64,000 nt of DNA from an uncultured Verrucomicrobiae bacterium (GTDB taxonomy: Bacteria > Verrucomicrobiota > Verrucomicrobiia > Chthoniobacterales > JAFAMB01): positions 10,137-74,136 of the forward strand of contig CAWAIK010000020.1 in NCBI GenBank assembly GCA_963782115.1. Reading direction: 5' to 3'. The notes below the pieces were generated by a model. The model saw nothing but the letters and a program-made list of their open reading frames with translations. It did not search any database and was not told the DNA's origin. Positions 1-64,000 of the stretch are shown here, piece after piece. Position 1 is the stretch's first letter, and the number at the start of each line of letters is the position of its first letter. Both the position numbers and the translations under genes were made by a program.

Positions 1-2
1 AC

Positions 3-1235
3 GACATCGTTGCGCATGAAGTCACTCACGCTCTTCTCGATGGTTTGCGCTCGGAATTCACCTTCCCGGCCGGTCCGGATGTGCTGGCGTTTCACGAAGC
101 ATTCGTGGATCTGATCGCCTTATTCCAGCGGTTTAGCTATGACGGCGTATTGCGCGCCGCCATTCGTAAGACAGGTCCAAAACTTCAGGCTTCCGCGCTC
201 CTGACAAGCATTGCCGAACAATTTGGCGAGACGACCGAAAGGAAGACAGCGCTGCGCGACGCCTTCGATTTGGATGAAAGCGGACAGCCAAAACGCCGCT
301 ATGATGACGATACTGAAGCACACGCTCGCGGTTCCGTGCTGGTATCGGCCGTGTTCGAAGCATTTACAACGGTGTTCGAACGAAAAGTTGAGCCTTACAT
401 CCGGTTGACGACCAACAGGTCAATGCTACTCCCGCAAAGGGAACTTCCTTCGGAATTAATAGAACTCCTCGCCCGATCTGCCAGCCGTCTCGCCAGCCAG
501 TTCCTCTCTGTACTGATCCGCGCCATCGACTATTGCCCGCCCGTTGATATCACGTTCGGCGATTTCCTCCGCGCCATCATTACCGCAGATGGTGATTTGG
601 TTCCCGACGATCGTTATGCCTTCCGGGAAGCCATGATCGACGCTTTCCGTCGGCGTGCCATTTTTCCGGAGCACGTCGATAGTCTTTCCGAAGATTCGTT
701 GACTTGGAGCAAGCCTAGGGTATCTGTCCCAAAAATCGCGCAGCTTGATTTCGCTAACCTGAAATTTAGAGGCGATCCCCAAAACGCAGCGGGGCCAGGG
801 GAACTCGAGCGCCAGGCGCAGACCCTTGGGAATGTGATCTGCCAGCCGCACCTCCTCAGTGAATGCGGACTTGTCAGCCAGGATGAAGCAGGTCGCAGGG
901 GCATTCAGGCCGAAGCTCCTTGTGTTCAATCAATCCGTTCAACTCGCCGTATTGGCCCGAACGGGCAAGTAGTATTCGATCTTGTCGGTGAAGTGACGCA
1001 ACGCCAATTAGTGTTCTTTGACGGCCGCCGCATGCTATTCTATGGTGGTTCAACTATCATTCTAGGACCAGACGGCGAGATCCGGTATGTTGTGTCGAAT
1101 TCCTTGGTCAGCCGCACGCGTCTCGAAAAACAAATTAGCTTCGTTGCGGCGCCTGGAGGCAAAGCATTCTGGGAAGAAACTCGGGTCGGATTTGTTCAGC
1201 GCCCCAACATGTTCCGCCTGCTGCACAACCTATAA
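3..1235 (+). CDS. zinc metalloprotease (HExxH...E, gluzincin-like), 5'-partial at window edge
   Basis: Frame 3 is open from nt 3. Translation begins DIVAHEVTHALLDG (HExxH), followed about 20 aa later by LAFHEAFVD (candidate third-ligand Glu). The TTG 'start' at 45 in the ORF track is a window-edge artefact. Confidence 0.6.
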   Translation, partial: DIVAHEVTHALLDGLRSEFTFPAGPDVLAFHEAFVDLIALFQRFSYDGVLRAAIRKTGPKLQASALLTSIAEQFGETTERKTALRDAFDLDESGQPKRRYDDDTEAHARGSVLVSAVFEAFTTVFERKVEPYIRLTTNRSMLLPQRELPSELIELLARSASRLASQFLSVLIRAIDYCPPVDITFGDFLRAIITADGDLVPDDRYAFREAMIDAFRRRAIFPEHVDSLSEDSLTWSKPRVSVPKIAQLDFANLKFRGDPQNAAGPGELERQAQTLGNVICQPHLLSECGLVSQDEAGRRGIQAEAPCVQSIRSTRRIGPNGQVVFDLVGEVTQRQLVFFDGRRMLFYGGSTIILGPDGEIRYVVSNSLVSRTRLEKQISFVAAPGGKAFWEETRVGFVQRPNMFRLLHNL

Positions 1236-1360
1236 TCGTCAGCAGATCGCAAGTCTAGGAACCGAGCGCGGGCCGGTTAAGCGTGATGCGAGTCAACTCG
1301 CCGTGCGAAAAATTGAGAATCGTAGCTCCGACTACCTCTCCAGAACCTCCAGAGGACACC

Positions 1361-1891
1361 CTAGAGCTTGTCTTCAACGAAAGTCCCGCAATGCCGTACC
1401 ACTCTGTGGAACTCGGACTCCGGCGTATCCATCGTGAATCCTTCGAGGTTCATCGTGGGCTGATCCGCCTCGATACTAAGGATATCTGTGCCAAGAAACG
1501 ACCAGAAACCTCCATTCGGGCCATCCTGGCGCGCAATCCGCACCTGCGCTTGCCCCGATGTCTCCACAAACAGCGCGTTGGCGGTCGCGTTCCACGCATT
1601 CATGTGCTGCAGGATGCGGCTGCGCAGCGCCGCTTCTGGGCCATCAAGAAAGGAGACGGTCAACCTGACTCCTTGCGTGCCCCAGTATTTAGTGGTCAAG
1701 ACAGCGATGTGCTCCGGGAGAGCAACAAAGCCGGGAATAACACTCGCCAATCGCTGCACTGGCGCATGATTCACAGGATTGATCTGGACTGCCCTTTGCG
1801 CCGCTTGAATCCGAAGACCGGGATTCAGGCGCTTGGGAGTACATGCGATGGCAGCAGACGGGTGACTATTGGATCTGTCTTGGTTTGGCAT
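1361..1891 (-). pseudogene. astacin/metzincin-like metallopeptidase, N-terminal part only, truncated where the zinc site is expected
   Basis: 176-aa ORF with ...GFWSFLGTDIL...QPTMNLEGF...EFHRVVRH, then CGTFVEDKL-stop. In metzincins the HExxHxxGxxH site follows the VV.H position. No in-frame continuation exists and only 126 nt separate it from the convergent gene. Confidence 0.35.
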
Positions 1892-2388
1892 ACTAGTTCG
1901 ACCTGTTTTCGATTTGTTTGGTGAATGATAGGCGGCAGCGATCTTTCCTTGTCCCGGCTGCGCCTAATGCCAAAGCCAGTCCCGGGATATTTCCGTGATG
2001 CCAGCAAACCAATACCAGTCTGCCCTCGTATCCGGCTTCTCAGCATGGCGCATCACAAGTATTTGCTTGGGAGTCATAGTCGATCTCCTCGTTGTTGTCT
2101 GTCCATTATTCTCTGCTCCGATACGGCGTCCTGAACTAAGCAATTGATCGGGATGAGCCTCCGTCCATCAAATGGCTAATCTTCCAGAGTGGGGGGTGCG
2201 TCTCTCATGATACAGAAAGCGTTTACTCGAACAATAACTTTTATGGCATACGATCGCCGGCTATGAAGCGATTCATATCCGCAAAGGTCAAGCGTGCTGC
2301 AGTGCGGCGGGCCCGAAGGTCGGTCTACTGCACCGCTTTCCAAGGAGAGAAACACAAAGAAACGGTGTAATTAATTTCAGAAGATCGA

Positions 2389-2432
2389 AAGATTTTCAGT
2401 CCTCTGCTCTGCCAACTGAGCTACCTAGCCGA
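2389..2432 (-). repeat. tRNA-Phe(GAA)-derived 5' half, copy 1 (not a functional tRNA)
   Basis: The minus strand reads TC-GGCTAGG-TA-GCTC-AGTTGGCA-GAGC-A-GAGGA-CTGAAAA-TCTT: acceptor 5' strand, D arm and anticodon arm with anticodon GAA. No T arm or CCTAGCC acceptor 3' strand follows. Identical over 44 bp to 3637-3680. Confidence 0.75.
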
Positions 2433-2644
2433 CGATTTCCCCCCTCACTCGCCCAAACACCCCTATGCTCTTATCCGCCCTGTCAGATTCGGCGCTTTAT
2501 GAAGTTTGATTGGGTGGCTTATGGTTGCCGGAGTGGAAGATGCCACGGGAAATAAGATGACGTTGAATTTTAGAGAACCAGATTGCGGTTGAGCCACGAC
2601 GAATAGGGTCACCTAAGACGGCCTGGTTAATTGAGCTCCAACAA

Positions 2645-3517
2645 ATGAAAGCCGAGGAAATCTTGCAGGTCATCAAGCAACGGTACAGCAAAGCTGCCCT
2701 AACATCTGGCGCGGCATCCGGCGCGGGGGCAGGTTCTTGCTGTTGTCTGAGCGCGACCCCACTTGGCGCCGGGTTTGCAGCACAACACGGTCTTTACAGT
2801 GCGGCGGATTTGGCATCTGTCCCGGAACTCGCTCTCAAGCTTTCGAGAGGTTGTGGCAACCCTGTGACCTTCGCCGATCTTCGACCGGGAGAGGTGGTCG
2901 TGGATTTGGGGTGCGGTGCGGGCATAGACGTGATTCTGGCTGCTCGCAGGATAACCCCGGAAGGGAAAGTCATCGGGGTGGATTTCGCCCAGCCAATGAT
3001 CGAGCGCGCGACACAAGCGGTTGCAGAGGCGGGCCTGACGGATTTGGTACAGTTCGTGGTCGGCGATTTGGCGCTGTCGCATTTGCCGGATGACTTCGCC
3101 GATGCTGTCATCTCCAATTGCGCCATCAATCTGTGCCCGCACAAGGAGGCAGTATATCGCGAGGCTTTTCGCATTCTAAAACTCGGCGGTCGGCTTGCCA
3201 TTTCTGATGTCGACTATTCCGAAAAACCTGCTCCCGAGGTGAAGGCGCGTTTGGAGGCGACTTGGGCAGGATGTATTGGGGGTTCTATGGAGGAGCATGC
3301 GTATTTTGATCTCATCAAGAAAGCTGGCTTCGAAGAGATTCGTATCGTTTCCAGGCATTGCCTTGGCCCAACGGAACTGGAAGAAATGGCTTCCTGCCCA
3401 GGCCCAGAATTTACGCCACGTCCAGAAAAAGAGGATCTGGCCGCGGTGCAAGGGACGGTAACGAGCGTCAAGTTCACCGCGGCAAAACCGCTTACGCTTC
3501 ATCAAAGACGCGTATAA
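2645..3517 (+). CDS. arsM: arsenite S-adenosylmethionine methyltransferase (ArsM-type)
   Basis: 290 aa. SAM-binding motif VVDLGCGAGIDVILAA, conserved Cys-containing segments GSCCC and RGCGNP, ISNCAINL motif and LKLGGRLAISDV. Confidence 0.8.
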   Translation: MKAEEILQVIKQRYSKAALTSGAASGAGAGSCCCLSATPLGAGFAAQHGLYSAADLASVPELALKLSRGCGNPVTFADLRPGEVVVDLGCGAGIDVILAARRITPEGKVIGVDFAQPMIERATQAVAEAGLTDLVQFVVGDLALSHLPDDFADAVISNCAINLCPHKEAVYREAFRILKLGGRLAISDVDYSEKPAPEVKARLEATWAGCIGGSMEEHAYFDLIKKAGFEEIRIVSRHCLGPTELEEMASCPGPEFTPRPEKEDLAAVQGTVTSVKFTAAKPLTLHQRRV

Positions 3518-3636
3518 ACGATTTTGAAGCGTTTGAATTGGGGTTTCTCGGTCATTACCTGCCTAAGTCATTCAAAAACAGGCTATTCCGAGGGAAATGT
3601 GACAGAGCTAAGAAGGGCAGTAAAAGCGCAGAGTAC

Positions 3637-3680
3637 AAGATTTTCAGTCCTCTGCTCTGCCAACTGAGCTACCTAGCCGA
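3637..3680 (-). repeat. tRNA-Phe(GAA)-derived 5' half, copy 2 (not a functional tRNA)
   Basis: Perfect 44-bp copy of 2389-2432 (AAGATTTTCAGTCCTCTGCTCTGCCAACTGAGCTACCTAGCCGA). Flanking sequence is unrelated on both sides and no T arm follows. Confidence 0.75.
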
Positions 3681-3735
3681 AATGGCAGCGGAGCAGGGAA
3701 TATGGAATGCCGGGGTTCCTGCGCAAGCAGATTCT

Positions 3736-3921
3736 TCAAGCACGATCGAATTCAACAGACTCAATTTCGCCGCAGTGACAGTGCACGTTTAACGCGATCG
3801 GACGGCAACAAACTTCGCAATCCTCAATCGTGGAAAACGTGCCGGACGAAGTGTCTACGACCGTAGTGAAGACCGCTCCGCAGTAGGGGCAAACAACGCG
3901 TGACTCTACTTCGAGGTCCAT
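3736..3921 (-). CDS. CPXCG-motif cysteine-rich small protein
   Basis: From the internal Met: MDLEVESRVVCPYCGAVF...IEDCEVCCRPI...HCHCGE. This is the CPxCG plus EDCxVCCRP pattern of that small-protein family. The start was chosen at Met17 of the tracked ORF. Confidence 0.6.
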   Translation of the reverse strand: MDLEVESRVVCPYCGAVFTTVVDTSSGTFSTIEDCEVCCRPIALNVHCHCGEIESVEFDRA

Positions 3922-4030
3922 CGAGGAATGTACGCACAAAGAAAGTCCCGAACACAATTTTTTTGGCAAATCTCAGCGAAAAACTGAGAACTCCGGGCGG
4001 CCGCTAAACGACAAAAGCGGGAGCTTACGC

Positions 4031-4604
4031 TCAGAGATCTTCCGCGTGACGCGCCCGCGGTTCCCGGTCCCTGATGTGTCCGGCACTGGGTAAAGTGACG
4101 AATGGGCCACCCGCAAGGGGTGCCGGCTGGCTGAAAGCGACATCCGGCATTTCGCTCGGTTTCCCTTCGAGCGGGAAATCTTTCCGGAGGGGATAATATG
4201 GATACCCTTCCCACATCAGAATCCGGCGAAGATCCGGATGACCGGAGAAACGAATACCCATCATGTCATAAACTTCGCGCTCGTGCCAGTTGGCGGTGGC
4301 CCAAAGATGAACGACAGATGCTACTTCAGGATGATCCTCAGATACTCGGGTTTTCAGCCGGAGGTGAATGTTCGAATCCATAGAGTAAAGCTCATAGACA
4401 ACCTCAAACCGAGGCTCATCACCGAAGTTATCGACACTGGAAAGGTCGGAAAGAAAATTGAATCCGAGCTGCTCCTTGGCAAACTTACAGGCTGGCTCGA
4501 TTTGCGCGAGCGTCAGTTCAAGAGTGATTTCGCCGCGAAAATCGGTTCGATGAACGATCTGGAACTGATCTTGGAGTTTGGTAAGCGGCTTCCTCGAGGC
4601 TCAT
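4031..4604 (-). pseudogene. nuoC: NADH-quinone oxidoreductase subunit C, reading frame broken within the first ~10 codons
   Basis: The main frame reads ...PLTKLQDQFQIVHRTDFRGEITLELTLAQIEPACKFAKEQLGFNFLSDLSSVDNFGDEPRFEVVYELYSMDSNIHLRLKTRV...WHEREVYDMMGIRFSGHPDLRRILM. It has no ATG/GTG/TTG upstream of Met at 4381. The ATG overlapping the nuoB stop (ATGA at 4601-4604) is in another frame ([13 protein letters not shown]...stop). Confidence 0.8.
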
Positions 4605-5125
4605 GAAAAGACCTCCAGCAGCTCTTTCTTCTGATCCGAGAATGATTTCTCGTGATCGATCTTATGCTGCAGCTTCATAAGACCTTCGAGAAGCGCTTCC
4701 GGACGAGGCGGGCAGCCGCTAATGTAAACGTCCACCGGGAGGAGGCGATCAATTCCCTGAAGGACCGAATAGCTGCGATACATCCCGCCGGACGAGGCGC
4801 AGGCGCCCATGGCAATCACCCATTTTGGCTCCGGCATCTGGTCGTAGATTCGTTTGACGGCAAGGGCCATCTTATAAGTGACGGTGCCGGCGACGATCAT
4901 GACATCGGATTGTCTTGGCGAAAACCGCATCACTTCTGCGCCGAACCGCGCAATATCAAAACGAGCGCAAGCAGCAGCCATCATCTCAATCGCGCAACAG
5001 GCGAGACCCATTGGCATCGGCCAAAGCGAATTTTTCCGCATCCAGTTGATGCACGCATCAAGGCGGGAAAAAATAATGTTTCCCTCAACTTTAGAATCGT
5101 ACGCTGCCGGGGCAATGGTCGCCAT
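4601..5125 (-). CDS. nuoB: NADH-quinone oxidoreductase subunit B
   Basis: 174 aa with canonical NuoB motifs: [43 protein letters not shown] (N2 Fe-S cluster cysteines). Confidence 0.9.
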
Positions 5126-5251
5126 GTAAACAGCTTAAGGGCCAGCGATTTGAGGGCAAGTGAAAAAAGGCGTATCAGGGGTTTCGGCGCGGGGAGGAGC
5201 TCTACATACGCCGACAGGCTCTGTTTGACGCCGTCGCGCGACTAGAGAATA

Positions 5252-7059
5252 GTGCGCTTCCAGATGGGAGGCCGGTTCACTCGCAATTTTTGCATTATCG
5301 CGCATATCGATCACGGGAAAACGACGTTATCGGATCGGCTGCTCGAGATGACCGGAACCATCGAGGAGCGGGACAAGCAGGATCAGTTGCTCGATTCAAT
5401 GGATCTGGAGCGGGAGAGGGGTATCACGATCAAGGCGCACCCCGTGACCATGAAGTATGTGGCCAAGGACGGGCATACCTACCGGCTGAATCTTCTTGAT
5501 ACTCCGGGTCACGTCGATTTTGCCTACGAAGTCTCTCGCAGCCTGGCGGCTTGCGAGGGGGCTGTACTGGTAGTGGATGCGGCCCAGGGGGTGGAAGCCC
5601 AAACGGTGGCGAATGTGCATCTCGCCATGAAACAGAATCTGACGATCATCCCGGTGATTAATAAGGTCGATCTCCCAAATGCCGATGTTCCGACGGTCAA
5701 GAAGCAACTCGAAGATATCCTGACGATTTCTGCGGATGAAGCAATCCTGGCCAGCGCAAAGACGGGGCTCGGGGTCGAAGATGTGCTGGAAGCGATTGTT
5801 CATCGCGTCCCTGCGCCGAAACCGATGACTGACGGGAAACTGAGAGCGCTGGTTTTTGATTCGATCTTCGATGTCTATCGAGGGGTAGTCGCCTATGCGC
5901 GGGTTTTCTCGGGAAGCCTGGTCGCTGGTCAGGGAGTCAAACTGATGAGAACCTCCAATCATTACGAAATCAAGGAGGTGGGCATATTTACGCCTAAACC
6001 GCTGGCTCAGCCCAAGCTCGACGCGGGTCATGTCGGTTATTTCATCGCGAATATCAAGTCGACGACCGAGATCAAGATCGGAGACACTTTAACGGACCAG
6101 CGAAACCCAGCTCTCGAACCGTTACCTGGCTTTCAAGAGATTCATCCGATGGTGTTCAGTGGGATTTATCCGATCAACACCGCGGATTTCGAGCATTTGA
6201 AGACGGCGTTGGGCAAACTGCAGATCAATGATTCCGCTTTTGTCTATCAAGCGGAAAGTTCGGTTGCCCTTGGGTACGGTTTCAGATGCGGGTTCCTTGG
6301 ATTGCTCCATATGGAAATCGTGCAGGAGCGTCTGAGGCGCGAATTCGATATGGACATCATCGCGACCTACCCGAGTGTCGTTTATCACGTTTTGAAGACG
6401 AGCGGGACTCTGGCTGAAGTCGATAATCCTTCGTTTTTGCCTGATCCGAGCGTCATTGAGGAGATTCGGGAGCCGGTGGTAAAATGTTTTGTGATGTGCC
6501 CGAACGAAAATATCGGGGACATGATGCAGTTGATGATGGAGAAGCGGGGAGAATTGAGCATACCGAATCGCTCGACACCCGTCGGGTGATGTTGACTGCC
6601 GTGATGCCGCTCAATGAGATCCTGGTCGATTTTAATGACAAGATCAAATCGCTGACGCATGGCTACGGTTCGATGGACTACGAGCAGAGCGGCTATCGTG
6701 CGGCGGATCTGGTCAAGCTCGATCTGCTGGTCAATGGGGAACCCGTGGATGCCTTCTCGAGTATCGTGCATCGGGACAAAGCCGAAGGGCGCGGCCGGAT
6801 TCTTGCAGCGAAACTGAAGGAGGTTATTCCGCAGCAACTCTTTCAGGTCGCGATCCAGGCTGCCATCGGCGGGAAAATCATTGCGCGTGAGAATGTTGCT
6901 GCCTTGCGGAAGAACGTGACTGCAAAATGTTATGGCGGCGACATCACTCGCAAAAGGAAACTGTTGGAGAAGCAGAAAGAGGGTAAGAAACGGATGAAAG
7001 CGATCGGGAGAGTGAATATCCCGCAGGAAGCATTTATTGAAGTTCTCAAAACCAACTGA
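5252..7059 (+). pseudogene. lepA: elongation factor 4 (LepA), one frame break near 6550-6560
   Basis: ORF 5252-6589 has NFCIIAHIDHGKTT, DTPGHVDF, NKVD and runs to ...MMEKRGE. ORF 6484-7059, in another frame, continues ...[40 protein letters not shown]...[22 protein letters not shown]. The switch lies in GGAGAATTGAG, consistent with one A missing from an A-run. Alternative start ATG at 5264. Confidence 0.9.
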
Positions 7060-8165
7060 TGTTTACGCCCAAATACATTGAAGAGGGCCGCGCTCTGGCA
7101 AAGGCGGCACGAAAAGTAATTAACTATCGAAAAGATGTTGCACGGCCTGACGATCTCGAACGAGTTCGGCAGAATCTTGCCGGACTGACGGAAGCGCTGA
7201 AAAAGCGATCGAGCGAAGGTGTGCAAAGGGCCGAAAAAGAACTTCTTCCCTCGTTGGGCAAACTTCAACCGCTCCGCGATCTGAGCAGCATTCGGGAGAA
7301 CGTGGAGCTGATTGTTGTGGCGATCGTTCTGGCGCTTGGTATCAGGGCCTATTATCTCCAGCCCTTCAAGATCCCCACCGGCTCCATGCAACCGACTCTC
7401 AATGGGGTGATTGGGCACCGTACCGAGGCGCCGCCGCCCAATATCATCGTCCGCGCGTTTCAATTTGTTACGCTTGGCCGCACTTACGAGGATGTGGTCT
7501 CCGAGGAGCCGACAGATTCGATCGATTCAATCTCCCCGGCAAAGGTAAACCCATTCTGGGATGGCTCGGTGATTAGAATGTCTTCCGGAAGAATCTACCG
7601 AGTGGGAATCGATCCGAGGTCCCTGGAAGACCAGATGCGTGTCGGCCCGGGCCAAAGTTTTAAAAAGGGCGATCCGATTGTCCGCGGTTACGCCGATCTT
7701 GGAGATCAACTCTTTGTCGATAAATTCAGCTACAACCTCTTCGGGCCGCATCGGGCGGACGTCTTCGTTTTCCGAACCAATGGAATCCTCGGGATTCCTC
7801 CCGGACCGAATCTTGAGAGCGAGCATTATATCAAACGCTTGGCTGGCCTGCCGGGTGACACTTTGCGGATTCAGCAGCCCAAGCTGTTCGTGAACGGTCA
7901 GGAAGCGAAGGAATATGGATTCGTGCGTGTGGCATCTCAGCAGAATGGCTACACTGGCTATCGAAACATTCCAAGAGATACGATGTATTTAGGTGACGCC
8001 AATGCCACCGTTACGATTCCAAAGGGGAGTTATTTCGCGTTGGGCGACAACAGTGCAAACAGCTATGACAGCCGGTACTGGGGATTTGTCCCGTGGCAGA
8101 ACGTGGTGGGACGAGGAATGTTTGTTTATTGGCCGTTCTCGAGCCATTGGGGATTTGTCAGATAG
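7059..8165 (+). CDS. lepB: signal peptidase I
   Basis: 368 aa. N-terminal TM segment, catalytic-Ser box PTGSMQPTL, Lys box YIKRLAGLPGD, C-terminal GDNSANSYDSRYWGFVP. The ATG overlaps the lepA stop (TGATG). Confidence 0.85.
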   Translation: MFTPKYIEEGRALAKAARKVINYRKDVARPDDLERVRQNLAGLTEALKKRSSEGVQRAEKELLPSLGKLQPLRDLSSIRENVELIVVAIVLALGIRAYYLQPFKIPTGSMQPTLNGVIGHRTEAPPPNIIVRAFQFVTLGRTYEDVVSEEPTDSIDSISPAKVNPFWDGSVIRMSSGRIYRVGIDPRSLEDQMRVGPGQSFKKGDPIVRGYADLGDQLFVDKFSYNLFGPHRADVFVFRTNGILGIPPGPNLESEHYIKRLAGLPGDTLRIQQPKLFVNGQEAKEYGFVRVASQQNGYTGYRNIPRDTMYLGDANATVTIPKGSYFALGDNSANSYDSRYWGFVPWQNVVGRGMFVYWPFSSHWGFVR

Positions 8166-8179
8166 CAGGAGTCAGAATT

Positions 8180-8201
8180 CAGGAGTTCAGGAGTTGCGGA
8201 A
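8180..8201. repeat. left arm of inverted repeat flanking the four-helix-bundle gene
   Basis: CAGGAGTTCAGGAGTTGCGGAA matches the reverse complement of 8646-8667 at 21 of 22 positions. It is embedded in short tandem CAGGAGT(T)-like units (8166-8201). Confidence 0.8.
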
Positions 8202-8213
8202 TTTATGAGTGGC

Positions 8214-8568
8214 TCATCGGTTGGACTCGATTGCGCTGGCGTAGGCAACAAGCAGCTTGGAGACCTCTTCCAGAACGGCCTCCATATCTGCTGTGGCACC
8301 GTATCCCAAATCCTGAATCAGAATCAGATAATATCGGCATTCTTCGAGGGAGCCCTGTGCGACATTGAGAAACCGTGTTTTGTCACTCAACCCGCGCTTC
8401 TTGAATCCTTCTGCGATATTCGCTGGAATCGAAATCGCCGCGCGGCGCATTTGGCTCGTGAGGCAATAGATCTCACTTCTTGGAAAGCTTGCCGTGAGTG
8501 AATAGGTCGCCAGTACGAATCGATGGGCCTTTTGCCTAGTCCTTGAATGTCTTTGCTGGTTTTGCCAT
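8214..8568 (-). pseudogene. four-helix-bundle protein (23S rRNA intervening-sequence protein family), frame broken after ~10 codons
   Basis: The tracked 78-aa ORF (MRRAAISIPANIAEG...GSLEECRYYL) lacks the family's N-terminus. The same frame upstream reads ...TRQKAHRFVLATYSLTASFPRSEIYCLTSQ but has no start codon. ATG at 8568 gives MAKPAKTFKD-stop in another frame. The expected FKDL.VWQKAH junction is collapsed to GAC-TAGG-CAA, implying a small deletion. Confidence 0.6.
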
Positions 8569-8645
8569 GCGGTGGGAAATTGAATTATTTACATAACAAG
8601 TCAACACAATGTTGTACAATCCGCGATTAATTCGATCGTTTCCCA

Positions 8646-8667
8646 TTCTGCAACTCCTGAACTCCTG
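8646..8667. repeat. right arm of inverted repeat flanking the four-helix-bundle gene
   Basis: TTCTGCAACTCCTGAACTCCTG, followed by further (A/C)ACTCCTG units to about 8685. It is the reverse complement of 8180-8201. Confidence 0.8.
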
Positions 8668-8721
8668 CGACTCCTGAACTCCTTCCTCGCGCATGCTGAG
8701 ACCTCCGCTACCGGTTGGCAG

Positions 8722-9948
8722 TTGATCGTTCTTTCCATCGCCGGCGCGCTCATTGGGTACCTCGTCCTGATCTTGGGAAACCCCGCCTCACGGTTTTTCC
8801 GGGACGGTTTGCGATCGCTGCAGCGTCATCCGCGCATGTGGATCTGGCTTTCGGTTTTGGGATTGGTCTACATGATCTTTCAGGCTCTGCAGGCTTATCA
8901 ATTGGGAGAAAGGGAGTTTTCGCTGATGAGTTTGCTCTACTGGCCGGCCTTTAGACCGCGCGATTGGGGAGCATCCGCCAGCCATGCATGGTTGCCGGCG
9001 CTTGAGTTGGTTGCCGGGTTGTTCAACCAGGTTGTGGTCAGTTATCCCACCTCGGCGTTGGCCGCTCTTCTATTTCTGACGAATTGGCGCGGATACCAGA
9101 TGCAGTTTTTGCGTGTGGCGAAGAGCCGCCTTGGCCGATGGTGGTTGGGCGTCTATGTTGGCTTGGTGGTGTGCGCTCTCGCGGCGTTCTGTAAGCCGAT
9201 CTTTTCGCTTTCGATCTATTGGCTTAACCAATATTTTGACGGCATTTTTTTATTGCGCATCGGAGCAATCATCGACTGGCTATCCTTCCAGTTCGAATAC
9301 TTGTTCGGTCTGCTGATCCAGATATTTCTCGTGTTGCTGACCTTTATCTGGATCCGAGGTTTGAATTCCGAACCGGGACGGATTTTCGAATTTGCTCTGA
9401 GACGGGCGGTGTTCGCTGCGAAGTGGGCCGGCGTCGTTCTGCTTGCCAGCCTTCTTCTGATCCACCTGCCATTACTAGTCAGTTACTTGTGGATCACGCA
9501 GCAAACAGATTTCACGAATGCAGTGATCCAGTATATCGAGCAAACCGCTCGGCCGTTAATCGCGGTGGCGCTGATTTTGTTTTGTTCGATTCAGATAACT
9601 CTGATCCTGCACAACGAGACGCTGCGCGAAGCTGTGCTCGAGCACGCTCGATTTGCTCGGCGATATTGGTTCAGGATGATCTGGTTTCTGATCGTGGCCG
9701 GTCTTCACTTGTTTGCTATCATCTGGTTGAACGATTTTATTGTGGGAGCGTTTCCTGAGAGTTCTGTGCCAAACCTCTTGTGTTCCGCTTTGTTTACTCT
9801 TGGCAGGGCGTTTTTGGCGGCATGGTTCCTGGCAAGCTGGGTTTGCCTTTACCGGGCGTCTCAAATAATCCCAAGGAGATTCGATTCTAGTGTACCCGAA
9901 AGAACAGGTAGTTGCGGGAGAACACCAGGATACGGTCTTGAAAATTGA
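8722..9948 (+). CDS. hypothetical polytopic membrane protein
   Basis: 408-aa ORF (TTG start) with many hydrophobic helices (e.g. WWLGVYVGLVVCALAAF, LLIQIFLVLLTFIWI). No recognisable catalytic motif. Confidence 0.5.
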   Translation: MIVLSIAGALIGYLVLILGNPASRFFRDGLRSLQRHPRMWIWLSVLGLVYMIFQALQAYQLGEREFSLMSLLYWPAFRPRDWGASASHAWLPALELVAGLFNQVVVSYPTSALAALLFLTNWRGYQMQFLRVAKSRLGRWWLGVYVGLVVCALAAFCKPIFSLSIYWLNQYFDGIFLLRIGAIIDWLSFQFEYLFGLLIQIFLVLLTFIWIRGLNSEPGRIFEFALRRAVFAAKWAGVVLLASLLLIHLPLLVSYLWITQQTDFTNAVIQYIEQTARPLIAVALILFCSIQITLILHNETLREAVLEHARFARRYWFRMIWFLIVAGLHLFAIIWLNDFIVGAFPESSVPNLLCSALFTLGRAFLAAWFLASWVCLYRASQIIPRRFDSSVPERTGSCGRTPGYGLEN

Positions 9949-9975
9949 GGGCCAACCTTCAATAGTGCTGATTTT

Positions 9976-10682
9976 ATGGCGATCGATCCACTCGGACCAG
10001 CGAATCTAAGCGCAGAATATGCGAATGACCGCGGTCAAGTGGAGATCATCCGCAATTTCACCTATCAATTTCGGCCTGGATCATTTTACCATCTTTCCGG
10101 ACCGGAGTTCGGCGGGAAACGTTTGTTGCTGCAAATCCTCGGTCTTCTTCTGCCGCCAGACTCGGGAGAGATCATTGTTGACGGGTCCCTGGTCACAGAT
10201 CTCGACATTGACGATCTAGGCGAAGTTCGAAACCGCAAATACGGTTTTTTATTTTCCTCTCCATTCTTGTTGCCGGCGTTTACGGTTCTGGAGAATGTCG
10301 CGATGCCTCTCTTCAAGATCACTCAGGTAGAAGCGTCCGAGGCGAAAGTAATCACCGAAGAGATCCTGGAGATCGTAGGCGTATCACGAATTGCGACGAC
10401 TGCGGTTGAGCGAGTTGGACGAGCTTGAAGAGATGTTAGCGGCGTTGGCCAGGGCTCTGGTCCATCATCCGCGTGTTTTAATTGCCGAACTAGTCGGGAA
10501 CAACATGCGGGAGAGCGAAGCAGAATCGCTGTTGTCGACTCTCCGTTCGAGCGGTCAGCGGCTTGGGCTGGCGGTGATCGCCACCCTGGCGCCGCATCTC
10601 TCCTGGGGAACAAGCCGATGTTCGCCTGGAAATCGGGCCGCAAGGGGTGGAAGAATTCATCAGGAGAGATCCGCACCAATGA
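9976..10682 (+). pseudogene. ABC-transporter ATPase-like protein with degenerate catalytic motifs; two frame breaks
   Basis: LolD/FtsE-like layout, but Walker A is GPEFGGKR (no S/T), the signature is LSELD (not LSGGQ) and Walker B is VLIAEL (not hhhhDE). Frame 1 (9976-10428) passes to frame 2 near 10376-10381, then to frame 3 near 10605. Frame 3 ends ...EQADVRLEIGPQGVEEFIRRDPHQ-TGA, overlapping the next ATG as ATGA. Confidence 0.55.
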
Positions 10683-11523
10683 GCGAAGCAAAGGAAATCA
10701 CCAAAAAAAGCCAGTCGAATCTGGCTTTTGCTTTCTTCTCTTTGCCCAAAGTAACGCGGCGAGATATCACGACATTCTACGCGTTCTGCCGACACGTGGA
10801 CGATGCGGCCGATGATCCGGATGTGCCGTTGTCCGAGCGCAGGCATTGGCTGCAAGGCTGGCGCCGCTGGCTGGTTCAGGCGGAACCGAACGAGCCGGGA
10901 TTCGCCTCAGAGCTGAGAACTTTGATTGGCAAATACAAGATCGATCGCCGGCTTTTCGAAGAGATTCTGCTTGGTGTGGAAATGGACCTCGAGCCCGTCA
11001 GATTCGAGAATTTCGAAGCGCTGCACCGATACTGCTACCGCGTCGCCAGCGCGGTTGGGCTCGTCAGCATTGAAATTTTCGGATACCGGAATTCGCAGTG
11101 CAAAGAGTATGCGCACAAATTGGGCGTTGCGCTTCAACTCACGAATATAATTCGGGATGTCGATAAGGACTTGACGGAACGGAGGACGCATTTATTTGCC
11201 GTTGAGCGAATTAAGGATGTTTGGTTACTCCGGAAGAAGCGTTGCGGGAGCGGACTTACAACACTGCGTTTGTTCGCTTGATGCAATTTCAGGCAGAACG
11301 CGCGCATTCCTTTTTCAGGGAGGCAAGGCGGCTACTACCCTCGGAGGACCGGCGATCGATGGTCGCGGCGGAAGGAATGCGTGCGATATACCACGCCTTG
11401 TTGCGACGGATCGAAAAGGATCGATTCAGGTTGTTCGAGAAAACCTATCGCCTGAACCGTCTTGAAAAGGCGATCATCATGTTAGGTCAGATCGCGTCGA
11501 ATTCGCTTTGTAGCTTTTATTGA
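10679..11523 (+). pseudogene. squalene/phytoene synthase family protein; two frame breaks ~50 nt apart
   Basis: MSEAKEITKKSQSNLAFAFFSLPK...FYAFCRHVDDAADD (first Asp-rich box)...YCYRVASAVG...LQLTNIIRDVDKDL. The frame then changes near 11172-11180 to GGRIYLPLSELRMFGYS. It changes again near 11228-11235 to PEEALRERTYNTAFVRLMQFQAERAHSFF...AIYHALLRRIEK. Confidence 0.75.
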
Positions 11524-11549
11524 CTTCCAGAAGTCAGTGAGATGCGTTA

Positions 11550-11806
11550 GTGCACAGTCTCGCATATAATGTGATTGTCGCCGGAGGTCAGTTGGCTGTT
11601 TTTCAAGGCCGAGCAAGCGCCCATATTGAGTCATACGGGTAGCGAGCAACGCGGAAAGCGGCCCGAGGGTTGCGTTGAAAATGGACTTGCTGCCGCGTTG
11701 CTCTCAATCCCGCACCTTTTGATAACCGCCGCGGAAAATCGGAGCGGCACAATCTGCGGATCCTTCCTGCTCCTGCCCTGCACTACCATTATATGCGACC
11801 GGGCAC
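11550..11806. mobile_element. MITE-like element, copy 1 (degenerate), TA-flanked
   Basis: Left end GTGCACAGTCTCGCATATAATGTGAT and right end ACCATTATATGCGACCGGGCAC are inverted. The left ~150 bp aligns with 22099-22250 apart from a ~17-nt internal deletion, and the right interior differs. TA lies on both flanks (11548-49, 11807-08). Located between the convergent ends of two genes. Confidence 0.7.
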
Positions 11807-11814
11807 TAACTCGT

Positions 11815-13201
11815 TCACCGAAAAAGCAGGCGGCAAGCAAGCACGGATGCGATCACACCGACGAAATCGGCGAAAAGTCCAGCGGGAATTGCATGACGCG
11901 TCTTTGTGACGCCTACAGATCCGAAATAGACCGCCACCACGTAAAAAGTTGTTTCGGCACTCCCGTAAATCGTCGCGGCCATGTAACTGAGGATGTTGTC
12001 CGGGCCAAGCTGTTTCACGAGATCGGTCAAGACGGCAGTTGAACCGCTGCCGCTCAGGGGCCGAATCAATACCATCGGAAGGAGGTCCGACGGGAATTGA
12101 AACCAGTTCAGAACGGGATCCAGAAGATCCTTTAAGAGATTCAATGCGCCGGAATCGCGAAATACCGCGATGGCCACGAGCATTCCAACGAGATAGGGGA
12201 TGATTCGCACGGTGATCGTAAATCCTTCTTTGGCGCCCTCGATGAATTCCGTATAGACCGGTATTCTCCGACCGGCAGCATATACTGGAAAAAAAGTCAG
12301 CAGAAACGGAATCGCGAGAGGAGAGAGCGCATTGAAGAATGTGGCGATAGCCCCAAGAAAACCAACGGGCGCGGTACCGCGAAACCAATAGGGAAACGCA
12401 TTCGGGAGAAAGAGTGCGAGAAAAAACAGGAGAACAGCTGCCAGAGCCCACGGAGCCCAAGGAGCCATCGGCAAGTCCCTGGCCGCATTTGCGTTTTGAT
12501 TGGGTCGGCGGCTGGGCGGTCGTGGCGGTCGAGATGCCTGTTTGTCTTTCCCAGCGAAACGGACCAAGGCGTTGAAGGAACTTGACGGTGAGGATTGCGG
12601 ACAAGGTGGCAAAGAAAGTCGCGATCAAAGTGGAACCGACGATACCCGTCGGATTCTTCGAGCCGTTGATCGCCAGGATATTAATGGCGGTCGCCGGGAC
12701 CAATTGGATGGAACTGGTATTAATTGCCAGGAAGGTACACATCGCATTTGTTGCGACGCCTTGTTTCGTGTTCAGCTCATTCAGTTGACTCATGGCGCGC
12801 AGGCCGAGCGGTGTTGCAGCATTGCTGACACCCAACATGTTCGCAGCCATGTTCATGACGATGGATCCCATTGCGGGATGATCCGGAGGCACATCGGAGA
12901 ACAGCCGAGCTAGAATCGGGCGGATGAATCGAGCGATGTGCTGGATTAGTCCGGCCTTTTCAGCCAGTCGCACCATGCCCAGCCAGAGGGTCATGGCCCC
13001 GCAGAGCGGCAGCGCGACATCCATGACCGCGGACTTAGCTGCGCTAAGCGCGCCCTGGTTGACAGCTGCGAACTGTCCCGTGATCCCGGCCACCAATACG
13101 CCAATCAACAAAAGGCCGAGCCAGATCAGATTCAGCATGTCACGGAGAATATTCGGAGAAGTTTTTAAAAGCCAGCCGGTTGGCTCACTGTTCTCCGTCA
13201 T
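11815..13201 (-). CDS. nucleoside-recognition (SpmA/SpmB-type) membrane protein(s): either a fused gene with one frame break or two overlapping genes
   Basis: The N-terminal frame (from 13201) has SpmA-like ...ALPLCGAMTLWLGMVRLAEKAGL...MNMAANMLGVSNAATPLGLRAM. A second frame (11815 to about 12470) has SpmB-like ...RIIPYLVGMLVAIAVFRDSGAL...LIRPLSGSGSTAVL...AETTFYVVAVYFGSVG. The frames differ, and the long extension of the first frame looks non-coding. Confidence 0.7.
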
Positions 13202-13253
13202 GCTTGAACGATTCTTGTCGTATGGTCGGAATTCTGCGATCTAGTAAACCATC

Positions 13254-13598
13254 ATGAAACTGATCGGGAAAAAGGCCTTAGTCACGGGCAGCAATCAAGG
13301 GATGGTGAGGGAATCTGTCGAGGCGCTCGGCGGCTTGGATATCTTGGTCAACAACGCCGGCGTCGAGAAGTACGCTCCATTCTGGCAGGTCACGGAAGCG
13401 GATTATGACCTGGTGCTCGACATCAACTTAAAAGGCGAGTTGAAAGCTCTCTTGGAAAACATCCCGCTGGCTCGACTTGGCAAAACCTCTGATGTGGCTG
13501 GCGTGGCGGCATTTCTGGCGTCTGCGGACGCGGATTGTATTACCGGCGCGACGATTGTCGTCGATGGCGGACTGACCTGGAACTACAGCGAGCAATAA
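13254..13598 (+). pseudogene. short-chain dehydrogenase/reductase remnant (in-frame internal deletions)
   Basis: 114 aa versus ~250 expected. It has KKALVTGSNQG, LDILVNNAG and C-terminal ...ITGATIVVDGG. Most of the Rossmann segment and the catalytic S...YxxxK region are missing. Confidence 0.45.
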
Positions 13599-13605
13599 GG
13601 AATCT

Positions 13606-14589
13606 ATGCAAATAGGCATTGTTGGTTTGGGCCGGATGGGCGCGAACATGGCGCGTCGTCTAATGCGCAAGCAGCACGAAGTGGTCGTGTACGATCTGAA
13701 ACAGGATTCGGTAGCAAAGCTAGCGAAAGAAGGCGCGGTGGGAGCCACAGGTTTTGCGGATCTGGCGAACAAGCTCTCAAAACCCCGGGCAGTTTGGCTG
13801 ATGGTACCCGCCGGCGCTCCTACGGAGGAAACCATAGAACATCTTCGGCCTTTTCTGGGAAGCGGAGACACGATTATTGACGGCGGGAACTCTTTTTACA
13901 AGGATGACGTCCGGCGCAGCACCCGGCTCCAGAAAGAAGGGATTGACTATCTAGATGCCGGCACGAGCGGAGGAGTCTGGGGAATCGATCGTGGTTACTG
14001 TTTGATGATTGGCGGAGATGAGGCGGCGGTAAAGCGCTTGGAACCGATCTTCGAAACCCTTGCTCCTGGTCAAGGAGATATTCCGCCTTCACCCGGGCGG
14101 GAAAAGTTTCAGAGCACGGCCGAAAAAGGCTTCCTGCATTGCGGGCCCTCAGGAGCCGGCCACTTTGTCAAGATGATCCACAACGGAATCGAATATGGGG
14201 TGATGCAGGCTTACGCCGAGGGATTTGATATTATGCGAGGGGCTGCTTTGGAATCACTTCCCGAAGGGCATAGGTATCACTTCAACGCAGCGAACATTGC
14301 AGAGCTTTGGCGGCGCGGAAGTGTGATCGGTTCCTGGCTTCTGGATTTGACCGCGATGGCTTTGGCCGAAGACAATGAGTTGAGGGAATTCACCGGCGTG
14401 GTCCAGGATTCCGGCGAGGGTCGCTGGACGGTCCAGGCCGCGATTGAAGAAGCTGTCTCAGCCGAAGTTTTAACCGCGGCGCTCTTTGCACGCTTTCGTT
14501 CCCGTCAAGAGCATACATTTGCGGAGAAGATGCTCTCGGCGATGCGGAATAAATTTGGCGGCCACGTGGAAATCTATCCAGGAAATTAA
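13606..14589 (+). CDS. gnd: 6-phosphogluconate dehydrogenase (decarboxylating), short form
   Basis: 327 aa. [19 protein letters not shown] (NAD(P) fold), [44 protein letters not shown]. Confidence 0.85.
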
Positions 14590-14595
14590 TCTGTT

Positions 14596-16113
14596 ATGGA
14601 TGCATGCCCCATTCCTCAAGCAGCAGAACCCTGCGCGCTGGTTATCTTCGGCGCTTCGGGAGACTTGACCAAGCGAAAGCTGCTGCCTTCGCTCTACAAT
14701 CTGGCGTCCTACCATCTTCTCCCTGCGGACTTCAGCATCATCGGCGTGGCACGCCGGCCACTTTCGGACGACATCTTTCGCGACCAGCTCGGAAAAGCTT
14801 TAGCGGAGCTTGGGACTCAACCGGTCGATCCGAATCTCTGGAGCCGGTTTCGTGGTCGAATTTCGTACTGTGCGGGCGAATTCGACAATCCGGAGACCTA
14901 TAAAAAACTAAAGGAGGCGCTCGACGCCTCCGAGAAAGAATTCAAAACCTCCGGTAACGTGGTGTTCTATCTCTCGGTGCAACCGGACTTTTTCGCGACA
15001 ATTGCCCAACGATTGTCGGAGGCGGGCCTGTTAGCCGAACGGGATGGTCGATGGCGTCGGGTGATCATCGAAAAGCCGTTCGGCCATGATCTGGCTTCGG
15101 CACGCACACTAAATGCCCAATTGACGTCGGTTCTGAAGGAACATCAGATTTACAGAATCGACCATTATTTAGGGAAAGAGACGGCACAGAACCTTTTAGT
15201 ATTCCGTCTTGGCAACGCGATCTTTGAGCCGATCTGGAACCGACGTTACATCGATCATGTGCAGCTGACCGTGGCGGAGTCCATTGGCGTGGAAGGAAGA
15301 GGCGCCTTCTACGAGAGTGCCGGCGCCTTCCGTGACGTGATGCAGAATCATATGTTTATGCTTCTTGCCCTGATCGCAATGGAGCCGCCGACCTCTCTGG
15401 AGGGAGAAGCGATCCGAAACGAAAAGGTCAAATTGCTCCGTTCGATCCGACAGACAACGCCCGAGGAAGCCCTCATGAACACTGTTCGCGGGCAGTACGG
15501 AGAAGGGATCGTGGGCGGCAAGAAGGTGCCGGCTTATCGTCAGGAACCGAATGTGGATCCGAATTCGACCGTGGAAACGTTTGCCGCGATCAAGCTCGGG
15601 ATCGAGAACTGGCGATGGGCGGGAGTGCCGTTTTATTTGCGTTCGGGGAAACGACTGCCGCAACGTACCACGAGTATTGTGTTTCGGTTTAAGACGCCGC
15701 CGCTGTCGCTCTTTGCGACCAATGAAGCGGATCCAATTGCGCCGAACTACTTGATTTTCCACATCCAGCCCGAGGAAGGAATTACCGTCCAGGTGCGCGC
15801 TAAGATTCCAGGTCCGACCATTTGCACGCGATCCGTTCGTTTGGAGTTTGATTATAACCAATTCGGAGATCGGCAACCGGCGACGGGCTACGAGAAACTG
15901 TTGTACGATTGCATGGTGGGAGACGCGAGTTTATTCCATCGTTCCGACATGGTGGAAGCGGCCTGGGAAGCGGCTTCACCGATTCTGGAGGCCTGGAAAA
16001 ATAATCCGCCCACTGATTTTCCGAATTACCCGAGCGGGACTTGGGGACCGGAAGCGGCGACGCACCTGATCGAGAGAGACCAACACCATTGGTGGTCCAC
16101 TGCCAGGGTTTGA
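14596..16113 (+). CDS. zwf: glucose-6-phosphate 1-dehydrogenase
   Basis: 505 aa. VIFGASGDLTKRKLLPSL, RIDHYLGKE active-site motif, MQNHMFMLLAL. Located immediately downstream of gnd. Confidence 0.9.
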   Translation: MDACPIPQAAEPCALVIFGASGDLTKRKLLPSLYNLASYHLLPADFSIIGVARRPLSDDIFRDQLGKALAELGTQPVDPNLWSRFRGRISYCAGEFDNPETYKKLKEALDASEKEFKTSGNVVFYLSVQPDFFATIAQRLSEAGLLAERDGRWRRVIIEKPFGHDLASARTLNAQLTSVLKEHQIYRIDHYLGKETAQNLLVFRLGNAIFEPIWNRRYIDHVQLTVAESIGVEGRGAFYESAGAFRDVMQNHMFMLLALIAMEPPTSLEGEAIRNEKVKLLRSIRQTTPEEALMNTVRGQYGEGIVGGKKVPAYRQEPNVDPNSTVETFAAIKLGIENWRWAGVPFYLRSGKRLPQRTTSIVFRFKTPPLSLFATNEADPIAPNYLIFHIQPEEGITVQVRAKIPGPTICTRSVRLEFDYNQFGDRQPATGYEKLLYDCMVGDASLFHRSDMVEAAWEAASPILEAWKNNPPTDFPNYPSGTWGPEAATHLIERDQHHWWSTARV

Positions 16114-16332
16114 TTGACAGAAAATTCCAGCCGGGCGTCTGAGGTGTGTCGTTGCGGGAATGATTTTTCCGTCAACTGCGGTTTGACGATCTATGGATCC
16201 GGATTTTTCGTTGATTCAGGCGCGGTTATCCTACGAAGATGATCTTGTAAACCAACGTCTCTCCTAGTTGGTAAGTTCGCAAACGGAATACTTTCCGTTT
16301 CGTGAGGTGGGCCCTATATTGTTCTCCTCCTT

Positions 16333-16914
16333 ATGATTGATTACTTGCAGACGATTAGCATGACCTCGGCAAGGCAACTCCTGCTTTCCATCGTAGCGAT
16401 AACAATCGGAACGGCTCTGCCCGCCGCTGCGCAGCAGAGCGGTACGCAAGACCTTACGGCGGCGGCTGCAGCCGTCATCGCCCAGCGCAGCGAATTGTAC
16501 AACAAGAAAGATGCCGGCGGGATCGCGGCAGAGTTCACAGCAGATGCGATTTTTGTCGAGCTTTTGCCCACACTCGAGGTGATGCACGGAAAAGCAGAAA
16601 TCCAGAAGCACTACCAACAACTCTTTGATGCCGGTGCCACCCACTTTGCCCAAAAGATCACGCAAGTGGAGTTGAACGGCAATGACACAGGGGTGATGGC
16701 TGGCGACTACACGGTCGTCGCAAATGCCAAGACCATAACCGGGCACTGGTTCGAAATACTGAGGCAAGAGGCGGGGACATGGAAGACCGCGGTCCACGTT
16801 TTCGCTCGGCCAGAGCCGATCATTGAATGGCAGCTTCAGTTCCCGCAGGTGCGGCCGGAAGGCAAAGCTGTTGCCATAGGCCGAGTTGCCCTGCACCGGA
16901 GCCGGGACGACTGA
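16333..16914 (+). CDS. SnoaL-like/DUF4440 (NTF2-fold) secreted protein
   Basis: Signal-like N-terminus (LLLSIVAITIGTALPAAAQQ), then ...YNKKDAGGIAAEFTADAIF...GKAEIQKHYQQLF...GHWFEILRQEAGTWK, typical of the NTF2-like fold. Confidence 0.55.
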   Translation: MIDYLQTISMTSARQLLLSIVAITIGTALPAAAQQSGTQDLTAAAAAVIAQRSELYNKKDAGGIAAEFTADAIFVELLPTLEVMHGKAEIQKHYQQLFDAGATHFAQKITQVELNGNDTGVMAGDYTVVANAKTITGHWFEILRQEAGTWKTAVHVFARPEPIIEWQLQFPQVRPEGKAVAIGRVALHRSRDD

Positions 16915-16998
16915 TCGGCACGCGCCCGTTCGATCAAAGTTAGGGCGATTTCACTTTCATAGAATCGTGCCCCCGTCGTGAACTCGTGGTGACGATCC

Positions 16999-17928
16999 TT
17001 ACGACCCGATCCCTAAAGCACGCATAATGATGGCCATCGAAAATAATGCAACAACCGTTCCCAAGACAGTGCTGCTGGTTGATTCAAGCTTAAGCACATT
17101 ATATTTAACCGCAAACATCGTGGTCATGATTGCCGGTGGCAAGGCACAAAGTAAAATCGCTTCTTTCGCCAACGCTCCGGTGATACCAAAAGCAACAACC
17201 ACTCCCCACATGATCAGAGGATGCACTAGAGTTTTATTAAACACATTGAACAGAACCGGTTTACTAATGCTAATCTTATCCTGGGACATGATTAATCCTA
17301 AGGCAAACAAGGACACACCCGACGTAGTTCCGCCTATTAATTTTAACGACTCTAGCGCCAGTGCTGGCATCGGGAGAGTTAAAGCGGAATAGATAGCCCC
17401 GATAACGGGAGCCAGAACTAAGGGCTTTTTAAACACTTTCAGCACCAAAAACGTGATATTAGTTTTGGCCTCTGAAGCGTCCGCGATTTCAAGAATGGAA
17501 ACGGTCAAGGGTATCATAATCAAACTGGTTATCAAATTTCCGATTACGATCGAAATCAGAGAATCTTCACCAAATAATACCAGGAAAATCGGAAAGCCCA
17601 TAAACGCCATGTCCGGAAACGAAGAAACAAATGCGGCCTGGCAGCTATGGCTTACTGACATGCGTCGCAGATAGCGGTTGACAAAAAACACAACTAGATA
17701 CATCCCGAGTAAGCCAAGACTTAAACCCGCGATAAAACGATAATTAATTAAGTTTTGCAGCGATGTAGTTGCAGTTTTGGCAAAAAGAAGACAAGGAAAA
17801 CTAAAACTCATTACATAGGTTGCCAGACTGGAGCTATGCCGGGCATCAATAATCTTCCGCCAGCCGGCAAACCAGCCCAAAAGAATGACGAACGCCAGCG
17901 GAATCAGTGATTGGAAAATCAAATTCAT
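16999..17928 (-). CDS. AEC (auxin efflux carrier) family transporter
   Basis: 309 aa, polytopic: MNLIFQSLIPLAFVILLGWFAGWRKII...ALPPAIMTTMFAVKYN. The region is visibly AT-richer than its surroundings. Confidence 0.7.
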   Translation of the reverse strand: MNLIFQSLIPLAFVILLGWFAGWRKIIDARHSSSLATYVMSFSFPCLLFAKTATTSLQNLINYRFIAGLSLGLLGMYLVVFFVNRYLRRMSVSHSCQAAFVSSFPDMAFMGFPIFLVLFGEDSLISIVIGNLITSLIMIPLTVSILEIADASEAKTNITFLVLKVFKKPLVLAPVIGAIYSALTLPMPALALESLKLIGGTTSGVSLFALGLIMSQDKISISKPVLFNVFNKTLVHPLIMWGVVVAFGITGALAKEAILLCALPPAIMTTMFAVKYNVLKLESTSSTVLGTVVALFSMAIIMRALGIGS

Positions 17929-18078
17929 AAATGAGCCTTTAACAGTTTGAGCCAGTATAGCTAAGAGTCCTAGCGCAGGGACAGAAGAATAAATGGAAGC
18001 CCGAGATGTTTACTTCAGTCTTGCCTCCGATTCGTCCGTTGAGCTTCCATTCTAGTGTCCTGTCCCCGAAATAGCTTC

Positions 18079-20723
18079 CTAAGCCTTTGGAGTCTTTGCA
18101 AGAGTTCGCATCAGGCGACCGACGATTCCCGTCCAACCGGTTTGATGGCCGGCGCCGCAGCCGCGCCCGGTTTCTCCATGAAAATATTCGTAGAAGAGGA
18201 CCAGGTTTTTCCAGTGCGGATCAGAGGCGTACCGCAAGTCTTGCCCGTGGCACGGCCGGTTGCCTTGGTTATTCGGTAGAAAGAGACTGACGAGCCGGCG
18301 GACAATTTCGTTTGCCACTTGCTGTAGGTTCATCAGATTGCCTGAACCGGTTGGGCATTCGACTTCGAGATCATTTCCATAGAAATGATAGTACCGTTCC
18401 AGAGCCTCGACGATCAGATAGTTAATCGGAAACCAGACTGGTCCTCTCCAATTGGAGTTTCCACCGAACAGATGAGTATTCCCTTCGCCGGGAACATAAT
18501 CGACGCGGTACTCACGGCCGTCGGCACGAAAAATATAGGGTTTCGTCGGCGTGGATTTTGGAGAGGGAGCGGATGCCGAACGGAGAAAGGAACTCATTCT
18601 CATCCAGCAGATAAGGCGAGAATTCGGCAGAGCCGCTCCTTGGTCGGTACAGCCAGGAGGCGATGGTCGTGACCCAGTTTATTGTCGATCGAAATCAATT
18701 TCGCGAGATCTTGCCGGTATTTCAGAAACCACTCCATGCGGTTCCGGAATCCTTTGAATTTCTCGAGCCGTTCCTCCTCGAGAATCTCTACAGCGACGAG
18801 CGGAAGGAATCCAACCAGAGATCGAGTCTTCAGAGGAATGGTTCTTCCGTCAATTTTTAGCTGATCGTAATAAAACCCGTCTTCTTCATCCCAGAGACCC
18901 GTGCCGCCGAGCGTGTTCGTGGATTCGCAGATGGCGATGAAATGTTCGAAGAACTTGGACGCCATGTCTTCGTAGGCCGGTCGGGTTTGCGCAAGCTCCA
19001 AGGCCATCGACAACATCGTCAGACAGTAAGAATCCCATCCAGGCCGTCCCATCGGCCTGCTGAAGGTAACCTCCTGTCGGCAGAGGTTTCGACCGATCGA
19101 AAACGCCGATGTTGTCCAAGGCCGAGAAAGCCACCGGAAAAAATGTTGTTTCCCTCGGTATCCTTGCGATTCACCCACCAGGTGAAATTCAACAGCAATT
19201 TGTGGAAGACGCTTTCAAGGAAATCAATGTCGCGAGATCCGCGAGGCGCGCTGATCTTATAGACGCGCCAGGCAGCCCAGGCATGCACCGGCGGATTGAC
19301 GTCGGAAAAGGCAAATTCGTAGGCCGGAATCTGGCCGTTCGGATGCATATACCATTCACGGAGAAACAGCTCCAATTGTTGCTTCGCGAAGGTCGAGTCG
19401 AGATGAGCAAACGGTAGCATGTGGAACGCAAGATCCCAGGCGGCAAACCAGGGATATTCCCATTTGTCCGGCATCGAAATCACGTCCCGGCTGTAGACGT
19501 GCAACCAATCATGATTTCTTCCCGACCAGCGGTTCGCGGGCGGCTGTGGGCTCGTACTGGTCTCCCTCCAGCCAGTCCTTCACGATGTATTGATAGAACT
19601 GCTTGGTCCACAGCAATCCCGCACACGCCTGTCTGGCGACGTTTTTGCGGTCCTCATCGAGGCCGCCGAGCAATGCTCGTAGAAGTCGTCGCGTTTCGCT
19701 TTTTCTGAGGTCGAATACTGCCGGAATCCGCCTGCGGTTGATTATCCCACTCGGCAACAGAGACAAGCCGGAGATACACCGTCCGGGATTCCTCGGCCGC
19801 AAGGTTGATTCGATAAACGGGAGCAACTTTGGTCCCGTGAAGGTCCGGATTGGTCGATGATTTGTCGCCCGAAACGATATAGGTGTGAAACGAGTCTTTT
19901 ACAAAAGGCGAGGAATTTGCGGAACCGTACAGGCGCTGAAAATTTGTCTCGTTTTCGGTGAAAAGAAACTCGTCCGGTCGACATCGTAAAACAGGTACAT
20001 CGGCTCGAGTGTTTCGTGTTCGGTCTGAATCCAACCCTCTTTGTCGCGCCAGATCCGCGGCTTCACCGAACAGCCTTCATGCGAACAACCCCAAACCCAG
20101 GTATTGCGAAACCAGAGGGTCGGAAGAAGGACGATCTCGGCTGGATTCGTTGGCGCGATTCGCGACGGTGATCCGGATGTGAATATCGTTTGGAGATTTT
20201 TTCGCGTACTCGGCGAACACGTCGAAATAGCGTCCACCTTCAAAAACGCCGGTGTCGATGAGCTCAAATTCTGGAAGATTCAGATCGCGCCCACGATTCT
20301 ACGCGGACAAGTTGATCGTACGGAAAGGCTGCTTGCGGGTATTTATAAAGCGCTTTCAGGTAGGAGTGAGTGGGCGACGAATCGAGATAGAAATAACATT
20401 CCTTGACGTCCTCCCCGTGGTTTCCTTCCGGGCCCGTTAGCCCAAACAAACGTTCCTTCAGGATATGGTCGCGACCATTCCAGAGCGCCAGCGCGAAGCA
20501 GAGCCGGCATTCGCGATCCGTGATTCCCAGTAGTCCATCTTCTCCCCATCGGTAAGCGCGGCTGCGCGCATGTTCGTGCGGAAAATAATCCCACGGATCG
20601 CCTCCCTCGGAATAGTCTTCGCGAACGGTGGCCCATTGTCGTTCGGAGAGGTACGGACCCCACCTTTTCCAGTTTTTCGTCCTGGCTCTGATCTTCCTGC
20701 AGACGCTGAAGTTCTTCGTTCAT
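18079..20723 (-). pseudogene. MGH1-like (GH63-related) glycoside hydrolase, at least 8 frame changes
   Basis: Consecutive minus-strand ORF pieces in alternating frames encode one ~880-aa protein. Its segments in order: [16 protein letters not shown] / [31 protein letters not shown]...[15 protein letters not shown] / [26 protein letters not shown]...[14 protein letters not shown] / FTENETNFQRLYG / RQACAGLLWTKQFYQY. Then: [33 protein letters not shown]...[13 protein letters not shown] / DNIGVFDRS...ADGTAWM / [12 protein letters not shown] / FGGNSNWRGPVWFPINYL...FYEYFHGETGRGCGAGHQTGWTG. The first break is in an A-run (GACGAAAAACTGG). Confidence 0.8.
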
Positions 20724-20854
20724 ATGTGATCACGAAGTCAACGCCCGGTTGTCATTTGCAACGGCATCGAAGTCGCTACTATATGTATGAGGTGCCGTAA
20801 ATTACTAAGCGTTGCATTTTTTAAAACTCCCAGTTAGTTTCCTCGCCCTTAAAT

Positions 20855-22047
20855 ATGCCGAACAGCATTATTTCAGAAGACCGGCTTCAGAGCATTGATT
20901 TTAGTAACGACGAGATCGCGCGCTACTCCCGCCATCTCATCATGCCGGAAGTGACGCTCGATGGCCAGAAACGGATCAAGGCAGCCAGCGTCCTTTGTAT
21001 CGGGACAGGCGGCCTCGGTTCTCCTATCGCACTCTATCTCGCCGCGGCCGGCATCGGTCGGTTGGGCCTGGTTGATTATGATATCGTGGATTTTTCCAAT
21101 CTCCAGCGTCAGATCCTGCACGGCACGGAGGACGTTGGCCGAAAAAAGCTGAACTCGGCCAGAGACCGGATCAAAGCCATCAATCCGAATGTCCGGGTCG
21201 AACTGCACGATATGATGTTTCGAAGCGAGAACGCGATGCAGGTCGTTCAGGACTATGACATCGTCATCGACGGAACGGACAATTTTCCGACGCGCTATCT
21301 TGTCGAATGACGTATGTGTGCTGACGAAGAAACCGAATATCTACGGATCGATATTTCGGTTTGACGGTCAGTGCACGGTTTTCGCACCGCACTTGGGCGG
21401 TCCCTGTTACCGTTGCATGTTCCCTGAGCCGCCTCCGCCCGGGATGGTGCCCAGTTGTGCAGAGGGTGGGGTGCTCGGTGTCTTGCCAGGAATCATCGGC
21501 GTGATGCAGGCGATCGAGGCGATCAAAATGATTATCGGCATTGGCGATTCGCTGATCGGCCGTCTGGTCAGCTTTGACGCGCTCAAGCTCCGGTTTAAGG
21601 AGTTCAAGATCCGCAAGGATCCAAGCTTGCCCAATCTGCGGGGATCATCCAACGATTCATGAATTGATCGACTACGATCAGTTCTGCGGCATTCCGCAGG
21701 CTGATGCCGACGCGGCGAAGGAGCTCGAGGTCCCTACAATCACGGCGATGGAACTCAAGACGAAGATCGACCGGAAAGATAAGTTCGTCCTGGTGGATGT
21801 GCGCGAGCCGTTTGAGTATGACATCAGTCGAATTCCGGGCTCGAAATTGATTCCGCTGGGTGAGTTGCCAGCGCGACTGAGTGAGCTCGATAGTGCCGAT
21901 GAAATCGTTTTGCACTGCAAGGTCGGTGGCAGGAGTGCGAGAGCCTTAAGAATTCTTCAAGAGGCGGGTTTCCGGAAACTCAATAATCTACATGGCGGAA
22001 TCACCGCTTGGTCTGACGAGGTCGATCCGAGTATCCCAAAATACTAG
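20855..22047 (+). pseudogene. moeB: molybdopterin/thiamine-synthase adenylyltransferase (MoeB/ThiF/MoeZ type) with C-terminal rhodanese domain; two frame breaks
   Basis: ARYSRHLIMPEV...VLCIGTGGLGSPIALYLAAAGIG...DGTDNFPTRYLV, then a frame change at about 21305 to NDVCVLTKKPNIYGSIFRFDGQ...GPCYRCMFPEPP. A second change at about 21621-21627 leads to CPICGDHPTIHELIDYDQFCG and rhodanese ...LVDVREPFEY...IVLHCKVGGRSARA. Confidence 0.85.
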
Positions 22048-22098
22048 CTGGCAAGCGACTTGGCCTCCACGGACCGATTCGCAGCTCGTTCACTGCTA

Positions 22099-22369
22099 GT
22101 GCACCGTCTCGCATATAATGGTGATGTCGCCGCAGGTCAGTTGGCTGTTTTTCAAGGCGCGAGCGAAGCGCCCATATCTGAGTCATACGGGTCGAGCGAG
22201 CAACGCGGAAAAACAGCCAACTGGCCGCGGCCCGGAGGGTTGCGTTGAAAATGGGCCGGCGGCGGCGTTGCTCGTCGGTTACATATCGATTCAGATATGC
22301 GCCCTCCTTGCGCCTTGCCGGCCCCATTTTGAACGCAACGCCATCACCATTATATGCGAGACGGTGCAC
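22099..22369. mobile_element. MITE-like element, copy 2 (intact ends), TA-flanked
   Basis: Perfect 28-bp terminal inverted repeat GTGCACCGTCTCGCATATAATGGTGATG (22099-22126 versus 22342-22369), with TA immediately outside both ends. Nested internal stems include CAGTTGGCTGTTTTTC/GAAAAACAGCCAACTG and GGGTTGCGTTGAAAATGGGCC/GGCCCCATTTTGAACGCAAC. No ORF of its own. Related to 11550-11806. Confidence 0.8.
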
Positions 22370-22398
22370 TAGCCGATTCCGCGTCAAGATTTTCGGAA

Positions 22399-22653
22399 AT
22401 GGAAGAGACTCTCCTTGAACTCTTGTGTGCGCCACTGAGCCACGCCGCGCTTCGGCTGGCCACTCCAGCCGAACTCGGCGAGATCAACAGCAAGATTCGA
22501 CAGCGCCTGATTCGAAATCGCGACGGTCTAACGCTCGATGTCGAACTCGACGGCTCTCTCGTTTGCGACTCGGAGCGCACCTGTTATGCGATTCGCGATG
22601 GTTTGCCGATTCTGATCTCAGGAGAAGCATTCGATTGGCCCCCAAATCCGTAG
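22399..22653 (+). CDS. Trm112/YcaR (UPF0434) family small protein
   Basis: From Met at 22399: MEETLLELLCAPLSH...LVCDSERTCYAIRDGLPILISGEA, the family pattern with the first Cys pair degenerate. The upstream part of the tracked ORF lies inside the MITE terminal repeat. Confidence 0.6.
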   Translation: MEETLLELLCAPLSHAALRLATPAELGEINSKIRQRLIRNRDGLTLDVELDGSLVCDSERTCYAIRDGLPILISGEAFDWPPNP

Positions 22654-22761
22654 CATTCGATGGGCAAAGACGAGAAGCTCAACAAGAGACAAACTGTTCT
22701 CGACGCATTGGACCAGGACAAATCCGTCGATCAGGAAGAATACAGGGTTAAAAATTAAGGA

Positions 22762-23346
22762 CTACACGCTCAAAGGCATGCTGTAAACGATCTGCCGCAC
22801 GTCCGGCACGCCCAGCGCGAGATTGATTACCTCGGCGGCCTGATCGAGAGACTCCCCTTTCGCGCGAATCGTTACGATGCCGTCATCGGTTTTTATCTCA
22901 AAATTTCGAGGTGGTAGTTGTGATTGGCCAGCAATCTTTGATCTGACAGAAGAGGTGATGATGGCGTCGGTCGTGAGAGCTGTAGGTTGTAGCGACTCCG
23001 GTGGCGTCGTTGGCTGGACAACAATCAATCCAAACTCAAAACGAAGCACAATCCCGCCCTGAAGCCGCTGAGAGAAATCGTCCTGCGCCGAATAGGTCAT
23101 ATCCGAACTGACAACGACCAACTCGCTCGAACGCTGGTAGCTCTTTTGATCTGGCGAAATGAGCTGGGAAGCCGATGCCTGCGTTAGTTTTTGGCCGGCA
23201 TATGGCTGTTGCACTGTCGCTTGTCTCATCGAGTATTTACTGTCGTTATCAGTAAGTGCGCAGCCGCAGAAACAGATGATGGCTGACGCCCAGAAAACGA
23301 GGTTGAGAGCATCTAATTTACGCATGTTCGGGTCGGAAAATCGCAT
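22762..23346 (-). CDS. BON-domain lipoprotein
   Basis: N-terminal lipobox-like ...AIICFCGCAL. C-terminal BON-like DAIITSSVRSKIAGQSQLPPRNFEIKTDDGIVTIRAKGESLDQAAEVINLALGVPDVRQI. The start could be Met8 (23325). Confidence 0.6.
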   Translation of the reverse strand: MRFSDPNMRKLDALNLVFWASAIICFCGCALTDNDSKYSMRQATVQQPYAGQKLTQASASQLISPDQKSYQRSSELVVVSSDMTYSAQDDFSQRLQGGIVLRFEFGLIVVQPTTPPESLQPTALTTDAIITSSVRSKIAGQSQLPPRNFEIKTDDGIVTIRAKGESLDQAAEVINLALGVPDVRQIVYSMPLSV

Positions 23347-23360
23347 CAGGAGATAACGCT

Positions 23361-23945
23361 TTGGACGTAGAACGAAGGACTTTGTTTACTTTTATTTTCT
23401 GTTTCGCTGGCTTCTTCGCTGGTTGCCATCTAGAAAATGCGGAGCAAAAGGGCGACTCCGAGGCGAAATCGGGGCGATTCGAATCCGCAATTTATTGGTA
23501 CGAATCCGCGCTTGGAACGGAGGATCGTTTAGCGGTTCACTGGAAGATGGCTGAGATTTTCGCCAACAAGCTGCGCGATCCTGCCAGCGCCGCCTATCAC
23601 TATCGGAGACTCCTGGCATTGCATGCCAGCGGCGCGCGCGCGGATGCATCGAGGGCGGCTCTGCATCGCCTGGAGGCGGGTTCGATGACCGAAGGAGGTC
23701 CGAATCATCTAAAAAGCAGCCCCACGCCCAAGACGAGTTCGCCGGAGCAAGCGGCCGTTGAGGGCGAAAAGGCCGCTAAGGGCAAGGTGCGCACCTATGT
23801 CGTTCAGGCCGGCGACACCTTGGAATCGATCTCTAAGAAGTTTTATCAGACGCCTTCCCGCTGGAAGGACGTTCTCGACGCGAACCAGAACCAACTGTCG
23901 AATCCCGGCGAACTGAAGGCAGGTCAGACGATCATCCTCCCTTGA
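23361..23945 (+). CDS. LysM-domain lipoprotein
   Basis: Lipobox FFAGC at the N-terminus. C-terminal LysM: YVVQAGDTLESISKKFYQTPSRWKDVLDANQNQLSNPGELKAGQTIILP. Non-ATG (TTG) start in the ORF track. Confidence 0.6.
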   Translation: MDVERRTLFTFIFCFAGFFAGCHLENAEQKGDSEAKSGRFESAIYWYESALGTEDRLAVHWKMAEIFANKLRDPASAAYHYRRLLALHASGARADASRAALHRLEAGSMTEGGPNHLKSSPTPKTSSPEQAAVEGEKAAKGKVRTYVVQAGDTLESISKKFYQTPSRWKDVLDANQNQLSNPGELKAGQTIILP

Positions 23946-23977
23946 TTCCTGAAGCAACTTTAACGATTGGGTAGGAT

Positions 23978-25240
23978 ATGAACAAGGTCGTCGGTCTAAC
24001 GCTCGTCTCAGCGCTTACGTTTCTGTCCGCTTCTCACGCGGTTTACGCAGAGGAGATGGGCGCCGAACAGTACGCGGCGCGTGCAGTGCAATCTGTGAAA
24101 GACCGGAACCAGGCTGAAGCCCTCGCAGACTTCAACAAGGCCGTGGAATTTGCGCCCGATAAGCCGATTCATTACCGGAACCGTGCGGCATTTTTCGCTT
24201 TAACAAAGCAATGGGAAAAAGCGATCGCCGATTACAACACGGTGTTGAAGCTGGAAAAAAATGACCCGGCAACGCTGTTGAACCGGGGTTATGCGTATGT
24301 TCAACTCGGCAATTTGGATCAGGCGCTGGCCGATTTCGATGGTGTTCTCCGAGTGCAGCCCGACAACGACCGAGCGCTCCGGTATCGAGCTTACATCTAT
24401 GAGGCCCAAAAACAGGATACGAAGGCTGTAGAAGATTTAAACAAGCTTGTCGAAAAGAATCCTGGCGACGCCCAAAGCTACAAGGCGCGCGCCGATGCCT
24501 ACGCGGCACAGGCGAAATGGAGCGATGCAATCGCGGACTATAGCAGGGCGCTGGAGGTAAACCCCAAAGACCTCGAATCGGTATCGGCTCGCGCTATTGC
24601 ATATTTGCATGCAGGCGACAAAGACAAGGAACTGTCAGATCTGAACGCGGTGCTCGACGCCAAGCCGAACAATCTCGAATTCCTGAAATTGCGCGCCCAG
24701 GCCAATTACGGCAAGAGCGAATTCAGCGCGGCGATTGTCGACTACTCGAAGGTGATCGAACTGAAGTCAGACGATCCTTCCCTGTATGCGGCGCGCGGAT
24801 TCGCGCGGCTGAAGAAAGGGGACAAGAGCGAGGCTTTGGAAGACTTTTCCAAAGCGATCGAGCTAAAGCCGGACGAGGCCTTATACTACGAGGCTAAGCT
24901 GTACGTCGAGGACAGCGAAAACGATTCGGAGAAGGCTCTCGGCGACTTGACGCATCTCATCGCGCTTAAACCGGACGAGATCGACCTCTACTTCCGACGC
25001 GCGAATCTATACCTCAAACTGAACAAGAGCGACGAGTCGCTGGCGGATTACGAGAAGATTCTGGCAAAGGACCCGAAGAATATCGGGGCGTTGGCCGGCA
25101 AAGGAGAAGCCATTGCGAAGAAAGGTGACCGAAGAGCCGGCGCGGAACAACTGCAACAGGCGCTGCAGCTGGCAACCGATCCCAAGGAAAAACAGAATAT
25201 TCAAGCCAAGCTTCGTGCGATCGGTGTCGGCCCGTTGTAG
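23978..25240 (+). CDS. secreted tetratricopeptide-repeat protein
   Basis: 420 aa with a signal peptide (LTLVSALTFLSASHAVYA). It contains about 10 TPR-like 34-aa units (A..DF.KA.E..P......NRG.AY...G....A..D....L...P). Confidence 0.75.
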   Translation: MNKVVGLTLVSALTFLSASHAVYAEEMGAEQYAARAVQSVKDRNQAEALADFNKAVEFAPDKPIHYRNRAAFFALTKQWEKAIADYNTVLKLEKNDPATLLNRGYAYVQLGNLDQALADFDGVLRVQPDNDRALRYRAYIYEAQKQDTKAVEDLNKLVEKNPGDAQSYKARADAYAAQAKWSDAIADYSRALEVNPKDLESVSARAIAYLHAGDKDKELSDLNAVLDAKPNNLEFLKLRAQANYGKSEFSAAIVDYSKVIELKSDDPSLYAARGFARLKKGDKSEALEDFSKAIELKPDEALYYEAKLYVEDSENDSEKALGDLTHLIALKPDEIDLYFRRANLYLKLNKSDESLADYEKILAKDPKNIGALAGKGEAIAKKGDRRAGAEQLQQALQLATDPKEKQNIQAKLRAIGVGPL

Positions 25241-25462
25241 TAAACAGCGTCCAAACACTAGTGCGAAATCTCACAAGCGCCTTGGCGATGCGAGATTTCG
25301 GCTCGGCGCCACTTTCAGGGCGCATTGATCCGTGGCGGGTGCCCACGATGAAACCTTAAGGGCAGCTCGTTTTCCCTTTGGGCATAGATCTGGTTCCATT
25401 CCCTTGGGTCGACGTGCGAAATTCTTTGCGTTACGACTCTGCAGATCTTCGGGAACTTCAGG

Positions 25463-26233
25463 TTAAACGTAGGAGCTATCGTCGCCACCGCCGCTGTCGT
25501 CTCCGCCAAAGTCTGTGCTATCGGACACATAGTCATCGGTGGTTCCGGGATCGGGGTCCGGATCCGCGTTGGCGGTTTGATCGGCGTTACTCTGGTCTAA
25601 CTGGCCCCGGTTTTCGTCCCCCTGATCGTAGTAGTTGTTGATGACTTCCGTGTTCTCCACCGGTGTTCCTCCGCCAAAAAGTCCGCCCGACGATGTGGAC
25701 GCGCCGGAAAACGGGCCCGGATTGTGGCCGATCAAGTTTTCTATTCCCTGAAACAGCAAGGCTCCGCCGGCGACTCCAGCAGCCGTCGATAAAGCGCCTT
25801 GCAGAAATCCTCCACCTCCGCCTCGGGGCGAAGGTTGCGATACCGGCGGAGGGTAATTGTAAGCTTGTGGCTGCGCGGGCTGCATCGGAGCCGGTGGAGG
25901 AGCCGGCGGCGGCGTCGCGCGCTGTGGCTGTCCGTGGGGTTGGCCGCCACCGAAAAGGCTGGCGACTCCGGCGAGAAAACTTCCGCCTCCTTGCTGAGTG
26001 CCGGGCGCACGATTCTCGGCAAGTTGCTTCTCGAGTGCGGCGATTCGATTTTGCGCGTTTGAGACAGCTTGTTGCATTACGAGGAGACTCTGGACCAGCA
26101 GGTAGGGAGCGGCAGGAATCTCAGAGACCTTGCTTCGAATCAATTGATCAGCCTCGGGATCCCTGGGTTGGTTATTCGCCTGGCTTAGTCGATCGAACAG
26201 ACCGGATATGAGATTGCGTTCTTCGGGTGTCAT
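25463..26233 (-). CDS. DUF2076-family protein with Gly/Pro-rich and acidic C-terminal region
   Basis: N-terminus MTPEERNLISGLFDRL...ADQLIRSKV...PYLLVQSLLVMQQAV..AQNRIAALEKQL matches the DUF2076 pattern, followed by a low-complexity G/P/Q tail. Confidence 0.6.
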   Translation of the reverse strand: MTPEERNLISGLFDRLSQANNQPRDPEADQLIRSKVSEIPAAPYLLVQSLLVMQQAVSNAQNRIAALEKQLAENRAPGTQQGGGSFLAGVASLFGGGQPHGQPQRATPPPAPPPAPMQPAQPQAYNYPPPVSQPSPRGGGGGFLQGALSTAAGVAGGALLFQGIENLIGHNPGPFSGASTSSGGLFGGGTPVENTEVINNYYDQGDENRGQLDQSNADQTANADPDPDPGTTDDYVSDSTDFGGDDSGGGDDSSYV

Positions 26234-26443
26234 AGTTAAAGGAAGACGTTGTTCTCCACTTTGACAAGTCTTGACTAGCCAAGTTCAAAAGGAGTGCGGG
26301 TGTTTGGCCGACCGAGGCAAGGGGAAACGTGTTGGCGGGTCTGCGCATCGGTGTATCGGCATTTGGGCGAAAGGTTGCTCTTTGACACGGCTGCAATGAC
26401 CGGAAGGTTTCGACGAAATTGACGACGCTACAAACATTTCCCC

Positions 26444-26848
26444 TCAGGCGCCTTCGAAACTGTATTTGCCCGGTCCGACGAATAGAAAAACGATCATAAT
26501 GCAGAACATTTCGATCGAGCGCGAGTATTGCACGAAATTATGGGGATGCTGTCGAAACGTCGAAACAAAGGCTATGAGCATCGTAAGCGCGATAAAGGTG
26601 GCCGCGGGCCTGAAAAGGAATCCAAGGACGACCAGGATTCCGCCGGCGAACTCGGATAACGCAGCGAGAAGTCCCCAGAGATTAGGCATGAAACTGATGC
26701 CCAGGCTAGCCATCGAGTGCCCATAGTGTGTCCAGGCTGCTTGACCGCCGGAAAGTTTCTGCCAGCCAAAAACGACGAAAATAGCACCCACACCGAGACG
26801 ACCGATCAAAAGCCCGAGATCGGCGTGTTTGGCCAAAGACTTGAACAT
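26444..26848 (-). CDS. DoxX-family membrane protein
   Basis: 134 aa with four hydrophobic helices: GLLIGRLGVGAIFVVFGWQKL...LLAALSEFAGGILVVLGFLFRPAA. Confidence 0.7.
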   Translation of the reverse strand: MFKSLAKHADLGLLIGRLGVGAIFVVFGWQKLSGGQAAWTHYGHSMASLGISFMPNLWGLLAALSEFAGGILVVLGFLFRPAATFIALTMLIAFVSTFRQHPHNFVQYSRSIEMFCIMIVFLFVGPGKYSFEGA

Positions 26849-26873
26849 GACATTCGTTTAACTCACGGTGCCG

Positions 26874-27482
26874 TCACGCGTCAACGCGAAGACACGGTTC
26901 GGATTCCGAAGAGGGACAAACGCCCACAGAGCGCAGAAGCGGCCGAATGAGCTCCATCGGCAAGCCAACGACATTGGTGAAAGAACCATCGATACGCTCG
27001 ATAATAACGTCCGCCGAGTCCTGCGCCGCGTATGCGCCCGCCTTGTCGAGTGGGTCCACGGTTTTCAGGTATTCGTTGATTTCCATTGTCGAGAGAGAAC
27101 GAAATGCGACTGCGCTGCAAACGGCCCGCAGGATAATGCGGCCGAGATTTGCTTCGATCAGTGCGATGCCGGTGATGACTTCGTGCGTCTTCCCGACGAG
27201 TTTGCGAAGCATTCGGCCTGCCTCGTCGAAGTCACGCGGCTTTCCAAAGACCTCTGATCCAAGCGCAACAATGGTGTCGGCACCGAGTACCGTCGCATCA
27301 GGATTGAGAGCAGCCACAGCGGCGGCTTTTAGCCTGGCGTTGAAGCGTGCCAGTTCGCCGGGAGTGAGGAAGTCGCAAGATAGCTCTGCCACTTCGGGTC
27401 GAACCACTTCAGGATGAAACTTCGCCTCACGAAGCAGTTGGATGCGCCGAGGTGAACTGGACGCCAGGATGAAGCGACTCAT
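26874..27482 (-). CDS. maf: Maf-like nucleoside-triphosphate pyrophosphatase (septum formation protein)
   Basis: From ATG at 27482: MSRFILASSSPRRIQLL...VLGADTIVALGSEVFGKPRD...AGAYAAQD...IERIDGSFTNVVGLP. Confidence 0.85.
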   Translation of the reverse strand: MSRFILASSSPRRIQLLREAKFHPEVVRPEVAELSCDFLTPGELARFNARLKAAAVAALNPDATVLGADTIVALGSEVFGKPRDFDEAGRMLRKLVGKTHEVITGIALIEANLGRIILRAVCSAVAFRSLSTMEINEYLKTVDPLDKAGAYAAQDSADVIIERIDGSFTNVVGLPMELIRPLLRSVGVCPSSESEPCLRVDA

Positions 27483-27555
27483 ACGAAATCCGTTTTCTGA
27501 CTTTCTAACTCTCGCCTCAAACCCGCCAGCGATTTTGAGATTTGCGTGCCAATCA

Positions 27556-28251
27556 TCACCGCTGCGACTTTTCTGTTGCAGTGTCTGCGGCTGGTGGGTT
27601 GAGTTCTTTGTAATCGGCAGGAATGGCAAAATCTGCGTCAGGCACGTTCATTTCTTGCACGGAATCGAGAGTCACGACGATTTTTTGTCCCATGATCGTC
27701 TGCGTGGTGCGTACGGGCAATCCCGGATACTTGTCCGGTGGAATGGACATGCTGCGAAAGGCCTCCATCGCAGGCCCATTCTGTACCTGGTAGAGCGCTT
27801 CCACGATCTTTTGGTAATTCGGATATTGTTTCGCGATAAAGATGCTCATTTCGATGCCATTGAAGTTCGTGGTGTATTCCTCGGTATCGAAACCGTTGAT
27901 TTTCTCCTGTTTTCCAGTCGGCTTCAACTTGACTTCCTGGGGATTTTCCAACTTTTGTCCGAGCATCTCCTTCAGCGCTTTTGCCTGTTCCTTGATTTGT
28001 TCAGGGCTGATCTTGAGAAAGGCCTTGTTCGGATGGATCAAAAGCGTGGTCACGCCTGTTTCCGAATCGATGACTGCGCTGGTCTCTTCTCCGGTGTCCA
28101 ACCTGACCTTGGTGTCTTTGATTTTAAGGGTGATTTGTTGAACTTGGCCGGAATTCTCTAATTTTTCCTTAATGACGTAGTCAGCTTTCGCAGTGAGCGC
28201 GAAGCATGCGAGACATGCGAGGCTTGCAACGGCGACGTTCGTTCTATTCAT
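27556..28251 (-). CDS. hypothetical secreted protein (possibly DUF4412-like)
   Basis: 231 aa with a signal peptide (VAVASLACLACFALTAKA), Lys/Glu-rich. The family assignment is tentative. Confidence 0.5.
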   Translation of the reverse strand: MNRTNVAVASLACLACFALTAKADYVIKEKLENSGQVQQITLKIKDTKVRLDTGEETSAVIDSETGVTTLLIHPNKAFLKISPEQIKEQAKALKEMLGQKLENPQEVKLKPTGKQEKINGFDTEEYTTNFNGIEMSIFIAKQYPNYQKIVEALYQVQNGPAMEAFRSMSIPPDKYPGLPVRTTQTIMGQKIVVTLDSVQEMNVPDADFAIPADYKELNPPAADTATEKSQR

Positions 28252-28433
28252 GAGGGCCGGGCTACTGTAACCGAGGCATCCCGCTTTGCATCCCTAGAGT
28301 AGGGAGGAGTTGCAGGAGCTCAGCAGGCAAAGCCCTGCGACGGCCAACAAAGATTCACATGGGTCGAGTGCAAATGGCGAAAACTCTCAGTCTCCGACCA
28401 GCCGCAAATCCGCAGATCCATCTGCAACTCCCT

Positions 28434-29891
28434 CTATTCTTTGATGATCGTCACAAGATCGAGCGGTTGAGGAAGAGGCAGAGCCATTCGGATGCCAAAC
28501 AATACGGCCGGCTTTACTTTCCAACGGGCGAAGTTATGTCCCGACACCTCGAATGTCTTCCATTCGGGATTCAGTTGAACTTGGCCGATTGATTCCTGGT
28601 TCACCACACAGAGGGCAGGGCCCGGTTGATTCATGAAGTCCGAGAAGCCGGAGGTATCCAGGCGCCGATGAAAAGGGCGCGTCTTTTCGCGCAGGTACCA
28701 AATTAGACTTTGCTCGTCGTAATTGAGCGATGCTGTTCGGGTCTCCGGGGAGATGAGAGGAAGCGCGGTTTTGGCAATTCTCTTGGAAAGAAATTCCGGT
28801 TCGATCAGTCGAAACCCGACGAGCGCGATCAGAAGATAAAGACCAAGGGTGATTCCCAGGAGGAGCTCCTTCCATTTGCTTTCCGCAGCTTGTCGGGCCA
28901 CGAGGATTGCAAGCATTGGGTATGCCGGAAGGACGTAGTGAGGCAACTTGGTCTGGATCAGCGTGAACACGAAAAGCACGATTAGAATTGGGCCCAAAAG
29001 ATAATTCTCGTCCGGTTCTCTCTGCACGAGAAGTCGCCTCACGCAGGCCGGTAAAAAAAAACACCATGGGAAAAAGCTGAAGAAGCTGGCGGCCAGATAG
29101 AATGGCAGGAACAGAAAGTAGCCGGCGAGGCCCGGCCCTCCATGGCTTTCCATCGGCTGCAGGGAACGTTGGAGAACATGTTTCCCCAGGCCAATCTGCA
29201 GATACTGACCATTTGTTGCGATCAGCGCAGGAATACCCCAGAGCCCGATCACGATGAGGACTACGAGCCCTCCAAGAAGAGCAGATTTGAGTTTGAATTG
29301 GCAAGGAGCCCGGTTCAGAAGTGATCGCACGGGTAGAAAGAAAACCGGAATCAACGCAGCAGGACCTTTCGCGAGGAAGCCAAGACCGAGAGAGAGATAA
29401 AATGTCCACCACCAGAATGTGGAACTTGGATTCCTTAGCCGTTCCCAGTCGGCCCATGTCGCGACGAAAAAAAAGAAAACCAGCGGCATATCGGCTACGG
29501 CAGCGCGTGCATGGATGAAAACCTGAAGACAGGTTGCGAATATGAGTCCTGACCAGATTCCAACGCGTGGGCCGAAGATCTGGCTCGCGAAGATCCACGT
29601 GGCGACGGCGGCTAGAGCAGCAAAAATCGCCGAAGGAAATCGTGCGGCGAAATCGTTCTCCCCCATTACATCGTATGACAGAACCTGGCACCAATAAATC
29701 AACGGCGGTTTGTCGAATCGATAGTCGCCGTTGAGCCTTGGTACCACGAAATCCCCGCTCTGCCTCATTTCGCGGGAAGCTTCAGCGAATCGCGGTTCAT
29801 CGCGATCTATCAGCGGCAACGACCAGTTACCGATCGAATAGAGCAGCAGCGCGCCCAAAAAAAAGAGACCCAGGTGGAGCGGCTTAGGCAT
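28434..29891 (-). CDS. ArnT/PMT-like (GT39/GT83) membrane glycosyltransferase
   Basis: From ATG at 29891 (MPKPLHLGLFFLG...): RDEPRFAEASREM..SGDFVVPRLNGDYRFDKPPLIYW, then about 10 further TM helices. The 386-aa off-frame ORF inside it is rejected. Confidence 0.8.
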   Translation of the reverse strand: MPKPLHLGLFFLGALLLYSIGNWSLPLIDRDEPRFAEASREMRQSGDFVVPRLNGDYRFDKPPLIYWCQVLSYDVMGENDFAARFPSAIFAALAAVATWIFASQIFGPRVGIWSGLIFATCLQVFIHARAAVADMPLVFFFFVATWADWERLRNPSSTFWWWTFYLSLGLGFLAKGPAALIPVFFLPVRSLLNRAPCQFKLKSALLGGLVVLIVIGLWGIPALIATNGQYLQIGLGKHVLQRSLQPMESHGGPGLAGYFLFLPFYLAASFFSFFPWCFFLPACVRRLLVQREPDENYLLGPILIVLFVFTLIQTKLPHYVLPAYPMLAILVARQAAESKWKELLLGITLGLYLLIALVGFRLIEPEFLSKRIAKTALPLISPETRTASLNYDEQSLIWYLREKTRPFHRRLDTSGFSDFMNQPGPALCVVNQESIGQVQLNPEWKTFEVSGHNFARWKVKPAVLFGIRMALPLPQPLDLVTIIKE

Positions 29892-29941
29892 TCGCACCAG
29901 CAATTCGACAAAAGGTTCGGCTCGTGTAGGTAATCTCCGGC

Positions 29942-30622
29942 ATGGGAAATCACCAGAGCAACCGAAGCGGACGAAAATCAAGCGAAGTTTCGGCCGCTCG
30001 ACGCTTCGGTCCGCTGATTGTCGGGATCATCCTATGTGGGCTGAGTTTCCTCTGTGATCAAGCCGTGATGCATTGGGTAAACGCGCACGATTGGAAGTCG
30101 GTCAAGGAAATCGCATGGTTTCTCAGCAAGTGGGGAGATTGGCCGGAATTGATGCTTTTCGGCTGCATTGCACTCTGTCTGGCCTGCCTCGCGCGAAGCC
30201 GGGTTGGGTGCAAGATCTTGCTGTGCATGTTGATCGCGGCAACGATTTCCGGGGCTGTAGTTGACTCCGTCCGCCTTCTAACCGGTCGAGCACGCCCCAA
30301 CAACAAAGAAGCAACGCAAGAATGGAATGGCTTGTGGCAAGGCCGCGAATTCCTGTTGTACAAGAACAAATACCATTCGTTTCCTTCAGGGCACACGGGC
30401 GCGGCCTTTGCATTCTTTGGTGTCCTGTTATTTGCCAATCGGTGGCGTGGCTGGTGGGCGTTGCTGGCTGCCGCAGCGATCGGTTGGTCGCGAATCTATC
30501 TCAACGTTCACCATTTTTCCGACGTAATCGTTGGAGCCTTAGTTGGACTTGTTACGGCCTCTCTTGTGTGGGAACGACTCGAGCCACGGGTGGACCGATT
30601 TCTGCGGCATTTTTTTGCCTAG
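29942..30622 (+). CDS. PAP2-family phosphatase
   Basis: KYHSFPSGHTGAAFAF and SRIYLNVHHFSDVIVGALVG (PAP2 motifs C2 and C3). Divergent from the glycosyltransferase gene. Confidence 0.8.
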   Translation: MGNHQSNRSGRKSSEVSAARRFGPLIVGIILCGLSFLCDQAVMHWVNAHDWKSVKEIAWFLSKWGDWPELMLFGCIALCLACLARSRVGCKILLCMLIAATISGAVVDSVRLLTGRARPNNKEATQEWNGLWQGREFLLYKNKYHSFPSGHTGAAFAFFGVLLFANRWRGWWALLAAAAIGWSRIYLNVHHFSDVIVGALVGLVTASLVWERLEPRVDRFLRHFFA

Positions 30623-30743
30623 TGGCTCATAAGTGGGATTATCGCTCCCACTTACGAGACGATGCACCGGTATGGCAAAAGCCTTGCCGCCTCCGCCACT
30701 TGTTCGCTGACCCGACGAGCCTGCGATGCGCTTGGTTTGGCGA

Positions 30744-31881
30744 TCAAATGTCGTCCGCCGCGCTACCTTTCCTCGTTAATCCGCGGAGTTTCCCTTCGAT
30801 AAAGGCATCAATTCCTCCGTCCATAACCGATTGAATATTGCTGCTTTCAACCCCGGTGCGATGATCCTTTACCATCTGATACGGTTGGAAGACGTAGGAA
30901 CGGATCTGGTTTCCCCAAGCGATATCCCCCTTCTCCCCGTATTGACGATCCAGTTCGGCCCGTTTTCTGTCTTGCTCGATCTGATAAATTTTGGCCTTCA
31001 GCATGTTCAACGCCATCTGACGATTTCTACCCTGGCTCCGTTCGGCTTGGCACGCGACCACGATCCCGGTTGGGAGATGGGTAATTCGGACGGCGGTCTC
31101 AACTTTGTTAACGTTCTGACCGCCCTTACCGCCGCTCCGGAAAGTATCGATAGAGAGGTCTTTTTCGTTTATCTCGACCTCCACATCTTCCTTCAATTCC
31201 GGGACCGCATCGACGCTGGCAAAGGAAGTATGACGGCGTTTGTTCGCGTCAAAGGGAGAAATTCTCACAAGACGATGCACCCCCCGCTCAGTCTGAACAT
31301 GACCATACGCGTACTCGCCGCTGACAAGCACGGTGACCGACTTGATACCGGCTTCGTCACCTTCCTGGATATCGATAATCTGGCTCTTGAATCCGTTACG
31401 CTCGATCCAGCGTTGATACATGCGAAAAAGCATATCCGCCCAGTCGCAAGATTCTGTGCCACCTGCGCCGGCATGAATCGTCAAGAAGGCATTGTTCTTA
31501 TCAAATTCGCCGGAAAGGAGCATCTTCAGTTCGAAGTTTTCCAGCTCTTTTAAGACGGTTGAATACTCCTTTTCAACCTCGTGAAAGGCAGTTAACTGAG
31601 CATCAGGTTCTTTTTCCTCCTCCGCGAGCGATCGCAGGACTTCGAGATCATCTGTCTTCTGGATAAGAGCCTCCAGCGGATGGACCTTCGCGCGAAGAGC
31701 GGAAGCCTTGTCGATGTTGGCCTGGGCGCGCTCTTTGTTGTTCCAAAAATCTGCTGCCGTCATCTGCTGCTCGAGTTCGAGAAGCTGCGATAGTAGCTTT
31801 GGGTAGTCAAAGGTACCTCCGCAGTTCTCCGATCCGAGATTTTAATTCGTCGGTCTGAATGGCCTGAAAATCGATTTCCAT
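30744..31881 (-). CDS. prfB: peptide chain release factor 2, with canonical programmed +1 frameshift
   Basis: The zero frame is ATG(31881) [27 protein letters not shown]. The +1 frame continues [24 protein letters not shown]...SPF...[20 protein letters not shown] (GGQ motif). Confidence 0.95.
31806..31812 (-). promoter_or_regulatory. RF2 autoregulatory +1 frameshift site CTT TGA C
   Basis: The minus strand reads GGAGG-TAC-CTT-TGA-C: an SD-like GGAGG upstream of the slippery CTT and the in-frame TGA, as in the classical prfB recoding site. Confidence 0.9.
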
Positions 31882-31946
31882 AGGACAGAGTTCGGAATGT
31901 AGTCTCCTGCCCCCGAAATAGCATGTGTTTTGTTGCGCAGGCGCAA

Positions 31947-32429
31947 TCAATCGATTTCGTTTCGGAGCGGCTCGAGATCTGGATCAGTTTTTGCCATGGC
32001 TGCAAACCCTGTATCGAGCTGAATTGCGCGCACTAGGCGCTGACGAGCTTCGTCTAGTTTGCCGAGTTGGGCGGCGTAGCATGCAAGGTTGAATTGAATG
32101 GTCCCGCAGTTCGGAAATTTTTCGCCGGCTGGCAACAGAACTTCGTTGGCGAAAACCAAGCCTCGGCTGCGCCGGATCGCATACGCCAGAGCTATCGGCC
32201 AGCTCGGCTCTTCGGGTTCCATTTCCACTAACCGCGTGGCGACGGACTCGGCTTCGTACCATTTCTGCCAGCGCTGGTAGATTTCCAGCCACACCATAAG
32301 AACGGTTGGCAGCTCCTTGGAAGGTTCCGGTAATTCCTCAAGCTCCTGCACGGCTTCCTGGAAAAGAGAGAGTTCGGCAAACCCGGACGCGGCCAGGAGC
32401 CGGCGTTGAAACTGGGGATCAATCGTCAC
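31947..32429 (-). CDS. hypothetical TPR-like helical-repeat protein
   Basis: 160-aa ORF that is helical-repeat-like (…WPIALAYAIRRSRGL…FNLACYAAQLGKLDEARQRLVRAIQLD). No catalytic motif. Confidence 0.45.
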   Translation of the reverse strand: MTIDPQFQRRLLAASGFAELSLFQEAVQELEELPEPSKELPTVLMVWLEIYQRWQKWYEAESVATRLVEMEPEEPSWPIALAYAIRRSRGLVFANEVLLPAGEKFPNCGTIQFNLACYAAQLGKLDEARQRLVRAIQLDTGFAAMAKTDPDLEPLRNEID

Positions 32430-32437
32430 GGCGGCTT

Positions 32438-33733
32438 TCAGATCCAGGTTCCGTTGGGAATCACCGCGTTCTTGGGAATCACGACCACGCCGTCTCGTAT
32501 ACAGTAGTTCGTGCTATCCACATTGGGCGCTTTTCCGTCGGGGGTAATCACCACGTTCTCCCCGATCCGGGCATTTTTATCGATGATCGCGCGATCGATC
32601 ACGGAGTTCCTGCCAATCCCGATCGGCGGGCGTGGGCCTGGATCTCCAAAGAGTTCACTGGCTTCGTCTTCGTAAAAGTCCGCGCCCATGATCACAGAAT
32701 TCCTGATGGTCGCTCCACTTTCAATAATGCTACGGATGCCGATTACCGCCCTTTCAATATGCGCGTCGGAAATGATGCAGCCCTCACCTACGATCGCACG
32801 ACGAAGCGTCGCGGCGTTGACTTTGCTGGCCGGAAGAAATCGGGCGCGGGTGTAAATTGGAGATAAGCGGTCAAAAAAGTTATACGGAGGCACCGTGTCC
32901 GTCAGCGCCAGGTTCGCTTCGAAGAACGCGCGAATCGTGCCGATGTCCTCCCAGTATCCCTGGAAAATGTAGGCCATTACCTTATGTGAATGGAGGGACG
33001 ACGGAATAATATTCTTGCCGAAATCGTCCTCATCATTCTGCAAGCACTCAATCAGGACATTTCGATTGAACACATAGATACCCATCGAACCCTGGAAAAG
33101 CTCAGCGTCTTTCTGCAATCCAAGCTCCGTCAGCAGGGTCGAGGGAATTCGCAGCGCGTTCAGGAGAGCCGGTTCTTTGGGTTTTTCTTCAAATCTAAAA
33201 ATCCGCCGGTTCGAGTCGCTGTGCATGATCCCGAACCAAGAAGCAGCGACGCGGTCGACCGGCGTCGTCGCGAGGGTAATGTCGGCTCCGGTCTCCAGAT
33301 GCTGTCGCAAAAGCAATCGGTAATCCATGCGGTACAGCTGGTCGCCGCTGAGGATCAGATAGAAACTATAGGGGCCTTCGAGAAAGTACCGAAGATTTTG
33401 ACGCACGGCGTCCGCCGTGCCCTGGTACCAGCGCGCTGCTTCCGGCGTCTGCTGGGCGGCGAGTATTTCGACAAAGTTCTTCGAAAAATTATCGAATTTA
33501 TAGCTGGCATTAATATGGCGATTCAGCGAGGTACTGTTGAATTGCGTCAGAACATAAACCCGCCGGAGCCCGGAATTCAGGCAGTTGCTGATCGGTATAT
33601 CGACCAATCGATATTTGCCCGCCAAAGGCACTGCCGGTTTGGCACGATCCTTAGTCAACGGAAACAGACGTGTTCCGGCTCCGCCTCCCATGATGATGGC
33701 GAGAGTTCCGTTCTGAAGGGACGTGGTGTCCAT
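32438..33733 (-). CDS. glgC: glucose-1-phosphate adenylyltransferase
   Basis: 431 aa. [48 protein letters not shown], then C-terminal left-handed beta-helix repeats. Confidence 0.9.
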
Positions 33734-33819
33734 TGTTCACAAAGAAGTTCAGGTGACGCAGTTTGCGCTTTTGCCCATCTTGCAAGGGCGCTATTTCTTT
33801 GTCACGATGGTTTTTATTT

Positions 33820-35670
33820 ATGTGCGGGATAATCGGATATATCGGCAGTTCGGAGGCGACTCCTATCCTACTTGATGGGTTGCGCCGTTTGGAATATCGC
33901 GGCTACGATTCCGCGGGTGTTGCGACGCTGGACAACGGCCAAATGGAACTCCGCAAATGCGCCGGACGAATCGCAAGCCTGGCGCAGCTCGTTCTGACGT
34001 ATCCGACGCACGGTACGGCGGGCATTGGACATACCCGGTGGGCTACGCACGGGCGAGTTACGGACGAAAATGCGCATCCTCATTTGGATCAAAGCGGGAA
34101 ATTGGCCCTCATCCATAACGGGGTGATCGAGAATTTTCAACAGCTGCGGGATCAACTTCTTGGTCAGGGTCATACCTTCCGTTCGGAAACCGACACGGAG
34201 GTGCTGGCTCATTTGATCGGTCATCTCTTTGATAGCACGCCCGGGCCGCGCAATAAAAAAAATCTGCTGCAGGCATTTCGGCTTGCCCTCAAGCAGGTCA
34301 TCGGCACCTACGGGGTCGCGCTCTTTCATGTCGACGTACCGGACGTCCTGCTCGGGGCGCGGCGCGGCAGTCCATTAATTCTAGGCGTTGGCAAAGGTCA
34401 GAACTTTATCGTGAGCGACGTCAGCGCGATCGTAGCCCATACGAGAGATGTTGTTTATCTGGATGACTACGATGTGGTCGCAATCGAGCGGGATGAGTTC
34501 GACATCCTCTCTCTTGCAGGAGCCGACGCTTCATTCCAGGTGAGCAAGGTTGAGTTCTCGACCGAAGACGTCGACAGGGGAACTTATCCCCATTTCATGC
34601 TCAAGGAAATTTTTGAGCAACCGAATGCCATTCGGGATGCGATGCGCGGCCGCCTCTCCATCGAAGAGTGCACAGCCAAGCTGGGTGGACTCAATATGTC
34701 GTCGCGGGAATTGCGAGACGTCGACCGAATCGTTCTGACCGCTTGCGGAACTGCTCTCCACGCCGCGCGAGTCGGTGAATGTCTGATTGAAAGTCTCGCT
34801 CACATCCCGACCGAGGTCGAGTTTGCCAGCGAATTTCGGTACCGCAACATGCCGATGAACAAAGATACGCTGGTGTTCGCGATCAGCCAGAGCGGGGAAA
34901 CAATCGATACCTTGGCGGCCTTGCGCGAAAGCAAACGGAAGGGACATCGGACACTGGGCATTTGCAACAGCGTCGGCAGCACCATCGCCCGTGAAAGCGA
35001 TGGCGGCGTTTATATGCACGCCGGTCCGGAGATCGGAGTCGCCGCGACCAAGAGCTTTACCTCACAGGTGATCATTCTGACATTGCTCGCCCTTTTATTG
35101 GGACGCATCCGGAATCTGTCGAGTGCTCAGGGGATTGAAGTGATTTCCGCCCTCGAGACCCTCCCGAATCTAGCCCGTCAAATTCTCGATCAGAGCGAAG
35201 ATATCGAAAGGCTGGCGGAGAAATATATGGGTCCAGCGGGTTTTTTGTTTTTTGGCCGTCAGTATAACTATCCGATGGCGTTGGAAGGGGCTCTCAAGCT
35301 AAAGGAGATCACTTATAAGTTCGCTGAAGGTCATCCGAGCGCCGAGCTCAAGCATGGCGTCATTGCATTAATCGGACCGGACGTCCCATCCATTATGATC
35401 GCTCCGGATGACGCGGTGTATGAGAAGAACCTCAATAGCATCGAGCAAATTAAAGCTCGCAAAGGGCCCGTGATTGCCATCGCCACGGAAGGCAGAAAAC
35501 AAATCGCCCACCTCGCTGACGACGTGATCTGTATTCCAAAATGTCCTGATTACATTTCTCCGGTCCTCGCTGCGATTCCGCTCCAGCTTTTTGCCTATTA
35601 TCTGGCGGTAAAGTTAGGATGCGACGTGGATAAGCCGCGCAATCTGGCTAAGAGCGTGACGGTCGAATAA
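33820..35670 (+). CDS. glmS: glutamine--fructose-6-phosphate aminotransferase (isomerising)
   Basis: From ATG at 33820: MCGIIGYIG (N-terminal catalytic Cys), GIGHTRWATHG, two SIS domains (ISQSGETIDT...), C-terminal DKPRNLAKSVTVE. Confidence 0.95.
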   Translation: MCGIIGYIGSSEATPILLDGLRRLEYRGYDSAGVATLDNGQMELRKCAGRIASLAQLVLTYPTHGTAGIGHTRWATHGRVTDENAHPHLDQSGKLALIHNGVIENFQQLRDQLLGQGHTFRSETDTEVLAHLIGHLFDSTPGPRNKKNLLQAFRLALKQVIGTYGVALFHVDVPDVLLGARRGSPLILGVGKGQNFIVSDVSAIVAHTRDVVYLDDYDVVAIERDEFDILSLAGADASFQVSKVEFSTEDVDRGTYPHFMLKEIFEQPNAIRDAMRGRLSIEECTAKLGGLNMSSRELRDVDRIVLTACGTALHAARVGECLIESLAHIPTEVEFASEFRYRNMPMNKDTLVFAISQSGETIDTLAALRESKRKGHRTLGICNSVGSTIARESDGGVYMHAGPEIGVAATKSFTSQVIILTLLALLLGRIRNLSSAQGIEVISALETLPNLARQILDQSEDIERLAEKYMGPAGFLFFGRQYNYPMALEGALKLKEITYKFAEGHPSAELKHGVIALIGPDVPSIMIAPDDAVYEKNLNSIEQIKARKGPVIAIATEGRKQIAHLADDVICIPKCPDYISPVLAAIPLQLFAYYLAVKLGCDVDKPRNLAKSVTVE

Positions 35671-35671
35671 G

Positions 35672-36451
35672 GATCGCCTGAGCGCCCTCGGCGCCGAGGT
35701 GGTCGAGGGCGATTTCCTCGACTTCCATTCCGTCGAGCGGGCCGTGCGGGGCGTTTCATCCGTCTATTTCGCTTACCCCGTCCAGGCCGGGCTGCTCGAC
35801 GCCACCGTGATCATGGCCGATGCCGCGCGCAAGGCCGGCGTCACCCGCCTCATCGATATGGTGATGCTGATATCGTCTCCGGACGCGCCGACACCCCGCA
35901 TGCGGCAAAACTATCTCTCTGAGCAGATCTTCGAGTGGGCCGGGGTAGGCGCGGCGCATGTCAGGGCCACCGTGTTTTACGAGAACGTTCGCTCTCTGAC
36001 CGGCTCGAACCTCGCTAAGGACGGGACGATCTTGCTACCCTGGGGCAGCGAGAACACGGTCATTCCAATGGTCTCGGGCGAGGACGTCGCGCGCGTCGCC
36101 GCCGGTGTGCTGACTGCCTCTTCAGTGCCCCCTGGCAGTTCTTACCCGGTGATCGGCGAGGTGCTTGCCCTTCGGGACATTGTCGCAATCTTCAGCCGGG
36201 TCCTCGGCCGGGAGGTGCGCTACCACCAAATCCCGGACGAGCTTTGGTACGACGGGGCTCTGCAGCGGGGCCTTAATCAGCACGCGGTCGAGCATCTGTC
36301 ACAGCTCTGGCGGTCGATCCGCACCACGCCCACCAGTTCGGCGACATGGGAGTCGACCGCCACAATTGCAACATTCTGCGGCAGAAAGCCCAAGACTTTC
36401 GAGGAATTCGTGCGCGAGGAGCAAAGCGCCTTTAACGGATCCAGCCAGTAG
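35672..36451 (+). pseudogene. NmrA-like NAD(P)-binding protein, 5'-truncated (Rossmann GxxGxxG part missing)
   Basis: The reading frame is open from 2 nt after the glmS stop: DRLSALGAEVVEGDFLDFHSVERAV.GVSSVYF... This corresponds to roughly residue 45 onward of NmrA-type proteins. GC is markedly higher than in glmS. Confidence 0.55.
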
Positions 36452-36454
36452 GAG

Positions 36455-36720
36455 TCGTTCGTCCCGGAATTTTCGGAGTTCGGGTCGGAGTATGTTAACC
36501 ATAATCGAGATTGGTGACGGCTGCTCCTTCGAAGTGCAATAGCTCCATGATCGTGGCGGTATAGCGGGCGTGATCGGAAAAATGGCCGCGGACTTATAAG
36601 GATGCGGTCGAAGCGATCGGTCTCAATCTTGAAGGGCAACTTGACAAGCTCGGGATCAGCCTCGAGCTGTTTCCAGCGAGAGAGATGCTGCTCGCGTCTG
36701 GGCTGAAGGTCAACCTGCAT
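36455..36720 (-). pseudogene. Uma2-family (DUF820) endonuclease remnant
   Basis: N-terminus ...RWKQLEADPELVKLPFKIETDRFDRILISP resembles the Uma2 N-terminal region. Later ...SDPNSENSGTNDSYWLDP resembles a compressed SPSN...EYWLVDP C-terminal region. Too short and gapped to be functional. Confidence 0.3.
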
Positions 36721-37115
36721 TAGATGGGTCTAAGGTTTAGGTGGGTTCGTCAGCGTGAGCAAATCCAAGGATCACCCGGTCAGATTCAGACGAAATGCCC
36801 TGAGGCAATCTAACAGTCCACCGTCGTTCTACATCATCGACACGCAATTTGATAACAGCGTCGCACGGGGGATGCTCGGCACCCTCGCGCAAAATCAAAA
36901 AATCTGGGCCTAATTCAGCTACGCGAAGCCAATTCCCGTCGATGAAAAGACCAATGGAGACGTCAGCGGAGTGCCCGCAGTTCATATTGTCTATAGTTTG
37001 GCTCCTCCGGCGGCTTTCGTCGCCTTCTTTCACTTCCTTCATGGAGGCGGTGGCATTGACGAATGTTCTTCCTCGCTGACAGAGAAAGCGTAAAAACCAC
37101 AAACGACGGATTTGA

Positions 37116-37592
37116 CTAGCACCGCGCTATGATCTGGCGTGCTGTGTTGAGTACGATCCCAGCGTTTTCCATTCCGGATGCGATGCGTCTCAGTGAAGAC
37201 TCAAGTAGGTCCAATTCCCCAGCATCAAAGGACTGGGAGGCATATTTGTCGTGACGCCAGCTGCGGATATTTGCCAAGTGCAATTGGGCCATAAGTTGAG
37301 CGGGCTTTTCGAGGACGGGTCCAGAACTGTAAATCACTCTCCAACCAGCTTGTTTCACGCATGATTCGAGAACGGCACCCACTTGCAGTTTTTGTCCATA
37401 GTGCTCCTGGAGCTGACCTACAAGTTCATAGTAGCGGATGAGAGACGGGTTTTCGCTCTCCAGTGATTCCGTTTCGTGAATCAGCAAAAATGCGCCGGGT
37501 TGTGCGATTTGCTTCCAGTTGGCTAGCACCTCCCCAAATGTGTAGTTGGTTCTGGTCATCGCTTGACATATGTTCTCATCCCGCTTTTTCAA
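37116..37592 (-). pseudogene. class I SAM-dependent methyltransferase, C-terminal fragment
   Basis: ...TFGEVLANWKQIAQPGAFLLIHE... (post-motif-II/III region). It has no SAM-binding motif I of its own. Confidence 0.4.
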
Positions 37593-37924
37593 CCCTCATC
37601 GAGGAGCTGTGCGACCGAGTCAACTATTCGAAAACCAAGAGGGTGCCCGAAGTCCGAATTCTGCTAACCAAAGGAGATATCTCTTTATATGAGTCATTGT
37701 ATTAAGAAACATCAGATACTAGTTCGCGTGATGATCGGCCAGGATGTGCCAGCCGTCCACCGGCTTCTCAATCAGTTAGGCGCTCCCGAGTCAACGGTTG
37801 AAGACGTGCGGACCATCTGCTCGATGGCTGGAAGCCTGGAGCGCTGTATTGCGGATCACCTCGTCCTAGTGCGCCGCCGTCTTGAGGCTTGGCTGGAAAG
37901 CAAAGGCGTCCTCTAAAAGTAAAC

Positions 37925-38197
37925 GTCAGAGCAAACCCCCTATTTTTTTGACGCGCTTGTGAGCCCACAGCAGCAAGTACCAGCTCGTGAACGACATCGG
38001 TCCTTTCACAAGGTCGGCTTCCAGGCGAGAGACGCCAATCCGCACCTGCGGCCAACCATAGCAGCCGAAGGGTCCAGGCCCCAGCCGGCACAGCCCGTTC
38101 TTTCACAAAGAGCGCGGAAGTAATTACCCGTGCCGCATCCCAGCTCCAAAATGCACGAGTCGGCCCGGACGCCACTATCGGCGACCAAGGCGTCCAA
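37925..38197 (-). pseudogene. class I SAM-dependent methyltransferase, N-terminal fragment with frame break
   Basis: ...SCILELGCGTGNYFRAL...GLDPSAAMV (motif I), then a frame change to ...RIGVSRLEADLVKGPMSFTSWYLLLWAHKRV. It is separated from the C-terminal fragment by ~330 bp of unrelated sequence. Confidence 0.45.
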
Positions 38198-38261
38198 CAG
38201 TTGTGGATAGGCGGCAGAAGAGACTTGAGAAGAGCGACGCCCGTGTGGTATAGGGCTTCGG

Positions 38262-38801
38262 ATGTGGTTTGCCGTAGAATGCTACTTTGACTCGACAACT
38301 GAAACTGGAATTCGGAAACTTTGGACTGACCTTGCCGCTGCAAATATAAACTCTCGAATGATCGAGGCCGGCGCGCGACCTCATATCAGCCTAACTGTTG
38401 CCGATTGCGACGTGCCCGCAGCACTGATTGGACGACTTGAAGAATTCGTCGCGGCACAAACTAGGTTTCGAATTAGGTTCGGATCTTTTGGTCTGTTTCC
38501 AAACGACCGCGGTGTAATGTTCTTCGCACCGCAGGCGTCGGTCGAACTCATTAACCTGCAGATTGACTGGTCTGCGGAGATCCTGCCGCTACATCTTCCT
38601 GTCTGGGAGTTTTATGGCGCACGGGACTGGACCCCGCACTGCACGGTGGCGATCGGTCTCAACCCAGACCGATTAAACGATGCACTTAGCGTCTGTAAAA
38701 CGATGGAGTTCCCGTTGGAGGCGGAAATATGTGAGATCGGTCTGATAAGAAGCCCGCCACGCGAAGACGTTGTCAGCTTTGCCCTCCCAGAAAACCTCTA
38801 G
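38262..38801 (+). CDS. 2H phosphoesterase (LigT/2'-5' RNA ligase-like) superfamily protein
   Basis: 179 aa with two HxS/T motifs in the expected spacing: ARPHISLTV and WTPHCTVAI. GTG start. Confidence 0.55.
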   Translation: MWFAVECYFDSTTETGIRKLWTDLAAANINSRMIEAGARPHISLTVADCDVPAALIGRLEEFVAAQTRFRIRFGSFGLFPNDRGVMFFAPQASVELINLQIDWSAEILPLHLPVWEFYGARDWTPHCTVAIGLNPDRLNDALSVCKTMEFPLEAEICEIGLIRSPPREDVVSFALPENL

Positions 38802-39123
38802 AGCCTTCATGAAAGCGTGCGGGTCAGGCGAAGGTCGGCTTCACTTGGCGACGTGTCCCCACTTACGCCCCTAGCGGCACAATCTATGCTTGACTAGACC
38901 GCTGCGCGCTATGCAGTAGCGCGACATCGGAAGTATCCGTCTGTCTAACCACATACTCGACTCTGAACGGTCGGCATTTTGACGCGTTTTCGTGCGCAAC
39001 TCCTATACCCAGATTCCGAGGTTTGTCGCGGGAAACACTCCGCAGGCCTATGTTGTAATACCGACAGAAGCAATCAACCGCTGCAGCTGCTCCTCGGGCA
39101 AAAACCCGCGCGAAGCGTCGCTC

Positions 39124-39729
39124 TCACCTATTTTTGTAGGCGGCGAATACCGTCGCTTTCCGCAAGACCGGCAGCTTTTCATGGCTCATAAACACTATTT
39201 CGGCTGCGTCATATTCTCGACTGCCTTCGCAAACTGTTTGCAGGTCGGTTGCAACTGTCGCTGATGCAGCCTTCGCCAAAGCCAACATCGGACGTGAAAA
39301 GTCGACATTGGTCATGACGGCGGCTCTGCACCCTTGAAGCGCCTGTCTGAAAAGCTCCAGTGGATAAACCCGTTTCCCGACATCTTTCAGGTCCGTGTTG
39401 ACCATGCGGCGGCAAGCGCCGTCGAAAATGACGACTGACTGCGGCGTTTCGTCAAGGTTCGAGAGGACGAACTCGTCCGATATGCCGAACCGGGGCATCG
39501 AGTGGCACAGCGCAGTTCCGAGGAAATCGGAGCCGATCATCGACACGAACCGGATGCGATTGACCAGCGTGTAAAGCGCCCGCGCGATGTTGAAACCGAC
39601 GCCGGAAGGTTGACTCCTGATTTCGAGCGGATCATAGGAGACTGGCTCGTAGTCCAAGGGGAACACTGTGATGGGTAACGTCGTCTCTAGGTTGATGGTG
39701 CCGCAGACCAGAATGTCCTTGCTTGCCAT
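39124..39729 (-). pseudogene. PfkB/ribokinase-family carbohydrate kinase, 3'-truncated
   Basis: MASKDILVCGTINLETT...GVGFNIARAL...: the N-terminal two-thirds of a PfkB fold. The C-terminal ATP-binding/anion-hole part (GAGD) is absent: 201 aa versus ~300. Confidence 0.5.
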
Positions 39730-39984
39730 GGTCTAAAATCCTCCCCGTCTCTCAAGTAGTCCAGGAACTAAACAAAGCGACTGATCGGACCTAAAAGCTG
39801 TTGCAATGATTGGTGATGCGTTTCGGCCTAAAGAGGTTTTAAGACGACCCCACTGTCTGAACAGTCATACATCTGTCTTTGGCGGGCGTCGAAGGTTTGC
39901 GAAGCAGTTTGGACGCTATGGGCGCGTCTTTTTTCGATGTAGTCATTATAGATCACCACCTTCCGCTTATCTGGAAATACAATA

Positions 39985-40009
39985 TTCACCTTAAGGGTGA
40001 AAAGGTGAA
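39985..40009. promoter_or_regulatory. candidate operator: three TTCACC/GGTGAA half-sites abutting a TTGACA hexamer
   Basis: TTCACCTTAAGGGTGAAAAGGTGAA, followed by TTGACA (40010-40015). Located immediately upstream of the Xre-ImmA gene in an AT-rich spacer. Function is inferred only. Confidence 0.25.
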
Positions 40010-40036
40010 TTGACAAACCCTATCGCTCTGTCATAG

Positions 40037-41179
40037 GTGAAGAGGATGGGCCCCGAACCTCTCTTGCAGATGAGCGAAGCTAAGCCGAAACCCCCTGGGG
40101 AGTTTATTCGCGCTGAGTTAGAAGCGCGTGGGTGGGCACAGGCTGACCTGGCTAGAATCGTCAACAGACCGGTGCAAGCGATAAACGAAATGATTCAGGG
40201 AAAAAAAGCTGTTACTCCAGAAACCGCTGTCGCGTTGGGCATCGCTTTCGAAACCGGGCCGGGAATATGGATGACACGTGAGAGCGCCTACCGTCTGTCA
40301 TTAGTGGAACGGCACGACCCCGAAATTCAGCGGCGGGCCAAATTATTCGATTTCGCTCCTGTGAAGGACATGGAAAAGCGCGGGTGGATTAAAGAGACGA
40401 ATAATCCAGGAGCACTAGAGCGCGAGCTTTGCCGTTTTTTCAACGTGGCATCACTTGACGAAGAGCCGAAATTTCATGCTGCGGCACGACAGACCGTAAA
40501 ATGGAGTGATTTAAATGCTGCTCAAAAAGCTTGGTGCATCCGTGGTGCAAAACTTGCAAGCGTACTTAAAGCCGATCCGTACAAGCCGTCCAACTTCGAG
40601 GCTGGGATGACACGTGTTCGTCAACTCGCGGATTTTCCAGAAAAGGTTCGACATGTGCCGAGAGTGCTAGCGGAAATTGGAATTCGTGTGGCTGTGATAG
40701 AACCACTGCCACACACCCGAATTGACGGTGCCGCGTTTTGGCTGAGTGACGATGCGCCCGTCATCGTGCTTTCAATGCGTTACGATCGTATCGACGGATT
40801 TTGGTTTACGCTGGCGCATGAGTTATCGCATATCCGGCATCGCGATACTCAATCAGTGGATTCAGACCTAGTTGGCGAAGCAAAGCAGGCCGCAACGTCA
40901 GAGATGGAGTCACGCGCTGATATGGAAGCAGGGGAGATGTTAATTCCGTCCGACAAGCTGAAATCTTTCATCGGTCGCGTGAAGCCATTTTATTCAAAGG
41001 TTCGGATTAACCAATTTGCGCAACGCATTCGAGTGCATCCAGGGATTATTACCGGTCAATTGCAACACTTGCGCGAGATTAGTTTTGCCACAAATCGAGA
41101 GATGCTTGCGAAGGTCCGTGATTTGCTGATTGCAGTCGCAATCACTGATGGATGGGGCAAGACCGCCCCAATTATTTAA
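40037..41179 (+). CDS. HigA/Xre-type HTH fused to ImmA/IrrE (COG2856) zinc metallopeptidase domain
   Basis: The N-terminus GEFIRAELEARGWAQADLARIVNRPVQAINEMIQGKKAVTPETAVALGIAF is HigA-like HTH. The C-terminal domain has FTLAHELSHIRH (HExxH) and ...EMESRADMEAGEMLIP. The start is uncertain (GTG 40037 or ATG 40049/40070). Confidence 0.8.
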   Translation: MKRMGPEPLLQMSEAKPKPPGEFIRAELEARGWAQADLARIVNRPVQAINEMIQGKKAVTPETAVALGIAFETGPGIWMTRESAYRLSLVERHDPEIQRRAKLFDFAPVKDMEKRGWIKETNNPGALERELCRFFNVASLDEEPKFHAAARQTVKWSDLNAAQKAWCIRGAKLASVLKADPYKPSNFEAGMTRVRQLADFPEKVRHVPRVLAEIGIRVAVIEPLPHTRIDGAAFWLSDDAPVIVLSMRYDRIDGFWFTLAHELSHIRHRDTQSVDSDLVGEAKQAATSEMESRADMEAGEMLIPSDKLKSFIGRVKPFYSKVRINQFAQRIRVHPGIITGQLQHLREISFATNREMLAKVRDLLIAVAITDGWGKTAPII

Positions 41180-41192
41180 TTAGAACAAACAT

Positions 41193-41738
41193 ATGCGAGT
41201 CCTCGGCAGGCCAACCCACAAGCGAAACTTACAGGAGTTGATTGAAGAGTATCGACGAACTCTCCTTCACGGTAGCTCATTTGAATTGCGCGAATTCGCA
41301 ATGTGGGCAATCCGCGAACGACGTTGGGCTCCTCCTATAAAGTCTGCGATCGATCTCCTTGTAAGTGAGGCGGGCGCTGCGCTTCGCGAGGAATATTTCA
41401 CTGATAACCAAGGCCGACGTGTGCGAAAGAAGCACGTCGTTCGCGTTAAGGTGGAAGATGAATTCGGGAATAAGAAGCAGCTGACACTTTGGAACGATAT
41501 AACCACTGCACCGCCAGAGCACATGCTCGCAAGTCTTCAGCAGCGGCGTATGGGCATTGCAGACGACTGCTGGCAGCTTAAACAGGACTTGGACTCTTAC
41601 AACGACAACTGGAATCCAGGTGAGCGCATTCAGATTTGGTTCGACTTCATCGAGGATATGGAAGAGCGCGAATTATCAGCGCACTATCCTAGCGCCTATT
41701 TTGACGAGGAGGAATCCGCCGAGGAAACCGGGGAGTAA
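41193..41738 (+). CDS. hypothetical protein with acidic C-terminal tail
   Basis: 181-aa ORF lying 14 nt after the Xre-ImmA gene on the same strand. No motif I recognise. Ends ...YFDEEESAEETGE. Confidence 0.5.
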   Translation: MRVLGRPTHKRNLQELIEEYRRTLLHGSSFELREFAMWAIRERRWAPPIKSAIDLLVSEAGAALREEYFTDNQGRRVRKKHVVRVKVEDEFGNKKQLTLWNDITTAPPEHMLASLQQRRMGIADDCWQLKQDLDSYNDNWNPGERIQIWFDFIEDMEERELSAHYPSAYFDEEESAEETGE

Positions 41739-41769
41739 GATTTGGCACGCCAAAACGGTAAAATCACAC

Positions 41770-42102
41770 ATGCCGAATCGGGATATTAAGCACCTAGAAC
41801 ACCGCAGCGCAAAGTTTGCGCAAAAAGTGAAATGGATTCGTGCGTTCGCACCGCAAGGTGACGATCAAAGCTGGGAACTCATTTTGGCAATCAATACCCT
41901 GCGAAATAAGGTCGCACATAAATTGGATGGTCCAGAAAGGGCAGAGGCATTGCAAAAGCTGAGCAACGAATTGGACCGATCTTTTAAAGCCGACGGATCT
42001 GTCGCCAGCAATCCAAACTTGGATGACTACAAAATAGTCCTAATCTCTTCGATGAATTCGATTGCCTTCCTCGTGCATCTGCGAACGGAGGTAATAAGGT
42101 GA
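41770..42102 (+). CDS. small hypothetical protein with HEPN-like R-x4-H motif
   Basis: 110 aa from ATG at 41770. It contains ...ILAINTLRNKVAHKLDG... (RNxxxH, the HEPN-type motif) in a predicted all-helical context. The assignment is tentative. Confidence 0.35.
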   Translation: MPNRDIKHLEHRSAKFAQKVKWIRAFAPQGDDQSWELILAINTLRNKVAHKLDGPERAEALQKLSNELDRSFKADGSVASNPNLDDYKIVLISSMNSIAFLVHLRTEVIR

Positions 42103-42121
42103 CTTACCGGCTCACCGCGCC

Positions 42122-42304
42122 TTGCGCCGACGCTTCGCCAGCCAAGCTGCGACTGCCGCAATGATCACAAACTTTTTGGAGAACGGAGGAACTTCGGAAG
42201 TGGCACAACGGATCGCTGGCCGAGCCGACAGCCGGACGACGAAACTTTATGACCGCCGCGGCCAGAAAGCCTTAGTCGAGGACATGGAGCGGATTCGGTA
42301 TTAG
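42122..42304 (+). pseudogene. tyrosine recombinase (phage-type integrase), C-terminal fragment only
   Basis: ...RRRFASQAATAAMITNFLENGGTSEVAQRIAGRADSRTTKLYDRR matches the box II region (H.LR.T..T.....G......Q...GH....TT..Y). His is replaced by Arg, and no upstream catalytic domain is present. Confidence 0.5.
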
Positions 42305-44404
42305 AAACCGCTTACGATAAAGAACGGGTTTCCGGGATGAGACGGAATTGCAAAACACATCGAAGATGAATATCATTCAAGGACCTCTGCCATACAAAGG
42401 CCCATTAGCAGAATTCGGAGTTAAATGGCTTGGAGACCATAGTGCGGCGGAGGATGCCTTGCGAGACTGCCTCCAAACGCCAACCACTGAGCGAGCCGTG
42501 CAATCGGTTCTTGAAGAGCATCCAGTTCTATTAGCCAGAAGAGCGGCGCGATCTCGCGCATGGTATGGAGATCATTCATCATTATCCGCCGGAACTCTTG
42601 GTTCTGCTGATTGAAACGATTCCCAAACTTTGTAAATCAAAAAAAGATCTGCTTACCTTCTTCAGAGGATCCGGCGTCGATCATGGCCTGATCGCGCCGT
42701 ACGAGAGCCTTCTCGCAACGAATAAAGATCAGTTCCATAAATACAGTGTTTCCCGGGAGCTGCTTACGCGCCTGAACGATTTAGGTGAGCGAACTCTTCG
42801 CGAGCGACGTGAAATACTATTAGCGGCGGAAACGGGAACGGCAACGGGGAGAAGCGTTTTCACGGGATTTAGATGGCTGGACTGAAACATCCTCCACATC
42901 GAATCAATCGTTAAACCACCGCACGTACCCTTTCGGGCCATTGAAATCGATCTTGAGAACAACTAATTACGTAAGAAAAGGAGGGCTTCGCTTATGCTGC
43001 GACGAAAGTTCATTCGGATTAGAAGTGATCCAAGAAGGCTGGGCCGTTATCAGGCTGGGAATCCATTATGGCCACTTGAGGAGTTGCATGACCTCCATAA
43101 ACCGCCATTTGTTGCCGAGGCGGAATTCACTCCATTCGACATCGACGCTCTTAGATGTAACCCTCAAAGCGCTCCGGCGTTGCCAGGCGACCGCGTGCAA
43201 GTTCGCCCGCCAAAACACCGGCGCTCGAGTACCGTTCGAAGGGAATTTCCAATCCCGCAGTTAGTCGCGGGACTACCCTGGCGCTTCGCTCAACACATTA
43301 AACGGCCCGTCGTACCCGAAGTAGAGTTTGCTCCTTTGGATCTGCCGTACATGAGCCGATAATGGATCCGCACGCTGTAAACGCTGCCGGTTTATTTGGC
43401 GTGCATGGTGGACCGGGATTTTGGCCTTAAGGAAGCGGAGTCCGAAATTGCGGCAAAGCAGACGCTTCACGAGAGCCGCAACCGGGTTTCGCATGCGGCT
43501 TCGCAGGCAGTTTTTGCAAGGTGGTTTAATTAATAGGGACCGAAGGCAACCTTTCTATTCTCGAGTTTCAACAGCAGATCAATCCTGCGAACGCCAAGAG
43601 CGTGGTCTTGTCGTTCGAATTCCGTCACCAGCCGTTGGATCTCTTGGCGGCATCGCCGCTTCCTAACGTAGCCTCTTCAAAAGAGGATGCCTTTGTTCGG
43701 CAAAAAAACTACCACTAAAATCTGTGGTCGAGGTTTTGCGCGAACACCCGCAATCCGGGGAGAACAATTTCAAATTTCTCATTTGGACTGAAGAGAAAAA
43801 AGGTTTCACTAAATATTGGGTGGAACGTAAGTCTTTGTAATACCCAAGCGGCTCTCCCAAGGAACATACTACAAGTTTCAACGATCGAGAGGACGGCAGC
43901 GACTCGGGGTGCGGGCTGTCGGTTTCCAACGTGGATCCCGTTCTTTCTTCCCCAGCGCCACCGGTCGCATCGAGTATTCTGGAGCGTCATTGCTCAGCTC
44001 CAGAATGGGATATTTACTCAGACGGACACGCCCCAATCGCTCCGGTATGACTTTTCCGGTTTGGCTCGCACGGGGTGATCCTACCATCTTCGTGGATCAC
44101 CATTTGTCCGCAGGGATCGCCGCTCAATGAGATTTCGTAGGTTCCTTCCGTAACCCAATGCAGTCGTCGTTTCTCGGCCCCGCATCAGCTCTTTTATGAC
44201 CGACGCGGTTAATGTGCCCGCGAGGATGTAGGACGGCTATCCCAACCCTTGGAATTTTTCCTGCTTTGCCGTCAATCAGCTGTAAATAAATTGGTTGCAG
44301 AAAATCTCGGACTCGGGTGAATCGGAGCGTGCAGAGGTTTGGCTTGCCTCCCGCGTGGGGCCGTTGCTGAGCTTGTGGTTATTCGGCGAAAGTAAACACG
44401 CAAC

Positions 44405-44719
44405 ATGAAAACGTTGTACTTAATGTGCGGGCTTTCATTCTCTGGCAAGACGACCCTTGCCGGCAAGATCGTCGAGAGGCTGCAATGCGCGTACATTAGT
44501 CTCGACGACATAAACGCCGAACGGGGGCTTTGGGGCGGGGACGGCATTTCGGTTCGAGAATGGGAACGCACGCACGAGTTGGCCCGCGAGCGGTTGGCAA
44601 CATGGATGGTCACCGGGAAAGATGCTGTAGTGGACGACGTCAATAATCTTCGGTGGCTACGCGACCGCTGGCGCGTTGCGGCGAGGTCCAGCTGCTATAG
44701 CACAGTAGTTATCTACCTA
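44405..44719 (+). pseudogene. P-loop (AAA_33/zeta-toxin-like) kinase, 5' part, interrupted by an IS
   Basis: MKTLYLMCGLSFSGKTTLAGKIV (Walker A)...VVDDVNN...TVVIYL, then IS sequence. The ORF resumes at 46600. Confidence 0.7.
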
Positions 44720-46599
44720 CAACTAGTCCCACAGATTGTGTTCGAATGTAGATTTGGACACAATTAGTTGTGTTTCCGGGTCGAATTTTCTCGATTTTCG
44801 CGAAAGCAATGTCTTATAAAGATTCCCCATGCATTGCGAGCCTCCCCCGATCACGTTTATCCCCTGTGAAGAGCATTTTCGTCCGGTATTGCCGACCATC
44901 GAAGGCAATGTCGATTACCTTGCCTTACGGGGACAGCTCACCACCATGGATGAGTTGTTGTCTACAAGCGGCGTAGAAAAGGAGTTCGTGAGGCGCAGCT
45001 TGAATCATTGGATCAAAACACTGAGCGAGAGCAAAGTGGAACAGATAGAGCTCTCGGGCGAAGGTCAAAGCGGAGTGATCCGGTTGGAAGATCTGGTCAG
45101 TGGAAAACAACAGGTCCGTTTTCAAGAACATTCTATCCGAGCGTTGCGATGTTCGATTGCGCGCACGTTGTTAGTGGGAAGCTTCCGTGATTTCGCGGCG
45201 CGACTGGCTGATAGTCCGCTGCTGCAATGGTTCTGCAAGGTCGCGCAGCTTGATCGGGTCAAGGTGCCAGCCAAAAGCACCGTCCAACGCTATGCGACCT
45301 GGTTGCCTGAAGAAGAGATGCGGGAGGTCATCAATGGCCTCCTGCGCAAAGCAGGAGCCGCGGTGGCCGATGGCAAACAGGCGCTTGATCTGGAGGAACC
45401 CTTGGATCTGAGCACGATGTTTTTGGACACCACCTGTGTGAAAGCTAACATTCATTTTCCGGTCGATTGGGTGCTTTTGCGCGACGGAGTCAAGAGCCTG
45501 ATGCAGTCGGTGGAACTGATCCGCTCGCACGGGCTCAAATCACGGATGTGCGAGCCACAAGTATTCATCACCCAGATCAACCGCTTGTCGATGGAAATGA
45601 CTCACACCCGCCGCAAGAAGAACGGCAAAAAAGAGCGCAAGCGGGTGTTGCGAGAGATGAAGAGGGTGGTGACCGTGGTGCGTGCCCATGCCCAGCGTTA
45701 CCACAAGCTGCTCGATGAGAACTGGCAAGCGACGGACTGGACCCGCCCGCAGGCCGAGCAGGTTCTCAAGCGCCTGGAATCGATTCTCGAAGCTCTGCCA
45801 CTGGCTGTTAAACAGGCCCATGAACGCATCATTGGAGAGCGGCAAGTAGCCAATGACGAAAAGCTGCTGAGCCTCTTTGAGCCCAACATCCACGTCATCG
45901 TTCGTGGCAAAGCCGGGGAGGAGGTCGAGTTTGGCAACTTGTTAGTTCTGGGCGAACAGATCGATGGGTTGATTATCGATTGGGAACTGTTCAAAGAGAA
46001 AGTACCTGCCGATCCGCGGTTAGTGCGCCCGAGCGTCGAGAGGGTGGAAAGCGGCCTCAAAGTGGCGATCAAGAGTTTGGTCACCGACCGTGGTTTTGAT
46101 AACAAAATCACCGTCCAGTGGCTTGAGGAGCGTGGGACATTTGCCAGGCTCTGCCCACGTGATCCGCGCGCTCTGCGCGAGGCCATGAAGGATGAAGACT
46201 TTGCCCAAGCGCAGCGCCGCAGAGCACAGACTGAAGCGCGCATCGCGATATTTAAAAATGAATTTCTCGGACGACCGATGCGTTCGGAGGGCTTTGAGAA
46301 CCGCGCCTTGCAAGTGGCCTGGGGAATACTCACTCACAATTTATGGGTGTTAGCCGAGAAATTGCGGGAGCAGCGAAGGCTCCAGGAGCAAAAGCTTAGG
46401 CAAGCGGCCTAAGAAACATCGCAAAAAAGTTAGAATCAATGCTCAGTGCCAGAGGTGTCCCTCGGGCTGGCGCTATTTTGCCTTCTTTCCGAATAAAATA
46501 TTTAATAACACTCACAAATAAAGTTCTAAGTGGCAAATTCTTGCAATGCGAAATCTTGCAACATGTGTTGCACGGGGAAAGCGCATTTTCGGGACGGAC
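44720..46599 (+). mobile_element. insertion sequence (IS4/IS5-superfamily DDE transposase), 1,880 bp, 8-bp target duplication
   Basis: Direct repeat TCTACCTA at 44712-44719 and 46600-46607. Removing the element and one repeat copy restores ...VVIYLDIPYKELVARR... of the kinase. Clear terminal inverted repeats were not found by eye. Confidence 0.7.
44829..46412 (+). CDS. DDE transposase (IS4/IS5 superfamily)
   Basis: 527-aa intact ORF, e.g. ...FLDTTCVKANIHFPVDWVLL..., ...LVTDRGFDN..., ...RAQTEARIAIFKNEFLGRP... Confidence 0.7.
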   Translation: MHCEPPPITFIPCEEHFRPVLPTIEGNVDYLALRGQLTTMDELLSTSGVEKEFVRRSLNHWIKTLSESKVEQIELSGEGQSGVIRLEDLVSGKQQVRFQEHSIRALRCSIARTLLVGSFRDFAARLADSPLLQWFCKVAQLDRVKVPAKSTVQRYATWLPEEEMREVINGLLRKAGAAVADGKQALDLEEPLDLSTMFLDTTCVKANIHFPVDWVLLRDGVKSLMQSVELIRSHGLKSRMCEPQVFITQINRLSMEMTHTRRKKNGKKERKRVLREMKRVVTVVRAHAQRYHKLLDENWQATDWTRPQAEQVLKRLESILEALPLAVKQAHERIIGERQVANDEKLLSLFEPNIHVIVRGKAGEEVEFGNLLVLGEQIDGLIIDWELFKEKVPADPRLVRPSVERVESGLKVAIKSLVTDRGFDNKITVQWLEERGTFARLCPRDPRALREAMKDEDFAQAQRRRAQTEARIAIFKNEFLGRPMRSEGFENRALQVAWGILTHNLWVLAEKLREQRRLQEQKLRQAA

Positions 46600-46799
46600 T
46601 CTACCTAGACATCCCATACAAAGAACTGGTCGCGCGGCGTCGCGCGAACCGGGTCACCGCCGAGCGGAAAGGCAACACTGAAGCGGTCTGGGCGGAGCAC
46701 ATGAGTGACTTCGAGCCGCCGGGCACAGACGAGCACGTCCTTCGGTATGGATTGGCGGAGGACGCGGCATCGTGGGTAATGGACCACTTTCGCCCGTAG
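46600..46799 (+). pseudogene. P-loop kinase, 3' part (continuation of 44405-44719)
   Basis: ...LYLDIPYKELVARRRANRVTAERKGNTEAVWAEHMSDFEPPGTDEHVLRY... Confidence 0.65.
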
Positions 46800-46975
46800 A
46801 CGCCGGCTTCTGCTTCACGTTTGCGCGTTGTTGGCTGATTTGGCCTCCGGAAACCGTCGGGAAAAGGTACGCGAAAAATCCGGGCAACGGGTCCTAAATC
46901 CAAGCGTTTGAAGAAAAGCCGCAAACTGCACCTTTGAATTCTCCGGTGGTATGGTGGTAATTGTGCACCAAGTCT

Positions 46976-47629
46976 TTACCAAAGCGTGCTGCGCGCACGT
47001 TCTGGCCAGTTCCTGTCGTATTCTTGACCACCAACCCGGTGCTGACTTAAATGAGCCAAGATTTCGCCGGGGGTCGGTAGATCTTGCCGTTCTTGCGCTG
47101 TCTCCCAAAGTTTTGATCGAATAATCGCCCGCGCACATTGGAAATAGACGGCTTCCACGTACACAATCATCACGGTCCTAGGAAGTTGGTTCTCTATGGC
47201 AAACGACTGTAACAGCGGAGCGTCAGTATTCAGTTGCGCTCGGCCGTTGACCCGCAATGTGGTCCCATTTCCCGGAATGAGGAAAAGCAAAGCGACACGT
47301 GGATCGCGAATAATGTTCCGGAGTGAGTCAATCCGATTGTTTCCCCGTCGATCCGGGAGCAGCAGCGTCTTCTCGTCATGAACTCGGACAAAACCCGGTA
47401 AATCTCCCCTCGGCGAACAGTCCAAACCTTCCGGCCCGGCGGTCGCCAGTACTGCGAACGGAGAAGCTTCGATCAATCTCCGGTAGTGAGGGATAATGGC
47501 ATCGACTTGTTTAACGATCGACGCCTCAGCGGGAGAAGCGTAAATCGCTTCCAGCTCTTGCAGGGTGGTCAGGATTCCCATCCGCCAAATTCCCGCAAAA
47601 GGATTGAGCTCGCAACCGGGCCGAGCCAC
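46976..47629 (-). CDS. pyridoxamine 5'-phosphate oxidase-related FMN-binding protein
   Basis: ...FAVLATAGPEGLDCSPRGDLPGFVRVHDEKTLLLPDRRGNNRIDSLRNIIRDPRVALLFLIPG...TLRVNG.A. Confidence 0.65.
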   Translation of the reverse strand: MARPGCELNPFAGIWRMGILTTLQELEAIYASPAEASIVKQVDAIIPHYRRLIEASPFAVLATAGPEGLDCSPRGDLPGFVRVHDEKTLLLPDRRGNNRIDSLRNIIRDPRVALLFLIPGNGTTLRVNGRAQLNTDAPLLQSFAIENQLPRTVMIVYVEAVYFQCARAIIRSKLWETAQERQDLPTPGEILAHLSQHRVGGQEYDRNWPERARSTLW

Positions 47630-47927
47630 CTCAACCGCATCAACCCGCTGGTGCTCAACGACGTAAAAACCAAACCATACCGCCAGATGGGGTTAGTCGA
47701 ACGCTTACCAACAAGCGCCAGAGCAACCCCACTGGTCAGCCAAGGTTTTTCAGTTTCAAGGAGGCAGGACCTTTATAATAACGTGCACGGCGGGCAGTTA
47801 AGAGCACCCCACGGGCAAGCGCGCGTGAAGATTTGAGAAAGAAAATCGCGCTCGGCGGACCTCGCTGTTTTCAGAAAAGGCCCATAAGTTTTGGTGTGGC
47901 CAAGATGCCAAACCCCATCGACTTCCT

Positions 47928-48464
47928 ATGACTCGGAACGTAGAAATCAAGGCTCGAGTGCCTGATTTGGCAGCTCTCCGTAAACGCGTTGTCGAGGTGT
48001 CAGCCTCGGGACCCGAGCTTCTCGTTCAGCGAGACACCTTTTACACCGTGCTCCAAGGGCGTTTGAAGTTGCGCGAGTTCGGTGACGGGACCTCCGAGCT
48101 CATCTACTACGAGCGGCCCGACAAAGCCGGACCGAAAACATCGAAATACACGAGGACGCAAATATCGGACGGCGCGTCGATGCGTGAGTTGCTCGGGCAA
48201 ATCCTCGAGACGAAGGCCGTCGTCGCCAAACGGCGCGAGGTATTCTTGGCTGGCAGGACGCGCATCCATTTGGATGAGGTCGATGGCTTGGGCACGTTCA
48301 TGGAATTGGAGGTCGTGCTTGCCGAGGACGAGACGGATTCGGATGGCGAGCGAATCGCGTCCGTCTTGATGGGACAGCTCGGTGTTCGCCAAGAGGACCT
48401 CATCGAGCAGGCGTACGTTGACTTGCTGGGAGACCAGCGATCGTCACTTTGCGCTTCGCTGTAG
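47928..48464 (+). CDS. CYTH-domain protein (class IV adenylate cyclase/CyaB-like)
   Basis: 178 aa. N-terminal NVEIKARV, ...LRLRE..., ...RTRIHLDEVDGLGTFMELEVVL... is typical of the CYTH fold. Confidence 0.65.
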   Translation: MTRNVEIKARVPDLAALRKRVVEVSASGPELLVQRDTFYTVLQGRLKLREFGDGTSELIYYERPDKAGPKTSKYTRTQISDGASMRELLGQILETKAVVAKRREVFLAGRTRIHLDEVDGLGTFMELEVVLAEDETDSDGERIASVLMGQLGVRQEDLIEQAYVDLLGDQRSSLCASL

Positions 48465-48476
48465 CGTCGTTTGCTG

Positions 48477-48638
48477 ATGTTCACTTTGTCTGCCCCAATC
48501 GCTGCTTTTAACGGTGGGATGTTAGTCGATCCGGGCACTATGAAGGTGTTAACGCGACAGACGCTCAACGACGAAACCGCGCGATCTGTGATTGAACTTG
48601 TCGACGGATACGGCTTGGATGTCTGGGTTTGGTATTGA
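48477..48638 (+). pseudogene. Cof-type HAD phosphatase internal fragment
   Basis: The 53-aa ORF MFTLSAPIAAFNGGMLVDPGTMKVLTRQTLNDETARSVIELVDGYGLDVWVWY resembles only the ...I..NGa.i.d... segment of Cof-like hydrolases. Confidence 0.3.
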
Positions 48639-48890
48639 GCTAATCGGATTAGACTCGACTCCGGTGCCCGTTTGCAGTGCCGCACCGGAATGGGAGAACG
48701 CCGGCTAAGTTTCGAGCGGTCTAAACGCTCGGAGTAGACGAAGGAACTCCAAGCCGACGAAAAGTTCCCAACTTTAATGTCCGCCCAAAATCGGCGGAAG
48801 CCAAAGTCTCCAACTTTGGAAACGACTTGAAAACGCACGGTCCAGAAGTAAAGGTCCCAACTTTAATGTTCAGTCACATCAGTGGGCTTC

Positions 48891-49871
48891 CTACCAGCCC
48901 AGGACCCAGGAAAAAATCAATGGAACCACGATGGTGGCGTCCGATTCGATAATGAATTTTGGGGTGTCCAGAGAAAGCTTACCCCAGGTGATTTTTTCGT
49001 TTGGTACCGCGCCGGAATACGATCCGTAGCTGGTGGTCGAATCGCTGATCTGGCAAAAGTAACCCCAGCGTGGAATGTTTATTCGTTGCAGGTCTTGATG
49101 AAGCATCGGCACGACGCAAATCGGGAAGTCACCCGCGATACCGCCGGCAATCTGGAAGAACCCAATCGAAGAATGTTCCGAAGTCTTGGTGTACCAATCG
49201 GCCAGCGCGATCATGTATTCGATTCCGGTCCGAACGGTATGAACATTCTTCACGTCGGCCGATATGCAATGGCCGGCGTACATGTTTCCAAGAGTCGAAT
49301 CTTCCCATCCTGGAACGAATATCGGAAGATCCTTTTGCATGGCCGCATACAACCAGCTCTCTTTTGGATCAATCTCGTAATACTTGCTCAGCCGGTCATC
49401 GCGCAGGATCGAATAGAAAAATTGGTGTGGAAACTGTTTCTGCCCTTCCTGGTCGGCATGTATCCATTCTCGCAAAACGGCCTTTTCGATTCGGCGCATC
49501 GCTTCTCCTTCCGGGATGCAAGTGTCCGTCACCCGATTCAGGTGCTGGTCGAGAAGAGCTTGTTCGTCTTCGCCCTTGAGTTCGCGCCAGTTCGGAATGC
49601 GCTTGTAATGATGATGTGCGACCAGGTTGAAGACATCTTCTTCAAGGTTCGCGCCGGTGCAACAGATCGCGTGGACCTTGTCTTGGCGAATCATCTCGGC
49701 AAGCGAAAGCCCGAGTTCGGCGGTGCTCATCGCGCCGGCGACCGTAACCAGCATTTTGCCGCCCTTCTCCAGGTGATCCGTATAGCCTTGTGCGGCATCT
49801 TTCAAGGTTGCCGCATTAAAGTGCCGGAAATGATGCGAGATGAACTCCGAAATAGTTTTCATTGGTGTCAA
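48891..49871 (-). CDS. deoxyhypusine synthase family protein
   Basis: 326 aa: ...LVTVAGAMSTAELG...AICCTGANLEEDVFNLV...GWEDSTLGN...FQIAGGIAGDFP...: DHS-like NAD-binding fold motifs. Confidence 0.75.
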   Translation of the reverse strand: MTPMKTISEFISHHFRHFNAATLKDAAQGYTDHLEKGGKMLVTVAGAMSTAELGLSLAEMIRQDKVHAICCTGANLEEDVFNLVAHHHYKRIPNWRELKGEDEQALLDQHLNRVTDTCIPEGEAMRRIEKAVLREWIHADQEGQKQFPHQFFYSILRDDRLSKYYEIDPKESWLYAAMQKDLPIFVPGWEDSTLGNMYAGHCISADVKNVHTVRTGIEYMIALADWYTKTSEHSSIGFFQIAGGIAGDFPICVVPMLHQDLQRINIPRWGYFCQISDSTTSYGSYSGAVPNEKITWGKLSLDTPKFIIESDATIVVPLIFSWVLGW

Positions 49872-50088
49872 AGCAGGTTACCGGTTTGGTGCGCAGTTCA
49901 AAGGGATTTTCGGGTTGCAGATTAAAAACTCGCCTTTGGATCCCTCTCGGCCGGTGGTCCGGGCGAAAGGTCTCACGATTTTCTCGGTGTTAATTCGATC
50001 AATACTTCACCTTGTGAATGGGAAAACGCACAGCCGCATATCGAGGAAATGTTTGCATGCTTCCGTAGGCAATTGTAGACAGAAGGAA

Positions 50089-50616
50089 ATGGATGTGATG
50101 AGAATTTTCCACGTGGTTCTCGTGACGTTGTTGCCCTTCTCAAGCGTTCTAGCCCAAGGGGCTGCCGAGTCAGCGAAAACCGAAGCTCTGGCGCTGAAGG
50201 CTCAAACGGTTGAGCTCGAGAGTTTGAAAGCGGAGATCAAAGCCCAGGGGGAGAAGATCGATCGCCTGACTGAAGACGTAGCAGCGTTGAGTGAGATGCT
50301 TAAGCAGAAATCCGCTCCGGCTGTTTCCAAAGCTGAACCGGCGCCGGCAGCAACACCGACCGCTGCCAATCCCGCCGCAGCGAATCCGTCGGCGACGACC
50401 GCTGGAGTGGAAAATCCCGCTCCAGCCGATAGCGCAAACACGAAGACGCACATTGTCGCGAAAGGAGAGACATTGACTCAAATCTCCAAGCAGTACGGTG
50501 TCCCTGTCGATGAGATTGAGCAGTTGAATAAGATCGGAGACGCGAAAAAGCTGCAGGCAGGACAGACAATCAAGATTCCAGTCTCACCGGCGGCGACTGC
50601 GTCTCCAACACCTTAG
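50089..50616 (+). CDS. secreted coiled-coil / LysM-domain protein
   Basis: From ATG at 50089: a signal peptide (VVLVTLLPFSSVLAQG), a coiled-coil segment, an Ala/Pro-rich linker and C-terminal LysM HIVAKGETLTQISKQYGVPVDEIEQLNKIGDAKKLQAGQTIKIP. Confidence 0.65.
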   Translation: MDVMRIFHVVLVTLLPFSSVLAQGAAESAKTEALALKAQTVELESLKAEIKAQGEKIDRLTEDVAALSEMLKQKSAPAVSKAEPAPAATPTAANPAAANPSATTAGVENPAPADSANTKTHIVAKGETLTQISKQYGVPVDEIEQLNKIGDAKKLQAGQTIKIPVSPAATASPTP

Positions 50617-50669
50617 CGCATTCGGCGATCATGATTTGCTTTCGACCGCGAAAATCGGTAGTATTCGTT

Positions 50670-50846
50670 ATGCCCGAAAGGACGCAAAAACCACCAGCTC
50701 CAGCTCCTTGGGAGCCAAAGCAAGGGGACGGAAACGGACCTCGATCACCTGATGTCTCAAAGCCGGATACCAAAGATCTATTGAAGCGGATGCGCAAAGT
50801 GGATCCAAATCAGTCGAAGCGGTATCGGCAGCGGACCGGCGAGTAG
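50670..50846 (+). CDS. UBact, prokaryotic ubiquitin-like (Pup-family) protein
   Basis: 58 aa from ATG at 50670: MPERTQKPPAPAPWEPKQGDGNGPRSPDVSKPDTKDLLKRMRKVDPNQSKRYRQRTGE. It has a disordered N-terminal half, the conserved DLLKRMR.VDP....RYRQR core and a C-terminal RTGE. Its stop lies 1 nt before the proteasome beta gene. Confidence 0.75.
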   Translation: MPERTQKPPAPAPWEPKQGDGNGPRSPDVSKPDTKDLLKRMRKVDPNQSKRYRQRTGE

Positions 50847-50847
50847 C

Positions 50848-51642
50848 ATGGATGGATCGAATGTACCGAGCCCCGCTGCCGGCGATTTCTTAGCGGTTTT
50901 GAAGCAGCGGCGGTTGATCAGCGACATCCCGTGCGGCCCTGCCAATGGGTCGGAATTCAAGGAGACGGTTGCCACCACGATTCTCGGCTTTAAATTCGCC
51001 GGGGGCGTCTTGGTGGCTGGAGACCGACGGGCGACCGCCGGCAACGTCGTGATGTATGATCGTGCGGACAAGGTCCTGGAGATCGATCGTCATTCGGTGA
51101 TGGCGATCGCCGGGTCGCCGGCAACCGCGTGGGAGATGGCCAGGATCCTGGAACATTCTTTTCAATTTTATCGACGCAGCCAACTGCAAGAGATGAGCGT
51201 GGAAGGCAAAGTCCGCTCGCTATCAAAGCTGTTGCGGGACAATCTTGGAATGGTGATGCAGGGTGTCGGAGTCGTGGTGCCGTTATTCGCAACATACGAC
51301 AAGAAAAGTTCGGATCCGGCCAAACTTTTCTTTTACGACGCGATGGGCGCCCAGTTTGAAGCGACCGATTTTGCATCCAGTGGTTCGGGAGCGGCGGCAG
51401 TCCGGAGCGTCCTTTACTACGAGAAAAACTGGGGCTCAAAACCTTTGCGAGAACGCCCGCAGGAAGAGGCAATCCTGTTGGCGCTCAAAGCGCTGGACAC
51501 CGCCGCAGAATCAGATACTGCGACCGGTGGAATCGATCGCCACGGCAAAATTTTTCCAATCATGAAAATTGTGACTGAAGCCGGGGTCGAGACTGTTTCA
51601 GACGACAAGCTTTCCGAGTTGTTCCAAACTCACGTAGCATGA
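50848..51642 (+). CDS. prcB: 20S proteasome beta subunit (PrcB-like)
   Basis: 264 aa with a ~42-aa propeptide, then TTILGFKFAGGVLVAGDRRATAG (catalytic Thr at the predicted mature N-terminus), ...AIAGS.A.A, ...SGSGAAAV. Confidence 0.85.
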   Translation: MDGSNVPSPAAGDFLAVLKQRRLISDIPCGPANGSEFKETVATTILGFKFAGGVLVAGDRRATAGNVVMYDRADKVLEIDRHSVMAIAGSPATAWEMARILEHSFQFYRRSQLQEMSVEGKVRSLSKLLRDNLGMVMQGVGVVVPLFATYDKKSSDPAKLFFYDAMGAQFEATDFASSGSGAAAVRSVLYYEKNWGSKPLRERPQEEAILLALKALDTAAESDTATGGIDRHGKIFPIMKIVTEAGVETVSDDKLSELFQTHVA

Positions 51643-52418
51643 TTGACGAACCGTATCGTTGGGTCGAAGCGATTTCTAATCGCCGTGAATATATCGAGAA
51701 CGAGCTTGCCACGGGGAGTCCGACGATTGGATTGAGTTTTTCCGATGGGATCCTGCTCCTGACCTTCGGACGTGACCGGCGAAAGATCTTTGAGGTTTAC
51801 GACCGGATTGCGATGGGCGGCATCGGACATCCGGGCGATATTGAACGATTGCGGATGATGGCGATTGAGCTGGCTAGCACCGAGGGATTTACTCGCTCTG
51901 CCGGGGACGTATCGCTCCGTCGCATGGCGACCTACTCTTTTAGTCCCGCGCTCAAACAAGCGTTTGAGCAAATTTACGGCGCGCCGTATCTGGCGAGAAT
52001 TCTGTTTGCCGAAATAGGGGAAACGGAAGAGTCCGATCTTTTTGTCCGCCTCGATTATGACGGTTCGATGCACGCAAACTCCATGCGTGGCGGGGAGCGT
52101 CGCGAAAATTTTGGAGCTATCGCAGGGACTCGCCGTGGGCTGGAGCAGGTGGAAGGAGCCTTGAGTCGTGCAAAAATCTCGAATCTGCAAAGTGCTGTGG
52201 AAGCTGCTGTTCGAGGCTGGGGAGCCGGACTCTACGCCGCGGGCGAAGATCATGCGAATGTTCCTGAAGAATCGGTCCTGAAGGAATTTGTGAAATCGCG
52301 TTTGGAAAAATACAGCATCGAAGCCGCTTTGCTCGAGCGAAGCGTCCTTTCGTCGCATGCCGCGTTCGTGGAAGTTCCGGAGTCCGATCTGGAAGCTGTG
52401 CTGGCCAAGTTCCGCTAG
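51639..52418 (+). CDS. prcA: 20S proteasome alpha subunit (PrcA-like)
   Basis: 259 aa overlapping prcB by 4 nt (ATGA). ...GSPTIGLSFSDGILLLT...IFEVYDRIAMGGIGHPGDIERLR... with no N-terminal Thr nucleophile. Confidence 0.8.
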   Translation: MIDEPYRWVEAISNRREYIENELATGSPTIGLSFSDGILLLTFGRDRRKIFEVYDRIAMGGIGHPGDIERLRMMAIELASTEGFTRSAGDVSLRRMATYSFSPALKQAFEQIYGAPYLARILFAEIGETEESDLFVRLDYDGSMHANSMRGGERRENFGAIAGTRRGLEQVEGALSRAKISNLQSAVEAAVRGWGAGLYAAGEDHANVPEESVLKEFVKSRLEKYSIEAALLERSVLSSHAAFVEVPESDLEAVLAKFR

Positions 52419-52425
52419 TGTCCTC

Positions 52426-53172
52426 ATGAGAAATGCGCTGCTATTTATTTTGGGGTTTTTGTTGGCGAACCCGCTTTGGGCGGACGATCTCACCCGATCC
52501 ATTCAACAGCGATTAAAAGATCAGGGCTTTTACTACGGTGAGGTCGATGGCCAGGGAGGCGACGAGACGTCCGCAGCGATCCGGCGTTACCAGATCCGTT
52601 ACGGGCTCAAAGTGACAGGGCAGTTGAACGATGAAACTCTGCGCTCGCTTGGCATGACGCGCAATAGCTCTGCACGACCCGCGCCTGGATACCAGGAGAA
52701 CGAAGGTCCCTCCAGCGGGCAACCCGACGACCAATATTACCGGCAGCCGCCCATGCAGAACTATGGCCGGCCACTTCCACAACCCGAAGGTTCCGAGGAT
52801 TACAATGAGATGCGGCCGCCCCCATTTGTGCCTCCTGGAGTCGTGACTTCCTTCCCACGGCTTTACGCCGGCACAATATACGAACGGTCCCCGCCTCAAG
52901 TTCAGGAAAATGTCCTCTACGCCGTCCAGGGTGAATTGATGAGAAGGGGCTTTTTCAGGGGTATTATCGACGGGCGGCCGGGCCCGGCCACTTCGGACGC
53001 CATCCTACGATTGCAGCAAGAAGACGGGTTGCCGATGAGCGGCAGGCTTGACAACGAAACTTTAAACGAATTGAGAGCGTTTCCAGGGCAGCGCAATGGC
53101 CCGCCCGAGGAAGGTTTTCGGCGATGGCCCGGTAGGCAGCGGATCTACCGGGATTTCCCAGAGCCGTTTTGA
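52426..53172 (+). CDS. secreted protein with two peptidoglycan-binding (PG_binding_1) domains
   Basis: From ATG at 52426: a signal peptide, then IQQRLKDQGFYYGEVDGQGGDETSAAIRRYQIRYGLKVTGQLNDETL and VQGELMRRGFFRGIIDGRPGPATSDAILRLQQEDGLPMSGRLDNETL, separated by a Pro-rich linker. Confidence 0.7.
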   Translation: MRNALLFILGFLLANPLWADDLTRSIQQRLKDQGFYYGEVDGQGGDETSAAIRRYQIRYGLKVTGQLNDETLRSLGMTRNSSARPAPGYQENEGPSSGQPDDQYYRQPPMQNYGRPLPQPEGSEDYNEMRPPPFVPPGVVTSFPRLYAGTIYERSPPQVQENVLYAVQGELMRRGFFRGIIDGRPGPATSDAILRLQQEDGLPMSGRLDNETLNELRAFPGQRNGPPEEGFRRWPGRQRIYRDFPEPF

Positions 53173-53275
53173 TTGGCGAGTTTTACTTTTTGCATAGCGG
53201 CGGCAAAACGTAAGAGTCGAAAGTTCTAATTCAGGCTTGCAGCTTGCGTCCCGGTGGATTTCGAATTGCGCGGGT

Positions 53276-54577
53276 ATGGAAGCGATCATTGAATCACTTG
53301 GGGAATGCCGGTTTTCATCGCCTTTGCGGCATCGGCTTGCTGGGATAGACGGATTTCGAACTGAAGACAGCCGCGTAATCTACGACGATTCGATGGAGGG
53401 CGTCCGCGACATGTTCGAACGCGGGCTAACTCCTCTCCATTTCGAAATGGCCGGGCCGCGCGAGAGAATTTACTTTGATCCGGGAAAAACATCCGCGGCA
53501 ATTGTGACATGCGGAGGGCTCTGTCCGGGGTTAAACGACATCATCCGGGGCATCGTGATGGAGCTCTATCACAGGTACGGCGTCACTCGGATATTCGGCC
53601 TTCGTTACGGTTTTGAAGGGCTGGTACCGCGCCTGGGGCATGTTCCCCTAGCGCTGAGACCGGAATCCGTTTCCACGATTCACACCTTTGGCGGAACAAT
53701 CCTTGGCAGTTCCCGTGGTCCGCAGGACGCGGGTGAAATGGTGGATCACCTGGAGGAACTCGGCGTCGATTTGTTGTTTATCGTTGGAGGGGATGGAACG
53801 CTGCGGGGAGGCCAGAAGATCAACGCTGAAATCCGCCGGCGAGCCAGCAAAAAGTCCGTGATCGGAATTCCCAAGACTATCGATAACGACATCATGTACC
53901 TCGACAAGAGCTTTGGATTTGACACGGCTTTTGCCGAAGCTGTGAAAGCGGTGGCGTGCGCTCATGTTGAAGCAGTGGGGGCCATGAACGGCATTGGTTT
54001 GGTGAAACTGATGGGTCGTCATTCGGGATTCATTTCCTGTTACGCGGCTCTGGCGGGACAACACGTCAATTATTGCCTGATCCCCGAGGTGGCTTTTGCT
54101 CTCGAGGGCCCCTCCGGTTTACTTGAGACGCTCAGGTATAGACTGGCAAAGCGAAGGCATGCGGTGATCGTGGTTGCAGAGGGCGCCGGTCAGGATTTGA
54201 TGAATATCAACTCGTCGGAAAAGGACGCGTCCGGTAACATCAGGCTGGGGAATATCGGCGAATTCCTGAAAGATAAGATTGCTGAATTTTTCAAGAAACG
54301 GCGGATCGAGGTGAACTTGAAATATTTTGATCCAAGCTACACGATCAGGAGCGTGCCGGCGTCGGCGCAGGATAACGTCTATTGCCTGCGGCTGGCCCAG
54401 AACGCGGTTCACGCGGGCATGGCCGGTAAAACCGGCATGTTGATCGGCCAGTGGCACAGCACGTTTGTTCATATTCCGATCGAACTTGTCACCCAGGGGC
54501 GTCGCAGAGTCGATCCGTCCGGGGATTTGTGGCAAGCGGTATTGGAATGTACGGGGCAAGCAGTCAGAATGTCGTGA
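53276..54577 (+). CDS. pfkA: 6-phosphofructokinase (ATP-dependent type by GGDG motif)
   Basis: AAIVTCGGLCPGLNDIIRG, LFIVGGDGTLRGG, GIPKTIDNDI, LMGRHSGF. Start taken at ATG 53276 (the ORF track begins at TTG 53237). Confidence 0.85.
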   Translation: MEAIIESLGECRFSSPLRHRLAGIDGFRTEDSRVIYDDSMEGVRDMFERGLTPLHFEMAGPRERIYFDPGKTSAAIVTCGGLCPGLNDIIRGIVMELYHRYGVTRIFGLRYGFEGLVPRLGHVPLALRPESVSTIHTFGGTILGSSRGPQDAGEMVDHLEELGVDLLFIVGGDGTLRGGQKINAEIRRRASKKSVIGIPKTIDNDIMYLDKSFGFDTAFAEAVKAVACAHVEAVGAMNGIGLVKLMGRHSGFISCYAALAGQHVNYCLIPEVAFALEGPSGLLETLRYRLAKRRHAVIVVAEGAGQDLMNINSSEKDASGNIRLGNIGEFLKDKIAEFFKKRRIEVNLKYFDPSYTIRSVPASAQDNVYCLRLAQNAVHAGMAGKTGMLIGQWHSTFVHIPIELVTQGRRRVDPSGDLWQAVLECTGQAVRMS

Positions 54578-54681
54578 GGGAGTCTTGACTGCTTAATTCA
54601 AAGCACCTTAAGTTCGTCTCCTCTCGGTTACCTCGATTTCCCTGAGCAGTACGAATTAAACCCACGACCCCCCCAAAAAAA

Positions 54682-55671
54682 ATGAAACGTTGGATCCTTG
54701 CGTTTGCAGCACTCGCCGCGTCCGGTCTGGTCGCCTCGTCGATAGTCGATGTGGCTTCTGCAGCCGACGCTAAAAAATACACCATTGCCCTGATCCCGGG
54801 GCTTACCACCGATGCGTTCTATATCACGATGCACAAGGGTGCCGAAGCAGCCGCTAAAGCCCTGGGTGTGACCCTCGTCTTTCAAGGTGCCGCCGACTTC
54901 AACCCTGTGACACAGGTCCCGGTGTTGAACGCGATCATTGGCCGGAAACCGGACGCCATTTTGATCGCTCCGACCGATAAAGTGCAGTTGGTCGGCTCTC
55001 TGAAGAAGGCCGTAGATGCGGGCATTCCTGTTCTCACCGTCGACACGTTCATTGGAGACGGTCATTACCAGACCGGAAGTGGCGACGCTGATTTTCCACT
55101 CTCTTACATTGCGTCTGACAACATTCTCGGTGGCGAGATCGCCGCACGCGCGTTGGCAAAAGCTATCGGGGATAAAGGGAAGGTCTATGTTTCGAATGTG
55201 AGGCCGGGCATATCGACGACTGATCAGCGCGAGGAAGGCTTCAAAAATGAAATGAAAAAACATCCGAACATCACCGTCCTGGAAACGCAGTTTAATGATG
55301 ACGACGCGAACAAGGCTGCCTCTCAGTTCCAATCGGTTTTCGCTCGCAACTCAGATTTGAACGGTGTTTTTGGCGCAAATCTTTTTTCGGCAATGGGTGC
55401 TGCGAACGGCGTGAAGCAGAGTGGGGGAACAGGGAAGGTGAAAGTGGAGGCATTTGACGCGCCAACTTCAATCGTGCAGGAGATCAAGGCCGGGAACGTG
55501 GATATCGCCATCGCTCAGCATCCCTCCGAGATAGGATATTTTGGGGTGGTCGCGGCCTATGCGCATCTGACCGGCCAGTCGATCCCCACATTGATCGGAA
55601 CCGGATTTACTGTCATTGACAAAGACAACGTCGATGATCCCAACGTGAAACGCTTCATCTATTCGGATTAG
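54682..55671 (+). CDS. sugar ABC transporter periplasmic binding protein (RbsB-like)
   Basis: 329 aa with a signal peptide and periplasmic-binding-protein type I pattern (...YTIALIPGLTTDAFY...PVLTVDTFI...ASDN..GG..AA..L...). Confidence 0.8.
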   Translation: MKRWILAFAALAASGLVASSIVDVASAADAKKYTIALIPGLTTDAFYITMHKGAEAAAKALGVTLVFQGAADFNPVTQVPVLNAIIGRKPDAILIAPTDKVQLVGSLKKAVDAGIPVLTVDTFIGDGHYQTGSGDADFPLSYIASDNILGGEIAARALAKAIGDKGKVYVSNVRPGISTTDQREEGFKNEMKKHPNITVLETQFNDDDANKAASQFQSVFARNSDLNGVFGANLFSAMGAANGVKQSGGTGKVKVEAFDAPTSIVQEIKAGNVDIAIAQHPSEIGYFGVVAAYAHLTGQSIPTLIGTGFTVIDKDNVDDPNVKRFIYSD

Positions 55672-55760
55672 TCTAAAAACGCGATTTACAGAATCTGGCG
55701 GCGGGCTTTCGAGCGCTGCCAGATTCTTTTTCCCGAACGGTCTCTCTTCTGACACTTTTA

Positions 55761-56789
55761 GTGACGACTACGGAAGCAGTGCCCAACGCTCCAAAGCAGA
55801 TTCGCTGGCTGGATTTTCTAGCGGCGTTTCGAGCATGGCTTTTTCTGGGGATTCTTTTGATCACCTTCGAGATCTGGGCCCATGCGGAGTACCATGCCAC
55901 GTTTTTTCTGAATCCGTTTAACGTCAAATCCATCGCGGTCTTCACTGTAACTCCGCTGTTGCTGGGTCTCGGCCAAACCTTCGTCATTATTTCGGGCGGG
56001 ATTGATTTGTCCGTCGGATTCACGATGGGCCTCTCTGCGGTTGTCACGGCGCATGTTTTCAATTGGGGCGCCCAGTTCGGCAATCCAGTTCTGAGCCTGC
56101 TGCTTTCCGTTTTTGCCGGTTTGGGGATTGCAGTCGTGCCGGGGGTGATCAATGGATTGCTGATAGCCGATCTCCGGGTACCTCCTTTCATCGGGACGCT
56201 AGGGATGTACGGCGTTGCCAGAGGAGTGGCATTCTTGTTAGCCAGGGGCACCACAGTTCCTGTGCAGGGCGGGCTTTTGGGCGCGATCGGCAATGGCGAA
56301 ATTGCAGGGTTTCCCAACCTGGTCCTGCTGACCATAGCCATCCTGCTGGTGATGCATTATCTGCTGTCTCAAACGCGTTATGGACAGCACATCTACGCGA
56401 TTGGCGGTAACGTGAATGCCGCTCTCCGGGCCGGGATCAATGTTCGGAACAATACCATCGCCTTGTACATTCTTTCCTCGCTCACTGCGGGATGCGCCGG
56501 GATTCTTTATACCGCCAAATTTTCCGCGGGTGCGGCTCAGGCCGGCGAACCAGTTTTGCTGGACAGCATCGCAGCCGTGGTCATCGGGGGAGCCAGCCTC
56601 TTCGGGGGTTCAGGCACAGTCGTCGGGACTGTCATTGGCGCACTGATTATTGCGGTGATTCAGTACGGGCTCGTATTCGTGAACGTCGAACCGTTTTGGC
56701 AGTTTGTAGCTGTCGGCGTCGTGATCATCATTTCAGTTCTCGTCGACCAGGTTCAGAAACAGGTTGGAAAGGATGGTCCGAATGGATAG
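55761..56789 (+). CDS. sugar ABC transporter permease (RbsC/AraH-like)
   Basis: 342 aa, about 10 TM helices: ...TFVIISGGIDLSVG..., ...YAIGGN..AA..AGI... GTG start. Confidence 0.8.
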   Translation: MTTTEAVPNAPKQIRWLDFLAAFRAWLFLGILLITFEIWAHAEYHATFFLNPFNVKSIAVFTVTPLLLGLGQTFVIISGGIDLSVGFTMGLSAVVTAHVFNWGAQFGNPVLSLLLSVFAGLGIAVVPGVINGLLIADLRVPPFIGTLGMYGVARGVAFLLARGTTVPVQGGLLGAIGNGEIAGFPNLVLLTIAILLVMHYLLSQTRYGQHIYAIGGNVNAALRAGINVRNNTIALYILSSLTAGCAGILYTAKFSAGAAQAGEPVLLDSIAAVVIGGASLFGGSGTVVGTVIGALIIAVIQYGLVFVNVEPFWQFVAVGVVIIISVLVDQVQKQVGKDGPNG

Positions 56790-57534
56790 CATGGCTGCGC
56801 CTTCGCCGCTGCTCGAGGCGGAAAAGGTATCAAAGCGATTCGGTGGCGTCCATGCACTGAAAGAGGTTTCTCTGACACTTCATTCGGGCGAAGTTCTGGC
56901 CCTCGCCGGAGATAATGGAGCAGGCAAATCCACACTGATCAAAATCATTTCCGGGGTTCACCACGCAGATGGAGGCAGCTTGCGATACGCAGGCAGGGAG
57001 ATAAAATTCGATAATCCCCAACAAGCACGCGATTGCGGAATCGAAACGATTTACCAGGATCTGGCGCTGGCCGATAATCTGGACGTCGGCGCAAACGTGT
57101 TTCTGGGACGCGAACCGGTGCGTAGGATCTTCGGACTGCCTGTTATCGACCGGCGTCTGATGCGCGAGGAGGCGGAGAAAACATTGCGCGCGCTCGACAT
57201 CCATATCCATCGGCTCTCCAATCCGATTCGGTCACTGTCGGGCGGCCAACGCCAATCGGTAGCAATCGGCCGTGCGATTCATTGGAAGGCTCGCGTGCTG
57301 ATCATGGATGAACCTACCGCGGCCCTTGGAGTACCGGAGCAGAGGAAGGTGATGGAGCTCATCACCAACCTCAAAGGGAGCGGCGTGGGTATTATCTTTA
57401 TCTCACACAACCTGATCGACATCTTTCAGGTTAGCGACCGCATCATGGTGCTGCGGAGAGGCTCGAAAGTAGGCGAGGTTCGGACCGCGGGAACCAACTC
57501 GGATGAAATCGTTCGCCTGATGGTAGGCGGGTGA
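56773..57534 (+). CDS. sugar ABC transporter ATP-binding protein (single NBD)
   Basis: Walker A GDNGAGKST, signature LSGGQRQSVAIGRA, Walker B VLIMDEPTAAL, H-loop SHNL. Overlaps the permease stop. Confidence 0.85.
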   Translation: MVRMDSMAAPSPLLEAEKVSKRFGGVHALKEVSLTLHSGEVLALAGDNGAGKSTLIKIISGVHHADGGSLRYAGREIKFDNPQQARDCGIETIYQDLALADNLDVGANVFLGREPVRRIFGLPVIDRRLMREEAEKTLRALDIHIHRLSNPIRSLSGGQRQSVAIGRAIHWKARVLIMDEPTAALGVPEQRKVMELITNLKGSGVGIIFISHNLIDIFQVSDRIMVLRRGSKVGEVRTAGTNSDEIVRLMVGG

Positions 57535-57536
57535 GC

Positions 57537-57702
57537 GGCGGCGTTCGGCGTTCAGCGTTCAGCGTTCAACGTTCAACGTTCAGCGTTCAGCGTTCAACGT
57601 TCAACGTTCAACGTTCAACGTTCAACGTTCAACGTTCGGCGTTCGGCGTTCAACGTTTAGCGTTCAACGTTCGGCGTTCACCCTTCGGCGTTCAGCGTTC
57701 GG
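57537..57702. repeat. heptanucleotide tandem array A: (RRCGTTC) x ~23
   Basis: Read directly: GGCGTTC GGCGTTC AGCGTTC AGCGTTC AACGTTC AACGTTC ... Only AA/AG/GG variants occur at the first two positions, with two imperfect units near the 3' end. It starts 3 nt after the ABC ATPase stop. All three frames are open (the 'SAFSVQRSTF' pseudo-peptides). Confidence 0.95.
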
Positions 57703-57760
57703 TGTCGCGTCAGAACATCGATACCGCCATCGACTTCTTCCGCGTGAAAGCGATGCGCCC

Positions 57761-57791
57761 AACGCCGAACGCTGAACGCCGAACGTTGAAG
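57761..57791. repeat. heptanucleotide array B, left stub, opposite orientation (GAACGYY)
   Basis: AACGCC GAACGCT GAACGCC GAACGTT GAAG runs up to the IS junction. It is continuous in register with 59654 onward once the IS and one TSD copy are removed. Confidence 0.85.
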
Positions 57792-59653
57792 CGCATGTTC
57801 ACATGGTTTTGTATTCTAATAGCGCCCGTAAGTAGCTCATATTTAACGACTTGACCTGTTTTCTTGGAGCTTCCTCCTTGTGGCTACTTTTACACCTCGA
57901 CTGCGGAAAACCGTTGGCAGCCTCACGCCGGCCAGTTCGATGAGTTTGGCGACATCGGCGGATGGTTCCGGAATCGTCAGACAGCTTGTTTGATCGGCAA
58001 GCATCACTTCAACCAAGCAAAGGGTGCTTAGTTTTTTAAGTCCTTCCTGAACCGTCAAGTTCAGTGTCTGCCAACGCCGCGCTAATTCGTGCACTAAGCG
58101 ATAGGCTAACATGACGACCAATGCATGACCACGAGTGCTTTTTTCCAGTTGCACATAGATGGGGCGCATTTCCAGTTCCACCGTTTTAGAGGTACGAAAA
58201 GCCTGCTCTACTAAGGTCAGGTCTTTGTAGCGATCATGCACCAGTTCTTTACTGGCTTGTGCTGCGCTCAGATCAGTCTTGAGCACGTAACAGCCATCGA
58301 GCTTGGCTTGTTCATTTCGTGCGGACTCATCGATCTGTAATGCCACGCAACGAGCCTTGCCGCACTTGACTTCAACCCAGCTCTGAAGCTTCAACTTTTG
58401 GACTTCCTTGCTCAGAGTCTTGATCACCGTTTGAGCTTTGGCTCGTGGGTGAGCGCTCAAATAGGCATTGCTTTCATTTACTTTGTCTTCAAGGCGGCCC
58501 AGTTTGTTGGCGCGAGTGGCATCCATCTCAGCCGCCCGTTTAGGATTACGCCGCAAGATATAGCGGACCTGTTCTTCACTGACCTCGGCCAAAGGCTGAT
58601 CGAACAACTCCACCTGCAACACTTTTGTATTGAGTAGTGACTCTATCTGCGGCTTGGTAATCGCCGTGATATAATGCATCCCATGCTCGCTCAAGTGCTC
58701 GATTTGAGGGATCTTAAGCATGCCTCGATCTCCGACAAAGGTCACGGATCCGCCGCCAAAATGGCCGACTATTTTTTTTACCTGCGAAGCGACCGTCTTG
58801 GGATCGGAAGTATTGCCGGCAAATACTTCGATTGATAAGGGTATCCCTGCTTGGTCGCACAACAGGCCAATGACAATCTGCATCTTTCCAGACTTGGCAT
58901 CACGGTTATAGCCAAAGGTTCCGAAGTGATTGTTGCTCCCCTCCAGATAGCTGCTTGTGATGTCGTAGAGAAAAAGCGCCGGTTTTTCGCCAGGGTGCAA
59001 GACCTCAAAAAGCCGTGTTTCAGTTCGATGCTGATGTTCTGTGAGCCAGGCCAGATTAGAATAAAGATCATCCTCATTGAAAGCATCCAACTTGAGCAAA
59101 TCGCAGCAGGCATGGGTTTGAGCCAGGCGCACCGCACTGAGGCGCGAGCCCTGATCAATGACTCGGGCGATGACTTGCCAGAGAGCCAGCTTACCTTCCC
59201 GGTCTGTTCCCAACGCCTTAACCAGGCCAAGTTCCCGGGCCAGGGCCTCCAGGACTGCTACCGCGCCGATGCTTAAGCCCTGTCGCAGAGTGACATTGGG
59301 GTTGAGTTGAGCATTTTCCCGAAACGCGGCTAAGTCGTGTTTGTGCTGCAAGGCGAGTTTGATCGCCGCGATTTCCTGATCTGAACACTTGGAGAGATTG
59401 GCAATGGTGCGGTGCTTAACCTTGCCATCCTGGCGATAGGATTCGCGCAGCAGAACACGTATATAGACCTTATTGCCAGAGCGGACTTTACAGGTGTCGA
59501 GATACATTGTGTGCACCCAACATAACTATAACTCGTTTATTGTAAAGAATAAATGTCATTTATTTTACTATAATTAGTGGCTACATTTTAAGCGTAAAAA
59601 TCGTATATCATATTTAAAATGAATGACTTACATCATTTTGCTAAAGGAACATC
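57792..59653 (-). mobile_element. IS1634-family-like insertion sequence (~1.86 kb) with 8-bp target duplication CGTTGAAG
   Basis: CGTTGAAG occurs at 57784-57791 and 59654-59661. The ends are AT-rich with short inverted termini (..CATGTTC / GAACATC..). GC is visibly lower than the flanks. It contains one intact transposase ORF. Confidence 0.75.
57843..59516 (-). CDS. IS1634-family (IS4-related) DDE transposase
   Basis: 557 aa. The N-terminus MHTMYLDTCKVRSGNKVYIRVLLRESYRQDGKVKHRTIANLSK matches the characteristic IS1634 N-terminal pattern (...nGk.Y..lveSyR..GKv...tl.nLg). ...LFLYDITSSYLEG..., ...VGDRGM..., ...YKDLTLVEQAFRTSK.... Confidence 0.75.
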   Translation of the reverse strand: MHTMYLDTCKVRSGNKVYIRVLLRESYRQDGKVKHRTIANLSKCSDQEIAAIKLALQHKHDLAAFRENAQLNPNVTLRQGLSIGAVAVLEALARELGLVKALGTDREGKLALWQVIARVIDQGSRLSAVRLAQTHACCDLLKLDAFNEDDLYSNLAWLTEHQHRTETRLFEVLHPGEKPALFLYDITSSYLEGSNNHFGTFGYNRDAKSGKMQIVIGLLCDQAGIPLSIEVFAGNTSDPKTVASQVKKIVGHFGGGSVTFVGDRGMLKIPQIEHLSEHGMHYITAITKPQIESLLNTKVLQVELFDQPLAEVSEEQVRYILRRNPKRAAEMDATRANKLGRLEDKVNESNAYLSAHPRAKAQTVIKTLSKEVQKLKLQSWVEVKCGKARCVALQIDESARNEQAKLDGCYVLKTDLSAAQASKELVHDRYKDLTLVEQAFRTSKTVELEMRPIYVQLEKSTRGHALVVMLAYRLVHELARRWQTLNLTVQEGLKKLSTLCLVEVMLADQTSCLTIPEPSADVAKLIELAGVRLPTVFRSRGVKVATRRKLQENRSSR

Positions 59654-59951
59654 CGTTGAAGGTTGAACGCCGAACGTTGAACGCCGAACGTTGAACGCTG
59701 AACGTTGAACGTTGAACGTTGAACGCTGAACGTTGAACGTTGAACGTTGAACGCTGAACGCCGAACGCTGAACGTTGAACGCTGAACGTTGAACGCTGAA
59801 CGCTGAACGTTGAACGCTGAACGTTGAACGCTGAACGCTGAACGCTGAACGTTGAACGTTGAACGTTGAACGCCGAACGTTGAACGCCGAACGTTGAACG
59901 CCGAACGTTGAACGCGGAACGTTGAACGTTGAACGTTGAACGCTGAACGCC
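59654..59951. repeat. heptanucleotide tandem array B, main part: (GAACGYY) x 41
   Basis: I counted 41 consecutive units from 59665 (GAACGCC GAACGTT GAACGCC GAACGTT GAACGCT ...), with only TT/CT/CC variants plus one CG. It is the reverse complement of the array A unit. It ends ~60 nt before the ECF sigma start codon. Confidence 0.95.
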
Positions 59952-60011
59952 AAGTCTCCGAGAAACCGCTTCGCATCGAGGAGGTGTCGCGAGTATCCTT
60001 TGGACACGAGT

Positions 60012-60590
60012 ATGGAACCTGATCAGGCAAAAGAACTTGAAGCGCAGATCGAGCTTTTGCAACGGGTCGGTCAGGGAGATCGCGGGAGTTTCGAGGAGCT
60101 TTACGATCGGCTTTCGGGCGTCTTGTTTTCCACGGCTTACCGCGTGCTGAACAATCCGCTGGCCGCCGAGGACGTGCTGCAGGATGTCTTCATCCAGATC
60201 TGGGAAAAGGCGCCGCTTTACAATCCGACCCTCGGCAAACCGCTGACTTGGGCAGTGACGCTCACGCGCAACAAGGCCATCGATCGCCTGCGCTCGACGC
60301 AGCGCCGCGATCGGTTGCAGGACAACATGCAGCGCGAATCGGAGATATACGAGCAGTTCGACGACCGGAGTTCCTTCGACGCGGTCGCCTCGCTGGAGAC
60401 GCGCCAGCTGGTGCGCAAAGCGATTGAGAAGCTCTCGCAGGACCAGCGCCAGGTGATCGAACTCGCGTTCTTTTCCTCGATGACCCAGACGGAAATCGCG
60501 GAGCTTCTCAACGAGCCGCTCGGGACCATCAAGGCGCGCATCCGGCGTGGTATGCTGAAGCTGCGGGATATGATTAGCCAGGAATTGTAG
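60012..60590 (+). CDS. ECF-type RNA polymerase sigma factor (sigma-70 family group 4)
   Basis: Region 2 is FEELYDRLSGVLFSTAYRVL.N...AEDVLQDVFIQIWEKA. Region 4 is LSQDQRQVIELAFFSSMTQTEIAELLNEPLGTIKARIRRGMLKLR. Confidence 0.85.
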   Translation: MEPDQAKELEAQIELLQRVGQGDRGSFEELYDRLSGVLFSTAYRVLNNPLAAEDVLQDVFIQIWEKAPLYNPTLGKPLTWAVTLTRNKAIDRLRSTQRRDRLQDNMQRESEIYEQFDDRSSFDAVASLETRQLVRKAIEKLSQDQRQVIELAFFSSMTQTEIAELLNEPLGTIKARIRRGMLKLRDMISQEL

Positions 60591-60642
60591 CGATATCGGC
60601 GGAGAAGAGACAGTGTCTGCGATTGCCCGGCAGAGTTTCAGT

Positions 60643-61218
60643 TTAGGCCGGGATGCGCTTGGCGAACTCGCGTTCTCGGGCGACGAGCCAGAGTGGCTGA
60701 CCCACTCCGTCAAGGATCGGCGTGATAGCTATATCGACCCAATAAGGCTCACCGTTCTTGCGATAATTGAGGATGGCCTCATGGCACGGCCGGCATTCGT
60801 GTACCGCTCGGCGCATCCGCTCCGCTGTTTCGCGATCGGTTTTCTCGCCCTGCAAAATCGGGCCGAGCGTTTTCCCGCGCAGTTCTTCGAGCGTGTATCC
60901 ACACATCGCGCTGAAGGCGGGGTTGATCCATTGCACCAGGCCCTCCGGGCCGGACACTACCAAACTCTCCGTGCTCCCTTGTTGGGGGCGATCGCAGAGC
61001 GTGCCCAAAACCCGAGCCTTGAGTCCCGACGAAGGCCCAAACTTGGCTGGACGCAACGCCGCGAGCGTGACGGCGACGCCGATTTCGGCCAATCCGACTG
61101 CGAATTCCCTGAGTTCATCATGGAATTCGAGCACCAATTCAAACTGTTCCCGTTCCTGCGGCGACATGGCGCCCGACACGTAGAGCGCGGCTCGTTCCTG
61201 AAGGAATTCGGCAATCAT
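60643..61218 (-). CDS. anti-sigma-factor-like N-terminal region fused to a PAS domain
   Basis: The N-terminus ...AALYVSGAMSPQEREQFELVLEFHDELREFAVGL resembles RskA/ChrR-type anti-sigma N-termini. The C-terminus ...GLVQWINPAFSAMCGYTLEELRGK....ILQG..TD......M...V....P....ILNYRKNGEPYWV is a PAS fold. Convergent with the sigma gene. Confidence 0.6.
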   Translation of the reverse strand: MIAEFLQERAALYVSGAMSPQEREQFELVLEFHDELREFAVGLAEIGVAVTLAALRPAKFGPSSGLKARVLGTLCDRPQQGSTESLVVSGPEGLVQWINPAFSAMCGYTLEELRGKTLGPILQGEKTDRETAERMRRAVHECRPCHEAILNYRKNGEPYWVDIAITPILDGVGQPLWLVAREREFAKRIPA

Positions 61219-61637
61219 TGGGAATCGAAATCAAAAAAAATTAAACGGTCCCAAATTAGTACGCTTGGACGTTTCATCCGGATTCTAATCGGTTGTGTTT
61301 TTACCGATGGAAGTTCCGGTTTCCTCGATCGGTTGGTTTGGCACCTGCGGTCGCCTTTCCAAAGGGCGAAGAAACTGTTGATTGGGGGCATGGAATACGT
61401 CAGGACCCGCAACACTCAACTTCGGTCGCCCGAGTGTCACGAGAGCGCTAAGACCTCTAGCATCGAACTATTCGGACTTTCAAGGAGGAAGTATCGCATA
61501 GCACCTGGGATTAAGGAGGCGATTTTTTCGAGCTTCTAAAAAGACCCATTCTTCCTTGGGCGGCGCGTCTTCCACGCGGCGATGGAACAGGACGCTACCG
61601 ATCAAACATCGAGTGGAGCCCGCATTCGCAGAGCCCT

Positions 61638-62432
61638 TTACTCGATGGACTCTTCCTGATTCGCTCTCAGGATGATTGGAGCGATGCGTGCATAAAACCG
61701 GATAACATAGATCAGATAACCAAACAGCTGGACTGTTTGAATCAGCGCAAACACGATATGCGCGCCTCCTCGGATGAAGGTCTCCGGCCAGCGATAGATG
61801 CAATATACCGCGAAAAAATAGTACAGAGCCAAACCAGGCACCAGCCAGAGAATGTTCAGATGCTGGTCGCGTAGAACAATTCCGTACAACTCTTCTTCTG
61901 CAGGTCCAACCGCTTCGGCTTGACGCTGGCGTATCAAGCGCAGATCGGCAAGGAACAATGCCCATACTGCCACAGCGAACGCACCGCTTAACGCATACCA
62001 TCGAAACGGATCAGTCACGTCAGTGAACAAAATCGCTTCAAACAAGGTACACGTGATGTAAAGGAAGTTATGCCTGAATTCCAGTGGCCAGCGAATCAAA
62101 GTCAGTGTATGCGTCGTTGACCGGGACCAGAACAACAAGATCATCAGCAACCCGTTGGCTGCATAGGGCCACTGATCGAAACGGAGATCACCGACTGGTG
62201 CTCGGGAACTCTCCGAGAGAACGGATAACGCCACCCCCTGAATGATGCTCACCAACGTCAATTCGATGTTGACCACCAGTCCGTCCAACTGGCGTCGCGT
62301 CGCTCTCTGGGCTTTCCGTTCGCCCCTGGTTTGCGGAGAATGCATTCGAGCAGACTTTCCTCGTGCGAATTTCGCTGAGAAAACACGATCAGCGGACATT
62401 AACAGTCGTGATCGCGAAGGGGAAGAAAACAA
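61638..62432 (-). CDS. hypothetical polytopic membrane protein
   Basis: 264-aa ORF with about 6 hydrophobic helices (IELTLVSIIQGVALSVL, GLLMILLFW, FAVAVWALFLADL...). The start codon is uncertain. Confidence 0.45.
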   Translation of the reverse strand: MFSSPSRSRLLMSADRVFSAKFARGKSARMHSPQTRGERKAQRATRRQLDGLVVNIELTLVSIIQGVALSVLSESSRAPVGDLRFDQWPYAANGLLMILLFWSRSTTHTLTLIRWPLEFRHNFLYITCTLFEAILFTDVTDPFRWYALSGAFAVAVWALFLADLRLIRQRQAEAVGPAEEELYGIVLRDQHLNILWLVPGLALYYFFAVYCIYRWPETFIRGGAHIVFALIQTVQLFGYLIYVIRFYARIAPIILRANQEESIE

Positions 62433-62438
62433 CGCAGC

Positions 62439-62483
62439 AAAGCCCTGTCCAAAAGGGGTGTAACCCCGTTCAGACAGGGCTTT
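62439..62483. terminator. strong stem-loop, possible bidirectional/rho-independent terminator
   Basis: AAAGCCCTGTC-(inner hairpin GGGGTgtaACCCC)-GACAGGGCTTT has an 11-bp perfect outer stem. On the minus strand it is followed by GCTGCGTTGTTTTCTT. Confidence 0.35.
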
Positions 62484-62897
62484 ACGGTTTTATCTGGTAA
62501 AGCCGAACGCCCAAGGAGTCGAACGTCTGGTCGTCAGAAAAGGGAGCCAGACACGAGAAATGTCCGAGTTAGCCGCGAGCGCTGGCAAGGTTTCATCGCT
62601 GGTTTCCCAAACTGGAATTGATGATTATTGAAAATGGATGCATTGATCACGCCGACGGCTTCACCAGGATGGAATATCTTCGTGAACACATCCGCGAAGT
62701 GACCCGGTCGAGAAGGCTGGGAATCCCGGTGCACGCCTACATCTGTTGGAGCATCACCTGATGAAAGGCGCCTTCAGCAAATGCGTGTCCACAGGCAATG
62801 TAGCACGACAGCTTCACGGTTTTCAATCCGAGGAACAGCAATACAGCAATCACGCTGAAGCCATTGTTACCTTGTGAATTGCGCACCTCACGTAAAT

Positions 62898-63560
62898 TCA
62901 CCATTGAGGCGATGAGAATGCCACGTGAACCTGGATTTCCAGGGAACCGGCGACGTCTTGGCTGCTCAGCAAGATGGCGGTCTTGAGGGGATCGTTTCCT
63001 GCCCACGCATCATACCGGTCGCCGAAGGTATGTTCAAAACCGTGTAGCACTCGATTCAAGTTCAGGCGTAGATCGTCATATCTTTCTATGGAGCTTCGGG
63101 TCGACAGCGCCTGGTAGTACAGGTGATAGTTGTAGGCAGGCTGTTGTCCAGCGCTATAATAGACTTCTTCAAGCTCCGCGGACGCGGCACCGCCGAAGAG
63201 AAAAGTTCCTTCATAGATCTTCCTGATTCGAAAAAGAGGATTGGGATCAGGGCCATTCTCGATCCTTTTGAATTTCCCGCGAAATTCGAGGAAGCCCTTC
63301 CCAGAAGCCTGAAGAAGCTGCTTTATACCATTTTCGAAAGTATCAGGAGTCGAACTCGCAGCGGGCGCGATGCTCGCCGTCGGTGACGCCGTTGGAGTGG
63401 GTGTTACAATTGGTGTGACAGGCGCAGTGGCGGCTGGTATTGGGACTGCCGTTGATGCGGGGGTGACAGTCGGTGTCGGCGCCGGCGTCGCCGGCGTCGA
63501 CGATTGCCGATGGCATTGACAAAGCAAGAAAGCCGCGGCGCCGAGGATGCCGGCAGTCAT
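62898..63560 (-). CDS. hypothetical lipoprotein with Thr/Pro/Ala-rich linker
   Basis: From Met at 63560: MTAGILGAAAFLLCQC (lipobox-like), a TPATPAPTPTVTPAS... linker, then a ~150-aa globular C-terminal domain of unknown family. Confidence 0.5.
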   Translation of the reverse strand: MTAGILGAAAFLLCQCHRQSSTPATPAPTPTVTPASTAVPIPAATAPVTPIVTPTPTASPTASIAPAASSTPDTFENGIKQLLQASGKGFLEFRGKFKRIENGPDPNPLFRIRKIYEGTFLFGGAASAELEEVYYSAGQQPAYNYHLYYQALSTRSSIERYDDLRLNLNRVLHGFEHTFGDRYDAWAGNDPLKTAILLSSQDVAGSLEIQVHVAFSSPQW

Positions 63561-63871
63561 GCAATGTCGAGAACCGTACCGCGTGAGCTGAGTGATCGAT
63601 CTTTGGATTGTGTCCGGGCGCGTCGAGAACGCTGGTTTTCGCCGTCGGAGGGGTCCGTTGTCACGGAAACTAAAATGCTTTGTATCAGGCATAGCGATCG
63701 AAACTCTCTTCGAGTACTACCTCGTACGGAGAATCGCACCGGTAAAGCAAGATCGGGGTGGAGACGATCGTAGTTTCTCTCCGTCGAGTCGAGCCCCCGT
63801 CTTGCTGAGACTCGGATTTTTGGCCTTGCCAAAGCCCGGTTGTGCCATATGGTCAGCATCCGCAATAGAAA

Positions 63872-63945
63872 GCACCCGTAGCTCAACTGGATAGAGCGAC
63901 AGTCTACGGAACTGTAGGTTACCCGTTCGAGCCGGGTCGGGTGCA
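63872..63945 (+). tRNA. tRNA-Arg (anticodon ACG)
   Basis: Folds by hand as a cloverleaf: GCACCCG/CGGGTGC acceptor, GCTC-AACTGGATA-GAGC D arm, ACAGT-CTACGGA-ACTGT anticodon arm, AGGTT variable loop, ACCCG-TTCGAGC-CGGGT T arm, discriminator A. CCA is not encoded. Confidence 0.95.
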
Positions 63946-64000
63946 TAAGTTGCTGATTTGGAGGAACTTACAGAAGGTGTAGGAAACTCGTAGGAAAAGG

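Follow-up and report, generated by a model that had tools for sequence, protein, structure and literature searches.

Opposed heptanucleotide arrays upstream of an ECF sigma factor gene in a soil verrucomicrobium: an apparently overgrown member of a widespread intergenic repeat class

We found that the gap between an ABC-transporter ATPase gene and an ECF sigma factor gene in a soil verrucomicrobium is filled by two oppositely oriented arrays of a 7-nt unit, within the 64-kb stretch of DNA analysed here (the window). Judged from its sequence, the locus is an overgrown example of a widespread and previously noticed class of intergenic heptamer repeats, and with arms of ~160 and ~320 nt it is extreme among repeats that have been on record since 2007. 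On balance, it is probably an intergenic stem-loop without an ORF that has undergone hyper-expansion, its two arms being opposed arrays of short period (mostly 7 nt), with an origin in slippage and a proposed role at the RNA level.

Architecture of the locus

A preliminary description of this DNA placed the arrays from the ABC ATPase stop codon to about 60 nt before the sigma factor start, and the ORF list and Pfam searches agreed: array A begins 5 nt beyond the stop codon, and the sigma factor ATG lies 60 nt past the end of array B (Table 1). TRF and an in-phase reading upheld the count of ~23 RRCGTTC units in array A and refined its limits; the units are AACGTTC (nine), AGCGTTC (six), GGCGTTC (six) and two off-type, with higher-order periodicities of 14 and 28 nt. 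The spacer measured 59 nt (~58 bp had been given), and array B, opposed to array A and split by an insertion sequence (IS) as described, had 46 units before that insertion rather than ~47: TT (22), CT (13), CC (8) and other (3) variants, with GAAGGTT as the split fifth unit. Period-7 repeats were called by TRF at 57541-57700 (22.9 copies, 86% matches), 57756-57790 and 59654-59949 (42.3 copies). Across the whole window, GAACGYYGAACGYY at no more than one mismatch occurred 64 times versus 0.62 expected, always inside these array blocks, which form the only GAACGYY locus in the 64 kb.

Table 1. Coordinates of features in the window
Feature	Position	Strand	Remarks
4HB cassette	8166-8683		opposed 8-nt arrays
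ABC operon, binding protein	54682-55671		Pfam Peripla_BP_4
ABC operon, permease	55761-56789		Pfam BPD_transp_2
ABC-transporter ATPase gene	56764-57534	+	last in sugar-type ABC operon; Pfam ABC_tran 1.7e-30
Array A	57540-57700	+	23 units RRCGTTC, read in phase; TRF
Unique spacer (palindrome loop)	57701-57759		59 nt
Array B, loop-proximal stub	57760-57790	+	four GAACGYY units (57760-57787) and first bases of the IS-split unit
IS (~1.86 kb)	57791/2-59654	-	interrupts fifth unit of array B; separate from repeat element
DDE transposase ORF of IS	57843-59516	-	Pfam DDE_Tnp_1 3.2e-10
Array B, main part	59661-59951	+	remainder of the split unit and 41 GAACGYY units
Conserved block (~41 nt), presumed promoter or leader	59960-60000	+	GAGAAACCGCTTCGCATCG..GTCGCGAgTATCCTT; alignment of window, L121, L129, L130, L133
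ECF sigma factor gene	60012-60590	+	ATG at 60012; Pfam Sigma70_r2, Sigma70_r4_2, Sigma70_ECF

GAACG is invariant and the last two positions vary, leaving five of the seven unit positions constant across ~70 units, and the unit tally agrees with the earlier statement that variation is limited to transitions at two positions. The accompanying statement that GA/TC variants never occur holds for this locus, which has no TC units, but related Chthoniobacterales loci are built mainly of GAACGTC. Similarly, the claimed absence of stop codons from every frame is true of the strand that reads RRCGTTC, but the GAACGYY strand has TGA in all three frames, at TT and CT units. Long ORFs that cross the arrays had been regarded as spurious, and we agree that they are antisense or spurious. 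A coding heptad-repeat protein was rejected because the 361-aa ORF at 59628-60713 is antisense to the sigma factor gene, which has clear Pfam support. Annotators should be aware that stop-free array frames yield phantom ORFs of 100-360 aa and that the arrays break short-read assemblies.

The IS is bordered by a 6-7-bp direct duplication, GTTGAA(G), at 57785-57790(1) and 59655-59660(1), and its right end is confirmed by a 98% identical truncated copy in locus L046, which abuts another array. It now places the arms, formerly 59 nt from each other, 1.9 kb apart, and a long stem today is possible only across the IS, or between arm A and the four-unit stub.

The same locus, IS included, is present in an independent assembly (L001), and two short-read contigs from other runs (L002 and L003) break off 31 nt into array B and carry the same unit variants. 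Assembly artefact had been raised as a concern, and a fold-back chimera or mis-polished repeat in a long-read assembly might be suspected from the resemblance of the window and L001 to long-read assemblies, the fragmented gene calls of L001, and the lesser uniformity of arrays in long-read MAGs than in short-read assemblies. However, the two independent assemblies agree, and the short-read contigs bear out the junction at the distal end of array B. Orthologous mini-arrays were also recovered by megahit and SPAdes, complete isolate genomes contain the same arrays, and the flanks are unique sequence without duplication. We thus regard the two opposed arrays and their splitting by the IS as confirmed and an artefact as extremely unlikely, with exact copy numbers dependent on long-read-type assemblies.

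Folding potential and flanking sequence

In no fewer than 25 registers, inverted-repeat arms of 139-167 nt are 84-92% paired, and an approximate IS-free reconstruction, which has 3 extra nt at the junction that leave the conclusion unaffected, folds at about -370 kcal/mol versus -186 ± 7 for shuffles. Arm pairing and predicted folding energy therefore support the giant imperfect palindrome, with ~160-bp arms in many registers, that was first described, and array A by itself also self-folds via its AACGTT cores. The suggested role as a canonical (Rho-independent) terminator did not hold up because a U-tract is absent: no intrinsic terminator was found at or after the arrays, where array B is followed by AAGTCTCCGAG. 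Inside the arrays, neither sigma-70 promoters nor intrinsic terminators were found beyond chance, and Rfam covariance models gave no family match, the only hits being to miRNA hairpins at 23-27 bits versus gathering scores of 70-100.

The ECF sigma factor had 5642 homologues at E ≤ 1e-30, of which the best 120 share 75-100% identity and carry source names such as Verrucomicrobia and Chthoniobacteraceae; an exact-protein look-up matched the sigma factor and gave no match for the ABC ATPase or the binding protein. Array B stops 8 nt upstream of a conserved block that is retained in the array-less orthologues L129 and L130 and presumably serves the sigma factor gene as promoter or 5' leader. We infer that the arrays, which lie outside this block and are absent or tiny in orthologues, are probably dispensable for sigma factor expression.

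Orthologous sites and origin of the giant arrays

Unit numbers differ widely at this one orthologous site. Compared with 23 + 46 units in the window, loci L121-L128 have an R and a G mini-array, each of ~3 units, placed identically with respect to the conserved sigma leader. There are ~4 G units in L131, degenerate traces in L133, and no array in L129 or L130; the mini-arrays are kept at the same site in lineages that are ~14-17% diverged. The ~380-nt interior of L121 is a divergent promoter region with no cassette, and alignment showed that the ends of the window spacer resemble both of its ends. L121, L129 and L131 have an intact neighbouring epimerase gene, L133 has it in fragments, and the window lacks it. 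Because relatives have 3-4 units per arm or none and keep the conserved block, the giant arrays appear to be a lineage-specific slippage expansion, an origin that we consider largely shown.

The order of unit variants is not mirrored between the arms (58% in the best register, with 505 of 2000 shuffles as good), which fits independent growth of the arms and led us to reject an origin of both arms in a single inverted duplication of a heterogeneous array. Comparison of the window with L001, otherwise near-identical strains, gave 8 columns that differ (3-4 events) within the 161 nt of array A and 5 differences over the other ~9.3 kb, and array B is identical. Hypervariability is therefore demonstrated for array A only, and could partly be long-read consensus error. 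The proposal that the locus is a recombination hotspot is sustained in the sense of a recombinogenic and hypermutable site by this strain difference, the IS here, and the truncated IS copy that abuts the array in L046.

In this reconstruction, an ancestor had a pair of opposed mini-arrays of 3-4 units upstream of the ECF sigma factor gene. Each arm then lengthened independently through replication slippage, with some of the growth in steps of 14 and 28 nt, until the arms reached 23 and 46 units. The space between them shrank to 59 nt and the adjacent epimerase gene was lost; later the IS inserted in the fifth unit of arm B and moved the arms apart. The locus thus displays array evolution directly, from 3 to 23 and 46 units, with independent arms, interior loss and IS capture.

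GAACGYY arrays in other genomes

The search of relatives proposed in the preliminary description detected (GAACGYY)n arrays at a minimum of 117 loci across ~12 phyla, with isolate genomes among the hosts. Of the short-read contigs, at least 15 ended within an array, and related Verrucomicrobiae MAGs had at least 3-4 GAACGYY loci each (MFD06435.bin.2.21, MFD00964.bin.1.257, MFD00731.bin.1.199). Placement was mainly intergenic, often a few nt past a stop codon, with the neighbouring genes convergent at ~24-26 arrays, divergent at 8 and in the same direction at 39, counts from a crude longest-ORF heuristic of which only the coarse convergent/divergent contrast is used here; the 33 cases scored as inside a gene were mostly ORFs made by the stop-free strand of the array. 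Orientation relative to the adjacent gene end, tallied from the same crude gene calls, showed no clear bias (~28 vs ~23), a symmetry that fits a symmetric hairpin and neutrality equally well. One idea held that such arrays are ubiquitous, randomly placed simple-sequence repeats (SSRs) without length variation; they are indeed ubiquitous, but they are strongly variable in length and placed non-randomly.

Most arrays in other genomes are single, without a partner. Pairings in the loci that we fetched were opposed in ~47 cases and direct in 16, with many different units; unrelated units in opposed arrays include AAGGCGG, GGTAATT, GTGATTA and CAGGAGTT. These pairings, together with the convergent pairs in PMC4692102, mean that the inverted double-array architecture is not new, contrary to what had been supposed. 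We found no shared flanking motif, ends or target duplications across ~110 arrays, whose flanks are heterogeneous. A clade-specific GGCGCAGTCAGGACA motif adjoins the arrays in L121, L046, L063 and L068, with the adjoining ATCGGTAACACTT part in L095, and a ~95-nt interior segment is common to the unlinked loci L121 and L046. A literature search for GAACGTT-type arrays returned only irrelevant plant papers and no relevant description.

Comparison with known repeats

REP/BIME and Correia/NEMIS elements are intergenic, co-transcribed imperfect palindromes that typically follow gene ends and serve as mRNA 3'-end stabilisers, RNase III targets or insulators. REP/BIME and Correia elements are dispersed copies of a defined 35-155-bp sequence, the Correia elements being MITE-like with target duplications, whereas the arms here are simple-sequence arrays of variable unit and length without conserved ends. 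The phase-variable 7-bp promoter repeats upstream of Haemophilus hmw genes resemble the locus in having a tandem 7-bp unit upstream of a gene and an unstable copy number, but the array here lies outside the promoter/leader block, is absent in some orthologues, has an inverted partner, and elsewhere is found mostly at 3' ends.

Closer likenesses are found among other heptamer arrays. Xanthomonas genomes each contain 70-75 convergent pairs of GGGAATC arrays, potential stem-loops in which the two arrays occupy opposite strands (Rehm et al. 2015, PMC4692102). These arrays and the Nostoc GGGGAYT SSRs share with GAACGYY the 7-nt unit, an intergenic location (~90%), strong length variation between relatives, and placement between convergent more than divergent genes; they lie nearer the end of the upstream ORF, at an average of 28 nt, compared with 5 nt here (PMC4692102). 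In contrast, GAACGYY has a palindromic AACGTT core and is not G-rich, so that no G-quadruplex is expected, its arrays reach 23 + 46 units here where the Xanthomonas and Nostoc arrays usually have 4 and at most 26, and the host here belongs to the Verrucomicrobiota, with the unit present in ~12 phyla. Long SSRs of 5-11 nt were described by Mrazek et al. 2007, as summarised in PMC4679880. The TAACTGA repeats of Beggiatoaceae, Cyanobacteria and Bacteroidetes (MacGregor 2015, PMC4679880) and the cyanobacterial STRR heptamers are likewise intergenic arrays of one heptamer, in tens of copies, in distant bacteria. The TAACTGA sets are strongly oriented, with one inverted case reported, and stop ~1 nt short of start codons, an arrangement suggestive of translational control (PMC4679880), whereas GAACGYY arrays have no clear strand bias and lie mainly after gene ends.

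Possible functions of the arrays

If the arrays act at all, they most likely do so in read-through RNA, where they would be a target of RNase III or an insulator. Transcripts reading through from the ABC operon would form an imperfect duplex of great length from 5 nt after the stop codon, and this duplex would be a plausible RNase III substrate or 3'-end barrier, insulating the sigma factor gene from upstream transcription; as DNA, the locus is a hypermutable, recombinogenic palindrome. REP or Correia-type elements act as hairpins on read-through RNA. In 23S rRNA intervening sequences (IVSs), such as those of Coxiella and Leptospira, the stems that flank S23p/four-helix-bundle ORFs are cut by RNase III (PMC4990558), and these IVSs share with the locus a long inverted-repeat stem in transcribed DNA. 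The locus differs in lying outside rRNA and in having neither a loop ORF nor a detectable remnant, cleavage here is a prediction, and its arms are tandem arrays of ~160-320 nt where the 23S IVS stem is unique and 28 bp long (PMC4990558).

The arrays could also be a neutral by-product, in which runaway SSRs are tolerated in a dispensable gap, the hairpin has no function as RNA or DNA, and the inversion is a historical accident. Their absence or small size in orthologues, the tolerated IS insertion and the lack of orientation bias relative to neighbouring genes are in keeping with this explanation, as is the abundance of heptamers, which in many genomes outnumber every other class of long SSR and have been ascribed to slippage of the polymerase (Mrazek 2007, via the summary in PMC4679880). 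We nevertheless think it rather doubtful, given the excess of convergent over divergent placement, often directly past stop codons, the predominance of opposed pairings (47 vs 16), the five invariant unit positions, and the persistence of same-site mini-arrays in diverged lineages.

A copy-number-dependent switch of ECF sigma factor expression, similar to the phase-variable hmw repeats and proposed earlier as a slipped-strand mechanism, would be suggested by the end of array B 60 nt before the ATG and by the variation of array length between lineages and of array A between strains. It is decidedly improbable: array B lies wholly upstream of the conserved block, so its unit number cannot alter spacing within this presumed promoter, the array-less L129 and L130 retain the block, the two strains compared do not differ in array B, and the same arrays adjoin unrelated genes, mostly at their 3' ends. 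To our knowledge, switch arrays are far shorter than 46 units, which also counts against it. The invariant GAACG followed by two variable positions, the resemblance of GAAC to ECF -35 cores, and the enrichment of GAAC/GTTC units beside four-helix-bundle genes (see below) would be expected of a DNA-level array bound by a regulator or nucleoid protein, or serving as an ECF-sigma region-4 decoy, that reads GAAC/GTTC at 7-bp spacing. Such a role is very unlikely, as many opposed arrays have unrelated units, the 7-bp period sets successive sites on different helix faces, and the locus has no linked candidate for a binding protein. ECF-promoter mimicry in particular is ruled out by the GAAC-to-CGTT spacing of 13 or 20 nt, compared with 16-17 nt in ECF promoters.

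Four-helix-bundle genes within opposed arrays

In an unselected sample, genes for the 23S-rRNA-IVS protein, a four-helix-bundle (4HB, PF05635) protein, usually sat inside similar opposed short-period arrays, in operons. Those outside rRNA lay between same-direction host genes, including in the groES-groEL interval, with the opposed arrays abutting host stop and start codons, and one such cassette is present in the window (Table 1). Upstream of the 4HB gene, we found at least three GTTC in 22 of 80 loci and at least three GAAC in 3; downstream, at least three GAAC in 18 of 80 and at least three GTTC in 3. Units containing GAAC/GTTC were ~3-fold enriched in the array flanks of 4HB genes across taxa, and GAACGYY arms flank PF05635 genes in L021 and L106, with direct arrays in L090. 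A profile search (hmmsearch, 80-sequence profile) of the 59-nt spacer and 10 other ORF-less interiors gave negative bit scores and no 4HB ORF or remnant, and a search of the literature on PF05635, TIGR02436 or four helix bundle protein together with repeats found no description of array-flanked 4HB genes.

We tentatively raise the possibility that opposed short-period arrays of a preferred polarity (GTTC-type arm, loop, GAAC-type arm) are the arms of widespread, undescribed, co-transcribed IVS-like stem-loop cassettes that usually carry an S23p/Avd-like 4HB gene, with the window locus and other ORF-less pairs as orphan or empty members and the arrays functional, for example as RNase III sites, 4HB-protein binding sites or a means of spread. 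If so, the cassettes would link heptamer-repeat accumulation with the role of S23p-family proteins, two long-standing unknowns. That the locus itself is the remnant of such a cassette or of a mobile element, its 4HB gene deleted or its stem a solo MITE-like derivative, is unlikely. The identical GAACGYY arms around PF05635 genes, the polarity shared with 4HB cassettes generally, the cassette elsewhere in the window and the interior segment common to L121 and L046 all point toward it, but the profile search showed no 4HB remnant, array flanks are heterogeneous without common ends or target duplications, and the orthologous interior in L121 is a divergent promoter region. Should the link between arrays and 4HB genes be functional, heptamer arrays and S23p proteins could be tested jointly in culturable organisms such as Xanthomonas.

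In Xanthomonas, the gene for the 4HB protein XCC0516 (PDB 2GSC) abuts a GGGAATC array.

Opposed heptamer arrays at the sigma factor locus

We confirmed the paired, opposed heptamer arrays of the preliminary description by TRF, by reading of the sequence and by arm complementarity. Occurrences of the two-unit pattern (64 in the window against 0.62 expected) were confined to the array A and B blocks, and pairing of the arms is possible in 25 or more registers, with 84-92% complementarity across 139-167 nt. Units vary as AA/AG/GG in array A and TT/CT/CC in array B, with five off-type units in total, apart from which GAACG is invariant. The preliminary claim that no frame contains a stop codon held for the RRCGTTC-reading strand and failed for the opposite one; the long ORFs spanning the arrays are phantoms antisense to the sigma gene. 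The neighboring PAS-domain gene is syntenic in all relatives, and its product may be a partner regulator of the ECF sigma factor.

When an approximately IS-free transcript was folded, ~165 bp paired as an almost unbroken stem; the energy was -370 kcal/mol, versus -186 +/- 7 for shuffles, and array A by itself self-folds via its AACGTT cores. The locus matches no Rfam family, and neither a sigma-70 promoter nor an intrinsic terminator was detected within or past the arrays.

Features of the window and of comparison loci (L numbers denote loci from other assemblies)
Feature	Location	Strand	Remarks
Sugar-type ABC operon	upstream of array A		ATPase gene stop 5 nt before array A
Array A, (RRCGTTC)x23	57540-57700		sequence reading of 56800-60600 and TRF
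Spacer, 59 nt	between arrays A and B		unique
Array B, (GAACGYY), proximal 4 units	57760-57787		then one unit split by insertion
IS, ~1.86 kb	57791-59654	minus (transposase)	DDE_Tnp_1 transposase
Array B, distal 41 units	end at 59951
ECF sigma gene	60 nt downstream of array B
PAS-domain gene	60643-61218		downstream of and convergent with sigma gene; 191 aa, anti-sigma-like N-terminus
Four-helix-bundle (4HB) gene	8217-8588	minus	PF05635/TIGR02436, Pfam 1.1e-30
8-nt arrays flanking 4HB gene	8166-8195; 8648-8683		CAGGAGTT-type; reverse complement, AACTCCTG-type; whole cassette 8166-8683
GGCGCAGTCAGGACA(T)CGGTAACACTT motif	L121 3548-3642; L046 5640-5733; L063 1516-1570; L095 1551-1580; L068 5399-5415
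Further 4HB-array loci	L020 1066-1644; L083 2247-2693; L021; L106; L090

An independent assembly from ENA, of a near-identical strain (L001), contains the locus complete with its IS, and array B matches exactly there. Two Logan contigs, assembled from short reads of other runs, break off 31 nt inside array B and show the same variant units. The host is a soil verrucomicrobium; among the matches listed, the sources of close sigma homologues are named 'Verrucomicrobia' and 'Chthoniobacteraceae'. The two strains are almost identical over 54.5-64 kb: 3-4 events separate their copies of array A, each an indel or a change at the two variable positions; array B and the IS show no difference, and the remaining ~9.3 kb holds 5 differences. 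Identity falls to about 89-95% at 52-54 kb (52000-54500 versus 1-4500 of L001), in a PFK and peptidoglycan-binding-protein region where the L001 gene calls are fragmented; this divergence marks a tract exchanged by recombination between strains, or else noise in the assembly there.

The IS that splits array B is bordered by a GTTGAA(G) duplication, and its right end was confirmed by a truncated, 98% identical copy in the Verrucomicrobiae MAG MFD06435.bin.2.21 (L046). At that locus (5453-6461), which is unlinked to the window locus, an R array of ~21 units and a G array enclose 205 nt, and this structure is directly joined to the truncated copy at a junction with GGTG microhomology to the array. 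The IS and the arrays are thus associated at two independent sites, through target preference or array-mediated deletion.

Origin and possible role of the giant arrays

Orthologous loci whose sigma factors are 82-90% identical revealed smaller versions of the same arrangement. In eight of them (L121-L128) the ABC ATPase gene (+) is followed by an epimerase/DUF2867 gene (-) and then by an R mini-array (GGCGTTTAGCGTTCGCCGTTC); ~380 nt separate this array from a G mini-array (GAACGCTGAACGCCGAACGCC), after which come the conserved leader and the sigma start codon. L131 has ~4 G units, L133 has degenerate array traces and a fragmented epimerase gene, and arrays are absent at the orthologous site in L129 and L130. 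The relatives' NAD-epimerase/DUF2867 gene (502 aa; L121 1936-3517), which lies between the ABC ATPase gene and the arrays, is absent from the corresponding position of the window (57535-57539); its loss coincided with array expansion. By alignment, a block of ~41 nt just 5' of the sigma ATG (59960-60000) is kept in all orthologues compared except L131, and we take it to be a candidate promoter or leader of the sigma gene, with an ECF-like GAAAC...GTC or a sigma-70-like TTCGCA-N18-TATCCT as possible readings. From the mini-arrays or missing arrays of the orthologues and the kept block it follows that the giant arrays grew, in this lineage specifically, out of an opposed mini-pair that was already present, that they lie beyond the sigma gene's conserved control block, and that this gene can do without them.

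We found no mirroring of unit-variant order between arms A and B, and both arms show super-periods of 14 and 28 nt (TRF and in-phase unit reading), a combination consistent with independent multi-unit slippage; a slippage origin of the arrays is well supported. The window locus is confirmed as genuine: it is an opposed heptamer-array stem-loop that has expanded to an extreme size in this lineage, and it belongs to a kind of element already known, though unexplained.

By analogy with intervening sequence (IVS) elements with an S23p ORF, whose bordering stem is cut by RNase III (PMC4990558), an RNA-level stem formed by the arrays may be cleaved by RNase III or may act as an insulator between the ABC operon and the sigma gene. 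We lean slightly toward this role combined with a slippage origin, the two taken jointly, and the main rival is that the arrays are neutral. The earlier proposal that they switch sigma gene expression is unlikely, as they lie outside the conserved control block and two orthologues do without them.

Related arrays in other genomes

In species-representative genomes, the pattern (GAACGYY)x4+GAACG occurs at at least 117 loci. Among the matches listed, grouped by record title, 39 were in Verrucomicrobiota, 12 in other PVC-group phyla, 20 in Pseudomonadota, 10 in Actinomycetota, 9 in Acidobacteriota, 5 each in Gemmatimonadota and Chloroflexota, and 17 in other or unclassified groups; isolate genomes among them included Streptomyces okerensis (20 units), Pseudomonas mangiferae (16) and a Zymobacter species (12). 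Such an array forms the end of at least 15 short-read contigs. By a crude ORF heuristic, the arrays among the matches listed are mostly intergenic (convergent about 24-26, divergent 8, same-direction 39) and show no clear preference for either strand; they often start a few nt past a stop codon. Some very long arrays are contained in long ORFs that run along the stop-free strand: L050 4231-4681 (24+21 units, interrupted by masked N), L040 5797-5919 and L016 4039-4379 (46 GAACACC units).

This placement agrees with that of the GGGAATC arrays of Xanthomonas (Rehm et al. 2015, PMC4692102), where 186 arrays are ~90% intergenic, have a mean distance of 28 nt to the upstream ORF, are twice as frequent in convergent-gene as in divergent gaps, and form 70-75 pairs on opposite strands in convergent orientation. 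The inverted double-array architecture, of which the preliminary description knew no example, has thus been published before, for another unit; on GAACGTT-type arrays we found nothing published. Mrazek (2007, as summarised in PMC4679880) described heptamers as the commonest long SSR, with polymerase slippage as the proposed source, and MacGregor (2015) reported a single heptamer, TAACTGA, from several phyla (PMC4679880).

Opposed GAACGYY pairs occur with loops of 20-45 nt (L020, L083, L104, L117) and of about 60-460 nt (L068, L091, L046, L021, L106). Across all fetched loci, TRF detected many additional opposed pairs built on other, unrelated 6-9-nt units, including AAGGCGG/CCTTCCG, CACCGTT/ACGGTGA and GGTAATT/AATTACC, and shared k-mers gave about 47 inverted versus 16 direct pairings. 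One locus (L073 1-766) holds nested opposed arrays, the outer GAACGCT-type and the inner 9-mers ACGGCAAAA/CTGCCGTTC, which would give a composite stem from two different repeat units. In related genomes the tabulated motif is found again immediately inside the R-type arrays of unlinked loci, L095 matching its ATCGGTAACACTT part only, and L121 and L046 share a ~95-nt segment beside the R array at 83% identity. The start of the window spacer (57701-57725, GTCAGAACATCGATACC) resembles this motif, a possible small RNA, promoter or mobile core.

Four-helix-bundle genes inside opposed arrays

We regard the association of 4HB genes with these arrays as our most novel lead, worth separate study, and we found no description of 4HB genes in opposed tandem arrays in the searchable literature. 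In L021 and L106, opposed GAACGYY arrays surround a small PF05635 ORF (23S rRNA intervening-sequence protein, TIGR02436 four-helix bundle), and in L090 such an ORF is flanked by direct arrays. All six PF05635 genes in the fetched loci and window are array-flanked; three have unrelated units and so were not selected by the GAACGYY search pattern.

The association was confirmed in 80 further 4HB loci, sampled independently from metagenomes (L134-L213), with arrays counted on the 60 loci having at least 250 nt on each side. Tandem arrays of period 7-9 lay within 300 nt of the gene on the upstream side in 52 of these and on the downstream side in 54, with 46 loci having both. TRF coverage was 16.5% near the gene versus 2.9% at >600 nt, 52 of 65 loci had flanks whose inverse complementarity was above the 95th percentile of controls, and the arrays adjoin host stop and start codons. 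GTTC is enriched ~3-fold upstream and GAAC ~3-fold downstream, a polarity that matches the topology of array A, loop and array B in the window. No 4HB remnant was detectable in the window spacer or the other ORF-less interiors examined, and the relation of the window locus to 4HB cassettes is architectural, not one of demonstrated descent.

One cassette with opposed GTTGCGG/AACCCGC arrays (L199 2656-5093) sits between groES (Cpn10) and groEL (Cpn60), where Xanthomonas campestris has an inverted GGGAATC array pair (Rehm et al. table, PMC4692102). Xanthomonas XCC0516 is itself a 4HB protein of solved structure (PDB 2GSC, E=1e-13), and a GGGAATC array overlaps the start of its gene (Rehm supplementary table, PMC4692102).

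The 4HB gene runs in the same direction as both neighbors in 41 of 48 loci. Unlike most such cassettes, that of the window, whose array begins directly past the stop of a + strand gene (7059-8165), has its 4HB gene antisense to both neighbors; given this position and an apparently frameshifted N-terminus (MAKPAKTFKD* in another frame), the gene may be an inverted or decaying copy.
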